A stretch of DNA of 64,000 nucleotides, taken from positions 32,001 to 96,000 of the forward strand of contig JAGLPV010000001.1 in the NCBI GenBank assembly GCA_023137195.1, read 5' to 3'. Positions 1 to 64,000 of the stretch are shown here, in pieces. A program made the translations under genes and the position numbers. The DNA is from Candidatus Aenigmatarchaeota archaeon (GTDB taxonomy: Archaea; EX4484-52). How positions within the stretch are numbered: position 1 is the stretch's first letter; every line of letters starts with the position of its first letter. Below the pieces are notes generated by a model. The model did no database searches and was not told the origin of the DNA. It saw only the letters and a list, made by a program, of their open reading frames with translations.

Positions 1-1618
1 CTTTTATTTGATTTTTTGTCTGCTGCTCATCAAATTTGTTTATTTTCTCCAGTTCAAGAATTATTTTTTGTTCTTCAAGTCTTAAAAGGGCAAGTTGTTT
101 TTGTTCTTCGGTTATCTGTTCTTCCTGGATTTTTAATTCAACAAATGATTTTTCCAGGTATTTCAATTCTTCTTTTTTGTTTGTCATTTCATTCAGTTTG
201 TTTTTTAAAAAAACAATTTTTTCTTCAATGCTTTTTATGCTTGTGTTTATGTCATTTAATTCATTTGAGAGTTTGTCTATCTCTTTTTGATTTTTGTCTA
301 ATATACTTGATTTATGGGTGTGGCTGACATTTTGTTTGCATAAAGGGCACATAGAAAGAGAGGTTATTTCGTTGATTTCTTTTTCCATTATGCTGATTCT
401 GGTGTTTTTGGAGGAAGACAAAGCCCTGTCTTTTTGCAGGTTGGTTTCCATTTCAGTCATTTGTTTTTGAAAGGAAGATTCTTCTTTCGGGCATTGTTTT
501 AATTCTTCAATTTTTTTTTGAATATGATTTTCTCTCTCATTTATTTCATTTTTTTTTGTAATGATTTTTTCCTTGTTTTGTGCGTTTTGCTGGATTTGGG
601 CTAGTTTAATCTGTAATTTTTTTTTTATTTCATAATGCTCTTCTATTTTGTTTTGCAGGTTTTCTTTTCTTATTTTTAATTCATCAATTTCTTTTTTGTC
701 AAATTCTTTATTAAAGAGGGCGTTGAATGATTTCAGTTGAATCTGTATTTTTTCAATAGATAATTTTTCATCTTCTTCTCTTTTTTTTAATTCAGTTAGA
801 TAGTTTGTTTTTTCGTTATGCAGGCTGGTCTGGATTTCGAATTTTTTTTTAATTTTCTCAAGTTTTTCTTCTTCCTTGTTCAGGTGTTCGTAATTTTTGT
901 TTATCTCATTTGCTTCTTTTGTCAATTCGTTCATCTTTTTTTCAGTTGCGTTTTTTTTGTTTTTTAGTTCAGAGAGTTCATGCTTTTGTTTTTCGTGATG
1001 TTTTTGATTATCTTCCAGGTTGTTAAAAATCCCTCTTAGGTATTCTCCTTCTTCGCGCATGTTTTTTTTGAATACAGATGCGTTTTCCCGGATTTGTTTG
1101 TATTGCTCTGTTGAAAATATTTTGCCGAAAAGTTCGCTCCTGTCTTCTTTTTTCATTCTTAAAATCTGTTTTGTTTCTTCCTGTGGATTATAGACTGTGT
1201 ATCGAAAGAGTAAAGACGGGTTTTTTGTGACCATGTCGGAAGGGTAATTTAGTAGGTTTATTATTTTAGAGCGGATTTCTTTTGGGCTGCAGAGGTAAGA
1301 GAGGTCGTCTATGATAAGTTCGCTTTTTGTCTGCGTGATTTCGCCAGTGTTGGTTTTTTTTAGACCTCTTTTTATTGAGATATTTTTCCCTTCAATTTCG
1401 AGTTTAAGGTTGACGCATGCGCTTGTTTTTCCTTTTCTTAAGAGAGAGCCGGCGCGTATGTGAGAGCCCGCCCCGAAAAGAGCAAATTCAATGGATTTTA
1501 GTATTGTTGTTTTCCCGCTTCCAATATCTCCTTCAAGTAGGACAACGCCTTTTGGGAAGAGAATTGTTTCTTCTTCGAAAGTCCTTATGTTTTTTAGGAA
1601 CAATTTCTTTAGGAGCAT
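1..1618 (-). CDS. rad50: Rad50/SbcC-like SMC ATPase (runs off the window start)
   Basis: Manual translation from ATG 1618: MLLKKLFLKNIRTFEEETILFPKGVVLLEGDIGSGKTTILKSIEFALFG (Walker A), then a long K/E coiled coil with a CPLC zinc hook near 335-350. Confidence 0.85.
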   Translation of the reverse strand, partial: MLLKKLFLKNIRTFEEETILFPKGVVLLEGDIGSGKTTILKSIEFALFGAGSHIRAGSLLRKGKTSACVNLKLEIEGKNISIKRGLKKTNTGEITQTKSELIIDDLSYLCSPKEIRSKIINLLNYPSDMVTKNPSLLFRYTVYNPQEETKQILRMKKEDRSELFGKIFSTEQYKQIRENASVFKKNMREEGEYLRGIFNNLEDNQKHHEKQKHELSELKNKKNATEKKMNELTKEANEINKNYEHLNKEEEKLEKIKKKFEIQTSLHNEKTNYLTELKKREEDEKLSIEKIQIQLKSFNALFNKEFDKKEIDELKIRKENLQNKIEEHYEIKKKLQIKLAQIQQNAQNKEKIITKKNEINERENHIQKKIEELKQCPKEESSFQKQMTEMETNLQKDRALSSSKNTRISIMEKEINEITSLSMCPLCKQNVSHTHKSSILDKNQKEIDKLSNELNDINTSIKSIEEKIVFLKNKLNEMTNKKEELKYLEKSFVELKIQEEQITEEQKQLALLRLEEQKIILELEKINKFDEQQTKNQIK

Positions 1619-1780
1619 AAAGAACAAGTAAAAAAGAATATTTTAAGTTTATATCTGTGATTTTTAGGATTATTATGTTTGATATCCTGTGGCTTGCGGC
1701 GTAATGAGAGTTTTTGTTTGAATAGATACTACGAAGTTCTGCTCTGGCGGGAGGTTCGTTTATCTTTAAAAAAAGTAAAA

Positions 1781-1788
1781 TTTATATA
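1781..1788 (+). promoter_or_regulatory. Archaeal TATA box with upstream purine-rich BRE-like tract
   Basis: AAAAGTAAAA-TTTATATA ending ~21 nt upstream of ATG 1810. Confidence 0.5.
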
Positions 1789-1809
1789 GCTGGTTTTCTT
1801 TAGAATTGT

Positions 1810-2448
1810 ATGAAAAAGACAACAGCAGAACTGACAGAAGAGTATATTGGAAAACATCCATATATTAAAAACTGCCTTAAGAAAGGTTTGATTAATTATT
1901 CTTCTTTAGCGCGGCTTATTGCTAAAGAATTAAATATAGAGAAGAAGACATCAAAAGAGGCGATTCTTGTGGCGGCAAGAAGGATGCAGAAAAAACTTTG
2001 CGAGAAAGTAGTTTATGAAAAGAAAATCATTGATTTGCTGGCAAAGTCAGAGATGGATATAAAAAACAAGATTAATGTATTTATTCTTTCAAAAGACATA
2101 AATCTGGATTATGTGGATGAAATTCAAAAAGATATCCGGAACTCTGTCGGGACATTCTACTGTCTAGAGGGGTCTGATAATTATACCATTATAACCCAGG
2201 AGAAACATTCCTGTTTGATAAAAGACAAGTTTGAATCAAATATAATTGTGCATAATAAAGACATGGTGCTGATTAATATAAAATCTCCAAAAGAGATTGA
2301 AGAAACAACCGGTGTTGTTTCGTACCTGACTAATTTGTTTGCGGAAAATGGGGTCAATATTGTGGAATTTTTTTCATGCTGGACAGATACATTGTTTGTA
2401 ATATCATCTCGTGATTTAGGCAGGACTATTGATTTTTTAAAAGTCTGA
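1810..2448 (+). CDS. ACT-domain protein with N-terminal HTH-like region
   Basis: LKKGLINYSSLAR N-terminus; C-terminal ACT fold (TTGVVSYLTNLFAENGVNIVEFFSCWTDTLFVI). Confidence 0.75.
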   Translation: MKKTTAELTEEYIGKHPYIKNCLKKGLINYSSLARLIAKELNIEKKTSKEAILVAARRMQKKLCEKVVYEKKIIDLLAKSEMDIKNKINVFILSKDINLDYVDEIQKDIRNSVGTFYCLEGSDNYTIITQEKHSCLIKDKFESNIIVHNKDMVLINIKSPKEIEETTGVVSYLTNLFAENGVNIVEFFSCWTDTLFVISSRDLGRTIDFLKV

Positions 2449-2548
2449 TATTTTTGTTGTAGATTAAGAGATGAAAAGAAAATAATAATTTAATTACTGT
2501 GATGATAAAAAAACGGGTTTTTGTTCGTATTGTGCAAGAGGATGCCGT

Positions 2549-2692
2549 TTATTTTGTTTCCTTGAAAACGACTCTTTGGCTGAATTCTTCCTGTTTTCCA
2601 AGGTTCCAGTTTTGTACAGGGCGATAATACCCGACAATACGACTGTATACTTCGCAAGGCATTCCGCAAACATTTTCTTTATTTTGATCCAT
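2549..2692 (-). CDS. 47-aa stand-alone class III RNR (NrdD) C-terminal glycyl-radical-domain peptide
   Basis: Manual translation MDQNKENVCGMPCEVYSRIVGYYRPVQNWNLGKQEEFSQRVVFKETK; RIVGY glycyl-radical motif plus WN-GK-EEF-R. Confidence 0.85.
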   Translation of the reverse strand: MDQNKENVCGMPCEVYSRIVGYYRPVQNWNLGKQEEFSQRVVFKETK

Positions 2693-2740
2693 GAATATAT
2701 GAGTAAGTTAAGAATATATATGTTTCGGTTTCATTAGATA

Positions 2741-3793
2741 ATGTCATTTGTGATTGAAAAAAGATTAGGAAAAATAAAGCAAGTTTTGTCAAAGAAAAAG
2801 ATAGATGCACTACTTTTTTATTATGATGGAGAGAGCAGGAATATAACACAGGCAAACCTGTTCTATTTTACAGGCATTTGGTTTTTAGAACCGGCGATAT
2901 TGATTATTTCAGGAAATAATTCTGAAAAAAATATAGATGATGTTTTATATACTTCGTATCCAATTGAGTCAGAAGTTCCATACAATGTAAAGAGAATAAC
3001 AAAGGCAGAAAAACTCTTTGCTAAAGACAAAGAGATACTGCTTGGGATAGACCAGGGATTTGGTTATTCATCTTATAAAAAATTAACAAAAAAATACAAA
3101 TTGTCCGGGTTTGTTGATATAACAAAAGACATTCTCAAGATGAGGAGTATAAAATCAAAAGAGGAGATAGCCAATATTAAGACTGCATGTAAACTCCAGA
3201 GGGAAATTTTAAGCGATATTGAAAACAAAAATCTGTTCGGCAGAAGCGAGAAACAATTGCAAAGCAAAATCGATATTGCAATACTGGAGCAGGGATGCAC
3301 AAATGCGTTTGAGACTTTAGCAGCAGTAGATAAGAATACGAGCTATATTCATCATCTTCCGACAAACAGTATTGCGAAAAAAAGTATTCTGCTTGATTTT
3401 GGCTTAAATTACAATCATTACAATTCAGATATGACGAGGATGTTTTTTAGTTCTGGTGTGGACGGGGTTGCAAAAGAAGCATATTCTGCTTTAGAGGAAT
3501 TGCAAAGCCAGATGGATGATTTCATAAAGCCGGGAATTTCTTTTGGGAAGATAACAGATTTTGCAAAATCCTTTTTGGAAGAGGACTACAAGGATTCCAA
3601 TTTCTCTAATTTTCATTTGCTTGGGCATGGAATCGGACTACATGTGCATGAAGCACCAGGATATAAAAAAGAGGAAAGAGTAGAAGAGAACATGGTTTTC
3701 ACAATAGAGCCGGGAATTTATGTGGAAGGTAAATATGGCGTAAGGTTGGAAGATACGGTTGTGATGAGAAAAAACAGGATTGAGCGATTGTAA
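2741..3793 (+). CDS. Xaa-Pro aminopeptidase (M24 family)
   Basis: D..SDMTR, HLLGHGIGLHVHE, TIEPGIY, GVRLED metal-binding motifs. Confidence 0.9.
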   Translation: MSFVIEKRLGKIKQVLSKKKIDALLFYYDGESRNITQANLFYFTGIWFLEPAILIISGNNSEKNIDDVLYTSYPIESEVPYNVKRITKAEKLFAKDKEILLGIDQGFGYSSYKKLTKKYKLSGFVDITKDILKMRSIKSKEEIANIKTACKLQREILSDIENKNLFGRSEKQLQSKIDIAILEQGCTNAFETLAAVDKNTSYIHHLPTNSIAKKSILLDFGLNYNHYNSDMTRMFFSSGVDGVAKEAYSALEELQSQMDDFIKPGISFGKITDFAKSFLEEDYKDSNFSNFHLLGHGIGLHVHEAPGYKKEERVEENMVFTIEPGIYVEGKYGVRLEDTVVMRKNRIERL

Positions 3794-3795
3794 AG

Positions 3796-4296
3796 TCAGA
3801 TAATATTTTTGATAATATCTTCTCCGTCAATATCCTCTAGATATTTAGAAACGGTGTTTGGGACAAGATTTTTCCATTCTTTTTCATCTAATATTTTCTC
3901 TCTTATTTTTGTTGAGTTAATATTTTGAAATAGTTCTATATCTACAACTTTGTATTTTTTTAGAAGAAAAAGTTTTTTTACAAGGGCGTTTCCTGTGTAG
4001 ATTACATCAAATTTCGGGCATAAGGACTCTACGTGCCTCACCCATAAGTCATTGTTATTTATGTCCGGGATGGCGATGATTTCATACTTGTTTTTTTCTA
4101 TATGTTCATCTCCAAGAGTGAGTTGAATCATCTTTTTTCTTTGCTTGTATGAGAAAGGGTTGTTTATTGTTCCCTGCTCCTGGCTGCTGCCGATTGCAAT
4201 AATGACTTTTTCACATTCATCCAATGCTCTTTGGATATCTTTTAAATGCCCCTTGTGAAATGGCTGGAACCTTCCGATAAAAAATGCAACAGCCAT
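3796..4296 (-). CDS. nadM: Nicotinamide-nucleotide adenylyltransferase
   Basis: FIGRFQPFHKGH, NPFS, NSTKIRE. Confidence 0.92.
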   Translation of the reverse strand: MAVAFFIGRFQPFHKGHLKDIQRALDECEKVIIAIGSSQEQGTINNPFSYKQRKKMIQLTLGDEHIEKNKYEIIAIPDINNNDLWVRHVESLCPKFDVIYTGNALVKKLFLLKKYKVVDIELFQNINSTKIREKILDEKEWKNLVPNTVSKYLEDIDGEDIIKNII

Positions 4297-4297
4297 A

Positions 4298-5092
4298 TTA
4301 TATTTTTAAAACAGGAATTGGATTGATTTTATGGGCGTTTTTCTTCATTTTATCTTCTATATTTTCAATTGTTTTTTGCTCGATGCATAAATTTTCAGAT
4401 ATTTCTTTTTTGCTCATTTTATTTTCCATGCAATAAAGGATTTTGTCCAGTAGCTCGTAAGTGATTCCCATCTCCTCCTCGTCGGTTTGTTTTTCCCATA
4501 AATTTGCGCTTGGCGGCTTTTCAATTATCCTGTCGATTACGCCGAGGTGCTTTGCCAATGTCCGAACCTGTGTTTTGTAAAGGTCTCCTATGGGGAGGAT
4601 GTCGACGCCGCCATCCCCGTTTTTTGTAAAATAACCTATGTCGAGTTCAGATTTGTTTCCTGTCCCGCAGACGATTAGATTGTTTTTGTGCGCAAAATCG
4701 CGTAGCAATATCATTCTTATTCTGGCGGAAATATTTCCCATGCCGACTTTATCGTCTGAAAAACCTTTTTTCTTTATTTCTCTGGAAATGTCGTCGATTT
4801 CAACAATAGAATATTTGATGTCCAGAGCATCTGCGGTTTTAATAGCATCATCAATGTCTTCTGCTTGGGTTGTAGCAGAGGGTAAGATTAATCCAAATGT
4901 TTTTTTGTTTCCTAATGCTTTTGTGCAAAGGTGAGCGCATACAGCGGAGTCAATACCTCCTGAGAGTCCGACAACAGCACCAGAAACATTTTTGGTCTGT
5001 TCCTGTATAAATTTGATTATCTTTTTTTCAATCAAGTCTGGTTGTATTTCAAGATTTAGATTAATATTTTTGTCTGCCATAGAAAATATCAT
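4298..5092 (-). CDS. nadE: NH3-dependent NAD+ synthetase
   Basis: GLSGGIDSA, GTGNKSE, GYFTKNGDG, PSANLW..QTDE. Confidence 0.95.
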   Translation of the reverse strand: MIFSMADKNINLNLEIQPDLIEKKIIKFIQEQTKNVSGAVVGLSGGIDSAVCAHLCTKALGNKKTFGLILPSATTQAEDIDDAIKTADALDIKYSIVEIDDISREIKKKGFSDDKVGMGNISARIRMILLRDFAHKNNLIVCGTGNKSELDIGYFTKNGDGGVDILPIGDLYKTQVRTLAKHLGVIDRIIEKPPSANLWEKQTDEEEMGITYELLDKILYCMENKMSKKEISENLCIEQKTIENIEDKMKKNAHKINPIPVLKI

Positions 5093-5892
5093 GTCCCTAT
5101 TTTTATATTTTTAATTATTTCTTTTATTTTTGCTATTCCTGATAGCGCCGCAAGATAGCTTGTTTTTGGATTGTCAGGGCAGGGGATGTTCTTTGTAATT
5201 GTTGTAATCTCCCCGAAATCGCCGGTTATTTTTAGTTCGTGGCAATTGACTTTTGAGTTTGGGTCTGCTATGATTTTTACTTTTGTTTTGGAAGGACCGA
5301 TTCCTGCCAGGCAAATGGTTGCAGATACATTTATGTTCTTTGGAAAAGCAGAGACGGCATCAAATACATTGCCCTCGAAAACCACGGTCTTTTCGCTGAT
5401 TTTATTCAAGTCAATGTTATTTTCGACAATGTATGGTGCGTCTTTAAGACCGCCGACAGGTTTTGTTGTTGTAAGGGTAACTGAGTCAATGTTGCAATTA
5501 TTTGCGGCTTTTAGCGCGTCAATTCCTGCAACAGCGCCGGATGGAATGTGGACGTTTACTTTTTCTTTTTTTGCTAATTCCAGCAAGTCCATGTTGTCTA
5601 TGAGTCCACCGACACTCATTATGAGAATGTCTGTGTGTTTTTTTATGCATGAATCCAGTATTTGCCGGACTGCATTTTTAGAGGATGTCTCAATTACGAG
5701 GTCTGAGGAGGTTATTAATTCTTCTAAGGGTGTGATTTTAGGGGTGTGCGTTAGTGAAGAGCATAATTCCTGTGCTTTTTGTTCTTCGACGTCATTTAGA
5801 GCAATTACGTTTATGTCTTCGTCTTTGTCAAAGGAGTTTGCAAGAATCGTGCCGATTGCACCGCATCCGATGATGCCTATTTTTAATTGCAT
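5089..5892 (-). CDS. nadX: L-aspartate dehydrogenase
   Basis: GIIGCGAIG Rossmann motif, PSGAVAGID, FPKNINVSA, NPKTSYLAA. Confidence 0.93.
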   Translation of the reverse strand: MQLKIGIIGCGAIGTILANSFDKDEDINVIALNDVEEQKAQELCSSLTHTPKITPLEELITSSDLVIETSSKNAVRQILDSCIKKHTDILIMSVGGLIDNMDLLELAKKEKVNVHIPSGAVAGIDALKAANNCNIDSVTLTTTKPVGGLKDAPYIVENNIDLNKISEKTVVFEGNVFDAVSAFPKNINVSATICLAGIGPSKTKVKIIADPNSKVNCHELKITGDFGEITTITKNIPCPDNPKTSYLAALSGIAKIKEIIKNIKIGT

Positions 5893-6095
5893 GTTATTTT
5901 GCAGTTCTAAAGCTTAAAAATATGTTGCATTTTGTGGAGTTGTGTAAAAACGTATATGTTTGTATAATGTAAAAATGTTGGCGTTCTATCCTATAAGCGA
6001 AGCAACAAAGAACTACCTGGGTTTCTCCCAATTGAAGAGAGACTAACATAAGGGCATTTTTGTTTTTGAACTTTTTCTTCTTATTTTAAAATTAA

Positions 6096-6578
6096 TTATA
6101 ATTTTTCTTCAAACAATTCTAATAATAAATCATAAATGGATTTAAAATCTTTAAACTGATTTGGTTTTTTTAAATGTTTAACATAATCATAATCAAGGTT
6201 TCTTAGCTCCTCAACCAAATATCTACTTAACTTTGGTTTCTTGTCACGATAAGAAGGATTTGTTTTATGACATCTTAAAAAATCTTCAAAATCTTCTTCA
6301 CTAAAATATATTTGTTCTTTATACTTTTCTATTTTTTCAGTTATCTTTTTTTGACCTAGTTCAAAAGTATCGGAATCGTAAACATATATGGTCATAGAAT
6401 CAATTCCTAATCTTTCAAATTTTGTAATTGCATTGTTTAAATCATTCTCATTAGAATTAGGTTTTAATACATAATTTTCAGATATATGTTTGTTACCTTT
6501 TAATGCTTCAAAATAATTTTTTTCAGAATCTCCCTCACAATATATGAAGATTGCCTTTTTAATCTTCTTTGTATACAC
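6096..6578 (-). CDS. RloB-like TOPRIM-fold protein
   Basis: IYCEGDSEKNYF and VYDSD acidic motifs; overlaps the upstream AAA_21 ATPase. Confidence 0.7.
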   Translation of the reverse strand: MYTKKIKKAIFIYCEGDSEKNYFEALKGNKHISENYVLKPNSNENDLNNAITKFERLGIDSMTIYVYDSDTFELGQKKITEKIEKYKEQIYFSEEDFEDFLRCHKTNPSYRDKKPKLSRYLVEELRNLDYDYVKHLKKPNQFKDFKSIYDLLLELFEEKL

Positions 6579-7752
6579 TTGGAACTCCTCCTAAAACGCC
6601 TTCTTTATAATAATCGCCATAATTTTTATTGATTTTTGTATTATCTCTGACAATACTATGAAGAATTACAATTTCACTTGTTGAATCTTTTTTATCAATA
6701 ATATTTATCTGGTCACTTCTTAAATAATTTAAAATCTCAGGTTGATGAGTTGTAAATATTAATTGTGAGTTAGTTTTATTATTTGCAAAGTAATTTATGA
6801 TAAATTCTACGATTTCAATATTGAATGAATTTTCAATTTCATCATACAATATTATTGAATCTTTTGATAGCTTTAGTAAATTATAAAAGATTAAAATGAA
6901 TTTTTGAGTTCCACTTGACTCTGCAATGAAATTTATTTTCAAATCTTTATTCTTATGTTTATGTATTAATAATAAATTCATAACATCTTCTTCTTCAATA
7001 TTTTCTCTTGTAATTGAATCCTCTTTTATAGTGATTGAAGTAATATTCTTCATTTTTCCTTTTACTAATTCTAAATCATGTATTGAAAAATCTGCAAAAG
7101 ATAATTTATCTAATAAATTTTCTTTTAATTTATTATCATTTAATAGAGAAAAGTCAATCGGATTTCTAAATAAATTATTGATAGTAAATATTTTAGTAAA
7201 AAAATCAAATACTGGTTTTAATGCCTTTGAATTCATTTGAACTGCTCTTGATAACATTAAAGTTTGAGGAATTACACTTGTTGATATTAATTTTAATTCT
7301 TTTTCATACTTTTCATTAAATTTAAATTCTTGTTTTTCCCTTGCAAATACTTCTGTTGGTTTTTGTGTATCGTATGCCTTAAGATATTCCTTAATTATTT
7401 TTTCATTAGTGTATGAAAAACCATAAATATATTTTTTATTCTCTGATATGAAAGTTATCTCAAATTCAGTAGGTTTACCAATTTCAGTTAAAAAAGGATT
7501 ATGTCTAATAGTAGTATTCACATTATGATTTTGAGAATTTAAAACCATCTTTTTCATAAAATCTAAACTCTCAATTAATGAAGTTTTACCAGAACCATTT
7601 ACTCCAACTAATCCTGTTACATTTAAAATATCAAGATTATTGATCGTGTTAATGAACTTATTTCCACTTTTTTCTTTTGATTTTTTAGTGAAATCAAGAG
7701 TTTGCTCATTTTTATATGAATTATAGTTTTTTAGTTTGAAATTAATTATCAT
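6559..7752 (-). CDS. AAA_21/AbiEii-type (RloA-like) ABC ATPase
   Basis: GVNGSGKT Walker A, ESSGTQK signature, ILYDEIE Walker B, QLIFTTH, Y..G.LGGVP C-terminus. Confidence 0.85.
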   Translation of the reverse strand: MIINFKLKNYNSYKNEQTLDFTKKSKEKSGNKFINTINNLDILNVTGLVGVNGSGKTSLIESLDFMKKMVLNSQNHNVNTTIRHNPFLTEIGKPTEFEITFISENKKYIYGFSYTNEKIIKEYLKAYDTQKPTEVFAREKQEFKFNEKYEKELKLISTSVIPQTLMLSRAVQMNSKALKPVFDFFTKIFTINNLFRNPIDFSLLNDNKLKENLLDKLSFADFSIHDLELVKGKMKNITSITIKEDSITRENIEEEDVMNLLLIHKHKNKDLKINFIAESSGTQKFILIFYNLLKLSKDSIILYDEIENSFNIEIVEFIINYFANNKTNSQLIFTTHQPEILNYLRSDQINIIDKKDSTSEIVILHSIVRDNTKINKNYGDYYKEGVLGGVPSVYKED

Positions 7753-7970
7753 AAGCCCATAAAGAATTAAATACTTATAAATCTATCGTCTATTTCTACA
7801 TTTTCTATTAATTTTTTAAAGAAAACAAGAAATTAACCTTTCTTAAATAAAGATTTATTTAAACCTTTTCATTAAAAATCGAAAAAATTTGATTTGGCGT
7901 AAGTTTAGGAACCCATATAATATCAACACAAATGTAATTAGTAATACTTTCTATAAAAACATCAACCCTG

Positions 7971-8160
7971 TGTTATCCCGATTTAATTTCCCCCCTCAAA
8001 TCGAATACATGTGGAAATTAAATCAAAAGAAAATCAAGTGGATAATAAGACCAAAAATAAACGGCATGAAAAACGTAAATATAGCACAAAGCCAAAATAT
8101 CAGCACCGGAAGAGTAAAACAATTATACTTAGAATACAAAAAAAACAGGCATCATACTAG
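7971..8160 (+). mobile_element. Truncated IS481-like insertion sequence remnant (left end plus transposase N-terminus)
   Basis: Starts TGTTATCCCG; perfect 12-bp inverted repeat GATTTAATTTCC (7980-7991) / GGAAATTAAATC (8013-8024); MWKLNQKKIKWIIR...IAQSQNISTGRVKQLY HTH; no catalytic core. Confidence 0.6.
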
Positions 8161-8208
8161 TATTAAATGGGCGAATGTCTGTAGTCCAAAACACATTATT
8201 TATGCGTG

Positions 8209-9336
8209 TTATTTTATAATTTTTCCTGCTTTTTTTATTATATCTTTATAAATCGAAAACTCATCAGAAAATTGCTCAGATGCTTCGTAATTACTAAATT
8301 GATATTCTTCATTTACACCAGTACTTGTACTTATAGTTATTGTTCCATATCTCACAATTGGAATTTCATGGTTACCTTTAAACCTTTTGTCAGGAGTTCC
8401 ATTTTTATTAACTTTTAACCATGTTTTATCTATGATTTTGGTATCATCAGGTACTTTATCTTGTTCCACAAAGTTTGTTTCGCTGAAATTAAATTCCAAT
8501 TCATTTAAACCGATAACACCAAAATCATTCTTGCCTTGCATAACTATAAAATTGGGATAAAAATATAGATCAGCACCATTTGCATTTTTTAAATACAAAG
8601 CTTTATTTTGATACTTAATATCATCTAAATCTTTAAAATCAAATTGTATCTCTGTTCTTAGAATGGCAGTCGAAGCAGCTGAGCGGGTAGCTATTCTGTC
8701 TTGCTCTTCTGCTCTCGTAATATCCCAAATTTTTTGAGAAGTTGTTAGTTTTTTAAAAGCTTCATATGCCGCTTCATATTTAGTCCTAAATTCCTTGTCA
8801 AATTCAACATCAAGTTTTACATAAGAATTATTTTTTTGTTCTTCCAACTCAATTATTGCATTCTTTTGTTTTTGTATGTTGCTCTTAAATTCATTTGTTA
8901 AATTTTTAGCTATAAAACCAAATATTAAGCCATAAATTACGAATAATTTAATTTTAGAAAAAAATAAATTTTTTTTAATTTTCTTAATATCTTTTTCAAG
9001 TTGTTTCCTTTGGTTATGAGCTTCAATTATAGATTTCTTGATGCCTTCCATGTCTTGGCTGGTAATTTTTTCAGGCTCAACACTAAAAATATTATCCTGT
9101 TTTTTAGGTATACTTTTTATTAGTGGCACTTCATTATATTGTTTTGTATCGGATGATATTTTTTGCCTTTTATGAATACCCGTCCCCAAAATCCTCGTAT
9201 TTAAGTAAGTGCCTTTTTTACCAAATGTTAAATTTACGCCTCTAATTCCTATCGAAGTGCTAATACCACTTTTACTTAAATTTAAACGTACGCCAGGAAT
9301 AATTTTAATTCTTCTTCTAAAGCTCCATAAAGACAT
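8209..9336 (-). CDS. DUF4236 domain protein with one TM segment
   Basis: FRRRIKIIPGVRLNLSKSGISTSIG N-terminal signature; C-terminal NKNGTPDKRFKGN. Confidence 0.8.
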   Translation of the reverse strand: MSLWSFRRRIKIIPGVRLNLSKSGISTSIGIRGVNLTFGKKGTYLNTRILGTGIHKRQKISSDTKQYNEVPLIKSIPKKQDNIFSVEPEKITSQDMEGIKKSIIEAHNQRKQLEKDIKKIKKNLFFSKIKLFVIYGLIFGFIAKNLTNEFKSNIQKQKNAIIELEEQKNNSYVKLDVEFDKEFRTKYEAAYEAFKKLTTSQKIWDITRAEEQDRIATRSAASTAILRTEIQFDFKDLDDIKYQNKALYLKNANGADLYFYPNFIVMQGKNDFGVIGLNELEFNFSETNFVEQDKVPDDTKIIDKTWLKVNKNGTPDKRFKGNHEIPIVRYGTITISTSTGVNEEYQFSNYEASEQFSDEFSIYKDIIKKAGKIIK

Positions 9337-9469
9337 ATTAGTGTTTTTAAGTGTTTAAAAGTTTAATAAGTATGCTTAATTTACTACATTCTTACTGTTT
9401 TTAAAATCGTTTTCGGATTCGTCAGTTGGTGGAAGAGAAAACACATTATTTTCACCTCCAATCACTTGC

Positions 9470-10288
9470 TTACCTAAATTCCAACGAAAAATCAAACGCC
9501 TTTGCAGAATGAGTAATCGCCCCCACGGAAATAAAATCCACACCAGTCTCAGCCAGTTTACTAATATTTTCCAGCGTAACCCCCCCCGACACCTCAGTTT
9601 TTATTTTCCTATCAATCAACTTCACTGCCTTTTTTATTTTATCCAAACTCATGTTATCAAGCATAATAATATCGCACCCAACTTCAAGCACTTCTTTTAC
9701 CTCTTCAAGAGTTTCCACTTCAATCTCTATTTTCTTCTTACCTTCATGTTTTTTAGCAAGCATCAACGCATTTGTCACACTCCCTGCAATATTGATGTGA
9801 TTATCCTTTATCAAAATCATATCATAAAGCCCCATCCTATGGTTCTGCCCGCCGCCGCATTTGACCGCATATTTGTCTAGCTCTCTCATACAGGGAAGCG
9901 TCTTTCTCGTATCGAGGAGTATGGCTTTATCACCACATTTTTTTACAAATTCAGCAGTATATGTAGCAACACCGCTTGTTCTTTGCAGAAAATTCAATGC
10001 AACCCTCTCTGCCGCCAGTATCGCTTTTGCGCTCCCGTGGATTTTTGCTATTTTTTGGTCTTTCACTACTACATCGCCTTCTTTAACTAATTCTTTAAAA
10101 TCAATATTTGAATCAAGTTTGTGGAATGTTTTTTTTGCAATGTCCAGACCACAGACAACCCCTTTTTGGCGGGAAACAATGACAGCTTCGGTAATCTCAT
10201 CATTCTTGTTTAATATTGCCTCTGTGGTAATGTCACCACTCCTGATATCCTCTTCAAGTGCGTATTCAATTAATTGATCTACATCCAT
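9470..10288 (-). CDS. nadC: Quinolinate phosphoribosyltransferase
   Basis: EDIRSGDITT, DTRKTLP, HRMGLYD..LIKDNH, IMLDNM; start moved to MDVDQ to avoid overlap with nadA. Confidence 0.95.
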   Translation of the reverse strand: MDVDQLIEYALEEDIRSGDITTEAILNKNDEITEAVIVSRQKGVVCGLDIAKKTFHKLDSNIDFKELVKEGDVVVKDQKIAKIHGSAKAILAAERVALNFLQRTSGVATYTAEFVKKCGDKAILLDTRKTLPCMRELDKYAVKCGGGQNHRMGLYDMILIKDNHINIAGSVTNALMLAKKHEGKKKIEIEVETLEEVKEVLEVGCDIIMLDNMSLDKIKKAVKLIDRKIKTEVSGGVTLENISKLAETGVDFISVGAITHSAKAFDFSLEFR

Positions 10289-10289
10289 A

Positions 10290-11213
10290 TTATTTGCTGA
10301 TTTCAAGCATTTTGTCCAGTGCTTTTTTTGCATTTTTCATTATTGTCTCATCAATAGAAATACTGTATTTTTCATTTTCCAGCGCGTCAAGGACTTTGGC
10401 AAGAGTAATTTTTTGCATGCCTTCGCAGACTCCGCCTGCATTGATATAAGTGTTGCCCGGGCATTCTAAAATCAGTCGATTCAGCATGTTTTGTTCTGTT
10501 GCGATTATGAATTCCTGGTCTTGGAATGTTTTGCAATAGTCCAGCATGCCTTTTGTGCTTGCAACTTCGTCGCATATGTCCAGTACATCCGGGGTGCATT
10601 CCGGGTGAGCGACAACCTTTGCGTTAGGGTGCTGTTTTTTTAAGTCATCAATACTTTTTTTAGAAATATGAGTATGGACTGAACAGAAATTATCCGCCAG
10701 TATGATTTTTTTGTCGGAATGTTTTTGCACGTATTTGCCGAGATTCTGGTCCGGCGCAAATATTATTTTTTCACATTCAATGGAATTTACGATGCCGATT
10801 GCATTTGCTGAGGTACAGCAGGCAGCCGAGATTGCTTTTAGTTCTGCGCTTGAATTGACATAAGTTACCAATGCTGCATCAGGATGCTTTTCTTTTAATT
10901 TACGAACCTCGTCAACATCTCCATTTTTAACAAGGGTGCATCCTGCACTAATATCCGGCAGAAGAACAGTCTTTTGCGGGCTGAGTATTTTGGCGGTTTC
11001 TGCCATGAACTTTACCCCGCAAAAAACAATCAGGTTTTTATCTGTTTTGGATGCAATTTTACTTAACTCGAAAGAATCTCCGATAGAATCAGCGATGCGG
11101 TAAATACCGTATTCTTGGTAATTGTGCGCCAGGATCAGGGCATCTTTTTCTTTCTTTAGGCGCAGTATTTTGGCAATTATTTTCTCGTCTTCCTTTGATA
11201 TTTTTGGCAACAT
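10290..11213 (-). CDS. nadA: Quinolinate synthase A
   Basis: ILAHNYQ, FCGVKFMAE, YVNS, HPEC, three Fe-S cysteines. Confidence 0.95.
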   Translation of the reverse strand: MLPKISKEDEKIIAKILRLKKEKDALILAHNYQEYGIYRIADSIGDSFELSKIASKTDKNLIVFCGVKFMAETAKILSPQKTVLLPDISAGCTLVKNGDVDEVRKLKEKHPDAALVTYVNSSAELKAISAACCTSANAIGIVNSIECEKIIFAPDQNLGKYVQKHSDKKIILADNFCSVHTHISKKSIDDLKKQHPNAKVVAHPECTPDVLDICDEVASTKGMLDYCKTFQDQEFIIATEQNMLNRLILECPGNTYINAGGVCEGMQKITLAKVLDALENEKYSISIDETIMKNAKKALDKMLEISK

Positions 11214-11226
11214 ACTAAATCGGGGT

Positions 11227-12171
11227 TTAAAAGTTAATAAATCTAACTATATATTCCCTGAAAAGGAGGAAAAATAGTATTGTAAAAAAGAATACCGGGG
11301 CATATCTCACCCCGTCTTTGACATAGACATATTTTTGCTTTTTTTGTATTTTCTTGATATCTTCGTTTGTTATGCCTTCATAGCGCGTCCCTTCAATATT
11401 TAGGATTTTTTTAATAAATTCAATAATTTTTTGAAACAATGATTTGGGTTTGCCTGTTTCTTCTTTTGGTTTTGTTTCTTTAATGACCTCTGCAATCACA
11501 TCTCCTTCAAGCAGGTCAGATGTTTTTATCTTTTTTTTATAGACTGATGAATCCGCGAATTTTGCGAATTTCAAAAGAACATAAAACATAGGTATGAGAA
11601 CCATAAATTCAAGAATCGCGTTTTTTAGCAAATACAATTTTATGTAATTAGTATAGCAGCACAGGATAACTCCTATAATAAGAACATAGCTTATTACACG
11701 AACCTGTGATTTTTCCTTTAGGAGATATTTACCAAATGCTTTTGTTTTTTTATTCTTCACCATGATGATTATGCTGAATGCGATGGAATATACGCCGCCT
11801 ATCGCAAATGAAGCAATAAGAAATATGCCTGCAAAAAGAAGAGCCTCGTTAAATGTGTTTGGAACAGAGAACAGATAAGGCAGTAAAACTCCAAGGGATG
11901 CAAGGATAAGTACATCTGCTTCTCCCCATTGGGAAAGCCAAAATAGGAGATAACCGATTACTAGAAAAAGACCACATGTTGTAAGAATCGACACAAATGG
12001 AAACGCATTTTTATTGAATAAAAAGTCAAAGGCATACAAAATAATGCCTGCAATAGAAATCAGGATAGGAACTTCATCAGGGATTTCACTTGTTTTCAAG
12101 TCGAAGTATCCTCCTGCCGCGCTCCCAATTAATGCAACAGTGGCAAAAAGGAATAATAGGGAAAAAGACAT
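11227..12171 (-). CDS. A24 prepilin/prearchaellin peptidase
   Basis: FDLKTSEIPD and WGEAD aspartates in a polytopic membrane protein; LLEGDV, EGIT, VRYAP C-terminal motifs. Confidence 0.8.
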   Translation of the reverse strand: MSFSLLFLFATVALIGSAAGGYFDLKTSEIPDEVPILISIAGIILYAFDFLFNKNAFPFVSILTTCGLFLVIGYLLFWLSQWGEADVLILASLGVLLPYLFSVPNTFNEALLFAGIFLIASFAIGGVYSIAFSIIIMVKNKKTKAFGKYLLKEKSQVRVISYVLIIGVILCCYTNYIKLYLLKNAILEFMVLIPMFYVLLKFAKFADSSVYKKKIKTSDLLEGDVIAEVIKETKPKEETGKPKSLFQKIIEFIKKILNIEGTRYEGITNEDIKKIQKKQKYVYVKDGVRYAPVFFFTILFFLLFREYIVRFINF

Positions 12172-12196
12172 ATTTTATCAACAAAGCAAAAATATG

Positions 12197-13267
12197 TTAT
12201 TCCTCGCTATTTTCGTCTGCGTACACATTTTCCTTTGGTTCTTCCTCTACAGACATATTTTGATTTAGCTGACTTGATTTGAATTTTGAAATTATTTTCT
12301 TTCTTCTTCTCTTTTTTGGAAAGCCGGGGATTTCTTCTTCATTTGCATCTTCTTCAGTTGATATTTTTTCTATCTGGTCCTCGATTCCAAGGGATTTTAT
12401 GAGGTCTTTATACCTGTTTCTTATTGTGACTTCTGTGACTCCTACAATATCGGCGATATCTCTTTGAGTTTGTTTCCTGCCTTCCAGAACTGCTGCAATA
12501 TATATTGCTGCTGCGGCAACGCCAGTTGGACCTTTTCCTGAAATTATTTTTGAATCTTTTGTTTTTTCAACAATGTCCTTTGCTCTTGCTTCTACTTTCC
12601 CGTCAAGACCCAATAGTGATACAAACCTGGGGATGTATTGTTTTGATGTAGCAGGAAGAATTTTCAGGCTAAGTTGTCTTGAAATATACCTATATGCCCT
12701 TCCGATCTCTCTTTTTTCAATACCGGATGCTGCCGAGAGTTCTGAAATTGTTCTTGGAACACCGTAGCTTCTTGCGACGGCATATATTAAAGCAGTAATT
12801 ATGGATTCTATTGATCTTCCTCTTACAACGCCTTTTTTTACTGCTTTTTCATATAGACGTGCAACTTCTTCATGTATTGCCTTTGGGAGCATTAGGTAAG
12901 AGACCTGTCTTTCCAGTTCAGCGAGAGAATAGTTAAGGTTTCTTTCCTTTGAATTCATTATTCTCTTGTTCCATTTTCTTAACCTGTAGTACTGGTTTCT
13001 TTTTTTGGATGTTAATTTATACATCTCTGCATTTCCTTTACCGATTTCAGTTGAGATTCCCTTGTTGTGCTTTGTAAATGTTATTGGAGCCCCAGTTCTT
13101 GTTCTGGAGGTTTGTTGTTCAGAACTGAAAGAGCGCCATTCTGCCTGGGTGTCAATTTCATTTTCTTCTATTATAGCACCGCATTTGGTGCAATATATTA
13201 TTCCGCGTGAGCCGTCTGTCTTTAATTCATCATTTCCGCAATATTTGCATTTTTTTTTCTCAATCAT
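12197..13267 (-). CDS. tfb: Transcription initiation factor IIB
   Basis: Zn ribbon CKYC..CTKC, EWRSF, cyclin repeats, GVTEVTIRNRYK. Confidence 0.95.
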   Translation of the reverse strand: MIEKKKCKYCGNDELKTDGSRGIIYCTKCGAIIEENEIDTQAEWRSFSSEQQTSRTRTGAPITFTKHNKGISTEIGKGNAEMYKLTSKKRNQYYRLRKWNKRIMNSKERNLNYSLAELERQVSYLMLPKAIHEEVARLYEKAVKKGVVRGRSIESIITALIYAVARSYGVPRTISELSAASGIEKREIGRAYRYISRQLSLKILPATSKQYIPRFVSLLGLDGKVEARAKDIVEKTKDSKIISGKGPTGVAAAAIYIAAVLEGRKQTQRDIADIVGVTEVTIRNRYKDLIKSLGIEDQIEKISTEEDANEEEIPGFPKKRRRKKIISKFKSSQLNQNMSVEEEPKENVYADENSEE

Positions 13268-13377
13268 AATTTTACCTGCTAAAAACCATAGTTTTTTAAA
13301 TATTTACTAATAATGATGGTAAAGCTTATAAAGATTTTGTTTTTTCGAACTCCTTTTATTAAATGAGTTAGGTAGCA

Positions 13378-15537
13378 TTATGTGGTTGAAAGACCGCCAA
13401 CAATACCTTCTATCAATGGATTAAACATGGCACCCAGTATGATGTAGACCAATACATACATTCCTAATCCTATAAGCAAAAAATGCCAGCATAATACATT
13501 TTCTTTTATCTCATCTTCGCCGGTATCTATTCTTACAGTAAATTTTGCCATTAAAATCAATGTTTCAATAATATAGATGCCGACAATCAATTGCAGGAGT
13601 TCCGGGGGCACTGCATTTGGTGAGATGATGTTCATCATTCCAAAATTTCCACCGACTCCCATTTCAGAAACAGCTGTTGCTTCTCCTATTTTTTCAAGTT
13701 GTTTTGTCAGGATAAATACAATTGTCATCATCAGTTTTGAGACAGCGACAACTACTCCAGAGATTAAGGGAATAAGGATGTAGCTTTGGAATTTTAGGGA
13801 AGATATTGTCGGTGCCATTAATTCATCAATTGTTGATTGCGTATTTTTTAGGGAGTGCAAATAGCTGGCTATAGTAAGGGTCGTAAGAGAGGCGGATTTT
13901 GTTCCTTTTTTTATTGCAGAAGAGATTGCCTGCATAATGGTTTTTATCAATTTTGATGGATAATACCGCAATGCGCCTCTTTCCTTGTCAAAAAGAGCTT
14001 TGCTAAATGGCATAGACATTTGATTTATATTCTGCAGTATTTTTAAGAAAAGGCTCGTTATGCTTAATTGCTGTGTGTCTCTTTGGGCTTCGGCAATTGC
14101 TGATTCGATAGGCGTTCCGCCACTCATCCGGTTTCCAAGAGCAAAAAGGGCATCTTCAAATTCATTTTCAATGAAATCTATTTCTTCGGTTAAATGGATT
14201 TTCTGGAAACTTGACAGATAAAAGTACAGTATTGTTGAAAAACCCACAGCAATGATTATTGAAAGGGACATTATTGTTGAAAAAAAATTAGTTTCCAGTT
14301 GTTCACCAGTTATAGGATTAGTATAGAAAAAATTACTTTGCAGCATAAATAAAACGCCTGGAAGTGCTAATACAACCAAGACAAAAAGTGCAATGGGTAA
14401 TACGGGAAGTTCCATTTTTTTATTTCCCAAACCAACAACAATGTTTTTTTCAGAGGTGTAATCAGGGTGTTCTGTTATGTCTACTTTTGAATGAGTGACG
14501 GGTCTTCCTTCCATGATATTTTTCATAAAAATAAAGACAAAGAAGGGGAGAATTATATCATAACCTATGAACATATAAAAAACCAGATTACCGATAGCAT
14601 CTCCCATAAAAATAGCCATGAGTGGAAACATTAGCATTGCAAGAACGGGGAGTAAAATACCCAGCCCGTGCAGAACTGCGATAGGCATGCTTAGGTTTCT
14701 TACATATTTTTTCATTTTTTCCTGCGACCCTTCAAGTATGATAGATACGGATTTATCCAGTAGTGTTTCTCTCCTGTATGGATTAGACTCCAGCATAGAT
14801 TCACGGATAAGATGTATTGATTCAATGAAATCCCTGTTGTAGTTGTGCCATTGATTGAGATAATCATCCAGTGCATCATACATGTTGCTGAATTTTCCGA
14901 TTTCAACTTTCCACATCAATAATTTAAAATCTTTTGATATTTTTCCGCTCATGTTCTTGGCAGTGAACCGGATGGCACCTTCAAGATTAGGCGTTGTTTT
15001 CATATAGATTATCAGGTATAGTATTGCCATTACGAGGTCTCCTCCAACCTTCATACGCAGCATGTTTGCTTTTTTTTGTATGTATGTAGAAAAAGAATAG
15101 TATATGACAAGGGGCAGAAAAATAAATGCAATCATAAGGATTTTTGGTATTGGCAATCCTGCTGTGGCAAGAGAGAAAGGGAGTATTGCAAGAGGCAGTG
15201 AAAGAAGAGCCGCAAGATAGGTCATACTAAATGTTTCTTCTATTGTCACTTTATAGTCCAGAAAATTTATTGCCTGTCTTAGGTCATTGTATTCGTCTTC
15301 TTTTGGAGGTGCTATATTAAATACTTTTTGCGCGAATTTTGCTCCCTGTTCATACCAATTTAATTTTTTTTGCGCTTCATCTTCACTACGGTATTGTTCA
15401 AATTCTTTTGAAACACCTATTTCTTCATCATATTTAGTATCTGGTGTTTCGTCAGCATAACCGTATTTTTTGAGTATCTTATTCAATGCCTTTTTATCTA
15501 TTTTTCCCTTTTTCCCTTTTTCGTTTGTTTGGCTCAT
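13378..15537 (-). CDS. Type IV pilus/T2SS F-family (TadC-like) membrane platform protein
   Basis: Polytopic with two T2SSF-like halves (MKTTPNLEGAI; GNRMSGGTPIE); start moved to MSQTNEK to avoid overlap with endoQ. Confidence 0.7.
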   Translation of the reverse strand: MSQTNEKGKKGKIDKKALNKILKKYGYADETPDTKYDEEIGVSKEFEQYRSEDEAQKKLNWYEQGAKFAQKVFNIAPPKEDEYNDLRQAINFLDYKVTIEETFSMTYLAALLSLPLAILPFSLATAGLPIPKILMIAFIFLPLVIYYSFSTYIQKKANMLRMKVGGDLVMAILYLIIYMKTTPNLEGAIRFTAKNMSGKISKDFKLLMWKVEIGKFSNMYDALDDYLNQWHNYNRDFIESIHLIRESMLESNPYRRETLLDKSVSIILEGSQEKMKKYVRNLSMPIAVLHGLGILLPVLAMLMFPLMAIFMGDAIGNLVFYMFIGYDIILPFFVFIFMKNIMEGRPVTHSKVDITEHPDYTSEKNIVVGLGNKKMELPVLPIALFVLVVLALPGVLFMLQSNFFYTNPITGEQLETNFFSTIMSLSIIIAVGFSTILYFYLSSFQKIHLTEEIDFIENEFEDALFALGNRMSGGTPIESAIAEAQRDTQQLSITSLFLKILQNINQMSMPFSKALFDKERGALRYYPSKLIKTIMQAISSAIKKGTKSASLTTLTIASYLHSLKNTQSTIDELMAPTISSLKFQSYILIPLISGVVVAVSKLMMTIVFILTKQLEKIGEATAVSEMGVGGNFGMMNIISPNAVPPELLQLIVGIYIIETLILMAKFTVRIDTGEDEIKENVLCWHFLLIGLGMYVLVYIILGAMFNPLIEGIVGGLSTT

Positions 15538-15588
15538 TAATACTATTTTATTGACAAAATATATAAAGAATACTGTGTTTATCATTAA

Positions 15589-16860
15589 ATGAAATATTTT
15601 TGTGACCTCCATATACATTCGAGATATTCGCGCGGTACAAGCAAAAACATTACGATTGAAAACCTTGCTAAATATGCCAAAATAAAGGGATTGAATATTA
15701 TTGGGACTGGTGATTTTACGCATCATGAGTGGTTTGCTGAATTGAAAGAGAAACTTCAGGAAAAGAACAATAAGGGAATATATTATTTTAAGAAAGATAC
15801 ATCCCAGAGTAGTCTTCTTCAATATTCTGATTTGTCGGGTGGGCAGGAAGAGGAGAAGGAAGTTGGGTTTGTTTTCCAGACAGAGATTTCTTTAATGTAT
15901 TCTGATGAGGAAAAATCGAGAAAAGTTCACATAGTATTGTTGTCGCCGAATATTGAAGTGACAGAGCAGATAAACAAATACCTTGCATCAAAGGGAAGGA
16001 TGGATTATGATGGCAGACCGATATTCGGGCATCTTCCATGCCATCAGCTGACTGCTGATTTAAAAAAAATATCCGATGATATCGAGATTATTCCTGCGCA
16101 TGTGTGGACCCCGTGGTTTGGCTTGTTTGGTTCCAAGTCTGGTTTTGACAGGATAGAGGATGCTTTTTTGGATCAGACAAAACATATTTACGGGCTTGAG
16201 ACAGGACTTTCAAGCGACCCAAAAATGAATTACCATCTGAGTTGTCTTGATAGGTTTGTTATGATAAGCAGCAGTGATGCGCATTCTTATTATCCGTGGC
16301 GATTGGGCAGGGAGGCGACGATATTTGATTTTGAGAAAGAAATATCTTATGATGATTTGATTGGTGCAATAAGGCAAAAAAATAAAGGGTATTCTGGTAC
16401 CATTGAAGTTGATCCGCGTTATGGAAAATATTACTTTGACGGGCACAGGGACTGTAACATTAGTATATCTCCTACAGAGGCAATAGAAAAGTATCACAAC
16501 ATCTGTCCTGTCTGTAAAAAGCCGTTGACAATAGGTGTTTTTCATCGTGTAATGGAACTTGCAGACAGGAAGGAAGAATATGTCGCCGCGGACAAGCCAT
16601 CTTATTATACTTTGCTTCCTCTTTTTGAAATAATTTCTGCTGTGAAGAATATCTCGACACTACAGTCTAAGACGATATGGGGTATTTATAACAGGATGAT
16701 AAAACAGTTCGGGAATGAATATAATATTTTGATTAATGTTCCGGAAGAGGAGTTGTCTAAGATTGTGGATGAAAAAATAGCAAAAGAGATAGTAAATATA
16801 AGAAATAAGCAATACCTCATTGAAGAAGGAAGCGATGGGGTTTACGGTAAATTAAAATAG
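15589..16860 (+). CDS. Endonuclease Q family (PHP domain)
   Basis: DLHIHSRYS, GTGDFTH, PAHVWTPW, ETGLSSD, SDAH, GKYY.DGHR.C, CPVC. Confidence 0.9.
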   Translation: MKYFCDLHIHSRYSRGTSKNITIENLAKYAKIKGLNIIGTGDFTHHEWFAELKEKLQEKNNKGIYYFKKDTSQSSLLQYSDLSGGQEEEKEVGFVFQTEISLMYSDEEKSRKVHIVLLSPNIEVTEQINKYLASKGRMDYDGRPIFGHLPCHQLTADLKKISDDIEIIPAHVWTPWFGLFGSKSGFDRIEDAFLDQTKHIYGLETGLSSDPKMNYHLSCLDRFVMISSSDAHSYYPWRLGREATIFDFEKEISYDDLIGAIRQKNKGYSGTIEVDPRYGKYYFDGHRDCNISISPTEAIEKYHNICPVCKKPLTIGVFHRVMELADRKEEYVAADKPSYYTLLPLFEIISAVKNISTLQSKTIWGIYNRMIKQFGNEYNILINVPEEELSKIVDEKIAKEIVNIRNKQYLIEEGSDGVYGKLK

Positions 16861-16867
16861 GTTTAAG

Positions 16868-16941
16868 GGCGAGAGCCGGGACTCGAACCCGGGACAGAGG
16901 AGCCACAATCCTCTAGGCTAACCAACTACCCTACTCCCGTC
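16868..16941 (-). tRNA. tRNA-His(GTG) with genomically encoded G-1
   Basis: Cloverleaf: anticodon arm GAGGA-TTGTGGC-TCCTC, T arm CCGGG-TTCGAGT-CCCGG; no encoded CCA. Confidence 0.93.
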
Positions 16942-16990
16942 ATTTTTTGGATTAAAGATATATATTTAAATATTAAAATTTAAAAAGGGT

Positions 16991-18121
16991 ATGGACTTGT
17001 TGAACATATTGCTGCATTTTAACCGGGAGACTATTCTTGAATGGTTGCCCGCGGTGATTTGGACACTATCAACAATAATAATATACAAGATATATTCTTT
17101 CTACGGCAAAGAGATTAGGGACCATATAATAAAATTCGCAGTCTACAAGTTGAAGATAAAGCGCGCAAAAAAGACCATATGCGAATTGCACAGGTATACT
17201 GCTATCCTAGTATTGCTTCTGGGAGGGTTGTATGTTATTGATATAGCTCCATTTACTGTTGAAAAGGCAACAGCGTTATCTAATGTATTCAAGACCCTTC
17301 TTATACTTGTCCTGGCAAACCACACAATAATTCTTCTAAAGCAATTTTTGACCCCACTGTTATTGAATCTAGAACAGGACAGGGAAATAGAAGAGATGTC
17401 CAAGGATTATGCAGAAATTATAAAAAAAACAATATTTGTTTTTGTTTTTTTCTCTGCTCTTCTTGCAATAATGCAGTTGTGGAGTATTGATATAACCTGG
17501 CTTGTTACCTCTACCGCAGTCATAGGTCTTGTCCTGGGTCTTGCTGCGCAGAGTACCCTGTCTAATTTAATCGGGGGGTTTGCGATATGCGCGGATAAGG
17601 CATACCAGGAAGGGGATTTATTGAAATTGGAAGACAATACAATAGCGACAGTAAAAAAAATAGGAATAAAATCAACATGGCTTGAGACATATTCTGCTTC
17701 AACCATTATCATCCCTAATTCAGTGATGTCCAATACAAGAATTGAAAATTTAAGTCTTCCATACAACAAAAATCTTGCAAGGATAAAAGTGAATGTATCT
17801 TATGACAGTGATGTAGCACAGGTAAAGCGCGTTTTAATAGATATTGCAAAGAATACAAAAAAAGTGCTGAAACATCCAAGACCATTTGTTTACCTGCTTG
17901 AACTTGGAGATTATGCTCTTAATTTTATATTGGTTTGTCCTATACCAAATATGAAACACAGGCTGGAAATAATTGAAAAGATACATTGCACCATAATAAA
18001 AAGGTTCCGCGAGGAGAATATAAAAATTCCATTCCCTACTCAAATCAGCCATGTTGAGTTTACACAGGGCAAGTACAGTGAATTGAAAGAGGAAGTGTGC
18101 AGAAATGAGATAAAAAGATAA
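16991..18121 (+). CDS. mscS: Small-conductance mechanosensitive channel
   Basis: GLAAQSTLSNLIGG, GD, IIIPNS, VSYDSD, IKIPFP. Confidence 0.9.
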   Translation: MDLLNILLHFNRETILEWLPAVIWTLSTIIIYKIYSFYGKEIRDHIIKFAVYKLKIKRAKKTICELHRYTAILVLLLGGLYVIDIAPFTVEKATALSNVFKTLLILVLANHTIILLKQFLTPLLLNLEQDREIEEMSKDYAEIIKKTIFVFVFFSALLAIMQLWSIDITWLVTSTAVIGLVLGLAAQSTLSNLIGGFAICADKAYQEGDLLKLEDNTIATVKKIGIKSTWLETYSASTIIIPNSVMSNTRIENLSLPYNKNLARIKVNVSYDSDVAQVKRVLIDIAKNTKKVLKHPRPFVYLLELGDYALNFILVCPIPNMKHRLEIIEKIHCTIIKRFREENIKIPFPTQISHVEFTQGKYSELKEEVCRNEIKR

Positions 18122-18158
18122 GAAATATAGTTTTTAAGCTTTTGTTGAGTTTAGGATT

Positions 18159-19520
18159 ATGTACATTAATAACATAAAAAAGACAGGAAAAATGAGAGTT
18201 CCTGCTGTTGCTTATGCTTCAGATAAGCTATTTTCTTTAATGGAGCAGGATAAAACACTCGAACAGCTCAAAAATATAGCCACCATGCCCGGAATAGTGA
18301 AGCATGCTCTTGCAATGCCTGATGCTCATCAAGGATATGGTTTTCCTATTGGTGGTGTTGCGGCATTTGATTTGGAGGAAGGGGTTGTAAGTCCCGGCGG
18401 TGTTGGATTCGATATTAGTTGCGGTGTGGAATACATAAAGACAGATATTCCAATAAATGAGTTGGAAAAAAACAGGCAGCAGTTGTTGGATTCTCTTGCG
18501 AAGCATGTTCCTGCTGGTTTGGGCAGTTCGTGCGATGTTTTGGAAAAAGATGCGTTGGAAGAAGTATTGTTCCAAGGCGCAAAATACAGCGTTAGACAGG
18601 GTTTTTTGAAGAAGAAGGAATTAAAATATTTTGATGATGATGGATGTATTGATATAGATGAAGACCATGTAAGCGACAGGGCAAAAAAGAGAGGTAAGAA
18701 CCAGCTTGGTTCTCTGGGTTCGGGAAATCATTTTTGTGAGGTGCAGTATGTTGATAAGATATTCGACCAAAAGACTGCTGATTTGTCCGGGTTGTCTGAA
18801 GGGAAGGTTGGTATAATGATTCATTGCGGATCCCGTGGTCTTGGTCACCAAGTTGCAACAGATTATATCAAAAAAATGGAAAATGAGATAAAATACGATG
18901 ATTTGGTTGATAGGGAATTGGTCTGGGCGCCACTAGAAAGCCAGACAGGACAGGAATATTTATGCGCGATGCACCAGGCAGTCAATTATGCTTATGCAAA
19001 CCGGAGTTTTATGTATCATCATATTAAAGAAGCATTTGAAGAGGTTTTTGATAATTCTGCAGATGCTCTTGGAATAGGGCTTGTAAGGGATATATCTCAT
19101 AATATTGCAAGAATTGAAAAGCACAAGATAGATGACAGAGTAGAAAAAGTATGTGTTCACAGGAAAGGGGCTACTTTTTTAAGGGATACTCTTCCTGCCA
19201 TAATTCCGGGGTCCATGGGGACGGCAAGTTACCTGCTTTCAAAAGGAAAAAACGCGGAAGAACTGTCTTTTTCTTCTACCGCCCATGGAGCAGGAAGGGT
19301 TATGAGCAGGACAAAGGCAAAGAAAACATTAAACCAGGAGAAAATAACAGAGGAATTGAACAAAAAAAACATTTCTGTGCATTGTGAGTCGAGATTTGGG
19401 TTTGTCGAGGAAGCCCCGGAGGTTTACAAGGATATTGAAGAGGTAATTAAAGTGTCATGCGGGCTTGGGCTTACAGGGAAAGTTGCAAGACTAAAGCCTG
19501 TTTTGTGTTTGAAAGGGTAA
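18159..19520 (+). CDS. rtcB: RNA-splicing ligase RtcB
   Basis: PDAHQGYGFPIGG, GFDISCG, GSGNHF, HCGSRG, HRKGAT, PGSMG, HGAGR. Confidence 0.95.
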   Translation: MYINNIKKTGKMRVPAVAYASDKLFSLMEQDKTLEQLKNIATMPGIVKHALAMPDAHQGYGFPIGGVAAFDLEEGVVSPGGVGFDISCGVEYIKTDIPINELEKNRQQLLDSLAKHVPAGLGSSCDVLEKDALEEVLFQGAKYSVRQGFLKKKELKYFDDDGCIDIDEDHVSDRAKKRGKNQLGSLGSGNHFCEVQYVDKIFDQKTADLSGLSEGKVGIMIHCGSRGLGHQVATDYIKKMENEIKYDDLVDRELVWAPLESQTGQEYLCAMHQAVNYAYANRSFMYHHIKEAFEEVFDNSADALGIGLVRDISHNIARIEKHKIDDRVEKVCVHRKGATFLRDTLPAIIPGSMGTASYLLSKGKNAEELSFSSTAHGAGRVMSRTKAKKTLNQEKITEELNKKNISVHCESRFGFVEEAPEVYKDIEEVIKVSCGLGLTGKVARLKPVLCLKG

Positions 19521-19521
19521 A

Positions 19522-20160
19522 TTAATTTTTTTCCAGTACAGAATAAAATTCATCCCAGTCCAGAACAGTGTTTACGCATCCGTCTTTTAGTAAGAGAACT
19601 CCGTATGTAGGGATGTTGTGTTTTGCGCACAATTCAAGTCCTTCTTTTATTTCATATATGCACCCTACTCCAATTATTGCCTTTGGCTTGTACTTTTTGA
19701 TAAGGCGTTTTATGACCGATCCACCAGTCGCTATAAAAAAATTACATCCTGCTTTTTCTGATTTTTTCTTTGCTTCGCCCACAGGACATTGACCACAGTT
19801 GATACAGGATACAAGCCCACCAAATGATTTTGCAGGGCATTTTTCTGAACGCAGGCACTGGGGCATAAATATGCATATGTCCTTGTACGGAGTTTTCTTT
19901 ACTTTCTCTTTGTTCATTTCGTTTTGGACATGGATGTATGTCTGGTCGACAATTTTATCATCAATCCTGAAAAAACGAAATACTGCTTTTAACATGCCGT
20001 AAAACAATACTATGAGCGAAGAAAACAACCTAGGAAACAATATTTTTTTTGTTGCGATGTTGAATGCTATGATTGAAGATAAGAATGCAATAATAATAAT
20101 CGTAAGAAAGAAGACCAACACAGATAGCTTTCCCAGTATTAAAAAAATAGTTTCATACAT
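19522..20160 (-). CDS. DUF116 family protein
   Basis: PQCLRSEKCPA, CINCGQC, GVGC, LLKDGCVNT. Confidence 0.85.
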   Translation of the reverse strand: MYETIFLILGKLSVLVFFLTIIIIAFLSSIIAFNIATKKILFPRLFSSLIVLFYGMLKAVFRFFRIDDKIVDQTYIHVQNEMNKEKVKKTPYKDICIFMPQCLRSEKCPAKSFGGLVSCINCGQCPVGEAKKKSEKAGCNFFIATGGSVIKRLIKKYKPKAIIGVGCIYEIKEGLELCAKHNIPTYGVLLLKDGCVNTVLDWDEFYSVLEKN

Positions 20161-20162
20161 AT

Positions 20163-21362
20163 TTATTTATGTAAATTAATACTGATGGCTCCTATTTTAT
20201 ATGCCCCGCTGGTTTCAATAGAGATTTGATTCATTCCCATCACAAATGCAGAAACATTCAGGGGGATAGAATAAGTGTCCGGGTTTGGGTTGTTCAATTG
20301 TGTTTTAAATTTATTTAAGATTAATTTAACGGGACGCTTCATTGTTGTTTCATCTATTGTAACATTCATTTCCACTTTGTTTTTTCTCATTAATTTTATG
20401 TCGCTTTCATGCAGGTAAAAAGAATATTTCTTGTTTGAAACAGTGTCTGTATCATAGTATTTTACTGATAGATGGACATTATTTAGAATATAGCCGGAAT
20501 CTTTGTTGGTGGAAAAAATAACAATATTTTCTTTCGGCATCATCTGCGCTTCCAGGTTGGAGAAGGTTTCTTCATATTTTTCCAGGGGGAGCGGCTTTTG
20601 GCTATATATTATGTTGTTGTTGATTATTACCTGCAGAGGGCTGTTTCTCACTGCATCTTCAACAACAAAATCAAGTACACCTACATTCCAACCGTCTATT
20701 TCATAATTTTCCAAAGGGATAGGGAATGTTTTTTCTATGGTGTCTTTTTGGGCAGATATCCTGAAATTCTCAATAACATACTCTGTTTTGCCTATGATAT
20801 TTTCTGATTTACCGGCACTTATTTCTATTTCATGCGTATTTGTTAAATTCATGTATTCTATTGGTATTGAAAAACTGACCGGTCCGCCTTTTTTGGAGGA
20901 ATATGCTGTATTGTTGTTGACACTAATTGTTAAGTCACCCATAGAATGATATTTTGCATTTAAATCAAATTCAATGAAAATATCCTTGTATTTGGCGGGC
21001 GTTACGAAAGATATCTTTCTTGTTTGTTCTGAAAGTAAGTTGTTTTTGATTGTAATTTCTTCTTTTATCTCTTTTATTGTTTTTCTTTCCTGGATGTCTT
21101 CTGAAGTAAGTTTTATTCCTTCTTCGCCGCCGAGGTTAAATATCCTTCTTGCCGGCTTTACAGAGCCCAGAGTACCTACATCCCTGGAGAAAAAGACGGT
21201 TTTTTTTGATCCGAATAAGAAACTAAAAAATCCGCCATTGCTACTACTATAAGAAGCAGAAGTATCTGATGAAATTCCGCCCCCTCCATTGGACGAGGCT
21301 ATGAGTACAAAGGCACAATAAGCCAATACCATGCCCATTATTGCTTTTGAAAACAAATCCAT
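20163..21362 (-). CDS. Membrane-anchored/secreted beta-rich hypothetical protein
   Basis: N-terminal hydrophobic helix, Ser/Gly linker, beta-strand-rich body. Confidence 0.6.
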   Translation of the reverse strand: MDLFSKAIMGMVLAYCAFVLIASSNGGGGISSDTSASYSSSNGGFFSFLFGSKKTVFFSRDVGTLGSVKPARRIFNLGGEEGIKLTSEDIQERKTIKEIKEEITIKNNLLSEQTRKISFVTPAKYKDIFIEFDLNAKYHSMGDLTISVNNNTAYSSKKGGPVSFSIPIEYMNLTNTHEIEISAGKSENIIGKTEYVIENFRISAQKDTIEKTFPIPLENYEIDGWNVGVLDFVVEDAVRNSPLQVIINNNIIYSQKPLPLEKYEETFSNLEAQMMPKENIVIFSTNKDSGYILNNVHLSVKYYDTDTVSNKKYSFYLHESDIKLMRKNKVEMNVTIDETTMKRPVKLILNKFKTQLNNPNPDTYSIPLNVSAFVMGMNQISIETSGAYKIGAISINLHK

Positions 21363-21464
21363 ATTTAAGAATAGAGCGTTTAATTATTTAAATGTTGTTT
21401 AATTTTCTTCTAATTTCTTTTTATTTTAGAATTTCAGGAGGATAATTATCCGAGTTTGCAGTTT

Positions 21465-22046
21465 TTAGGATTTCTTTTCTTCTGGTTGCTCTTCTTTTTT
21501 GGTTTCTTTTGGCTTTTCTTCCTTCTTGGTTTCCGGTGTTTTTTTTGCTTTAGAATTTTTTGTTTTTTCAACAGGAGTAGTTGTTTCTTTTATCTCTTCT
21601 TTTTTGCCGGTTTTTTCATCTTTTGGTTCTGCTGCCGGTGCTTCTTTGGTTTCCTCTTTTTTCTGTTCTTCTTCCTGTTTTTGGGCTTCTTTTTTCTGTT
21701 CTTCCTTCTTTAATTTTGTTTTATCTTCCCTTTGTTTTACCTGCCCTTCAATATCTATGTTTGTGAGATTTGCAATTACAACTTTTTCTTTTTTATACAT
21801 CTGAATTTTAATGGTTCTTGGTGGGTTTTTTATCCCGTGTTTCCATATAAATTCATTTAGTTCTACGCCGATTTTTATGTTCTTTACATCTGCTTTTGCA
21901 TGTCTTGAGGCGTATTTTCTTATAAGTGCGATGCTTTTTTTTGCCCTTATTGTGTATTTTCCTTTGTTGTAGGCATCTTTGAGTGGAACGATTGCTGTTT
22001 TAATCTGCTGTTTGCTTGTTGCTTTTTCCTGTTTCATGTTAATCAT
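21465..22046 (-). CDS. rpl31e: 50S ribosomal protein eL31 with long K/E tail
   Basis: IVPLK..RAKKSI..IRKY, LNEFIWKHGIKNPPRTIKI. Confidence 0.88.
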   Translation of the reverse strand: MINMKQEKATSKQQIKTAIVPLKDAYNKGKYTIRAKKSIALIRKYASRHAKADVKNIKIGVELNEFIWKHGIKNPPRTIKIQMYKKEKVVIANLTNIDIEGQVKQREDKTKLKKEEQKKEAQKQEEEQKKEETKEAPAAEPKDEKTGKKEEIKETTTPVEKTKNSKAKKTPETKKEEKPKETKKEEQPEEKKS

Positions 22047-22216
22047 ATTTTTAATTTAGAACTACGTCTCCAGTGTCTGCTCCTGAATCGTTTAAGACTT
22101 CTGAACCTTGCTTTTTGCAGACCATAAACTTTTATGTCAATCCATCGTGGTGACGGATCTGCTTTTCTGTGAGCCACTGCCAATTTTATTTTCCTTCCAA
22201 GTGTTTTTTTACCCAT
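22043..22216 (-). CDS. rpl39e: 50S ribosomal protein eL39 (not in ORF track)
   Basis: MGKKTLGRKIKLAVAHRKADPSPRWIDIKVYG...RSRHWRRSSKLKI; ATGA overlap with rpl31e. Confidence 0.88.
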   Translation of the reverse strand: MGKKTLGRKIKLAVAHRKADPSPRWIDIKVYGLQKARFRSLKRFRSRHWRRSSKLKI

Positions 22217-22293
22217 ATTGCGTTAAGTTTACTGTTTTCTTTACTTTATATACAATAGAATAAAATAAAAGCTTTAAATAGTTAAAACAAGTT

Positions 22294-24642
22294 TTATCCA
22301 TAATTTGTTAAATTTTCTGCCTGTAGGTTTTTTGTTTTGTTCACTGTTTTTTCAAATGATTTTATCTCTTCAGGACTGATTGAAGGCTTGAATGTTTCCA
22401 GGGTTTTCAAGAAATCATCGTGAGTGACTATTTTTGCCTTCTCATCCTTTCTCAATACACCAAGGGACGTTTCCCTGCATAAGTTTTCAATATCTGCTCC
22501 GACAAAGTTTTTTGTTTTTTCAACTAACTCGTCAAGATTTACGTTATTGTCCAATGGCATTTTTTTGGTGTTTAGTTCAAATATTTTTTTTCTTGATTTA
22601 TCGTCAGGTAGAGGGACATAGATGTGCCTGTCGAATCTCCCGTTTCTTATGAATGCAGTATCTACTAAGTCAGGACGGTTTGTTGCTGCAATCAATACAA
22701 CTCCTTTCAGACCTTCAATACCATCTATTTCTGTCAAAAATTGTGTTATTATGCTTTCTGTTGGTTCAGAGCCCATTCCTCTTTTCTTGAAGATGGCGTC
22801 AATTTCATCTATAAATATTATGCATGGAGATACCTGTCTTGCTTTCTTGAATATGTCCTTTATGTATTTTTCGCTCTCTCCCAGCCATTTGCTCAATATA
22901 TCGCTTGCTTTGATTGAGATAAAATTGCTTTGGGCCTCGTGCGCAATTGCCTTTACAAGAAGCGTTTTTCCAACTCCCGGAACGCCATACAACAATATGC
23001 CCTGTGGTGGACGGATGCCCATTTTCTTAAACAGGTGAGGGCGTTTAATCGGCCATTCAATAACTTCCTTTAATTTTTGTTTTATGTCATCGAGTCCGCC
23101 AATGTCGTCCCAAGTAGTTTTCGGTATGTCAATCATGACTTCTCTCATAGCAGATGGTTCAATGACATGTATTGCTTTCTTAAAATCTGATTTAGAAATA
23201 GACATTTTTTCCAGTTCGTCTTTAGTCAATTCATCTTCCTTTAAATCAAGTTCAGGAAGTGTTCTTTTAAGACATACCAGGGCCGCTTCTTTACATAATC
23301 CTTCTAAATCAGCGCCGGAATATCCGCATGTTTCATTTGCTATTATTTTCGGGTCAACATCCTTTTCAATAGGCATGAACCTTGTGTGTATCTGGAGTAT
23401 TTCTTCTCTTGCTTTTGTGTTAGGCGGGCTTATTTCTATTTCCCTGTCAAACCTTCCCGGGCGCCTTAAAGCATTGTCTATTGCATTAGGACGGTTTGTG
23501 GCTGCAAGTACTATTACCTGTTTCCTGGCAGTAAGTCCATCCATGCATGCTAAAATCTGTGCAACTACCTTTCTGTCAACCACCTCGGAATAAATGTCAT
23601 CTCTTTTTGGAGCAATGGCATCAATCTCATCTATAAATATAATACAAGGCGCATTATCCTGGGCTTCTTTAAATAGTTGTCTTATCTTTTTTTCACTGTC
23701 TCCCACCCATTTGCTCATTATTTCAGAGCCATTAACTGCTTTAAAACTCGCCCTGCTCTCATTTGCGATAGCTTTTGCAATCAAGGTCTTTCCACAGCCG
23801 GGAGGACCATAGAGTAGAATTCCTTTTGGGGGAGAGATTCCCAGTTTGGAAAAGATTTCCGGGTGGTTCAAAGGGATATCTATGATTTCCCTTATTTTTT
23901 TTAATTCTTCTTTCAGACCACCTACATCCTCGTAACTGTAAACTTCCAGTCCATATTTTTTTAGTCCCTTGTTGCTTATCTCAACAATCGTGTTTTTTGT
24001 AATCTTTAAAAATTCTGATTCCGGTTTTGTTTCTGTTACTTGGAAAACCATATTCTGAAAACTTACGGACAATGCTTCGGCAACATCGAGCCCGGCAGTT
24101 TCTTCTACAGCATCAACTAATTCCTGTTGTTTTGGGCTTATTGGAGAAATCAAATCTTTCTTTGTGACTATCCTTCCGAAAAAAAGAGAATATGCATCTT
24201 TTTTTGAAACATCCAAAACTACACTTTTATTGAGTGGCTTTAATTTAATAACTTTTGCTTCAGGAACTTCTTTAAGCGGTTTTAAAACCACTTTATCTCC
24301 CACAGTAATTCCCAGGTTTTTCCTGGTAATCCCGTCAATCCGGATAATATCTAAGTTCAGATCAGAAGGATATGCCCTTACAGCAAGAACTGCACTTTTT
24401 TTTCGTCCATTTAGTTCTATTGCGTCTCCTTCACGTATACCTAAGGTAGACATATATTTATAATCAATTCTTCCGATGCCGATACCAATCTCGCTTTGTG
24501 CAAAAGAAGGAATCTCACCAACGGTGAGTACGCATTCACTCAATCTTTTTGCGACTTTTTTTTCTGTATCTGTAGAATGATTAGCAGTAGTGGGCGTGAT
24601 AGCATTATTTTGACCAGATGTATTTTCGACAGGATTGTCCAT
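22294..24642 (-). CDS. cdc48: CDC48/VCP AAA+ ATPase
   Basis: N-domain plus two AAA modules ([29 protein letters not shown]). Confidence 0.95.
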
Positions 24643-24691
24643 ATTATAAGAATATACAGCAGAGATTTTATAAATTTTTAGGAAATCTGGT

Positions 24692-26005
24692 TTATTTAAT
24701 CTCAATCATCCCGCCATTTGCCATTATATGAAACGTTTTGCCCAAAACATAGCCTTCTTCGCTTGCAAGGGAGGCAAAACTTGCCAGTTTCTCCATGTTG
24801 CCGTGACTAGGTATTATGTTTTTTGGTTTAAGCAGTCTTATCATATCTCTATGGTCTTCTCTTTTTGCATGTCCTGAAACATGGACATTGTTTATTACAC
24901 GGGCTCCTTTTTTCCTGAGCAATATTTCCATATTATGCTTGTTTGCCTTATTTATCGGGCTGGGAATAGTGAAAGAAGAAAAGATTACTTCATCTTCTTT
25001 TTGGAATTTGTAGTCCAAATCATCTTTTGCCATGGAAGCCAGCACAGAGTTTGGTTCTCCCTGGTTTCCTGTAACAACCATAAGATATTTTTCCGGGTTC
25101 TGCGCAACTTTTTGCAGGACAGATCCGCTTTGATTTTTACTGGAACAAATTATAACTTCGCTCAAATCAATTAAATTCAACTTTGCCGCGGCTTTCATGT
25201 AAGTGGACATAGATCTTCCTATGCATATTATCTTTCGCCTGCCTTCATTTGCTTTAATGATGTTTCTCATCCGGGCAATGTGCGATGCGAATGTTGTTAT
25301 TACAACAGCTTTTCCAGACTGGTATGCGCGGTTTAGGGCATCATGCACCATAATCTGTGCGATGTATTCTGATGCTGTTCTTTCAGACTCTTCAATTCTT
25401 ACACTTTCTTCGATATGCACTTTTATGCCCATCTTGGCAAGCTGTTCCATCCTTGCGTAGTCTGGTTTCTTGCCCATTGTCGGGGTGTTGTCGAGTTTAT
25501 AATCATTCAGGTAAGTTACGATTCCCTCTTTTGTGTGGATAGCAATAAGTGTTGCCTGTGGGATACTGTGGGTTATGTGCACAAGTTCGATTTTTATATC
25601 CTGTGTTGCCTTAAGAATAGACCCGGTATTTAGGGGCATCAAATTGCCGAGCAATGATCTTTTTTTCTTGTCCTTTACTATGTGCTTGATTATTTCGATA
25701 GTGTAGGGAGTCCCTATTATAGGACACTTGTATCTTTCTGCCAATACGGGGATTGCTCCTATGTGGTCCAGATGTGCGTGAGATGCTACTATGGCCACAA
25801 CTTTTTTGTTGTGGAGAATAGAATCATCCGGGACTGCGCCTTCCTTGATTAAAACATCATCGGGCACGTCATTCGTCTCTTCCTGTAGAGGAATTATTTT
25901 TTCCATGAAAAAGCCCATATCGCATATTACGACTTCTCCATTCACTTCAATAGCGGTCATGTTTTTGCCTACTTCATTATATCCGCCTATAGAATAAATT
26001 TTCAT
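24692..26005 (-). CDS. rnj: Ribonuclease J (beta-CASP)
   Basis: GGYNEVGKNM, HAHLDHIG, HVSGH, IPSHG. Confidence 0.92.
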   Translation of the reverse strand: MKIYSIGGYNEVGKNMTAIEVNGEVVICDMGFFMEKIIPLQEETNDVPDDVLIKEGAVPDDSILHNKKVVAIVASHAHLDHIGAIPVLAERYKCPIIGTPYTIEIIKHIVKDKKKRSLLGNLMPLNTGSILKATQDIKIELVHITHSIPQATLIAIHTKEGIVTYLNDYKLDNTPTMGKKPDYARMEQLAKMGIKVHIEESVRIEESERTASEYIAQIMVHDALNRAYQSGKAVVITTFASHIARMRNIIKANEGRRKIICIGRSMSTYMKAAAKLNLIDLSEVIICSSKNQSGSVLQKVAQNPEKYLMVVTGNQGEPNSVLASMAKDDLDYKFQKEDEVIFSSFTIPSPINKANKHNMEILLRKKGARVINNVHVSGHAKREDHRDMIRLLKPKNIIPSHGNMEKLASFASLASEEGYVLGKTFHIMANGGMIEIK

Positions 26006-26113
26006 ATTATCACAATTATATTATTTTATATTATTTAAAAGAATATTAGAAAAATTAATTATTAAACTAATATTTTTTTTCTTTATTTCGTCTATTTTCA
26101 TTTTATATTAAAA

Positions 26114-26159
26114 AAACAATATTTATTGCGCATCTATTAAAAATAAAATACGCAATAAA
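26114..26159 (-). terminator. Hairpin plus T-tract downstream of rpl12
   Basis: TTTATTGCG/CGCAATAAA inverted repeat followed by a T-run on the minus strand. Confidence 0.4.
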
Positions 26160-26165
26160 AAAGAT

Positions 26166-26489
26166 TTATCCAAACAATGCTCCCAGTCCTGCAGCTGCTT
26201 CTTCCTCTTTCTTTGCTTCTTCTGCTGCAGATGGTTTTTCTTCCTTTTTTTCTGATCCTGCCTTTTCTGCCGGTGCTGCCGCTGCTACGGGTGCCGCTGC
26301 TACTGCAACGCTTTTGTTCATTGCTTCTTCTATATCAACATCTTTTAATGCTGCTGTAAGTGCTTTTATTCGTGCTTCATCTGGTTTTACACCAACACTT
26401 GTCAATATCTTTTTTATATTTTCTTCATTTATATCTTTTCCTACTTTGTGCAAAATCATTGCGCTGTAAATATATTCCATTTTTTTCAC
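26166..26489 (-). CDS. rpl12: Ribosomal stalk protein P1/L12
   Basis: [11 protein letters not shown], Ala-rich hinge, [13 protein letters not shown]. Confidence 0.95.
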
Positions 26490-26497
26490 CTATTTAT

Positions 26498-27043
26498 TTA
26501 TAGTTTATTATCCTTTATTTTTTTTGCTAGATTCTCTGTTGCTCTTTCTATTTCACTTTCGCTTCTGGCGCCTGTACATACGATTCTGCCTGAATTGAAG
26601 AGAAGAAAGACCACGTGAGGATCATTTAATCTTAATATTAGCCCTGGGAATGATTCCGGTTCGTATTCGCATCCGTCTAATGCAAATGCGATTTTGTCCA
26701 GTACTAATGTCCGGTTTAATGTGCCTGATGCAACCATGTTTACGATTTCTTCGTCCGGTTCCTGATCAATTGTTATACCTTGATTTCTTAATATGTCCAT
26801 CAGGAATCTTGTCGCTTCCTGCGCTAGTTTAAATGATTTTGTTCCTGAGCATATTATCTTTCCTGTTGAAAAGATTAGATAATTTGCTTTTGGGTCCTTT
26901 GTCCTGTAAACAAGTCCGGGAAATACTTCCGGCTCATATTCTGCATCGTCCAGATTGTTTGCGAGTTTCTCTAAAGGAACTTCGCAGTGCAAATCTGTCG
27001 ACACGACAACATTATGTACTTTTAAATCATATTCTCCTGCCAT
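26498..27043 (-). CDS. tbp: TATA-box binding protein
   Basis: Two repeats of YEPE.FPGL...LIFSTGK.IC.G. Confidence 0.96.
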   Translation of the reverse strand: MAGEYDLKVHNVVVSTDLHCEVPLEKLANNLDDAEYEPEVFPGLVYRTKDPKANYLIFSTGKIICSGTKSFKLAQEATRFLMDILRNQGITIDQEPDEEIVNMVASGTLNRTLVLDKIAFALDGCEYEPESFPGLILRLNDPHVVFLLFNSGRIVCTGARSESEIERATENLAKKIKDNKL

Positions 27044-27140
27044 AATATTAGTTAGTTTAAAAGGAAGGTTTAAAAAGGTTTAGTCATTTTTCTCCGTTTT
27101 AGGGTTACGTAGCTCTAAACGGCATTTTATTTTCTATAGA

Positions 27141-27836
27141 TTATTTGCTAAGATAATGTTTTCGTTTCGTTTCGTCGAATTTTTCTATTGAATACCTTAG
27201 CATTGTCCTCGGCATTGTTTTGTGATGTTTTTCAAGGAAGTTCTCTTCTTCGTTTTGGTTTCTTTTGCCGATTTCCCTGAGCATCCAGCCGACTGCTTTG
27301 TGTATTAGGTCGTGGTCGTCATTTAGAAGTAGTTTGGATATTTTTAACGCATCATTGAATTTGTTGTTTTTTATGAAATGAAATGTCGACATTATTGATA
27401 TTCTTCTTTCCCACAGGTTTTCTGATTTTGCCATTTGGTATAAAATAGACTTGTCTTTTTCGAGCAGATAAGTTCCCAAAATATGCTCTGCAGATGAGTC
27501 GACCAGATCCCAGTTGTTTATGTTTTTTGTATTGGTTAAGTAAAAATCAAATATTTCTTTTTTTTCCTGTTCATCTGCTTTTCTGTATTTTAGGATCAGT
27601 ATGAATAAGGCGGTTAATCTCTCTTCATGTATCTTGCTCCAAAGTAGTTTTTGTATGTTTTCTATTGATAAATTAGGATATTTTTTTGCTATTTTTCTCT
27701 GGTCCGGGACTGAGACGCCCAAAAATATATCGCCCTCTCCATATTGTCCTTTTCCTGTCTTAAAAAAACCCCGCATGATTTCTGCTTTTTGCGGGTTTTT
27801 TAGGTTTAGTAGATTCTTTTTTAGTTGGGTTAGCAT
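27141..27836 (-). CDS. DNA alkylation repair protein (AlkD-like)
   Basis: FFKTGKGQYGEGD.FLG, INNWDLVD, LWERR, HKAVGWMLRE. Confidence 0.9.
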   Translation of the reverse strand: MLTQLKKNLLNLKNPQKAEIMRGFFKTGKGQYGEGDIFLGVSVPDQRKIAKKYPNLSIENIQKLLWSKIHEERLTALFILILKYRKADEQEKKEIFDFYLTNTKNINNWDLVDSSAEHILGTYLLEKDKSILYQMAKSENLWERRISIMSTFHFIKNNKFNDALKISKLLLNDDHDLIHKAVGWMLREIGKRNQNEEENFLEKHHKTMPRTMLRYSIEKFDETKRKHYLSK

Positions 27837-27880
27837 GAAGGTATATGAGTTTTAGAAAATATAAGTGTGATGTTTTTACT

Positions 27881-28927
27881 TTAATAGCCTTCTTTGAACT
27901 CTACGTCAAATTCTTCTAAAATGATTCCGTTTTCATTGACTGCTTCTCCTATAATAGAAGCTTTGATTCCCTGTTTTTTTAGCACATCAATAATTTTATC
28001 GGCTTCTTTTGCGATAATCACGAAGCCAACGCCCATGTTGAAAGTTCTGAACATTTCTTTGTTGTCGACATTGCCTTTTTCCTGCATTGTTTTAAATATG
28101 GGTGGTATCTCTACCCACTTGTCTATTTTGTATCCGATTTTGTCATTTAACCGGGCAATGTTTAATATTCCGCCGCCTGTGATGTTTGCCAGCCCGGTAA
28201 TGTCATTAAAGCATTTGTCCAACACATCCAGGACGGGCTTTACATATATTGTTGTGGGGGTTAATATTTGCGGGGCGTATTTTTCAATATCTTCTTTGTT
28301 GCCGAGCAATACTTTTCTTGCCAGGGTTATGCCGTTTGTGTGGATGCCTGAACTTGCCAGTCCGATTATTTTATCTCCTGCCTTTATTTTATCTCCAAGA
28401 ACGACTTTGTCTTTATCTACAGTTCCCAGGACTGCACCGGCTAAATCAAAACCTTTGTCGTCAATCCCGTTTATCACTTCTTTTAATGTTGCGGTCTCCC
28501 CGCCGACAATTGCAATTTCTGCCTGCCTTGCTCCTTCGCATAATCCTTTGCCGAGTTCTAATGCCTGTTTTTGTGAATTTTTCCCGTCTGTTTTTGTCAT
28601 TGCGAGGTAATCTACTAAGCTTATGGGTTCTGCGCCGAGGCATATTACGTCATTTACGCACATTGCAATCATGTCTATGCCGACTGTGTCGTATTTGTCA
28701 ATGAGTTGTGCTACAAGCACTTTTGAGCCCACTCCGTCTGTTGAAAGGACGAGGTACTTGTCGCCGAATTCTATTAAATTTGCAAAGTGTCCTATTTTTG
28801 ACTTTACTGCTCCTACTTTGTTGTTTCGGAATTCCAGGGTTTTGCTGACTGCTGATACAAGGGATTTAATTGTGTCGGCTTCTTCATTAAAATTGACTCC
28901 TGCTTTTGCGTATGTCATTTGTTCCAT
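27881..28927 (-). CDS. purM: AIR synthetase
   Basis: TYAKAGV, STDGVGSK, VGGETA, SSGIHTNG, FNMGVG. Confidence 0.95.
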   Translation of the reverse strand: MEQMTYAKAGVNFNEEADTIKSLVSAVSKTLEFRNNKVGAVKSKIGHFANLIEFGDKYLVLSTDGVGSKVLVAQLIDKYDTVGIDMIAMCVNDVICLGAEPISLVDYLAMTKTDGKNSQKQALELGKGLCEGARQAEIAIVGGETATLKEVINGIDDKGFDLAGAVLGTVDKDKVVLGDKIKAGDKIIGLASSGIHTNGITLARKVLLGNKEDIEKYAPQILTPTTIYVKPVLDVLDKCFNDITGLANITGGGILNIARLNDKIGYKIDKWVEIPPIFKTMQEKGNVDNKEMFRTFNMGVGFVIIAKEADKIIDVLKKQGIKASIIGEAVNENGIILEEFDVEFKEGY

Positions 28928-28981
28928 AACATTAATCTATTTAGATGGTTTTTTATTTTTATCTAATAATTGATTATAATT

Positions 28982-29010
28982 CAATTAGTCCGACAGTATC
29001 TCACTAATTG
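28982..29010. repeat. Imperfect palindrome cassette (DUF1016/YhcG-like variable segment)
   Basis: CAATTAGT-13 nt-ACTAATTG; minus strand reads P-I-S-E-I-L-S-D-*-L. Confidence 0.55.
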
Positions 29011-29040
29011 GTTTTTTTGTCCTTCAAATCCTTCGGGAAT

Positions 29041-29127
29041 TTCAACTAAAAAGGAGGGTGGCATTTTGCCCCCATCCTTCTGCAAAGCTCTTATCTCTTT
29101 ACCGGTGGTTTTTTAAATATCTTTCGG
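29041..29127 (-). repeat. Non-coding copy of the BRO-N palindromic segment (copy A)
   Basis: TTTGCAGAAGGATGGGGGCAAAATGCCACCCTCCTT vs gene TTTGCAGAAGGATGGGGGCAAATTGCCACCCCCCTT; homology extends to the PK.YLK helix. Confidence 0.85.
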
Positions 29128-29540
29128 CTACCAACGCCTCGGAAAATTTGCCGCTGGCAACTGCTTTGATGAAATTAAGCTCCATGTTAACAAAATCCAT
29201 CTCTGTCTTGTCTTCGGCTTCTACATGCTTTCTTAATTCTTCCTTGCTGGATGTCCCCTCATCTGCAGATAATTTGAAATATTCCGGCACGCTGGTCTCC
29301 AGACGCCACAATACTATCTTTTTGATTTCCTCGTCAAGTTTTTTATCATTTGTCATATTATCCCCGTTCTCCAGCATTTTTATGATTTTTTCGCCAAGTT
29401 CAGAATTGTTTTTTACTTCAATCATTGCCGCATTCCATGCGTATGGTTCATCATCAATCACCACAATCACATCCTCTTTGCGGATTTTTTCAAGAAGGTT
29501 AGCATATATTCTCATGAACTTTGCTTTTTTTGTCTTCCAT
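29099..29540 (-). pseudogene. Small hypothetical gene(s), probably frameshifted or fused
   Basis: ATG at 29540 (MEDKK) is out of frame with MRIYANL by one base in an A7 run; internal MTNDKK looks like a second gene start. Confidence 0.4.
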
Positions 29541-29600
29541 GTATGATTTATACGTGCAGAATATTTAACTGTTTAACGCGCGCGCTATTTGAAAAATCAT

Positions 29601-29670
29601 TTATTTTCTTTCTCTAATTTTTTTCGTATTTTCCTTTAAATCCAGATAATTATCCGGTGAAACTATATTT
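29601..29670 (-). repeat. Duplicate of the BRO gene 3' end
   Basis: IVSPDNYLDLKENTKK vs IVSQDNYLDLKENRKK at ~30820-30885. Confidence 0.8.
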
Positions 29671-29687
29671 TTCCTATTTTGTGTCTT

Positions 29688-29747
29688 CAGTTTCAACCGT
29701 CGACAAATTGTCGATAACTCAATTTCGCTTGGTTCTGATTCTCTTTT
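29688..29747 (-). repeat. BRO-N-type palindromic cassette (ELSTICRRLKL variant)
   Basis: TCGACAA-A-TTGTCGA palindrome; minus strand reads KRESEPSEIELSTICRRLKLK. Confidence 0.7.
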
Positions 29748-29765
29748 TTCACAATATGCCAACGA

Positions 29766-29819
29766 TTTTAGTTGTACGATTTTATCGTACGGTTCAAATC
29801 CTTCTTCTTTGAGTTTTAT
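29766..29819 (-). repeat. BRO-N-type palindromic cassette (PYDKIVQLK variant)
   Basis: GTACGAT-TTT-ATCGTAC palindrome; minus strand reads KLKEEGFEPYDKIVQLK. Confidence 0.7.
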
Positions 29820-29916
29820 TTATTGTGGGGTTTAATGCCCTGTTGCTTGTGGTGGAATGTTATATTTTGTCTGAATTGATACTCTGAAGCTCTGTTTAGG
29901 GTTATTTATTGAGAAT

Positions 29917-30111
29917 TTATGAACTTTTAGATGCATTTTGTAAATTATTCAAATCAACATATTCAGATTCTGGAGTTTGTCTTGTTTCTTTTAATTCTTT
30001 TTTGGCATGGTCGCTTAATTCGTAATCCTCTTTAAGCGTGTTTTTGATAAATTCTATATCTATCTTCATTTCAAGCAGTTCCTGATGGAGTGTTTCAATT
30101 GAGATTGCCAT
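29917..30111 (-). CDS. Small antitoxin-like protein
   Basis: MAISIETLHQELLEMKIDIEFIK...LSDHAKKELKETR..EYVDL; short, helical and acidic. Confidence 0.5.
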   Translation of the reverse strand: MAISIETLHQELLEMKIDIEFIKNTLKEDYELSDHAKKELKETRQTPESEYVDLNNLQNASKSS

Positions 30112-30153
30112 ATGGAGTATAATGGACGATAAAATTATATGGTTATGTTGCAG

Positions 30154-30200
30154 TTCAACTAAAAAGGAGGGCGGCAATTTGCCTCCACCCTTCGCTAAAA
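30154..30200 (-). repeat. Non-coding copy of the BRO-N palindromic segment (copy B)
   Basis: GAAGGGTGGAGGCAAATTGCCGCCCTCCTTTTTAGTTGAA (EGWRQIAALL); shares its flank with copy A. Confidence 0.8.
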
Positions 30201-30233
30201 TTATTGTAGATTTTCATGACATAAAAATAGAAA

Positions 30234-30440
30234 CTAAACGCTTAAAACCTCGATAGGGGTGCTTTTGTTTGCGTGTTTTAAAACATTGAGTTTTTCAAAT
30301 CCAATTATGTTATTATTTTTGTCTTTTTTTAGTATTACTTCCTCTCCTGTTTCTTCGCAAATAAACTCTTTTTTTGCGTCATCAAACCATACATCTAAAG
30401 TATTTGTTTGGGTGTTTAATATGACTTTTATTTTTTCCAT
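30234..30440 (-). CDS. DUF2283-family putative antitoxin
   Basis: TLDVWF...EETGEEVILKKDKNNNIIGFE.LN. Confidence 0.7.
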   Translation of the reverse strand: MEKIKVILNTQTNTLDVWFDDAKKEFICEETGEEVILKKDKNNNIIGFEKLNVLKHANKSTPIEVLSV

Positions 30441-30763
30441 ATTTCTTCTCCTTCTTTTATTTTGTCTGTAATATATGTGGTTATGAGTATTTTTTTGATT
30501 TTATTTACAACCACGCATATATAACGCGGCTTATTATTATAAACTATTCTCCTGTAAATTAAATATACATTCTCGTCTGTTTTGCTTTGCCTTATTATTT
30601 CAGGGTCTTCTAATGTTTTTATGATGTCTTTTTCTTTGTTTTTCATCATAGGGTGTTTAATTGTGATAATATAATCCCAATAGCTTTCTGAAAGAGAGAT
30701 GCTGGTATTCAAACGAGTCATTATCTCAAATTTTATTGTTTTTTTAACTGGCTTATTTTCCAT
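30428..30763 (-). CDS. DUF4258/BECR-fold putative RNase toxin
   Basis: W.YII..KHP.M, TLEDPE.IRQS..D..VYL.YR, ITTY.TDKIKEG; overlaps the DUF2283 gene. Confidence 0.65.
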   Translation of the reverse strand: MENKPVKKTIKFEIMTRLNTSISLSESYWDYIITIKHPMMKNKEKDIIKTLEDPEIIRQSKTDENVYLIYRRIVYNNKPRYICVVVNKIKKILITTYITDKIKEGEEIWKK

Positions 30764-30814
30764 ATTATGATTTTATTGTTTTCTTTTTACTGATTATTAT
30801 AAATCCAATATTTT

Positions 30815-31715
30815 TCAACTTTTTTCCTCTAATTTCTTCCTATTTTCCTTTAAATCCAGATAATTATCCTGGGAGACTATTTTTATTCCAAAACTCTTTT
30901 CTGCATCAATTCTTGCCCTTCCTGCGACTTTTCCGCCTTCTATTGCTGTATCTTTGTTTTGGATAAAGCCCTGCGCATCTTTCTTTCGTGTTGCTTCTGT
31001 TGTTAATTTCTCGCCCAGCATTGAAAAGATAAGCTCTAAATCAGCCATCCTAAAAAACCCGAAGGGGTTTTTGGGACACCAAAAATCTATGATTTTTGCG
31101 TGTGTGATCCCTTAAATTCTGGTTTTTGAATTTTGGGTCGAGTCCTTTAATTTGTTTGTGCGCTTTAATAGGGACTCCGAAAGTGGCTTTGGAGATTTCA
31201 TTTGTCAGGATTGCGTAATCTCTTTTTTCTTCTATTCCTCTGTTTTTCCACTCTTCTGTTAATTCCTGTCTTATGGCGATTCCTCTTAAGCGTTTGTCAA
31301 TCCAGTCTTTTGGGTATCCTTTTAATTCGTAGTATTCTTTTGCCCTGTCCTGTGCGAGTTCAGGGTTTTGAATTTCCTGTATTCTTTCGTATCCGACTTT
31401 TGCGAGCCATTGCTTGAATGGTTCTGCTTTGAGGGAAGGGATTGATTGGATAAGACGAAAAGCTCCTTTCGTGGAGACGCAATTGAGCTTCTGAAGACCT
31501 CCGGCAGTTTCAACTGAAAGGGGGGTGGCAATTTGCCCCCATCCTTCTGCAAAACTTTCGTCTCTTCGTCTCATGTCCTTTAAATATCCTTTTGGGTCTT
31601 TGCTGTCAGTGAGGATGGCAATGATGTCTGCGGCAACAAACCACCATTCGTCATTAAACCATGTTCTTCTGATTTTTTGTCCCTCGAATATTGCAAGTGA
31701 GTTGGTTTGGTTCAT
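30815..31715 (-). pseudogene. BRO-N (phage antirepressor-like) protein interrupted by a 55-bp insertion
   Basis: IRRTWFNDEWWF, RLIQSIPS.KAEPFKQWLA, NLRDH|MADLELIF; removing 31049-31103 restores a 281-aa ORF. Confidence 0.88.
31049..31103. mobile_element. 55-bp double-hairpin miniature element (REP/MITE-like)
   Basis: AAAAACCC-GAAG-GGGTTTTT and CAAAAATC-TAT-GATTTTTG hairpins inserted exactly between the His and Met codons. Confidence 0.75.
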
Positions 31716-31718
31716 ATT

Positions 31719-33038
31719 TTACCTAAATTTAGTCCAATTAAAGCCTTTATCATGGCTTTTTTCAAGATATATTCCTTTATATCCGAGTATTTCTAACATA
31801 AATCTTTCAAAAATATTTAATGCTAAATAATATGCTTTTGTAGTTTTTTTAAAAGTTATTTTTTTAATTGGATTTTTTGATTTTCCTTCATGAATAACTA
31901 AATTTCTAATATCTATTAGAAGTTTCAAATTTTTTTCAGAGTATCTAAATTTTTCTAGATTAAAAATTTCTTCTAAAATTTCTTTAAAACTTTTTTTAAT
32001 TCGCTTTCCTTTTTTATTTTTTATATAATTTCCTTTATTATCTCTTTTATGTTCGTCAATCAAACAACTTTTAATATATCTTTCTTTCAATGCTTCAAAC
32101 AAGATTGCAATTAGTGCAAATTTTGCCTCTAATGTAACGCAACGAAAAGATTCTATGTAAAATTCAATTAAATCGTGAAAGTCATTGATTTTATTTAAAA
32201 TCGCTTCAAAATTTGGATATGTTTTTTCAATAACATCAGAAATAGGATTTGAATAACTAAATCGAAGAATGCCATCATTTTCCGAATAAGGATATTTTTT
32301 ATCATCAAAATAAATTCTCTTTAAGGCATTATCTTGTACAATTTCAATTTTTTCTAAAGAAACATAGTTTGCAGTATAGAATGACAATAAATACAACAAC
32401 TGATGTATAGTTTTTGTTTTATTAGAAATATAAATAGAATTAGTTTCGAATCGAATAATAGCAGTAGTCTGACATATTCCATAATACTCTAAAAGATCTT
32501 TAGAATTTTTATCATAATAGTATGGACATACCCTATATTTTTGTTTGTCAATAAAAAAATCCCTTTTGTAAACACTTATTTTTCCAAGATTCATATTATT
32601 CAAATAATATCTTACTTCTTTTTTGCCTCTAATAAATTTGCCTTCTTTTATTTCTAAATCACATGGAAGAAATTTCCATATTTGACGCCCTTCTGACCCA
32701 CATAGAATATTTTTTTTAATTACAATTTTCTCTTCATTTTCACTTATGCCTTCAAATCGGAATATTTTTTTTGATATTTTTTCGTCTATATCTAGAAAAA
32801 TATTATTATCCGAATATAAAAAAAACTCTTTAACTCCATTAGAATAAATAATTAATCGAAAATTACCAGATATTACCAAACCCTTTTTATTAATTGTTTT
32901 GCCTTTGCCAGAATATTCTTCAGATTTTTTAATTTGCTTTTTTTGTTCCGCACATGTTTTTTTTAGTTCTTCGTTTTCTTTTCTTAATTTTTCATTTTCT
33001 TCCACAAGATTATTATTTTCTTCTATTTTACTCATCAC
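31719..33038 (-). CDS. HEPN-domain (ApeA-like) putative defence RNase
   Basis: C-terminal RNLVIH (Rx4H), preceded by FALIAILFEAL; very AT-rich. Confidence 0.6.
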   Translation of the reverse strand: MMSKIEENNNLVEENEKLRKENEELKKTCAEQKKQIKKSEEYSGKGKTINKKGLVISGNFRLIIYSNGVKEFFLYSDNNIFLDIDEKISKKIFRFEGISENEEKIVIKKNILCGSEGRQIWKFLPCDLEIKEGKFIRGKKEVRYYLNNMNLGKISVYKRDFFIDKQKYRVCPYYYDKNSKDLLEYYGICQTTAIIRFETNSIYISNKTKTIHQLLYLLSFYTANYVSLEKIEIVQDNALKRIYFDDKKYPYSENDGILRFSYSNPISDVIEKTYPNFEAILNKINDFHDLIEFYIESFRCVTLEAKFALIAILFEALKERYIKSCLIDEHKRDNKGNYIKNKKGKRIKKSFKEILEEIFNLEKFRYSEKNLKLLIDIRNLVIHEGKSKNPIKKITFKKTTKAYYLALNIFERFMLEILGYKGIYLEKSHDKGFNWTKFR

Positions 33039-33139
33039 AACCCTCCTTCAACAACTTTAATCTCATCATCATTTAGCTCATACAACAGATAAACCATTCT
33101 GTCAATTTCCTTGTCGGTTTCATCTATTTTTTCTTCCAT
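33035..33139 (-). repeat. Mini-ORF duplicating the C-terminus of the type IIG R-M enzyme
   Basis: MEEKIDETDKEIDRMVYLLYELNDDEIKVVEGGL vs LKEKIDETDREIDKMVYKLYGLSNEEIGIVEGL. Confidence 0.85.
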
Positions 33140-33174
33140 CTCATCACAATAATTTTTTTGTTATTTTCATACTT

Positions 33175-33795
33175 TTAATATATGTTGAATCGTTCTCTCA
33201 ATATGCATCTTGTTTGCTCTAAACTATAAAGCAATCCTTTTTTATCAGAATTGTCATTTATTATATCCATTATTTTTAAATGATAATAATTGTAAATTTT
33301 ATCTTTTAAAATAAAATCATATCTTTTGTTTTTGGAGTTTATGAAAACATTAAAAGAATCTTGTATTTTTATCATCATGAAATTGATAATGCGGGATTTA
33401 TCTTCTATTCGATTTATGTATTTTTTTAAATCATTTGTTGATCTTTTATCAATTTCATAATCGAGAATACGATAATACAACGATTCATTAGGTAATGGTA
33501 ATAAATAAAAGGGAATGGATTGTTTTTTATAAGATTCTATCATTTTTTCAATTTCATCAATCTTATATTTTAGTGTCCTTAATTGAGCTTTTTGATTTTT
33601 ATCATGTTCTGATTTTTTAATCCATTCAGCTCCAATAAAAATCATGATTGCAAACACTATAGAAATTATTGTAACCGACCCTGCGTGTTTGTCAAAAACT
33701 TCAATTAAATAATGAAAGTTACTATATATTAGAGTTAATAATATTCCTAAAAAGAGTCCAAATAGGAAATAAATATAATTCTTTTTTTCCATCAT
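33175..33795 (-). CDS. Hypothetical protein with 2 N-terminal TM helices
   Basis: 206-aa ORF translationally coupled to the R-M gene. Confidence 0.6.
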   Translation of the reverse strand: MMEKKNYIYFLFGLFLGILLTLIYSNFHYLIEVFDKHAGSVTIISIVFAIMIFIGAEWIKKSEHDKNQKAQLRTLKYKIDEIEKMIESYKKQSIPFYLLPLPNESLYYRILDYEIDKRSTNDLKKYINRIEDKSRIINFMMIKIQDSFNVFINSKNKRYDFILKDKIYNYYHLKIMDIINDNSDKKGLLYSLEQTRCILRERFNIY

Positions 33796-36700
33796 AATCC
33801 CTCAACAATCCCAATTTCTTCATTACTCAATCCATACAATTTATAAACCATTTTGTCAATTTCCCTATCCGTTTCATCTATTTTTTCTTTCAGTTCTATT
33901 AATTCCTTTTTTCGCTCTTCAAAATACCCATCCCATTCATCCTGCTGTTTTAGAGACAGATTTATTTTTTGCTTTTTCAATTCGCCCAAAAAATCGGCAA
34001 AATTCAGATTAAAGAATTTATCTAATTTTTTTGTAATTTTTTCTAAATTTAAATTCTGCTTTAGTCGGCTTAAAAATTTGTTTTTCTTATTGTAAAAGTC
34101 CTTATTTAAATCAAGCATTATATCTGCTTTTTCTATGAATAGAGTTTGTTTTTCAATATCTATTTTTTTAATCGGAAATTTCCTCAAATCATTTAAAATT
34201 ATTTTTGGAAACATTTTTCTAACAGATTTAGCCGTACTCTTTAAGAAATAATAAGACATTAAACTACTATTGAGTATAACCAATATATATTTCAAAGAAA
34301 TATTTGTTCCTTCTTTTTCTATGATGGCAATATTGCTCCGATTGAATAAATATAATTCATCACTAAATGTTGATATAATAGATTTCGGGAATGTTCCTGT
34401 AATTTCTCGTATAATTAGTTTAGATCCAGAAAATATATTAAATGTTCTGGGGGCGGCAAGATGCTCGCCATATTTTAAATATAAATCACGCCAATTCAAA
34501 TAATATCTTCCTACATCTTTTCCGTCCAAATATTTATGCGTGTCTTTATCATATTTGTAATTGAAATCATATGGTCTCTTTTTCACATCTTCTGCTGTTT
34601 GTTTGGGATTTCCTTTTCCATCTTCGTATGCTTGTAAACCTGCTTTTATGGTTGTTAAATCATTCAAGATACTTGAATTTGCTTTTAGTTTATTTAATAG
34701 TTTTTTGCTGTTATCATCAAAAAATACTTTAAATTCAAAATCATCATCATTCTTAAAATCTTCTTGATTTTTTGAATGCGAGAATTCAAATAGTTTTCCT
34801 CTGCTCATTAAAATATTTATTTTATTAGTTTTTGTGTTTTGTTTTTTTGCATTAAAAATTATGGTTTCTACATTTACTCCTTCAAATGAATAACCAGATA
34901 AATTTATTATCTCTTTGATTTCGGAGGTTTTTAATATATATTCTCTTAATTTCTTTGCAGAATTTACCATTAGCCAAGCATTTGGGACAATTAATCCATA
35001 ATTCCCAGAATTCTTTAATAGAGCTATAGATTTCTCGATAAATAATACATAAGTATTTACTTGATATTGGGCAGAATCATAATTGGACGAGTAATAATTT
35101 TTCTCTTCTTCGGATATTTTTTCTCTGGCAAAAATGTAAGGCGGATTCCCCACAACAACATCAAACCCGCCTTTCTCAAAAATCTCTTTAAACTCATCTC
35201 CCCACTTAAACGCCTTTTTCCCGGCAACTGCCTCATCATCAATCAATGAATTTCCGCATTTGATATTTTCAGACAAACTGATTAATTTCTTGTTTTTTCT
35301 GGCAATTTTCAAAAACAGGGACAATTTTGTAATTTCAACAGATTCTTCATTCAAATCCACGCCGAAAATATTATTCTGGATTATTTCCTTTGCCTCTTCC
35401 TCTTCGCTCCATTTTTTAAGCATTAATTGATTTTTTCCTTTGCTAAATGATGTGTATTGTCCGCTGTCCTGCTTGAACAGCCCGATTTCCCTGTGGATTT
35501 CCAGAAGAACATCAACTGCTTTTATCAAAAAAGCACCACTGCCGCAGGCAGGGTCAAGTATTTTTATATTGGCAAATTTTTCCTCAAGTTCTCTCATATT
35601 GCCGGAATATTCCAGAACCAGCTCTTTTGGAGTTTTGGCGGATTTCTTTGACAAATAAGGGATGATGGTATTCCTGCAAATATAGTCTGTGATATATTCA
35701 GGAGTGTAAAATATGCCTTCCTTTTTTCTTTTTGAAATTTTGGATTCTTTCAGCGCATCTATATCGCTGAGGGACTGCTCGAAAATATGCCCGAGTATAT
35801 TGACGCTGACCTCTGTCTTAAAGTCAAAAGAAGCCATCAATAAAATGTTTTTCACTATCGGGTTTATTTTCCCGCTGTATTTGTCAATTGACTTTTGGGT
35901 GATTTCATCCAGATTTGCATCCTTTGCAAGACTGGAATTCTGGTAAATTTCAGAAAAAAAGCCCTTGTCCCGCATATCCTTAAAATAGATTTTCCGGGGT
36001 ATCGGCATCCTGAAAAATTCCCCATTGAATCCGAATATTTTTATAGGGGTCGAAGCCCCTTTGTCAAGAGATAAAAACAAATCCGTTATTGAATCGCAGA
36101 TGTAATGAGAATGCTCTGATATTGGCGTTGATTCCACTATATTTACGACCCTGTCTTCAAAAATCCTTTTAGGAAGTTTGTCTGTGTCTTCTGCAAAAAA
36201 GATAAACATCAGGCGATTCAAAAATATCTGCGCAAAATGAATGGGAGTATTTACTTTGTCGTGAAGCTCCTCGTTTTCTGCAAATTCCTTTATCAGCATC
36301 AGGCGGGTTTCATGAAACAATTTGTAAAATTCCTTTGTAAAGTTCTTTTCCTCTTTGATTGATTCATTTTCTGCTTTTTGGACAAAACCGCTTTCAATGC
36401 TTTTTTTGCCAAAAACAGCAATAAATTCCTTTAGTTTGCTGTCGCTGTTTTTGATGTCGAGAAAATCAAATATATGGTATTTGTCGTAGCTTTTGCCTCT
36501 ATCGAACAAAACAAAATGCCTGTAATTTGTAAGAATGCCGTAAGGTATTTCGTATTTGCTCAAATAATCCCATATCTGGTTTACAGGCGTTGCTCTTGTT
36601 TTTGTATCTCTGCCCTGATATGCCCATAAATCTTTTGTTTTTGCGCCTTTTGCCTCAAAGCAAACCAATTTTTTTGAGTTTGAATCATTGAAAAGAAATT

Positions 36701-36920
36701 CAATATTGTGCCTTTCAAAATCAAAGTTTTTTGTGTTGTAGTCCAGTAAATTGTTTAATATTGTATCTGCAAACCTGAAATAATTTTTCTTCTCATCCTC
36801 TAATTTGTTATTTTCCAGCAATTCAATCCATTTTTTAGCAGCTTTTTTTTGCGATGCAGACGGCAAAGTATCAGAGCAAAGTTTTTCAAGAGTTTTTGGC
36901 TTGAACAAATTAGTTTCCAT
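33792..36920 (-). CDS. Type IIG (Eco57I-like) fused restriction-modification enzyme
   Basis: FEAKG nuclease motif, GILTN, FYTPE, ILDPACGSGAFL, VGNPPY, TaqI-C-like TRD. Confidence 0.92.
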   Translation of the reverse strand: METNLFKPKTLEKLCSDTLPSASQKKAAKKWIELLENNKLEDEKKNYFRFADTILNNLLDYNTKNFDFERHNIEFLFNDSNSKKLVCFEAKGAKTKDLWAYQGRDTKTRATPVNQIWDYLSKYEIPYGILTNYRHFVLFDRGKSYDKYHIFDFLDIKNSDSKLKEFIAVFGKKSIESGFVQKAENESIKEEKNFTKEFYKLFHETRLMLIKEFAENEELHDKVNTPIHFAQIFLNRLMFIFFAEDTDKLPKRIFEDRVVNIVESTPISEHSHYICDSITDLFLSLDKGASTPIKIFGFNGEFFRMPIPRKIYFKDMRDKGFFSEIYQNSSLAKDANLDEITQKSIDKYSGKINPIVKNILLMASFDFKTEVSVNILGHIFEQSLSDIDALKESKISKRKKEGIFYTPEYITDYICRNTIIPYLSKKSAKTPKELVLEYSGNMRELEEKFANIKILDPACGSGAFLIKAVDVLLEIHREIGLFKQDSGQYTSFSKGKNQLMLKKWSEEEEAKEIIQNNIFGVDLNEESVEITKLSLFLKIARKNKKLISLSENIKCGNSLIDDEAVAGKKAFKWGDEFKEIFEKGGFDVVVGNPPYIFAREKISEEEKNYYSSNYDSAQYQVNTYVLFIEKSIALLKNSGNYGLIVPNAWLMVNSAKKLREYILKTSEIKEIINLSGYSFEGVNVETIIFNAKKQNTKTNKINILMSRGKLFEFSHSKNQEDFKNDDDFEFKVFFDDNSKKLLNKLKANSSILNDLTTIKAGLQAYEDGKGNPKQTAEDVKKRPYDFNYKYDKDTHKYLDGKDVGRYYLNWRDLYLKYGEHLAAPRTFNIFSGSKLIIREITGTFPKSIISTFSDELYLFNRSNIAIIEKEGTNISLKYILVILNSSLMSYYFLKSTAKSVRKMFPKIILNDLRKFPIKKIDIEKQTLFIEKADIMLDLNKDFYNKKNKFLSRLKQNLNLEKITKKLDKFFNLNFADFLGELKKQKINLSLKQQDEWDGYFEERKKELIELKEKIDETDREIDKMVYKLYGLSNEEIGIVEGL

Positions 36921-36970
36921 TAGTATAAATACTCTCAAATCTTATAAATTTATTCAATATGCAAACGATT

Positions 36971-38323
36971 TTAAAACACCTCTAATTGCTCCCTATACAA
37001 CTCAACATAATAATAAACTGCCTGCTTTATATCCCCGTATTTTGTTCCCCTTATATGCGAGTAGTATTTCTCCTTCATGTCATTATAAAATATTATTGGA
37101 AAATACCCATGCTTGATTAATATAAAGTTAAACAGCAATCGTGCAACTCTTCCGTTGCCATCGTCGAAAGGGTGAATATAAACAAATTGATTATGAACCA
37201 CCAAAGCAAGCACTAATGGATGAAGTGTGTTGTTGTTTTTATTATACCAATCGACCAATAACCTGACTCTTTCATCGACAAACTCAGGGGGAGTGGTATT
37301 ATCAACAAGAATTCCTGAATCATTAATAACGCAATTATCCTCTATTTTATAATTGCCCGCAGATTCCCCGATACCCTGTTGAGTAGCTAAGTTTAGCTTT
37401 TTTATGAATTCAACAGTAAGCTCATTTGACGTATCAAAGATATTATCCAATGCAGTTCTTGAATTTGTAGTTTCCAATATTGCTTTTTTATCTTTTTTTA
37501 CAAGCTCATTTCCTATGGTAAGAATAGTTCTTACATCCTGCATAGTAAGAATGTTTCCTTCTATTTTATCAGTATTGTAAATATATTTTATTTTCCAATC
37601 TGTTATTCGTCTTTCTATCTCAAAAATATTTGAATAAAATTCTTTTCTCTTTTTCTCTGTTAGTACATCTATTACAGTAATAAGGGGAAAATCAGTTTCC
37701 CTTAATTTACTTAAGATAAAATCTTTCCCGTCTAAATAATGTTTTATGTTGAGTTCTGCTAATTCTTTAGATTGATCATCAGGGAGATGTTCTTTTTTTG
37801 CAGTAGTTGCTGAAAAAAATTTTATTACATCATGTCTATACTCTTCCTCATCAAATTTTAAATCGATATCAAAAAAGTCTAATAACATTTTTGTTGGTTC
37901 TTCCCATGACCTAATAAGATAAATGACACTATTTCCTTTATGAATAGAGTATATTATTCTTGTCTTTCTTGCGATGTCTTTAACTACTCTTAAATTATGA
38001 TATGGAAGTTCATGTGATTTTAATGTTGGTTCAACACTAAACCTTTGTAATATATTTTTTACATGAGTCGTGAATAATGATTCCGCATCCTGTTTGAAAA
38101 TAGCAGTAATTGCTTCTATGATTTTTACTTTTGCGTTCATTTTATTTAGCGAATAAACACCTTTGCCCTCTTTTGTAATGTAATTCAAATTTTGTAATTT
38201 TCTTAAATACGGATGAATCCCGGAGTGATATTTTAGATTCATTAAAATCGCTAATTCTTCCGAAGTATAACTTTCTTTATTGCCTAAACACATTTTTATT
38301 AATATTTTTATTTCTTTATTCAT
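36971..38323 (-). CDS. Fic-family protein with N-terminal wHTH
   Basis: HPFDDGNGRVAR; inhibitory TDKIEGN motif. Confidence 0.9.
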   Translation of the reverse strand: MNKEIKILIKMCLGNKESYTSEELAILMNLKYHSGIHPYLRKLQNLNYITKEGKGVYSLNKMNAKVKIIEAITAIFKQDAESLFTTHVKNILQRFSVEPTLKSHELPYHNLRVVKDIARKTRIIYSIHKGNSVIYLIRSWEEPTKMLLDFFDIDLKFDEEEYRHDVIKFFSATTAKKEHLPDDQSKELAELNIKHYLDGKDFILSKLRETDFPLITVIDVLTEKKRKEFYSNIFEIERRITDWKIKYIYNTDKIEGNILTMQDVRTILTIGNELVKKDKKAILETTNSRTALDNIFDTSNELTVEFIKKLNLATQQGIGESAGNYKIEDNCVINDSGILVDNTTPPEFVDERVRLLVDWYNKNNNTLHPLVLALVVHNQFVYIHPFDDGNGRVARLLFNFILIKHGYFPIIFYNDMKEKYYSHIRGTKYGDIKQAVYYYVELYREQLEVF

Positions 38324-38462
38324 AATACCGTTATATATGACCTTAAATTTATAAATGTGTGTGTATTTTTTAATAAATTAATAAATTTAATAATAATAAG
38401 AGTTAACATGTGTTAACAAATTAATAAAAATAATTATTCCCGTTCGGGTTTAATACATCAAT

Positions 38463-39239
38463 TCAAAACTCCTCTTCAACATACTTCACAGCATTCTCAA
38501 ATATCGCCAGCCCTGAAGTCGAACCCACAGACTCATCCGAAGCCCGCTCTGGGTGAGGCATCATCCCAAGAATCGTCCCTGTCGAGTTGCATATCCCTGC
38601 AATATCATACACCGAACCATTAGGATTAAACGGATATTTCCCGTTTGCAGGTCTTGCTTTATCATCCCCGTAAATAAAGACAATCTGGTCATTTTCAATC
38701 AATTTCATCAGCAGTTCCTGAGATATCTTGAAATTTCCTTCCCCGTGAGCGATAGGCATCTTTAAAGTGCGGTCATAAGGAATTCCTTTTGCAAATATGC
38801 ATTTCCCCCTGCTGGCATTAATCAAATTAACGCTCCTGCTCTCGAACGTCAGTTTTTCATTTGTTGCAAGAGCCGCCTGCTGTGTTTTGCTTATGCCGTC
38901 AATTCCCGGCAAAAGTCCTGCTTCGACCAATATCTGGAACCCATTGCAGATTCCGATTATCGGCTTTTTTGCATTTACAAATTCTTCAACATCGGCAGAA
39001 AGTTCCTTCATCAGTTTCTTTGCAAATACTACTCCTGAGCGGATATGGTCTGAATTTGAAAACCCGCCGGGAAATACCAAAATATGAAAGTCATTTAGTT
39101 TTTCTTCTTTTGACAGGAATTTGTTTAAGTGAATTACTCTTGAGTTTGCCCCGAGTTTATTGAAAATGTAGTTTGTCTCCCTGTCGCAGTTTGTGCCGGG
39201 TTCGCGCAGGACGCAGACTTTTATTTTATTTTTTTCCAT
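38463..39239 (-). CDS. purQ: FGAM synthase glutaminase subunit
   Basis: PGTNCD, PGGFS, GICNGFQ, AHGEG, MMPHPER. Confidence 0.96.
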   Translation of the reverse strand: MEKNKIKVCVLREPGTNCDRETNYIFNKLGANSRVIHLNKFLSKEEKLNDFHILVFPGGFSNSDHIRSGVVFAKKLMKELSADVEEFVNAKKPIIGICNGFQILVEAGLLPGIDGISKTQQAALATNEKLTFESRSVNLINASRGKCIFAKGIPYDRTLKMPIAHGEGNFKISQELLMKLIENDQIVFIYGDDKARPANGKYPFNPNGSVYDIAGICNSTGTILGMMPHPERASDESVGSTSGLAIFENAVKYVEEEF

Positions 39240-39241
39240 AT

Positions 39242-41632
39242 TTATTTTAGACCTCCAAGCCAGCTTTGCTTTAATGTACCAATATCTTCATCTATTATGG
39301 TTTTTTCTTTTTCGCCTGTTTTAATTATCACTTTTTCTTCTTCAATTGTTTTTCCGACTAGAGATGCAAAGTCTCCCAGTTCCTGCTCAAACTTTTTTGC
39401 ATTTCCTTTTTCAACTTCAACCAAAAACCTGCTGTTTGATTCTGAAAAGAGAATCTGGTAATCTTTGAGCGGTCTGTTGCATATTGCTTTTGACAAATCA
39501 ATTTCTGCTCCGATGCCGTCAAAGCACATTTCCGAAAGGGCAACTGCAAGACCCCCTTCAGACAGGTCATGGCAGGTCAAGACAAGATTGCCATCCATTG
39601 CATTAATGAGCAGGTCGTATATTTTTTTTGCATGTTTTGTCCTGACTTTCGGGACATTTGCACCCAAAAATCCTTTAATTTTGTAAAAATGAGAACCGCC
39701 AAGTTCATTGCATGTTGTTCCAATTAGGTAAATATTGTTGCCGGGTTTTTTGAAATTCATAGATACTTTATTTTGAGCATCAGGGATTAACCCTATTGCA
39801 GTAATCACAAGTGTCGGAGTAACGGGACCTTCTTCAGACTGGTTGTACAGGCTGTCCTTTCCGCTGATGAAAGGAGTCTTGTATTCCATTGCTGTGTCGT
39901 AGCATGCCTGCGAGGCACGGACAAGACCGCCAAGATTTTGCGGTATCTGGGGATTGCCCCAAGAGTAATTATCCAATAGTGCAATTCTTCTTCCGCCGAC
40001 AGCAGTGTTGTTCCTTACAGCTTCATCTATTGCTGAAGTTGCCATGTGATAAGGGTCGATTTTTCCGTATTCCGGGTTAAATCCGCATGATATTACAACG
40101 CCTTTTTTGCTCTTCAATAATGGTTTTACAACGCTTGCGTCTCCCGGGGAGTCTTCTTTTTTCCCGTGCAGAGGACCGAGGGCTGTTCCTGCCCTCACGG
40201 TTGAATCATAACTGTGGATTACTTTTTCCTTGCTTGCAACATTCGGGGAAGACAATATTTTAGCTAACTCCTTATTGTAATTGTCGGATTCAACAATTTT
40301 TGGTTCTGATAAATCAGGTTTTTTCCATTCTGCTTTTTTGTAAGTATTTGGAACGGCGTTAAATAAAAAGTCAATATCTATGCTTGCGACTTCATCCCCC
40401 GCGTATTTCAGGACAAGATTTTTTTCTTCTGTGAATTCGCCTATTTTGACGACTTCAACATCTTCTGCTTCAAATATTTTGGCTACTTTTTCGTAATTTT
40501 CTTTTGGAACTAAAATAAGCATCCTTTCCTGTGATTCGCTTATCCATATTTCCCATGGCTTTAATCCCTTGTATTTTAGAGGGACTTTGTCTAAATCCAC
40601 AATTGTTCCCAGATCATAAGTATGGCACATTTCACCTACTGCTGAAGAAAGTCCGCCTCCGCCGAGGTCTGTTATGCCGGAGCCAAGGTTTTTTGCGCTA
40701 ACTTCCATTATTCCTCTCATCACTTTTTCCTCTTCTATGGGGTCGCCTATCTGGACAGCAGAGCCGTTTATCTCTTCTGATTCTGTGCTTAAATTAGCAG
40801 ATGCAAAAGATACGCCGTGTATGCCGTCTTTTCCGGTTCTTCCACCGACAAGAACCAGATAATCTCCGTTTTTTGCTTCTCTTACATATTTGCTTTTTTC
40901 CAACAGTCCGAAGCATCCGCAGAAGACAAGAGGGTTAGTAGTATAAGATTTGTCAAAATAAATTGCGCCGTTTACTGTGGGGATTCCCATCTTGTTGCCG
41001 TAATCTCCGATTCCCCGGACAACGCCTTTGAATAAATATTTTGGGTGTTTTGTGCCTTTTGGCAGGTTCTCATAACTCATGTCAGTATCTCCGAAGCAAA
41101 GTACATTTGTATTTGCAAATGGCTCTGCCCATACTCCTAAGACATCACGGATGCATCCGCCAACGCCTGTTGCCGCTCCGCCAAATGGTTCTAAGGCAGA
41201 AGGATGGTTGTGCGTTTCAACTTTTACTGCAATGACATAATCATCAACAAAATCCACCATGCCTGCATTGTCGTCAAACACGCTGAAGCACCAGGATCTG
41301 TCTAATTCTTTTGTTGCGCGCATGATTGTCTGCTTTAGCATATTTTTTAGTTTGCCTTCTTTGTCTAAAGTAATACTGTCTGTTTCCAAAACGTTTTTAT
41401 CCATGTAAATGTCATGTCGGAATGTTTTGTGTATGCAGTGTTCTGACCAGGACTGGTTGAAAATTTCTATCTCAACATCTGTCGGGTTTCTCTGCTCTTT
41501 TGAAAAGTATTTCTGTATTTCAAGGAGTTCATCCTTGTTTAATGCAAGGTTTCTTTGGGTGTTTATTTTGTTGAGTTCTTCTTCTGTCTTGCCTTGCATT
41601 TCTATTTCTCTGATGTCTTTGTTGTATTTCAT
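39242..41632 (-). CDS. purL: FGAM synthase large subunit
   Basis: WSEHC.HK, ETHNHPS, DLGGGGLSS, SESQERM, ISGKDSL. Confidence 0.96.
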   Translation of the reverse strand: MKYNKDIREIEMQGKTEEELNKINTQRNLALNKDELLEIQKYFSKEQRNPTDVEIEIFNQSWSEHCIHKTFRHDIYMDKNVLETDSITLDKEGKLKNMLKQTIMRATKELDRSWCFSVFDDNAGMVDFVDDYVIAVKVETHNHPSALEPFGGAATGVGGCIRDVLGVWAEPFANTNVLCFGDTDMSYENLPKGTKHPKYLFKGVVRGIGDYGNKMGIPTVNGAIYFDKSYTTNPLVFCGCFGLLEKSKYVREAKNGDYLVLVGGRTGKDGIHGVSFASANLSTESEEINGSAVQIGDPIEEEKVMRGIMEVSAKNLGSGITDLGGGGLSSAVGEMCHTYDLGTIVDLDKVPLKYKGLKPWEIWISESQERMLILVPKENYEKVAKIFEAEDVEVVKIGEFTEEKNLVLKYAGDEVASIDIDFLFNAVPNTYKKAEWKKPDLSEPKIVESDNYNKELAKILSSPNVASKEKVIHSYDSTVRAGTALGPLHGKKEDSPGDASVVKPLLKSKKGVVISCGFNPEYGKIDPYHMATSAIDEAVRNNTAVGGRRIALLDNYSWGNPQIPQNLGGLVRASQACYDTAMEYKTPFISGKDSLYNQSEEGPVTPTLVITAIGLIPDAQNKVSMNFKKPGNNIYLIGTTCNELGGSHFYKIKGFLGANVPKVRTKHAKKIYDLLINAMDGNLVLTCHDLSEGGLAVALSEMCFDGIGAEIDLSKAICNRPLKDYQILFSESNSRFLVEVEKGNAKKFEQELGDFASLVGKTIEEEKVIIKTGEKEKTIIDEDIGTLKQSWLGGLK

Positions 41633-42087
41633 AGTATGGAGTATTCTTCTGTAATTGGATTGGAGAGCAATTCTTTTGCTATTTTTTCAAGCAATTCTTT
41701 ATCCAGAGACTCTCCTTTCAATAAATATATTTTTGATGTTTTGATGCTCTTTGTTTTATATCCTAAATCAGCGAAAGTGGAGGATGTTGAATTTCCCAAC
41801 GGGTCGCTTAGCTTTCCTTTTATTTCAATTGTGCTGTAATCTCCAAAGTCCTGTTTTTCCCCGGTTTTCTGGATTTGGTATTCATTTATTACTGGGTTTA
41901 CTATTGTTTTTTTTGCGATAGTTTCTATCTGGTTTTTGTCGGATATGTCGATGTCAATAATATAAGAAGTTGCTGTTTTTACAGTGGTTATTTGAGTATA
42001 GCCTAGTTTTTTTAGGGTTTTGAGAACCGTGTTTGCCTGGCTGTCAAGAACGCCCGGGAGAAAACCGACTGTTATTTTGTATTGCAT
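41629..42087 (-). CDS. purS: FGAM synthase PurS subunit, tandem-duplicated domain
   Basis: Two halves: VLDSQA...VNPVINEY and LSDPLG...SNPITEEY. Confidence 0.85.
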   Translation of the reverse strand: MQYKITVGFLPGVLDSQANTVLKTLKKLGYTQITTVKTATSYIIDIDISDKNQIETIAKKTIVNPVINEYQIQKTGEKQDFGDYSTIEIKGKLSDPLGNSTSSTFADLGYKTKSIKTSKIYLLKGESLDKELLEKIAKELLSNPITEEYSIL

Positions 42088-42137
42088 AAAAAAATATATG
42101 ACAGGAATTTTAAAAGTATATGGCTGGTGTCTTATTT

Positions 42138-43610
42138 TTAAATAAAGGAAAATGCTGTTAGCGGGATATAAATTATATTTTCATCCATTGTTATTTTTTG
42201 TGTGTCTGATATTACAATTCCGTATTCAGATTTGTATTTCATAATGGCTCTTTTTATTTGCCTTTTGTTCTTTTTCCCGATGCCTACTTCTATTGGAATT
42301 ATTTTTCCTTCTATGTCCTCGAGCAGAAAATCAACGCCTTCTTTATCTGCATCGTAAAATATCCCTATTGGAACTTTTAGCGTTTCTTTTATCCTGAAAA
42401 AATATGAAGCAACCAGAGTTTCTGCCAATATTCCGAGCATTTCTCTGTCTGTATTGTTGTATAAGCCAAGTTTGTATCTTAAGGATGCATTTATCGAGGG
42501 AGATAAAAAATAATATTTCCATGGCTTTCTTACAATTTTTCCTGCTCCACCGTATGGCTTTACACTGAAAATCAAGTGTGTTTTTTCAAGGACATCAAGT
42601 ATGCTCCTTACTAGGGTTGGAGACACAGAGAGTCTCTCTGAAAGTTTTGCATCAGAAGTGCCCCCTGGGTTTTGCATGGCAAGGAAATATATGATTCTTG
42701 TAATGTGATTTCTTGTGTCTGTGCTAAAGGACTGAAGAGAGAATACATCCATTTCTATTACTCGGTCAGTCATCTTGGCTAATTTCTCGTGCACCTCAAA
42801 CTCCTTTAATGAAAGACTAAACGGAAAACCACCGTAACACAAAAAATTCTCCAATTCTCTCTTCAAATCAACCCCTGCACCAATCGCCTTCATTATAATT
42901 TTATGCTCTATTTCAGCAGCATTTTCCACAGCTTTTTTATTCCCGGTGAAAATGATTTTTATTATCTCTGATGAAAAATTTTCTGAAAGGTCAATTCCGT
43001 ATTTTAAATGCAGATGCTCCTCAAAACTCAATGGAAAAATTCGTATTTCTGATGCCCTTCTGGCAGCATCGACATTTAATTCCAAATCCAATGCTGAGGA
43101 TCCGGTAAATACAATAAAGATTTTTCTGCTTTGGTCAAAGAAGATTTTTCCTGTCATAGACCAGTCCTTGTCGTAGTGTGCTTCATCAACAAAGATTATT
43201 AATGGCTCGTCAAGCTCTACTGCTGTAGTTCTGTGGACTTTCTGGATAAATGCATCAATTACATGCAATATATTTTCTCCAATATAACCCTTCATTTCGT
43301 CTGTAGAAAAATACAGCACGCGGTTTTTGTCTATTTTTTTTTTATCTATCAGGTAATCGTAAATTTGGAATAATATTGTTGTTTTTCCCATACTCCTTAA
43401 TCCGGGCATGATTATAAACCTGTTTTCTAAATTCTTTCCCGAGAGAAAGTCATCGATATATTTTTTTATTTCCCAATAAGCACGCCTGTATTTAAGTCGA
43501 ATGTGGTTTTTATGAGTATATTTTTGTGCCAGCAATGGCGTACTTGTTAATTTTGCAAATACATAGTTTGGTATTGTATCTTTGTCATCAATTGCTGTTT
43601 TTCCTGCCAT
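42138..43610 (-). CDS. AAA_14 ATPase with DUF4143 C-terminal nuclease-like domain
   Basis: GLRSMGKTT, FVDEAH, TGSS, YGGFP, VDF...IPIEV. Confidence 0.85.
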   Translation of the reverse strand: MAGKTAIDDKDTIPNYVFAKLTSTPLLAQKYTHKNHIRLKYRRAYWEIKKYIDDFLSGKNLENRFIIMPGLRSMGKTTILFQIYDYLIDKKKIDKNRVLYFSTDEMKGYIGENILHVIDAFIQKVHRTTAVELDEPLIIFVDEAHYDKDWSMTGKIFFDQSRKIFIVFTGSSALDLELNVDAARRASEIRIFPLSFEEHLHLKYGIDLSENFSSEIIKIIFTGNKKAVENAAEIEHKIIMKAIGAGVDLKRELENFLCYGGFPFSLSLKEFEVHEKLAKMTDRVIEMDVFSLQSFSTDTRNHITRIIYFLAMQNPGGTSDAKLSERLSVSPTLVRSILDVLEKTHLIFSVKPYGGAGKIVRKPWKYYFLSPSINASLRYKLGLYNNTDREMLGILAETLVASYFFRIKETLKVPIGIFYDADKEGVDFLLEDIEGKIIPIEVGIGKKNKRQIKRAIMKYKSEYGIVISDTQKITMDENIIYIPLTAFSFI

Positions 43611-43691
43611 ATTTCTTATACATATATATGTATAAAGCTTTATAAAGGCTTATACATTTGAGTGTATAAAGAGTTTAGAGAAACTATGTTT

Positions 43692-43790
43692 GAATATGCG
43701 AAGTTAAATCTTTGATTTAATTTGAGTGAAGCGTAGCGAAACCGTATATTCTGTGTTCCGGGAAGTTTTTTCTGAAAGAAAAAATTTGGG
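43692..43790. repeat. Nested multi-hairpin REP/MITE-like element
   Basis: GAATATGCG...CGTATATTC outer stem, TTAAATC-TTT-GATTTAA inner hairpin, GCGTAGCG motif, TTTTTTCT-GAA-AGAAAAAA second hairpin. Confidence 0.55.
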
Positions 43791-44078
43791 CGCAACCATA
43801 GGACTCGTTTTTATCGTCTAATTTCACAATCAAGTTATCTGATTTCCTAGATATTCTATCACATGCACAATACGCTATTTTCCTGTTGTGGTTGGTGCAT
43901 ATAGCAATAATATATTGGTTATAGAATTTATAAATACTTTGTTTTTAGAAAATAAACTATCTTGTTTTTATCGTAAAACGATTCAAATTTTTGTTGTTGT
44001 TTTTTATCGTCAAGCCCTTTATAATGCCATATTTCGGCATTTAAGGTATATAAAGATCCAATCGTACTAATAGATAAT

Positions 44079-44906
44079 ATGGAAATAAATTATTCGGAGC
44101 AGGTCTCCGGGACATTAAACCCAGGAATAAAAAAGACGCATGGAGTGATTAAAATGGTTGTAAAACAATTGTATAATGGCTTAGTTAAACAAAAAAGTAT
44201 TTTGGCTATGCTTGTTTTTGCAGGACTTTTTTTATTTTGCATTCAAGTTAATGTTGGCTATGCAGAAGAAGAACAATTTAGGATTTCTTTAGATTGTTAT
44301 AACTCTTGTGATGGCAAGGAGGATGTTAATTATTCTGAAGAGATTATGTTTGTGTTAACAATCCAGAATAAGTTAGAGTATTGGATTTCTGTTGGAGGAG
44401 AAACGGGCGTAGATTTGTATATAACTGTAGAAAACGCTAAGTTATATGATGGAAAAAACGAAGAGACGTACAAGAATGTTTTAGGAAAGAATTTTTTCTT
44501 AGAGCCCGATTCAATACGTAAAATATATATTCCTTTTAATATTTATAATCGCATTGAAGAAGAAAATAGTAGATTGGGTGACTGGAAAATAACTCCAGAA
44601 TTGAAAATCAAGGAAGTCTTATATTATAAAAATCCATTTGAAACAAAAAATATCCAAACATACAATAATAAGCAATTAGCAATTCCTCGTTTAGTTAAGG
44701 GTAATGTTTTGAAATTTGAGGTAATAAAACCTGGTATTGAGCGTTTAGAAGATAAAGTCAGACTTTCAGACAATTTTTTGGAAAAACCACTTAATAAAGA
44801 GTTTATTATTCCTGTTGGCGTAGAGGTTTTTGCAAAATTAATATGGGCATTACCACTATTAATATATGGAGTATATAGATATTTTAAAAAAAAGAAACGG
44901 AGATAA
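44079..44906 (+). CDS. Exported hypothetical protein with C-terminal TM anchor
   Basis: Signal-like helix (start probably near 44154), C-terminal TM plus KKKKRR. Confidence 0.6.
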   Translation: MEINYSEQVSGTLNPGIKKTHGVIKMVVKQLYNGLVKQKSILAMLVFAGLFLFCIQVNVGYAEEEQFRISLDCYNSCDGKEDVNYSEEIMFVLTIQNKLEYWISVGGETGVDLYITVENAKLYDGKNEETYKNVLGKNFFLEPDSIRKIYIPFNIYNRIEEENSRLGDWKITPELKIKEVLYYKNPFETKNIQTYNNKQLAIPRLVKGNVLKFEVIKPGIERLEDKVRLSDNFLEKPLNKEFIIPVGVEVFAKLIWALPLLIYGVYRYFKKKKRR

Positions 44907-45071
44907 ATTATTGAGTTAAAAATCATTAGGAAAAACAACAACTCAAAAAAAGTCATCTCAAAAAAATTAATTAAAAAGAGGCTTTTGCACTCCTCTACTC
45001 AAAAATAATAATTTATTGGTACGGGTTAAACTAAGACCACATTACCAAATAGTACTCTAAAAGAATCAAGA

Positions 45072-45374
45072 TTATTCTTTACTGTCTTTTTCTTCTTTGC
45101 TGACATCTTCTTCACTAGCTTCGTCTTTGCTGTCTTCTTCACTAGCTTCTTCCTCGTTAGCTTCTTCTTTGTTGTCTTCGTCTTTGCCGATACTAACATT
45201 AACTGCTTTTGGTCCTCTGTCTCCTTCTTCAACATCAAAAGCAACTGAATCTCCTTCTTTTATTGTTACATTTTCTTTTAATCCTGTTGAATGGACAAAA
45301 TATTCTTTTCCATCTTCACCAGCTATAAATCCAAAGTTTTTCATGTCGTTAAAAAATTTTACACTTCCTTTCAT
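45072..45374 (-). CDS. Cold-shock domain protein with acidic tail
   Basis: GSVKFFN..KNFGFI, EYFVHS, RGPKAVNV. Confidence 0.9.
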   Translation of the reverse strand: MKGSVKFFNDMKNFGFIAGEDGKEYFVHSTGLKENVTIKEGDSVAFDVEEGDRGPKAVNVSIGKDEDNKEEANEEEASEEDSKDEASEEDVSKEEKDSKE

Positions 45375-45555
45375 TTTATTCCCCTCCCAATTTTCATTGT
45401 ATTATATTACCTATTGCTTATTTACTTGTTTTTTGCAATAATACGCTAAAAACAACACATTCTTTTTAAATGTTCTTATTTTTCATTGCGAATTACCAGT
45501 TTTAAATCCTCAAAATAATAATAAATATAAAAAAATAACTTTCCTCTAAACAACT

Positions 45556-46866
45556 ATGTTAGACATAAACCTAATCCGGAACAACAAAGAAGTAATTCTT
45601 AATGACCTGAAAAAAAGAGGAGACAAAGATCTTGTAAAGACACTGGATGAAATCATAGAACTGGACAAACGCCACAATGCGTTAAAAAAGCAGTTAGATG
45701 GATTAAAACATAAAAGAAACACCTCCTCCAGGGAAATATCAGAATTAATAAAACAAAAAAAAACAGCAGAAGCCCAAAACCTGAAAAAAGAAGTCAAAAC
45801 ATTGAGCGAGGAAATTAAGGAGAAAGACAAAGAGGAGCTTGAGCAGAGCCAGGAATTAAGGCAGTTGATGCTTCTGCTTCCAAATGTTTTACATAAAAGT
45901 GTCCCGACAGGCAAAGACGACAGTGAGAACTTAGAGATAAGAAAATGGGGCAAAATCAAAAAATATGACTTTCCTCTTTTGAGCCATATTGAATTAGGAG
46001 AACATCTTGATTTATTCGACCTTGAACGTGCAGCAAAGGTTGCAGGCGCGAGGTTTTATTACCTCAAAAACGATGCAGTGAAACTTGAATTTGCGCTTAT
46101 TTCTTTTGCAATTGATTTTTTGAAAAAAAAAGGATTTACCCTGATGACGACTCCGATGCTTATCAAGAAAGAAGTGCTGGAAGGTGCAGGTTTTCTTCCT
46201 TCAGGGGCAGAAGAAGTATACAAAGTAGAAGGAGAAGACAAATACCTTGTGGGTACAAGTGAGCAGGCATTGTGCGGTTATTATTCAGATGAAACCCTGC
46301 TTGAAAAGGATTTGCCTGTTAAGATATGCGGGTATTCAAGTTGTTTCAGGACCGAGGCAGGAAGCCATGGTAAGGATACAAAAGGTATATTCCGGGTGCA
46401 CCAGTTTGAAAAGATAGAGATGTTTATATTCTGCCATCCGGACAAGTCATGGGAAGAGCATGAAAAGCTGATAAACACAGCAGAGGAAATTACACAGTTA
46501 CTGGAGATTCCATATCATGTAGTAAACATATGCACCGGAGATATCGGTGTGGTCGCCGCTAAAAAGTATGATATAGAAGCATGGTTTCCTTCACAGAATG
46601 CGTACAGGGAAATTGTCTCGTGTAGCAACTGTACAGATTACCAGGCGAGGAGGACGAACATAAAGTACAGGAAAGAAGAGGGAACTGCTCCTCTTGGGGT
46701 TGTGCATACATTGAATAGTACTTCTATTGCAGTTAGTAGGATAATCGTTGCAATATTGGAAAACTATCAGCAGAAAGACAAGTCAATCAAGATTCCAAAG
46801 GTTCTCCAGAAATATTTTGGAGCAGATAAAATTGAGAAAGAGACATATAAGAGAGTATGCCGATAA
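45556..46866 (+). CDS. serS: Seryl-tRNA synthetase
   Basis: GTSEQ, FRTEAG, RVHQFEK, EIVSCSNC.DYQARR, HTLNST. Confidence 0.97.
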   Translation: MLDINLIRNNKEVILNDLKKRGDKDLVKTLDEIIELDKRHNALKKQLDGLKHKRNTSSREISELIKQKKTAEAQNLKKEVKTLSEEIKEKDKEELEQSQELRQLMLLLPNVLHKSVPTGKDDSENLEIRKWGKIKKYDFPLLSHIELGEHLDLFDLERAAKVAGARFYYLKNDAVKLEFALISFAIDFLKKKGFTLMTTPMLIKKEVLEGAGFLPSGAEEVYKVEGEDKYLVGTSEQALCGYYSDETLLEKDLPVKICGYSSCFRTEAGSHGKDTKGIFRVHQFEKIEMFIFCHPDKSWEEHEKLINTAEEITQLLEIPYHVVNICTGDIGVVAAKKYDIEAWFPSQNAYREIVSCSNCTDYQARRTNIKYRKEEGTAPLGVVHTLNSTSIAVSRIIVAILENYQQKDKSIKIPKVLQKYFGADKIEKETYKRVCR

Positions 46867-48065
46867 TATTGCTTCTTGATATTCTTATTTGTTGTTTTTT
46901 GGGCATTGTTGGGGGTATTTTTACCGGGCTTTTGCCGGCTGTACATATTAATCTTGTTGCGATAATCATCTTGTCTGCTTTTAGTGCTTCAAATTTTAAC
47001 CCGGTTCTTTTGGCTGTTTTTATTTGTTCTATGGCGATTGCCCATTCTTTCCTGGATTTTATCCCGTCTCTTGTTTTCGGGATGCCGTCCGGCGATACTG
47101 CTCTTGCTATGCTTCCGGGGCATAGGCTGCTCAAAAAGGGAAGAGGGAAAGAAGCAATTTTTTTGAGCGCATGCGGCGGTCTGATTGCGTACATAATGTT
47201 TGTTTTGTTTTTTGTGTTTTCATTGTATAAACTCATTCCATTGGTTTATTCGGTTATTGCAGAGCATATTGCATGGATTCTTATTTTGTGCGTCGGGGCG
47301 ATTATTTTTTTGTCCAAAAACAGGGTTGCATCATCGTTTTGTTTTATTCTGGCCGGTATTTATGGGATTGCGTGTTTTGATTCTCCTGTAAGCAGCAGTC
47401 ACATAATGCTTCCAATGCTGTCGGGATTGTTTGGGTTCAGTAATCTTATACTAAGTATATCACAAAAAGCAAAGATTCCAAAGCAAAAGACAACCATTCC
47501 ATTGCTGGATAAAATGAAATTGATAAAATCAAGTTTTACCGGGCTGGTTGCGGGCATTGTTGCCGGATTTCTGCCGGGTTTCGGGAGCAGTCAGTCTGGG
47601 TTTCTTGTTGAAAAATTCGCTTCAAAAAATAACTCAAAATATTTTATCTCGACATTGGGGGCAATAAATACTATTGATTTGATTATGTCGATTATGTGTA
47701 TTTATCTGATTTCAAGGGCAAGGAGCGGCAGTGCTATTGCAATTGAAAAACTCGTCGGGATGATTGAATATAGCCACGTTGTTTTATTTATTGGAGTCGG
47801 TGCAATAAGTGCGACTGTTTCGTTTTTTCTTGTGATGAAGGCAGGCGATTTGGCATTGAAATATGTTAGTAGGATAAATTATACTTTGTTTAATGTATCA
47901 ATGCTTGTGTTTGCAGGTTCTGTGGTTTTGTATTTTACAGGGGGTTATGGATTGTTTATTTGTTTTACAGGTACTGCTCTTGGGATATACACGAGAATTT
48001 CTAATGTGAGATTGAGTATTTTGATGGGGTGTTTGATTATTCCTGTGATTTTGGCAGGGCTGTGA
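46857..48065 (+). CDS. TctA/DUF112 tripartite tricarboxylate transporter-type permease
   Basis: GLLPAVHIN, HSFLDFIPS..FG.P, LPGHR, ARSG. Confidence 0.85.
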   Translation: MPIILLLDILICCFLGIVGGIFTGLLPAVHINLVAIIILSAFSASNFNPVLLAVFICSMAIAHSFLDFIPSLVFGMPSGDTALAMLPGHRLLKKGRGKEAIFLSACGGLIAYIMFVLFFVFSLYKLIPLVYSVIAEHIAWILILCVGAIIFLSKNRVASSFCFILAGIYGIACFDSPVSSSHIMLPMLSGLFGFSNLILSISQKAKIPKQKTTIPLLDKMKLIKSSFTGLVAGIVAGFLPGFGSSQSGFLVEKFASKNNSKYFISTLGAINTIDLIMSIMCIYLISRARSGSAIAIEKLVGMIEYSHVVLFIGVGAISATVSFFLVMKAGDLALKYVSRINYTLFNVSMLVFAGSVVLYFTGGYGLFICFTGTALGIYTRISNVRLSILMGCLIIPVILAGL

Positions 48066-49244
48066 TTATTTTACTTTTATTAGCCATACGACATCGTAGT
48101 AGGGAGGTAATGATGAAGCACTACTAGTTCTCATATGAGGTCTGTTGGAATTACTACCCCAATTAAAGGCTATGGATCCTGCTGCGGATGAACCTCCACC
48201 ATACCCCCATGTGGCCTTTAAGTGATGACCATCACCACCAAATACTACAGGAGATAGATGACTATGTGATGCTGAACCACCCGTTCCACCAGAAGTATCT
48301 GCCCCTCGAAGGAACTGGTTCTGTCCATTTAAATTAGGCGTTGTTGTTATTACAGCGCCGATTAGTCCCTGTGCTGCCGGCGTTGTCCCGTCACAAAAAG
48401 CCCATCCGTCTGCCTGCAATTCTGCAAGTGCTGCTGCACCAGCATAATCTTTCAGGAAAGAGATAACAGTTCCTATGGGAACTCCACCCCCACTACCTAA
48501 AGAATCAACATAATTTTTTGTTACTGCATCTGAGTCAGCTGTTGGCGTTGCCAGGTTTTCTATCTTATTGTTGTTCATGTCTATATTTCCACTTATACTT
48601 GCACTATTCATTTCACAAACAGCATCTGCACTGCAGGATTCGGCATTGCTTGCAGAACCTCCTTCAGAAGACGAAACAGCCCAACTGAACTGGACTTTAG
48701 ATGCAGTTACTGCATCATCTCGTATATCTGTCGTATCAATGCATGTGGTGCAACTTAAATCATTTACTGAGTCAATATCTCTGCTACTCATATCTAAATT
48801 CCCGTTTTCTATTTTTACACCGAGATTTCCTATGGGACCAGAAAAATGACCAGAATATCCATTTTGTGCCCATCCTTTTACTCCGTAAGAATCTGCTCCT
48901 CCTGTAGCTCTTCCGCTTATGGCGGCAGAACCCACAGCAGCACTGGTTTCTCCATAAACACCTGAAGCAGAATCGCTTGTTGTGACACCCATCACTCCAT
49001 CTCCGGCAGAACTTGTTCCCTGTATGGCACTTCCTGAAGTTACAGTAGAATCAAAAGTTTTGAATGAATAAATCATGGTCTTTGTGACATTAAAGTAATC
49101 CCATGTGTCTTCCCATGCACCTGCTGTCAGGCTTATTTCATCCCATCCGAAGAATTGCAGGGGCGCAATCCTACCTGCATTAGCATTGAAAGAAAAAAGA
49201 ACAAGGCATATTAGAGATATCAAAATAATGTTTTTCGTTTTCAT
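48066..49244 (-). CDS. Secreted protein with tail-fibre-like and phage tail-collar-like modules
   Basis: Signal peptide; GV.G repeats; IDMNNNKIENLATPTADSDAVTKNYVD neck; VPIGTVISF..GWAFCDG..PNL..FLRG..LPPYY. Confidence 0.7.
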   Translation of the reverse strand: MKTKNIILISLICLVLFSFNANAGRIAPLQFFGWDEISLTAGAWEDTWDYFNVTKTMIYSFKTFDSTVTSGSAIQGTSSAGDGVMGVTTSDSASGVYGETSAAVGSAAISGRATGGADSYGVKGWAQNGYSGHFSGPIGNLGVKIENGNLDMSSRDIDSVNDLSCTTCIDTTDIRDDAVTASKVQFSWAVSSSEGGSASNAESCSADAVCEMNSASISGNIDMNNNKIENLATPTADSDAVTKNYVDSLGSGGGVPIGTVISFLKDYAGAAALAELQADGWAFCDGTTPAAQGLIGAVITTTPNLNGQNQFLRGADTSGGTGGSASHSHLSPVVFGGDGHHLKATWGYGGGSSAAGSIAFNWGSNSNRPHMRTSSASSLPPYYDVVWLIKVK

Positions 49245-49342
49245 ATCGTATTGTATACGCCATACATTTATATATATTTTATTTTAATCAATTAAAAGTA
49301 AAGAAATATAAGGTTTATGTATCCATTTTTGATAAGAGGATA

Positions 49343-51160
49343 ATGATGAAAATTAATGAATGGTTTGAAAAAAACAGATTCAAAGCCACCAGTTTCTCTA
49401 ACATAAAGCGTCTTTTGGGTTTAAAGAAGGAGAAGGGCGTGACCATTAGTCTTTGTATACCAACAATGAATGAAGCGGAGACGATAGGGAAGGTTATAGA
49501 TGTTATTAAGCCAAAGCTCATGGATAAATACGGGCTTCTGGACGAAATCATCGTGTTGGATGGTGGCTCAACAGATGCAACAAAAGAAATTGTGGAAAAA
49601 AAAGGAGTCAAATTTTTTTATGATTATGAGATACTAAAAAGATACAGGACTGTGGGTGGTAAAGGAGATGCTCTTTGGAAAGCTTTGTATGTTTCAAAAG
49701 GAGATATTATTGTTTATGTTGATGCAGATATAAAAAATATCCATACTAGATTTGTATATGGTCTTGTCGGGCCGCTTCTTTCAAACGATAAGATTGGGTT
49801 TGTCAAGGCATTTTACAGGAGACCAATAAAGGTAGGAGGACAGATAATGCCATTGGGTGGCGGTAGGGTGACGGAACTTTTGATTAGACCTCTTTTCAAT
49901 ATGTATTTTCCACGCCTTAGTGCATTCATACAGCCGCTTTCAGGAGAGTATGCGGGCAGAAGAGAAATTCTTGAGAAAGTCTCTTTCTTTACAGGATATG
50001 GGGTTGAGACAGGGCTTTTAATTGATATAAATAAGAAGTTCGGGCTGAAGAGCATGGCACAGGCAAACCTTAAAAAAAGGGTTCACAGGAACCAGAGTCT
50101 TGCTTCTTTGAGCAACATGTCTTTTGGTATATTACAGGTATTTGCCAAGAGAGCAAATACACTGGGAAAATTGATTCAGGTAAAAAATATAAGGCGTAGT
50201 TACAAGGTCATAGAAAGATACAGCGATGAAAACAATAAGATGGATTACCAAATAAAACCCAAGATAATAAAAGAAAAGCAGAGGCCACCCATGATAACAA
50301 TCAGCGAGTATAGAAAGAAGTTTAAAAAAGAGGCGGATCCCGTGTGGGAAACTTACAATATGCAAAAAATAGTTTATACTGATCTTGACGGGACGTTGAT
50401 TAATCATCATACTTATTCTTATGAGGATTCTCTTGAGGCAATAAATCTCTTAAAAAAGAACAAGGTGCCTATTGTGATATGCACAAGCAAGACACGCGTA
50501 GAAATTGAAAGATTCCGGGAGGAATTAAATATAACAGATCCTTTTATTTCTGAAAATGGAGGAGCTATTTTCATTCCAAAGGACTATTTTAACTTTGATT
50601 TCAATTACGATAAAGAGACTCCAGAGTATAAAATAATTGAGCTCGGGACATCGATAAATTTCCTTTTAAAGTCCTTGGACAAAATCAAAAAGAAAGGATA
50701 TAAGATAGTTAATTTTTCGGGTATGTCTGCAGAAGAACTTTCAAAAGATTCAGGATTGGATTTGGAAGCTGCGAAAGGAGCTAAGATGAGAGAGTATGAT
50801 GAGGCTTTTAAGATAGAGGATGAGAGTCAAAAAGATGAAATTCTTGAGTTGATTGAAAAAGAAGGGTATAACTATACTGCAGGAGGAAGATATTATCATC
50901 TCTTAAGAGGAAATGACAAGGGAAAAGCGGTTTTGTTATTAAAAGATTTGTTCAGGAAAAAATACGCGGAAGAGGAGAAAAATATAAAGACCATAGGATT
51001 GGGAGATGGCTTAAATGACATACCTATGCTGGGTGCGGTAGACATACCTATTCTCGTAAAAAATCCAGCTCACCCTAAAATAGCCATCAATTTTAATGTA
51101 AAGAGAACAAGACTTGTCGGACCAAAAGGGTGGAACAAGGCAATAAAAGAATTATTCTAG
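49343..51160 (+). CDS. Fused glucosyl-3-phosphoglycerate synthase plus HAD-IIB (MPG/GPG) phosphatase
   Basis: GT2 part: GKGDALWK, YVDAD, GGRVTEL, QPLSGEYA, HRNQ; HAD part: TDLDGT, SKTR.E, ENGG, GDGLND. Confidence 0.9.
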   Translation: MMKINEWFEKNRFKATSFSNIKRLLGLKKEKGVTISLCIPTMNEAETIGKVIDVIKPKLMDKYGLLDEIIVLDGGSTDATKEIVEKKGVKFFYDYEILKRYRTVGGKGDALWKALYVSKGDIIVYVDADIKNIHTRFVYGLVGPLLSNDKIGFVKAFYRRPIKVGGQIMPLGGGRVTELLIRPLFNMYFPRLSAFIQPLSGEYAGRREILEKVSFFTGYGVETGLLIDINKKFGLKSMAQANLKKRVHRNQSLASLSNMSFGILQVFAKRANTLGKLIQVKNIRRSYKVIERYSDENNKMDYQIKPKIIKEKQRPPMITISEYRKKFKKEADPVWETYNMQKIVYTDLDGTLINHHTYSYEDSLEAINLLKKNKVPIVICTSKTRVEIERFREELNITDPFISENGGAIFIPKDYFNFDFNYDKETPEYKIIELGTSINFLLKSLDKIKKKGYKIVNFSGMSAEELSKDSGLDLEAAKGAKMREYDEAFKIEDESQKDEILELIEKEGYNYTAGGRYYHLLRGNDKGKAVLLLKDLFRKKYAEEEKNIKTIGLGDGLNDIPMLGAVDIPILVKNPAHPKIAINFNVKRTRLVGPKGWNKAIKELF

Positions 51161-52344
51161 ACAAGTTTTTTTTCTTTCAGCTTAAGATATGCAAGCATGT
51201 ATTCGGTGTGAGCCCATGTAAGGGGTATAACCCAATAAGCCACATCGTTTTTTTTGAAATCTACAGAACGCATAACTTTTTCGGCTTCTTTTCTTCGTCC
51301 GCTTTTATAATACCTGCCGACTTCTTTTGCTTCATTTTGCCATATTAAAAAGTCTTCTTTTGTGGAGACATGTTCTGGTATAAGCCCGCCTTTGTTGTAT
51401 TTCATGAACCAGTCAAAATACTTTTTTGCGTTTTTTAGGTCTCCTTCATCCAGGTAATACTGCGCCATCCATCCGGTGTACATGCCATATGGACCGTATC
51501 CCCCATTATTCCTGCCGGGTTTTCCGTGTTTTCTCATGTGTCTGCGTATGCCGCCCAGTTTTTTGTCATAAAGTTCTTTTTCGATATACTCTGCGGTATT
51601 TTTTATAATCCTGTTGTTTGGAGGCAGCAACTCAAGAATATACATGCCTAACTCAGATATATCAGCATCATATATATTTTTGTTGTTTGTCAACTTGATG
51701 AAATGCCCGTCCTTTACTAATTTCTTCATGATGGCGTCTTTGAGTTCTTCTTCGATTTCCATCCATTTGCGTTTATCTTCGTGCTCTCCAAGTAGTTCTG
51801 CAATCTCCCGGCTTGCCTTGAAGCCGGCGCAAGCGCATGAATTTGCCCATATCTCAAATCCTGCTTCCATGGGAGGCCATTCATGTATAGAATTCATTGA
51901 ATATACAAGTCGCTCTTCCTTTATGAAATGCTCTTCTAAAAAACGCGTTCCCAGATAAATGGCGTTCCAATGTTTTTTTAGGAAATCTATGTCTTTGGTG
52001 TGGTCGTAATATTTTTTTATCATGTAAAGGACCAGCCCATTACAGTCGACCTGGGATGGTCTGTAGCTTGCAGGTTTACCGTCAGGAGTATATCTTTGGT
52101 GCCATTCGCCTGTTTCTCCTACAAGACCTAAAACAAATTTAAGCGTTTTTTTTACCTTTCTGTATTGACCTGCTTCAAGCATGGTTCGAAGTATCAGCAT
52201 GCAATCCCGAGGATAAAGATACGGGTATCTTCTGTCTTTTGGACTTGCAAGAATCGCACCATTTTTCATGGTCACCGAATCTATAACTTCCAGACTCTTC
52301 AAATATATATTTTCAAGTTCTTTCTTTTCATTTTCATCAAACAT
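51157..52344 (-). CDS. GH15/glucoamylase-like (alpha/alpha)6 glycoside hydrolase
   Basis: GAILASP, Y.YPRD, QVD, IHE, LIPEH, PLTWAH. Confidence 0.8.
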   Translation of the reverse strand: MFDENEKKELENIYLKSLEVIDSVTMKNGAILASPKDRRYPYLYPRDCMLILRTMLEAGQYRKVKKTLKFVLGLVGETGEWHQRYTPDGKPASYRPSQVDCNGLVLYMIKKYYDHTKDIDFLKKHWNAIYLGTRFLEEHFIKEERLVYSMNSIHEWPPMEAGFEIWANSCACAGFKASREIAELLGEHEDKRKWMEIEEELKDAIMKKLVKDGHFIKLTNNKNIYDADISELGMYILELLPPNNRIIKNTAEYIEKELYDKKLGGIRRHMRKHGKPGRNNGGYGPYGMYTGWMAQYYLDEGDLKNAKKYFDWFMKYNKGGLIPEHVSTKEDFLIWQNEAKEVGRYYKSGRRKEAEKVMRSVDFKKNDVAYWVIPLTWAHTEYMLAYLKLKEKKLV

Positions 52345-52566
52345 ATCAGCACCCTATAAATCGTTAAATAAGCATAATCTCTCAGTTTTTCCTTTTTCCA
52401 TAAGAACACATTTTCATATAATATTTTTTTATATGTATTTATTAATATATAAGCTTTTCGCTTATTTTAACTTGATGTAATATCCTAATATTATTGCATG
52501 GTGAATTTAATTTAAATCAAAAAGTCTAATAAATTAGATTTTTAATATGATTCTTTTTATAATTTT

Positions 52567-53250
52567 ATGAGAATAGGAGCATTGCTTTCAGGGGGGAAGG
52601 ACTCTTTGTTTGCACTTTATTTAATGAAGCAAAAAAAGCATGACATTTCATGTGTCATGACAATGAAGCCCGTGTCGGATGAGAGTTATATGTTTCATTA
52701 TCCAAATATCGATCTTGTAAAGACACAGGCAAAGCTCATGGACATTCCTTATATTGAAAATACAACAAAGGGCGAAAAAGAGAAAGAATTATCTGACTTA
52801 GAAGCACTCATAAAAGAAGCAAAAGAAAAATACAACTTTGATGGCATCTGTACTGGAGCGATAAATAGCAATTACCAGAAATCAAGAATTGATGCAATTG
52901 CAGGAAAACTTGAATTAAAGTCATTTGCTCCTTTGTGGGAAAGAGACCCGGAATCTTTGCTTAAAGAGATGTTTGACAGCAATTTTGAAATCATCATCAC
53001 CAATGTTGCGGCAGAGGGGCTGGATGAGAGTTATCTGGGCAAGAATTTAAAGGATGTTTTTGAGCATTTGAAAGAATTAAATCAAAAATATGCCCTTCAT
53101 ATGGCAGGAGAGGGTGGAGAGTATGAGACTCTGGTATTGTACTGCCCTCTTTTCAGCAAGAAAATCTCTGTATTGGAGAGTAAAAAAATCACTGATAAAA
53201 AAACAGGCAGCGCTATGCTGTTGATTGAGAAAATAGCTCAAAATGAATAA
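52567..53250 (+). CDS. dph6: Diphthine-ammonia ligase
   Basis: SGGKDS, SYMFH, PLW, GEGGEYET. Confidence 0.9.
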   Translation: MRIGALLSGGKDSLFALYLMKQKKHDISCVMTMKPVSDESYMFHYPNIDLVKTQAKLMDIPYIENTTKGEKEKELSDLEALIKEAKEKYNFDGICTGAINSNYQKSRIDAIAGKLELKSFAPLWERDPESLLKEMFDSNFEIIITNVAAEGLDESYLGKNLKDVFEHLKELNQKYALHMAGEGGEYETLVLYCPLFSKKISVLESKKITDKKTGSAMLLIEKIAQNE

Positions 53251-53373
53251 AAAACATCTAAAATCACTTCTGGATGCTTAAATAAGGGGTTATAATAGTA
53301 AAGCGATAAAAAACCAGCTTTTTAAGCACCAAAACATTTATAAATATCAGATTGCTAAAATTATAAACTAAAA

Positions 53374-53862
53374 GTGATAAATATGAATTTCAATACAATG
53401 ATATCAAATATGCAAAACCTTGGCTTTTACGACTTTGTACTGCCTTGGTTGTTGTTTTTGTGCATAATATATGTAATAATGCTAAAAGCACCGTTCTTAC
53501 AGGACAGAGAAGTAGATAAAAAGAGAGTGTCCATTTTAATAGCCGCAATAATTTCCTTCTTTATAATAAACTATCCGGTTGCAGGGTCTTCTTTTGGAGT
53601 GTACTTGACCGTATTGTTTGGAAATACAGGTATGTATATTGCAGCAGGTCTGGTATTGATAATACTACTGGGAATGTTTGGAATAAATATAGGTGATTTA
53701 GGAGAAAAAAAATACATTGGTTGGACTATATTGCTTGCAGTAATAATACTATTCCTTTATGGTGGATCTACTATAGGTACAATGGCAATATCATCATCTA
53801 TGTTATCTGTAGTATTTGTGGTATTACTAATGCTGGCAGCAATGTATTTCATTAGTGGATAA
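53374..53862 (+). CDS. Conserved archaeal membrane protein
   Basis: GFYDFVLPWLLF, about 5 TM helices. Confidence 0.65.
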   Translation: MINMNFNTMISNMQNLGFYDFVLPWLLFLCIIYVIMLKAPFLQDREVDKKRVSILIAAIISFFIINYPVAGSSFGVYLTVLFGNTGMYIAAGLVLIILLGMFGINIGDLGEKKYIGWTILLAVIILFLYGGSTIGTMAISSSMLSVVFVVLLMLAAMYFISG

Positions 53863-54997
53863 ATCTAACAAGACATTTTCTTTTTTTATGTCTTTTTTTT
53901 CTTATTTTAAAAATATTTTTTGTTTTGAAAATAAAAGGTCTTTTTCTGTTGAAGAGCAGGTACAGGAGTATTTGAATAAAGAGCAAAGGCAGGTCGTAGA
54001 AGAAATAAAGGAGATTTTTAGCGAAAAGGATAATTTTGTTTTGTTCGTACATAAAAATGCTGACCCGGACTCTTTATGCAGTGCAATTGTTCTTGCATCT
54101 GTATTAAAGGGATTAGGCAAGAAGGCAAGAGTTGTTGCATTGGAAAGAATAAACAGCCAGTCCAAAAAGATCATATCACATTACCCATATCCTGTTTCAT
54201 ATGACTATGATTTTAACAATGAAGAAAGTGACGATGTGTATTTGATTTTGGATGCCCCTGATTTTTCTTCCATACGTCCCGACATTAAAATCCCGGAACA
54301 TAAAAAAATAATAATTATAGATCATCACAATCCCTCCAAAAAAAAGTACAAGAGTGAAGTAAAATTTATAGATTCAAATGCATCATCGACAGCAGTTCTT
54401 GTTTATATGCTGGTAAAATTCATCGATTATAGGATTACAAGAGAGATTGCGGTATTTTTGCTTCTGGGGATTGTTGCAGACACGGGATTTTTAAAGCGGA
54501 CAAATAACATAGATTTTATTGCTCTTTTTGAACTAACACAGTATGAGTGCATAAATAATATTTCTACTTTGTTAAAGAAAGAAAAAGACATGAACGAACG
54601 TCTGGAGAACTTAAAAGCATTATCGAGATTGAAAATATATCAATTTGGTGATGATCTGTTGGTAGGATATACTTATGCTGGTTCTTATGGAGCATCCATT
54701 GCATTGTCGCACATGTATGCAGGTTGCGATGTCATATTTGTTGAAACAAGAGGTAAGAATAATATGTCATTGAGTGCCAGATCAAGAAGGCATCTTGAAA
54801 ATAGACTTAATCTTGCGACATTAATACATAATATTGCCAGAAAATACAGAGATTATAAGGGTACTGGTGGAGGTCATAGGACAGCTGCTTCCATGCAACT
54901 GATGGTGTCTAACAAAATTTCTATAAATTTAGAGGGGCAAATAATACACTCTCTTGAGAAATCACTGGATAAAAAGTCCAAAGTCATAAAAATATAG
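53855..54997 (+). CDS. DHH family phosphoesterase
   Basis: H.NADPD, IDHH, GIVADT, GGGH..AA. Confidence 0.9.
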   Translation: MDKSNKTFSFFMSFFSYFKNIFCFENKRSFSVEEQVQEYLNKEQRQVVEEIKEIFSEKDNFVLFVHKNADPDSLCSAIVLASVLKGLGKKARVVALERINSQSKKIISHYPYPVSYDYDFNNEESDDVYLILDAPDFSSIRPDIKIPEHKKIIIIDHHNPSKKKYKSEVKFIDSNASSTAVLVYMLVKFIDYRITREIAVFLLLGIVADTGFLKRTNNIDFIALFELTQYECINNISTLLKKEKDMNERLENLKALSRLKIYQFGDDLLVGYTYAGSYGASIALSHMYAGCDVIFVETRGKNNMSLSARSRRHLENRLNLATLIHNIARKYRDYKGTGGGHRTAASMQLMVSNKISINLEGQIIHSLEKSLDKKSKVIKI

Positions 54998-55120
54998 AAT
55001 AGATTGAAAAACAGTAAAAACAGTCGCACAAAATGAATTTTTGTGTCGTAAATGTAGTTCTATGCTGGTTTATATTGCAGCTAAAACATTTTTATATAAT
55101 TAATATACACTTAATTTATA

Positions 55121-55981
55121 ATGGAAAAAAAAACTGGTTTTTTAAAAGATAAGAATAAGCGGAATTTTGTTTATGTTTTAATGGCGAGTTTATTTTCAGC
55201 GGTGATTTTGCAGATAATAAAATTTTATTTTATTGATATTTTAACCAAAACTGTTTCCTCCCTGTTTGATGTTTTTTCTGTTTTTGTTCTTGTCGTTCCA
55301 ATTTCAGTCCTGATTTATAATGCCAGAAAAAGAGAAAAAGAAAGAGAAAGGATATTTCCTATATTTTTAAAGGACATAGTCGAGGGGATACGAGGGGGCA
55401 TGAGCCTTCCTCTTGCCATAGACAATACATCCCTCAATAATTATGGTGTTTTGACAGAAGATGTAAAAAAACTGGCGTCGAAAATATCCTGGGGAATTCC
55501 ATTTGAGCGGGCGTTTCTTGATTTTTCAAGAAATACAAAAAGCAAAGTTATAAGACGTTCTATTGCCACAATAATTGAAGTTTACAGGAGTGGTGGAAAA
55601 ATAGCAGATGTGTTGGACTCTGTGGGAAATTCTGCTTTTGAAATAGAGTTCCTGAGAAAGGAGCGGGAGTCAACAATCTCTTCGCAGGTAATAAGAGGTT
55701 ATCTGATTTTTTTTATTTTTGTCCTTGTGCTGGTCGGGATGTTGAAATTTCTTGTGCCTGTTTTATCGGTTCCGATGTCGACAGGCATAGAGGTATCCAC
55801 CGACACTCCCCCCATAGATACTTCAAAGTATAATGTTATTTTTCTGCATATTGCAATAATAGAAGGTATTTTTACAGGGTTGTCTGTTGGAAAACTCGCA
55901 GGGGGGTCTATGAATGATGGTGTTTATCATGCTGTAATTTTAGGTCTGTCCGGGTATATAATGTTAATATTTTTTATATGA
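55121..55981 (+). CDS. Type IV pilus/T2SS F-family protein (TadB/C-like)
   Basis: FP.FLKD...RGGMSL, YG.L, ISWG.PF, SGG.I..VL. Confidence 0.85.
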   Translation: MEKKTGFLKDKNKRNFVYVLMASLFSAVILQIIKFYFIDILTKTVSSLFDVFSVFVLVVPISVLIYNARKREKERERIFPIFLKDIVEGIRGGMSLPLAIDNTSLNNYGVLTEDVKKLASKISWGIPFERAFLDFSRNTKSKVIRRSIATIIEVYRSGGKIADVLDSVGNSAFEIEFLRKERESTISSQVIRGYLIFFIFVLVLVGMLKFLVPVLSVPMSTGIEVSTDTPPIDTSKYNVIFLHIAIIEGIFTGLSVGKLAGGSMNDGVYHAVILGLSGYIMLIFFI

Positions 55982-56419
55982 ATTTATATTTTTTGCATAT
56001 GGGCGTAAATAAGGATAAATATTTTCGCATCTTGTGAATTAAATAAGTTCTAAATAAATTTTTCAACTATATCGCGGCACAAAAGTAATGCGGCGTTATA
56101 TAATCTCAAACACAATATTGAGAGTATACCAATTGCGTCTTTGAATATATTTGCCTGCTTAACTTTCGAATTTTATTCGTAGTCAAATATACCAGAAGAA
56201 CACATAAATGCTATCAACTATCAATTGTATTTTTTTGCATTATTTTCTGCTGTGTATAAATGGTAAGCAGAAAATAAGCTTAAAATTAGTATTTTACGCA
56301 AGGATTTTGTTATTGTTGTATAAATTTCAAGGATACAATAACAAAACATTGGAAGTAGTAAATGGTGTAAGGAAACATCCATTGAACTTTTATGATTATT
56401 TGTGTGTTCTGCTATAAAA

Positions 56420-57028
<609 letters not shown>

Positions 57029-57032
57029 TTAA

Positions 57033-57455
57033 TTATTTTTTCTTTATTTTTCCTTTCAATAAGGCATCCAAGGATTGTCCGTTGATTTTGATGACTCTCC
57101 ATTTTACTGATGCCAAAGACCCTACTGGTCCGTTGTTTGAACCACCCTGTCCTGCGATGGTTACTTCATCCTGTTCTTTTATGAATCCCATCGCGCCTGT
57201 TCCAGGACAGAATACAGTTATCTGTTTGCCATTCTTTATTAACTGTACTCTAACGCATTTAATTAAACCTGAATGTGGCTGTTTTTGTTCTATCTGCCTT
57301 TTTTCAAGAACTATTCCTTTTGCCTGCGGACATCCTTCAAGAGGATCTGATTTAGCTCTCAGGCGGAGAGTTCTGGTGACATATGTTTTGCTCTTCCATT
57401 TTTTGGCTTTTATGTGCTTTTTTATGTCTCTTCCAGCGTATAATCCTTTTGCCAT
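57033..57455 (-). CDS. rps12: 30S ribosomal protein uS12 (divergent)
   Basis: DPLEG.PQAKGIVLEK, KCVRVQLIKNGKQ. Confidence 0.93.
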   Translation of the reverse strand: MAKGLYAGRDIKKHIKAKKWKSKTYVTRTLRLRAKSDPLEGCPQAKGIVLEKRQIEQKQPHSGLIKCVRVQLIKNGKQITVFCPGTGAMGFIKEQDEVTIAGQGGSNNGPVGSLASVKWRVIKINGQSLDALLKGKIKKK

Positions 57456-57543
57456 AATCTATATTAAGAATACAGTAATATTAAAAATGTTTATATGTTG
57501 AGGTTGCATAAGGTTTTTAAAGATTTTTTAGTTTGCATATGTT

Positions 57544-58035
57544 ATGACAGCAGCAAACGGTCGCAAAAAGTGCGAAAAGCAAAGGGCATCAAGAACTCAC
57601 GGATGGGGTTCTCCAAAAAAGCACAGAGGTGCAGGAAGTAGAGGAGGACGTGGAAATGCCGGAAGAGGTAAGAAAGGACAGCAGAAAATGAGTTTGTTGA
57701 ATTCGCTTCATGTTAGGAATATTGGAAAACACGGTTTTGTCAACAAGACAAAGAAGAACGTTGTTTCAATAAATCTTGGCGTTTTATGCTCTAAAATAGA
57801 ATTATTAAAGGAACTGGAACTGGTAGAGAAAAAAGATAGCAGTTATGTGATTGACATGGATGCAATTGGTTATGATAAATTGCTTGGTGGAGGTCAGATT
57901 CCGGACTTTAAAGAAAAAATCATTATCAAAACATCTTCATGCACTCCTATTGCAAAGGAAAAGATAGAAAAGCATCCAAATTTGAGTTTGGTGGATGCTG
58001 TAGTAGGAGAGAAGGAAGTTGAGCAGAGTGCTTAA
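57544..58035 (+). CDS. rpl15: 50S ribosomal protein uL15
   Basis: SRTHGWG..KKHRGAGSRGGRGNAG, YDKLLGGG. Confidence 0.92.
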   Translation: MTAANGRKKCEKQRASRTHGWGSPKKHRGAGSRGGRGNAGRGKKGQQKMSLLNSLHVRNIGKHGFVNKTKKNVVSINLGVLCSKIELLKELELVEKKDSSYVIDMDAIGYDKLLGGGQIPDFKEKIIIKTSSCTPIAKEKIEKHPNLSLVDAVVGEKEVEQSA

Positions 58036-58037
58036 TT

Positions 58038-60626
58038 TTAAAGAATATTTTTCAGCCAACCGACAAGACTATCGATTAACCCTTTCTTTTTTACGTGAAT
58101 TGTTCTTCCGGTTATTGTGTTTTCGTTTTGCTTTGTAGATAGATTGTTTGTAAAAGAGTTTTCATCTGCGTTAAAAATACTTGTTTCAATTGTTTTATTG
58201 GTCAGAACAGAACATGCAGTGTACTTTTTTACATTGTCAAAGTTATATTCTGCAATAAAAAACACTTCCGAATCTGAATTTATAGAGTTAAAATAAAGTG
58301 TTTTCTGTCTTTTAATAGAATATGTTTTTTCTTTTTCTGTTAAGCCAAAACTATGCAATGTGAAATTGATTTCTTCTTTGTGTTTGTTTTTTATCACTAC
58401 TTTTATTTTTTCATCTGCATTTGAGCAGGATAATTCTGCTCCTGTATTGGAGCTTTTTTGCTCTTTTGCGTTGTCGCTAGAGGTTCCATTCCATTCTAAG
58501 ATTCCTTTGATTTCAATACCAGAAGTACTATCTGTTTTTTTGCCGGTTGTCCAATCAGTAACCCTTATCCTGTAATTGTAAAACCCTTCTTCAATATCTT
58601 CCTTTATTGTATTTTCCAGAATGATTTTTTTGGACCCGTATGCGCCAAGATGGATTTCTTTTTCATTTGGGATCCATCCACCTGTGTTTGCAATTTTTTG
58701 TGACGAATAAATATATGATTTTACCTTGCAGATTTTTGTTTTGGATTCGGTGTTTTTTAGGGTAAATGATATATTGATTTTTTCATTGCGTTTTGCGATT
58801 TTTTGGAGATTAACATTTTCAATGTCATAGGAGCCATATGTTGGAGTGGCTGAATTGCCTGTGCCGTATGTTTTGGTAATCGTTTTGATAGGGCATTCAT
58901 TTTGCCCGCTTATTTCTATCTGGGTTTCTTCCCTGAAATCAGAATAATCCTCCCATTTACATTCTGCCTTATTGTATCTGCATATGCGGCAGGACAGGGC
59001 GTATTCGCCGGTATCATAGTACTGGTCGCAGTTAGGATACGCAAATATAGGAATAAAGACATCGTAATTTTCCCCTCTTTCTGTACTTATCTGGATTGCT
59101 GTATTTTGTGAGCAGTAGTTGCTGGTTATTTTGCTGCCAACAAAATCAGCCAAAATGCCTTTCCTGTTGTAGCCGTTGCAGACAAATTTCAGGTCCTGAC
59201 CGCAATTGCCTGAAAAATATTCTGTATGCACAACTGCAAAAGAGTTGAACAGAAGTGACAGTTGTGTTGTTTTTATAGCAAAGGTCGGCTCTCCTAAATC
59301 TTCCAGACCGGAGATGTTTATCTTTTCTTCTTCTCCTGATTTTTCAATGAGTTCTTCTCCGATGCTGAAAATTATTTTCGGATATATTTTTGAGGTTTGG
59401 GTTATTGAATCATGTGGGACTGTCCAGTTGCAGTTTATAATATTGCTTGAGTTGTTTAGTATTTCTGCCATATTGCAATATAGTATTTCATCAGAGTCTC
59501 CACCGGTTGCTGTTTTTAATTTTTCAATGATTAAATATGCGCTTACATTGTATTGTTTTGATTCATTGTTTGTTATACTCATACTTATATTTAATGTATC
59601 ATTTATCTTCAGATTTAATCCAGAACTATTCCACGAATCTATAAAGATATTTCCTATGCCGGCATAATTAAAAAAAGCAGTAGATGTAATGTATGATTTG
59701 CCTGTCTTGTTTTTAGAAGACTTGTCGAGGTTAAATCTTGCATAGCATTTGTATTCTCCCGCAAGAGCATTTTCCGGGATGTTCCATGTTAAGTTGTTGG
59801 TAAGGTTGCTTAGGTTTGTTACATCAATAGGGATATTAATATTTTGTTCGATGATAATCCAGTCTTGTGGGTATTCTTCCATGTCAATGCGTTTGAATTT
59901 TATGGATAAAGTTCCGTTTATGGTTGAATTGAATGAGTTGGTTATGTTTCCTGTGAGAATTACTTCTTCCCCGATATCAAAATTATTTTTATTTATTCCT
60001 ATATTTAGGTTCAATTCATTATTTGTTTTTGGTTCATTTTCATCGGGAGAGGAGCAATTGTTTTTCGTTCCCGGCGTTGGGATTGCAGAGCACCAGTTGT
60101 TCATGTCTGAAGAATTTCCTGTTGAATTGATTTTTTGCAGTGAATTTCCGTTTTTTGCTTCCGGCCATCCTGTAGATTTGTTATAATTAACAAAATCTGC
60201 ACAAGTGCTTTTATTGTTTAAGATAATTATCTCTCCTGAATCAGACAGTCCTCCACATAAGCTGCTTACATCAACATGCAGTGCCAAAGAAGTATCAGAA
60301 ATATTAAAATAGCTGTAAACTAATGTTCCACTTCCTCCGTCAGTGATAATTGCATATTGTTTTGGCAGAAGGACCATTGTATTGTTGGCATAAATGTTTT
60401 TGTCTGTCTCGTTTACATATCCTGCCAGCAAATTCTTTTGGCAAAGTTGCCATTGAGTTAAATCAACAGATTCGTTTGAAGGATTATGGAGTTCTATCCA
60501 TTCACAATGAGATGCCGAACATTGATCTGGACTATACATCACTTCATTAATCACAACCTGCCCAAAACACGGAAGAGCTAAGAATAGAACAAAAAACAAA
60601 AACATGTATTTTGTTGAATTATACAT
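58038..60626 (-). CDS. Secreted lamin-tail-domain / Ig-like surface protein
   Basis: Signal peptide, VVINEVMY, EWIEL.N, PTPG..N; Asn-rich with many N-x-S/T sequons. Confidence 0.8.
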   Translation of the reverse strand: MYNSTKYMFLFFVLFLALPCFGQVVINEVMYSPDQCSASHCEWIELHNPSNESVDLTQWQLCQKNLLAGYVNETDKNIYANNTMVLLPKQYAIITDGGSGTLVYSYFNISDTSLALHVDVSSLCGGLSDSGEIIILNNKSTCADFVNYNKSTGWPEAKNGNSLQKINSTGNSSDMNNWCSAIPTPGTKNNCSSPDENEPKTNNELNLNIGINKNNFDIGEEVILTGNITNSFNSTINGTLSIKFKRIDMEEYPQDWIIIEQNINIPIDVTNLSNLTNNLTWNIPENALAGEYKCYARFNLDKSSKNKTGKSYITSTAFFNYAGIGNIFIDSWNSSGLNLKINDTLNISMSITNNESKQYNVSAYLIIEKLKTATGGDSDEILYCNMAEILNNSSNIINCNWTVPHDSITQTSKIYPKIIFSIGEELIEKSGEEEKINISGLEDLGEPTFAIKTTQLSLLFNSFAVVHTEYFSGNCGQDLKFVCNGYNRKGILADFVGSKITSNYCSQNTAIQISTERGENYDVFIPIFAYPNCDQYYDTGEYALSCRICRYNKAECKWEDYSDFREETQIEISGQNECPIKTITKTYGTGNSATPTYGSYDIENVNLQKIAKRNEKINISFTLKNTESKTKICKVKSYIYSSQKIANTGGWIPNEKEIHLGAYGSKKIILENTIKEDIEEGFYNYRIRVTDWTTGKKTDSTSGIEIKGILEWNGTSSDNAKEQKSSNTGAELSCSNADEKIKVVIKNKHKEEINFTLHSFGLTEKEKTYSIKRQKTLYFNSINSDSEVFFIAEYNFDNVKKYTACSVLTNKTIETSIFNADENSFTNNLSTKQNENTITGRTIHVKKKGLIDSLVGWLKNIL

Positions 60627-60778
60627 ACCTGATTTTGAATAAGAATTTTAAATAGATTTATATTTTGTCTATATACTCCCTTGTTGTTGGTCTTTGGATG
60701 AGGTAGGATTATTTAAAAAAAATAAGATGCAATAAAAGAAAACTTTAAATATATTAATTGATTAATTGATAATGTACT

Positions 60779-61162
60779 ATGGAAAAAATAAAGATAATGG
60801 CGGTAGATGATAATAGAGATGTTTTATTTAGCATAAAAGAAGGGCTAAGTTCCATATCCAGTTACGAGGTGCAGACAGTAAGTTCTGGAGAAAAGTGCAT
60901 AAGCGCGTTAGAGAGCGGCGATGTTCCTAATTTGATTTTAATGGATATTATGATGCCTGAAATGGATGGATGGGAGCTTACAACTAAAATAAAACGGAAC
61001 GGGGACTGGAAAGATATACCTATTATATTTCTTACGGCAAAAACAGATGATTTGAGTAAAGGACTTGGGTCGCTGACAAGCGAGGATTATATTGAGAAAC
61101 CTTTTGAAATACTTGATTTAAAGGAAAGAATAGATGTAGTATTAAAAAAATTGATTAAATAA
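60779..61162 (+). CDS. Single-domain CheY-like response regulator
   Basis: VDD, LMDIMMP.MDG, FLTA, YIEKPF. Confidence 0.92.
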   Translation: MEKIKIMAVDDNRDVLFSIKEGLSSISSYEVQTVSSGEKCISALESGDVPNLILMDIMMPEMDGWELTTKIKRNGDWKDIPIIFLTAKTDDLSKGLGSLTSEDYIEKPFEILDLKERIDVVLKKLIK

Positions 61163-61306
61163 ATATTTGTTATCTGGGTCTTAGAGAAGCAATAATATTC
61201 TTTAAAAATTATTAAATTATTTATTGATACGATATTCGTTTTTGAAGCAGTTGCTTGTTTGAGAAAATCCAGTTAAAATAGAACTGATTACAAGAACATT
61301 GAGATT

Positions 61307-62314
61307 TTATCCAAACAAAGCACCTAAACCCGCAGCAGCTTCTTCATCTTTCTTTTCAGCTTCTTCTGCAGATGGTTTTTCTTCCTTTTTTGCTTCTTCT
61401 GCTGGTTTTGCATCTTCTTTTTTCTCTTCTATTTTTATATCTCCTGTTGCTTCTTTTGGAAGAGCGGAACATAAACCGAGTGCTTTTGAATTCAAATTGG
61501 ACATTATGGCTCCAACGGTATCTTTAGTTACGATATTTGCTTCTATTGCAATATTTTTTGCCTGCTGTGTTGCTTCGCCTATCTTGAATTCAACAACTTC
61601 TGAAGTTGGATAATCTATATTGTATGCTAAATTAAATGCATTATTGTGAACATTGCATATATTGTTTTTATATTCGTCTAAATCTATTGTGAGTATTGAT
61701 TTATCATAAATAATGCCGTTCTCGTAGCATTTTTTTAACTCAAGAGTTATTTTCATTGGTTTTACTTCCAGCTTCATCAACATTTCTGCTGTTTTACTGT
61801 CAATTTCTTTTCCTGCATCTACAAGGGTTTTATCTTCCATTATTACAATTTTTGGTCCCTGTATAGATGCTTTTATTTTCAGGTTTTTCAAATCAGATAT
61901 TGCCGGTCCCGGTGGAAGTTTTGTATCTCCTTTTGGAACTACAATGTCGTCTGTTGCAATATCTCCTGATTTTGCAAAAATGCTTGATTTTTCGTTGTTT
62001 ATCTTTTTCTGGAGTTCAAAAGGGTCTATATCAGAATAAATAAGAGCAGGGATTTTAGCGTCTTTTGCTTTATCCTCTTCGCTTTGAAGCAATAGTTTCT
62101 CTATTCCTTTTTTTTCATTCTTTACCTTTTCCAGTGATTTAATTATGATTTTCTTGCCGTACATCTTTATTTTTGCGATATTCCTTAATCCTTGTCTGAT
62201 TGACTGGGTCTGCGCTCCCGGCAATTTGTAAAAGTCAACTATGCCGACTAATTTTGCATCTCTTATTTCCTGGCACAATTGCTCCTGTTTTTTTATCTTT
62301 AGTTCTGAAACCAT
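61307..62314 (-). CDS. rplP0: Ribosomal protein P0/uL10
   Basis: AKSGDIA..DIVVP.G.T..PPGP; C-terminal [12 protein letters not shown]; start at MVSELK. Confidence 0.93.
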   Translation of the reverse strand: MVSELKIKKQEQLCQEIRDAKLVGIVDFYKLPGAQTQSIRQGLRNIAKIKMYGKKIIIKSLEKVKNEKKGIEKLLLQSEEDKAKDAKIPALIYSDIDPFELQKKINNEKSSIFAKSGDIATDDIVVPKGDTKLPPGPAISDLKNLKIKASIQGPKIVIMEDKTLVDAGKEIDSKTAEMLMKLEVKPMKITLELKKCYENGIIYDKSILTIDLDEYKNNICNVHNNAFNLAYNIDYPTSEVVEFKIGEATQQAKNIAIEANIVTKDTVGAIMSNLNSKALGLCSALPKEATGDIKIEEKKEDAKPAEEAKKEEKPSAEEAEKKDEEAAAGLGALFG

Positions 62315-62367
62315 ACTTACGACTTTTATTAAAATAAGCAAAAAGTTTTTAAGGGTATTGCCAAAAT

Positions 62368-64000
62368 TCAATCTTTTTCTTCTAAATACAAGTCCAGAAT
62401 TGAAATTGCTGCCATTGCTTCTGCTATTGGTGGAACTCTTATTGCAATGCATGGGTCGTGCCTTCCACCCACAGTGATTTTTGTATTTTGGTAGGTCGAT
62501 AGATTTACTGTTCGCTGTTCTTTAGAAATAGATGCTGTGGGCTTTATTGCGACTCTGAACACTACAGGCATTGAATTTGTGATTCCACCCAGTATGCCTC
62601 CTGCGTTGTTTGTGTATGTATGTATCGTGTTGTCCTTGTCAAAATAAAATTCATCGTTGTGTTTGCTACCCTGCAGGGTTGCTGCATTGAAGCCGGAGCC
62701 GAATTCTATTGCCTTTACTGCGGGAATAGAGAATATTGCATGAGATATTATGCTTTCAACGGAGTCAAATAATGGTTCGCCCAAGCCAACGGGCAGTCCT
62801 GATATTATGCACTCTACTATGCCGCCTACAGAGTCGTTGTTGTTTTTGGTTTCCTCTATTTTTTCAGTCATTTTTTTTGCAATGGTCTGGTCCGGGCATC
62901 TTACGAGATTAGAATAGGTGTTTTTTTGAATTTCCTCAAAGTTAGGTTGTTCGTCTAGTATTACGTCTCCAATCTGCTTGGTATAGGCGCATATTTGGAT
63001 TCCTTTGTTGTTTAGAATCTTTTTTGCAACTGCGCCTGCCGCAACCAGGCATGCTGTTAGTCTTCCGGATGCAAAACCTCCGCCATTGTAGTCAAATATG
63101 CTTGCGTATTTTTCCCTTGCAGTAAAATCTGCGTGTCCCGGGCGAGGAGTGTGTTTTATGCTTTCGTATGAGCCGGAATGAACATTCTTGTTGAAAATCT
63201 CTATTTTTATTGCATCACCGGTTGTGGATTCATCTTTAATTCCTGAAATTACGTGGATTTTGTCTTCTTCTGTCCTTGCAGTAGAGAGGTGGCTTATGCT
63301 TCTGCGTTTGTCCACTTCTTTTTGTATGTCTTCATCTGCGATTTTGATGTTTTTTGGTATGCCCTCGAGCAGGAATCCTATTTTTCTGCCGTGGGAGTCA
63401 CCGTAAATTGAAAGCTTTATTTTTTTGCCAAGTGGAGCGCAAAGAGGCATTATGTTTGCGCCCAGCTTTCTCATGTCGTCGTAAAATACAGGATATGATT
63501 TTTTTATGCAGATGGGGTTCTGGATGATTGTATCTCCTTCTGCAATAAATCCTGCGATACTGCATGCCATGGCAATCCTGTGGTCGTTATGCGAGTCTAT
63601 TTCTGCTCCCCTGAGTGTGGTTGGTCCGGTTATTTCAAGACTGTTTTTATTTTCAACAATGTCTGCGCCCATTTTTTTTAACTGGGATGTTATTGCTGCT
63701 GCGCGGTCGGATTCCTTTATCCTGAGCCGCTCTATGTTTTCTATTATTGTCTTTCCATGTGCCTGTGATGCTATGACAGCAAGAGTCGGTACCATGTCGG
63801 GAATATCTTTTGCATCTATTTTTATTGCTTTTAGCTTGCTTTTTTTTACACTGAATTCATTTTGAGAAAAAGAGAGGTCTGCGCCCATTTGCTTTAGGAT
63901 ATCTGTGATTCTTCCATCTCCCTGGAGGGATGGGTAGTTGATTCCTTTTATGGTCAGTCCTTTTGGGCTTGCAAGGACTCCTGAGGCAAATAAAAATGCG
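62368..64000 (-). CDS. EPSP synthase-chorismate synthase fusion (AroA-AroC), 5' end outside the window
   Basis: AroA: QGD, DIPD, LRIKESDR, DHRIAMA, KSYP.F; in-frame AroC: YGDSHG, PRPGHAD, SGRLT, NNAGGILGGI, KPTASI, GRHDPC. Confidence 0.92.
   Translation of the reverse strand, partial: AFLFASGVLASPKGLTIKGINYPSLQGDGRITDILKQMGADLSFSQNEFSVKKSKLKAIKIDAKDIPDMVPTLAVIASQAHGKTIIENIERLRIKESDRAAAITSQLKKMGADIVENKNSLEITGPTTLRGAEIDSHNDHRIAMACSIAGFIAEGDTIIQNPICIKKSYPVFYDDMRKLGANIMPLCAPLGKKIKLSIYGDSHGRKIGFLLEGIPKNIKIADEDIQKEVDKRRSISHLSTARTEEDKIHVISGIKDESTTGDAIKIEIFNKNVHSGSYESIKHTPRPGHADFTAREKYASIFDYNGGGFASGRLTACLVAAGAVAKKILNNKGIQICAYTKQIGDVILDEQPNFEEIQKNTYSNLVRCPDQTIAKKMTEKIEETKNNNDSVGGIVECIISGLPVGLGEPLFDSVESIISHAIFSIPAVKAIEFGSGFNAATLQGSKHNDEFYFDKDNTIHTYTNNAGGILGGITNSMPVVFRVAIKPTASISKEQRTVNLSTYQNTKITVGGRHDPCIAIRVPPIAEAMAAISILDLYLEEKD

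Follow-up and report, generated by a model that had tools for sequence, protein, structure and literature searches.

The Bro-N / PDC-S13 gene of the window, by which we mean the whole analysed stretch of 64,000 nucleotides, carries an imperfect palindrome within its coding sequence, and comparison with homologous genes indicates that this palindrome is most likely the double-stranded DNA operator of the very protein that the gene encodes. Downstream lie non-coding pieces with further palindromes (Table 1), which, judged from their sequences, are most likely the remains of stacked and deleted sister genes of other specificities. Taken as a whole, we consider it fairly probable that genes reading their own sites have swapped reader and site as one module, and that sites were left behind at this locus.

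The locus and its Bro-N gene

The pieces named in an earlier note on this DNA lie where it had placed them, co-oriented on the minus strand. Pieces C, D and E are contiguous and fall within one open frame (29601-29816). The arrangement is not an assembly artefact, as it is covered by exact contigs of runs X1, which may be the run behind this assembly, and X2, both of one study. The locus differs among close relatives, and no island is present ahead of purM in the same-genus genome G002, the only one in which this region could be compared (G001 and G003 have contig ends there or are unassembled). The 55-bp insertion that splits the gene recurs, as an 84% copy, at the same site in a G021 gene and is missing from related contigs. 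The 111-aa DUF4258-like gene is probably a toxin-antitoxin-like partner of the DUF2283 gene. The labels radA, isopentenyl phosphate kinase, UbiD, RhuM and MNT-HEPN are putative assignments from the sequences.

Table 1. Features of the accessory region next to purM (positions in the window)
Feature	Position	Strand	Description
purM	27881..28927	-	right border of the accessory island separating purM from purS-purL-purQ (38463-42087)
Piece X	28982..29010	-	13+3+13 palindrome, YhcG/DUF1016 type
Piece A	29017..29124	-	free site of the gene's own class (29051-29079) and decayed helix-coding part (stop codon, +1 T)
138-aa ORF	29099..29515	-	fused version of the 62+78-aa gene pair of contig C2 and relatives; 84% DNA identity to C2
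Piece E	29600..29674	-	copy of the gene's 3' end, without palindrome; 87-88% match to the G001 orthologue's 3' end plus the bases that follow it
Piece D	29664..29769	-	free site, KDYWYR class (29693-29721), and frameshifted helix-coding remnant
Piece C	29766..29821	-	free site, (K/R)RYWSD class (29768-29796), without helix-coding part
64-aa gene	29917..30111	-	without family match
Piece B	30150..30200	-	free site of the gene's own class (30164-30192), without helix-coding part; +1 T common to A and B
DUF2283 gene, 68 aa	30234..30440	-	E 7e-7
111-aa gene	30428..30763	-	weak DUF4258 match, E 0.07, under the curated cut-off
Spacer	30756..30835	-	in sister species G001 ahead of the orthologous gene; 88-90% identity
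C-terminal part of Bro-N gene, 77 aa	30815..31048	-	PDC-S13 positions 204-277, E 1.7e-17
55-bp double-hairpin insertion	31048..31102	-	interrupts the gene immediately ahead of a natural Met codon; fold z -5.2
Bro-N / PDC-S13 gene, N-terminal part, 221 aa	31050..31715	-	intact DNA-binding domain; helix allele KGYLKD
Coding palindrome of the gene, 13+3+13	31518..31546	-	putative operator of the gene itself

Phages, archaea and bacteria commonly encode Bro-N proteins. The gene matches Pfam Bro-N (E 9.7e-13), PHROG 15286 and PDC-S13 of PADLOC (E 5e-81), the last over its whole length in two parts (positions 1-206 and 204-277 of 286). No NCBIfam match was found for the gene, and its product had no match by sequence in the PDB. 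The predicted structure (pLDDT 87) places a helix at residues 41-54, and the model and a fold search, in which it resembled DdrC, Dachshund and Mbp1, suggest a helix-turn-helix DNA-binding domain. The genome contains five full-length PDC-S13-type genes. As far as the available text of its description goes, PDC-S13 is embedded in other operons and has the status of a candidate defence gene only (bioRxiv 10.1101/2024.01.29.577857), and the available parts of two sources report domain swapping for Bro-network proteins (bioRxiv 10.1101/2024.01.29.577857; PMC10111431).

The coding palindrome and the predicted recognition helix

The exact 29-bp palindrome of the gene pairs 10 of 13 bases, and the corresponding Watson-Crick counts are 10 for B, 9 for C, 8 for D, 11 for A and 10 for X. 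Such palindromes exceed chance: three with at least 10 pairs occur in 28928-30240 compared with 0.24 in shuffles, none of 300 shuffles reaching three. A nearest-allele scan of the genome returned 12 sites, against 0 and 0 in two shuffles. Among unique homologous genes, 216 of 217 have a palindrome with at least 9 of 13 pairs (L250 was left out of this set, and the site of L040 was placed by hand), with a mean of 10.8 pairs against 7.2 at the best other window of the same genes. The inverted repeat is thus conserved inside the ORF of the homologues, and it is constrained as DNA. It is read in two reading frames (173 and 43 genes), and both arms changed in 251 of 845 cells compared with 91 in shuffles. 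The Thr codon of the palindrome is ACA in 108 of 108 cases and elsewhere in 39%; the Cys codon is TGT in 107 of 108 and elsewhere in 52%, the single TGC belonging to an Asp47 gene.

Mutual information with the bases of the half-site is highest for residues 43, 46 and 47, followed by 40 and 50. Asp47 is accompanied by C+3 in 119 of 120 half-sites and none of the 312 others has this base, while Asp43 occurs with C+4 in 62 of 64. Both pairings are seen on both sides of a starred tree split, and a single clade of Asp47 rows was rejected (p-AU 0.031). The code is incomplete, as Gln43 is accompanied by A+4 in 57 of 58 half-sites in one class and in 10 of 66 in the other; a further gap is that Lys47 pairs with T or G. 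Helix and site are tightly linked, and inheritance alone therefore yields covariation. On the backbone tree all 21 independent Asp47/C+3 pairs agree, which we do not take as proof of the code because these pairs count module transfers; the tree of the remaining N-terminal domain has only four independent pairs on supported branches, of which four agree (p 0.125).

Since its bases covary with exposed residues on the predicted recognition helix, we infer that the palindrome is the protein's own double-stranded operator. Among the roles that the earlier note had suggested for the pieces, that of operator or decoy sites agrees best with the data. The literature search found no described binding site for the Bro-N/PDC-S13 family. 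Should the palindrome be the operator, more than a dozen reader-site pairs could be read directly from the genes, by which the specificity code becomes testable, and the genes could be a source of orthogonal, promoter-independent repressors.

Allele exchange and the origin of the free sites

The peptides of the pieces fall in one hypervariable block, and YDKIVQLK and ELSTICRQLK, which the earlier note had given as alternative sequences, turned out to be real alleles of this same position. The block is exchanged as a patch between the conserved flanks of intact genes. There are 109 gene pairs that are at least 85% identical in backbone yet differ in half-site, and in the 14 pairs examined the patches have variable breakpoints but always carry helix and palindrome, the shortest extending from -62 to +7. 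Mismatched helix-site pairs are almost absent. At one locus three species have three alleles. Paralogues within one genome tend to differ in specificity type, as only 1 of 56 within-genome pairs is of the same type where 4.9 were expected (P 0.028).

Four of the downstream pieces are PDC-S13-type sites from three allele classes. Piece X, which had been noted earlier as being of a different type, agrees at 23 of 29 positions with the YhcG/DUF1016 coding palindromes of L306 and L309. The assembly itself, which is 85% complete, contains no DUF1016 gene and no gene able to read C, D or X, and the degenerate pattern of X had no match in viral contigs.

The earlier claim that only the palindromic segment is retained stands as a general tendency: the site was kept in 10 of 13 short gene fragments compared with 1.4 expected, and a simulation showed no detection bias. 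At this locus it does not stand for A and D, which keep a decayed copy of the helix-coding DNA besides the palindrome. Of the 30 rows in this survey, 17 were set aside because they were A-rich chance matches, belonged to split genes or were contig ends; among these, L004 (75% over 71 bases, without site) may be real, which would give 10 of 14. Loci L261-L280 were chosen by a palindrome model and were excluded from this count. A second, smaller survey gave one fragment with a site and one without. Decay can be followed at one locus, where G027 has a truncated gene and G025 a 69-bp remnant. Similar arrays exist elsewhere, although the majority of the order's 42 genomes show no free site. Other genomes have compact rows of up to seven sites ahead of the gene, mostly sites for other alleles, and the row units are conserved at orthologous loci. 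Two rows, of seven and of three sites, precede orthologous genes, and each contains a site like the allele of the other gene. In the literature covered, mostly papers available without subscription, no coding palindromes or operator rows were described for Bro-N/PDC-S13, RhuM, DinD or YhcG.

The mechanism that we propose is as follows. The PDC-S13 gene would encode a winged-helix DNA-binding protein, the recognition helix of which reads a palindromic double-stranded site placed 40-70 bases behind its own codons. Reader and site would form one module, swapped between genes by homologous recombination as a patch of 70-220 bp, and such swapping would lead to many specificity groups. When bound, the protein most likely acts as a roadblock that limits transcription through its own gene. 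With the site inside, a gene would control itself wherever it is inserted, and another gene sharing its specificity would be redundant or silenced. At the locus in the purine operon, genes of several specificities would have arrived in succession, and deletions would have taken the gene bodies and left the sites, which were spared most likely because they are still bound. The neighbouring protein may bind A and B; the proteins that bind C, D and X would differ in specificity and either be present in the cell or come in on mobile DNA. Free sites might then serve as operators or as sinks. Both the retention of sites and the rows with as many as seven of them suggest cross-talk among specificity groups. 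An extension that we regard as unlikely is that the free sites are an adaptive memory, in which the locus keeps an operator of each specificity met, from more than one family (Bro-N and YhcG), and the row senses or soaks up matching proteins from viruses or other mobile DNA. If true, rival regulators would be recorded without a guide and in DNA alone, and this record would be coupled to a natural library of reader-site modules with a readable protein-DNA code.

It seems rather unlikely that the coding palindrome is an operator and the free pieces are functionless relics, the palindrome being spared mechanically because breaks fall close to a site that is bound or forms a hairpin, or the pieces being too young to decay. 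Short shared words mark the junctions of C, D and E, which resemble a collapsed tandem pair, and intact tandem pairs of unlike alleles are known (L280 and contig C4). The variable locus and the missing cognate gene for C, D and X in the 85% complete assembly would also suit relics, and piece C, with 49 of 49 bases the same as in the intact G001 orthologue, may be merely young. However, the cores of the four window pieces are nearly intact (14, 12, 14 and 14 of 14) while their flanks drop to 0.40-0.75, and the symmetry of free sites is close to that of coding ones (6.2 and 6.4 of 7 pairs). The compact rows of three and seven bare sites with conserved units at orthologous loci are also difficult to reconcile with relics, and the extra T common to A and B suggests copying after coding was lost.

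The earlier note had also raised silent donor cassettes, copied into the gene to switch its specificity, which we find improbable. The segment does move as a patch between near-identical genes, one locus has three alleles in three species, piece C is identical to the allele found in the G001 orthologue, and the L236 row has sites like the L241 allele and vice versa. But every exchanged patch examined includes the helix, which B and C lack, while A has a stop and a frameshift and D a frameshift, and the pieces are without flanks for recombination with the gene. Replacement of the site only would create the mismatched pairs that are almost absent, and the five full-length paralogues would be better donors. 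Among the matches listed in contigs of four runs, there was no alternative allele on the exact flanks of the gene.

We consider it very improbable that the palindrome acts as a single-stranded hairpin, be it an mRNA element, a small RNA or a template-switch product, rather than as protein-bound double-stranded DNA. A 13-bp stem with a 3-base loop can be folded, and the earlier suggestion to compare folding with shuffled controls found C, D and X below the shuffles (z -3.4, -2.5 and -2.3) but weaker values for the gene (-1.2) and for A and B (-1.5). G.T mismatches are as frequent as A.C (24 and 25), giving no RNA-strand preference, and the Rfam search had no match apart from a chance one (E 4.6). 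Perfect symmetry is found in 3% of coding and 0 of 22 free sites, class-specific mismatches persist across phyla, and copying errors fail to explain the link with helix residues. Least probable of all are attC-like recombination sites bounding gene cassettes: the palindromes alternate with small genes and accessory-gene junctions lie nearby, but the attC core motif pair (RYYYAAC ... GTTRRRY) is not found in 28900-31800, no integron integrase exceeds the cut-off in the 85% complete assembly, which has two ordinary tyrosine recombinases elsewhere, the exchange breakpoints are scattered and away from the palindrome, and neighbouring sites are unlike in sequence.

Comparison with known systems

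In phage immunity groups such as the lambda/434 repressor-operator pairs and in plasmid incompatibility, repressor and operator diversify together and copies in the same cell tend to differ. In these systems the operator lies outside the gene, whereas that of PDC-S13 would be part of the coding sequence beside the reading helix, with both contained in one short patch. The silent cassettes of pilS/vls, diversity-generating retroelements (DGRs) and integron arrays likewise place non-coding versions of a variable segment close to a gene. Unlike in pilS/vls, the pieces described here have no usable donor flanks, no intact helix and no in-frame whole exchanged unit. As regards DGRs, differences between alleles involve all four bases as well as indels, and the 85% complete assembly has no PF00078 match for a reverse transcriptase.

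The closest precedent for an operator inside its own ORF appears to be C.Kpn2I, according to the available text a helix-turn-helix protein with a binding site within its own ORF and a transcription roadblock, which its authors consider suited to horizontal transfer (PMC6237814). Binding was shown for C.Kpn2I and is presumed for PDC-S13. C.Kpn2I differs in its XRE-like fold, single specificity and link to restriction-modification, and it is without an allelic series, a swap of reader and site, or rows for other alleles. The available parts of the PDC-S13 and PHROG 15286 descriptions give no binding site, palindrome or function (bioRxiv 10.1101/2024.01.29.577857; PMC10111431), and we found no description in the literature of what appears here to be a self-reading reader-site module with an allelic series and rows of sites.

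The available text on DdrC describes a Deinococcus-specific protein that binds breaks and has a negatively charged winged helix reported as not DNA-binding (PMC9303277), which counts against DNA reading by a related fold. DdrC of Deinococcus radiodurans has the same two-domain layout as the predicted model, a winged helix and a four-helix bundle (Foldseek E 6.8e-7; VIA Z 11.9 over 207 residues, rmsd 11.9; 14% identity). This fold would connect an orphan repair protein with a very large family.

Setting and product of the Bro-N gene

The window is of archaeal origin, as it contains TBP and CDC48 genes, and its assembly (1.42 Mb) is 85% complete. An accessory island separates purS-purL-purQ from purM. 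Everything in it lies on the minus strand: Fic and type IIG restriction-modification genes, two genes of unknown identity, the Bro-N gene, the palindromic pieces and small genes. This arrangement was reproduced without differences by contigs from two runs, X1 and X2. The spot differs among close relatives, since in G002 (same genus) purM is not preceded by any island and one contig of run X3 joins purM straight to a Bro 3' end.

Features of the window, of its own assembly (G000; contigs C1-C13) and of homologue loci (L) in other genomes
Sequence	Coordinates	Feature
Window	27881-28927	purM
Window	28982-29010	Piece X
Window	29017-29124	Piece A
Window	29099-29540	Three-gene module copy
Window	29577-29586	GC-dinucleotide run
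Window	29600-29674	Piece E, 3'-end copy
Window	29664-29769	Piece D
Window	29766-29821	Piece C
Window	30150-30200	Piece B
Window	30756-30835	Spacer
Window	30815-31048	Bro-N gene, C-terminal part
Window	31048-31102	55-bp double hairpin
Window	31050-31715 (-)	Bro-N gene, N-terminal part
Window	31719-33038	439-aa gene
Window	38463-42087	purS-purL-purQ
C1	101851	RhuM-like gene (presumed)
C2	35048-36122	Three-gene module
C4	54085-55219	Shortened copy, then full gene
C13	995	RhuM-like gene (presumed)
L033	363-5825	PDC-S13 gene between cas9 and cas1; two free palindromes before it, after cas9
L082	1234-2082	PDC-S13 gene, modelled
L236	3785-3907	Three different bare palindromes between toxin-antitoxin-like gene end and PDC-S13 gene
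L241	1980-2293	Seven, same setting
L296	1038-1092; 3246-3301	55-bp element

Profile matches identify the Bro-N gene as PDC-S13 / PHROG 15286. It is interrupted by a 55-bp double hairpin that leaves the DNA-binding domain whole and, because this element provides a stop and ends immediately before a natural Met, may still yield two pieces. In G021, from another family, a PDC-S13 gene carries this element, 84% identical, at the matching codon boundary, and the element also lies at a second position of that locus (L296).

The intact orthologue in the sister species G001 was predicted (pLDDT 87) to combine a winged helix with a helical bundle, with DdrC as nearest fold, followed by Dachshund/Ski and Mbp1. 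Helix 41-54 comes after the turn, and its variable residues (42, 43, 46, 47 and 50) are spaced like those with which helix-turn-helix proteins read bases. On contig C4 a shortened N-terminal copy (~82 aa, other allele) immediately precedes a full gene; such copies, with the DNA-binding domain only, recur across the order and may still act as repressors. In its two-domain fold the L082 model matches DdrC from Deinococcus (Foldseek E 6.8e-7; VIA Z 11.9, rmsd 11.9, 207 aligned), which PMC9303277 describes as Deinococcus-specific and without structural homologues.

The coding palindrome and its predicted recognition helix

The palindrome is a family trait and is conserved as DNA. At its position, 9 or more of the 13 possible pairs form in 216 of 217 unique genes (259 loci plus G000), and in the first 81 genes the mean was 10.8 pairs, versus 7.2 at the best other window of the same genes. 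Two reading frames pass through it (173 and 43 genes), and its arms co-vary in 251 cells versus 91 when shuffled (reached in 0/500 shuffles), a count inflated by kinship. Synonymous codons are invariant within it: Thr is ACA in 108/108 (39% elsewhere) and Cys is TGT in 107/108 (52% elsewhere). Mismatch types are balanced (G.T 24, A.C 25), which suits a duplex site better than an RNA stem, and the palindrome had no credible Rfam match. In-frame 13+3+13 palindromes of the same kind occur in two G000 genes outside the window (C1 and C13), which we take to be RhuM-like; the kind is also found in an ORF6N gene (L266) and in DUF1016 genes (L298-L322).

The palindrome bases change together with the predicted reading helix. 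Half-site bases shared most mutual information with residues 43, 46 and 47, the best corrected pair being residue 47 with position +3. Cytosine is at +3 in 119 of the 120 Asp47 half-sites and in 0/312 others, cytosine is at +4 in 62/64 Asp43 half-sites, and both Asn47 half-sites have A at +3; Asp-cytosine and Asn-adenine are standard contacts. Both Asp rules are valid on either side of a starred split, and a test on 70 representatives, limited to 46 columns, rejected a single Asp47 clade (p-AU 0.031). Against a helix-site code, linkage by itself produces covariation, the N-domain tree has only four supported independent pairs (p 0.125), Gln43 and Lys47 are ambiguous, and the DdrC winged helix is reported as non-DNA-binding in PMC9303277.

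Helix and palindrome are exchanged as one unit. The backbone tree implies 43 changes of helix class and the N-domain tree 7, and the half-site differs in 109 gene pairs of at least 85% backbone identity. The differing patch covers helix and palindrome in 14/14 examined pairs, with scattered breakpoints, and measures ~70-220 bp in pairs near-identical on both flanks (shortest, -62 to +7). Three species of the genus have three alleles at one locus. As in immunity groups, PDC-S13 genes within a genome rarely share type (1/56 pairs vs 4.9 expected, P 0.028; 54 genes, 23 genomes).

Origin and retention of the free sites

The palindromic pieces that the earlier note described are all present, each built around an imperfect 13+3+13 palindrome in which 8-11 positions pair, above the shuffled expectation. 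Pieces A and B belong to the class of the neighbouring gene and have an extra T in common. Over 49 bases piece C has exactly the sequence of the G001 orthologue's allele, E corresponds to the 3' end of that gene together with the bases downstream, and the spacer matches the one upstream of it. Piece D is of the same class as another G001 gene. From these matches C-D-E looks like a collapsed tandem gene pair; intact pairs with differing alleles exist (L280; contig C4). Piece X resembles YhcG/DUF1016 coding palindromes (23/29; 25 loci checked), a family present in 19/42 genomes of the order; no such gene was found in the 85% complete G000. One locus shows a decay series, with an 89-aa truncated gene in G027 and a 69-bp remnant in G025.

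The site is retained more than the rest of the gene. Short fragments in G000 and the 259 loci cover it in 10/13 cases versus 1.4 expected (10/14 with one doubtful row; 6/8 outside the window); the loci were picked by protein match, and simulation indicated no detection bias. A further 130 kb held one fragment with the site and one without. The site cores of A, B, C and D score 14, 12, 14 and 14 out of 14, their flanks 0.40-0.75 (intact baseline 0.71-0.78; shuffled ~0.45).

A covariance-model search of 42 genomes gave additional free sites in G025, G027, G029, G006 and G010. Comparable arrays, which the earlier note had suggested looking for, stand immediately before the genes at the orthologous loci L241 and L236. 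The first site of these rows overlaps the stop codon of the upstream gene. The two genes carry different alleles, and each row has a site 27-28/29 like the other gene's. Outside the window, 15/18 free sites are at most 22/29 like the adjacent gene's site.

Operators and alternative explanations

We consider it probable that the palindrome serves as operator for the very protein its gene encodes. In this reading, the free pieces would be operators left by sister genes that have died, retained since proteins still bind these predicted sites. An operator within its own ORF is already known, from C.Kpn2I (PMC6237814), and the same is proposed for PDC-S13. The literature searched contained no paper on PDC-S13 coding palindromes or rows of free sites, and no precedent for reader-plus-site patches that form an allelic series and come with retained rows of sites belonging to other alleles. 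The window contributes a cellular, archaeal case with a decay series, a retention test, patch boundaries and allele overdispersion.

That the free pieces are neutral relics seems unlikely, though it is the strongest alternative. Donor cassettes, as suggested earlier, are improbable, because the pieces are without usable helix and flanks. A hairpin or template-switch explanation of the palindrome fits poorly and is slightly less credible still, and the attC-like sites also raised in the earlier note, a poor fit to the evidence, are the least credible.

Immediately upstream of the Bro-N gene, the low-GC 439-aa gene has weak matches only (DUF3644, E 6e-5) and is a possible defence gene. The GC-dinucleotide run, conspicuous amid AT-rich DNA, precedes a 138-aa ORF and is missing at the corresponding G001 position. 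An unnamed module of three genes (62, 78 and 218 aa) recurs beside Bro remnants (window, C2, L271, L272 and L086); in the window copy the first two genes are fused and piece A takes the place of the third.
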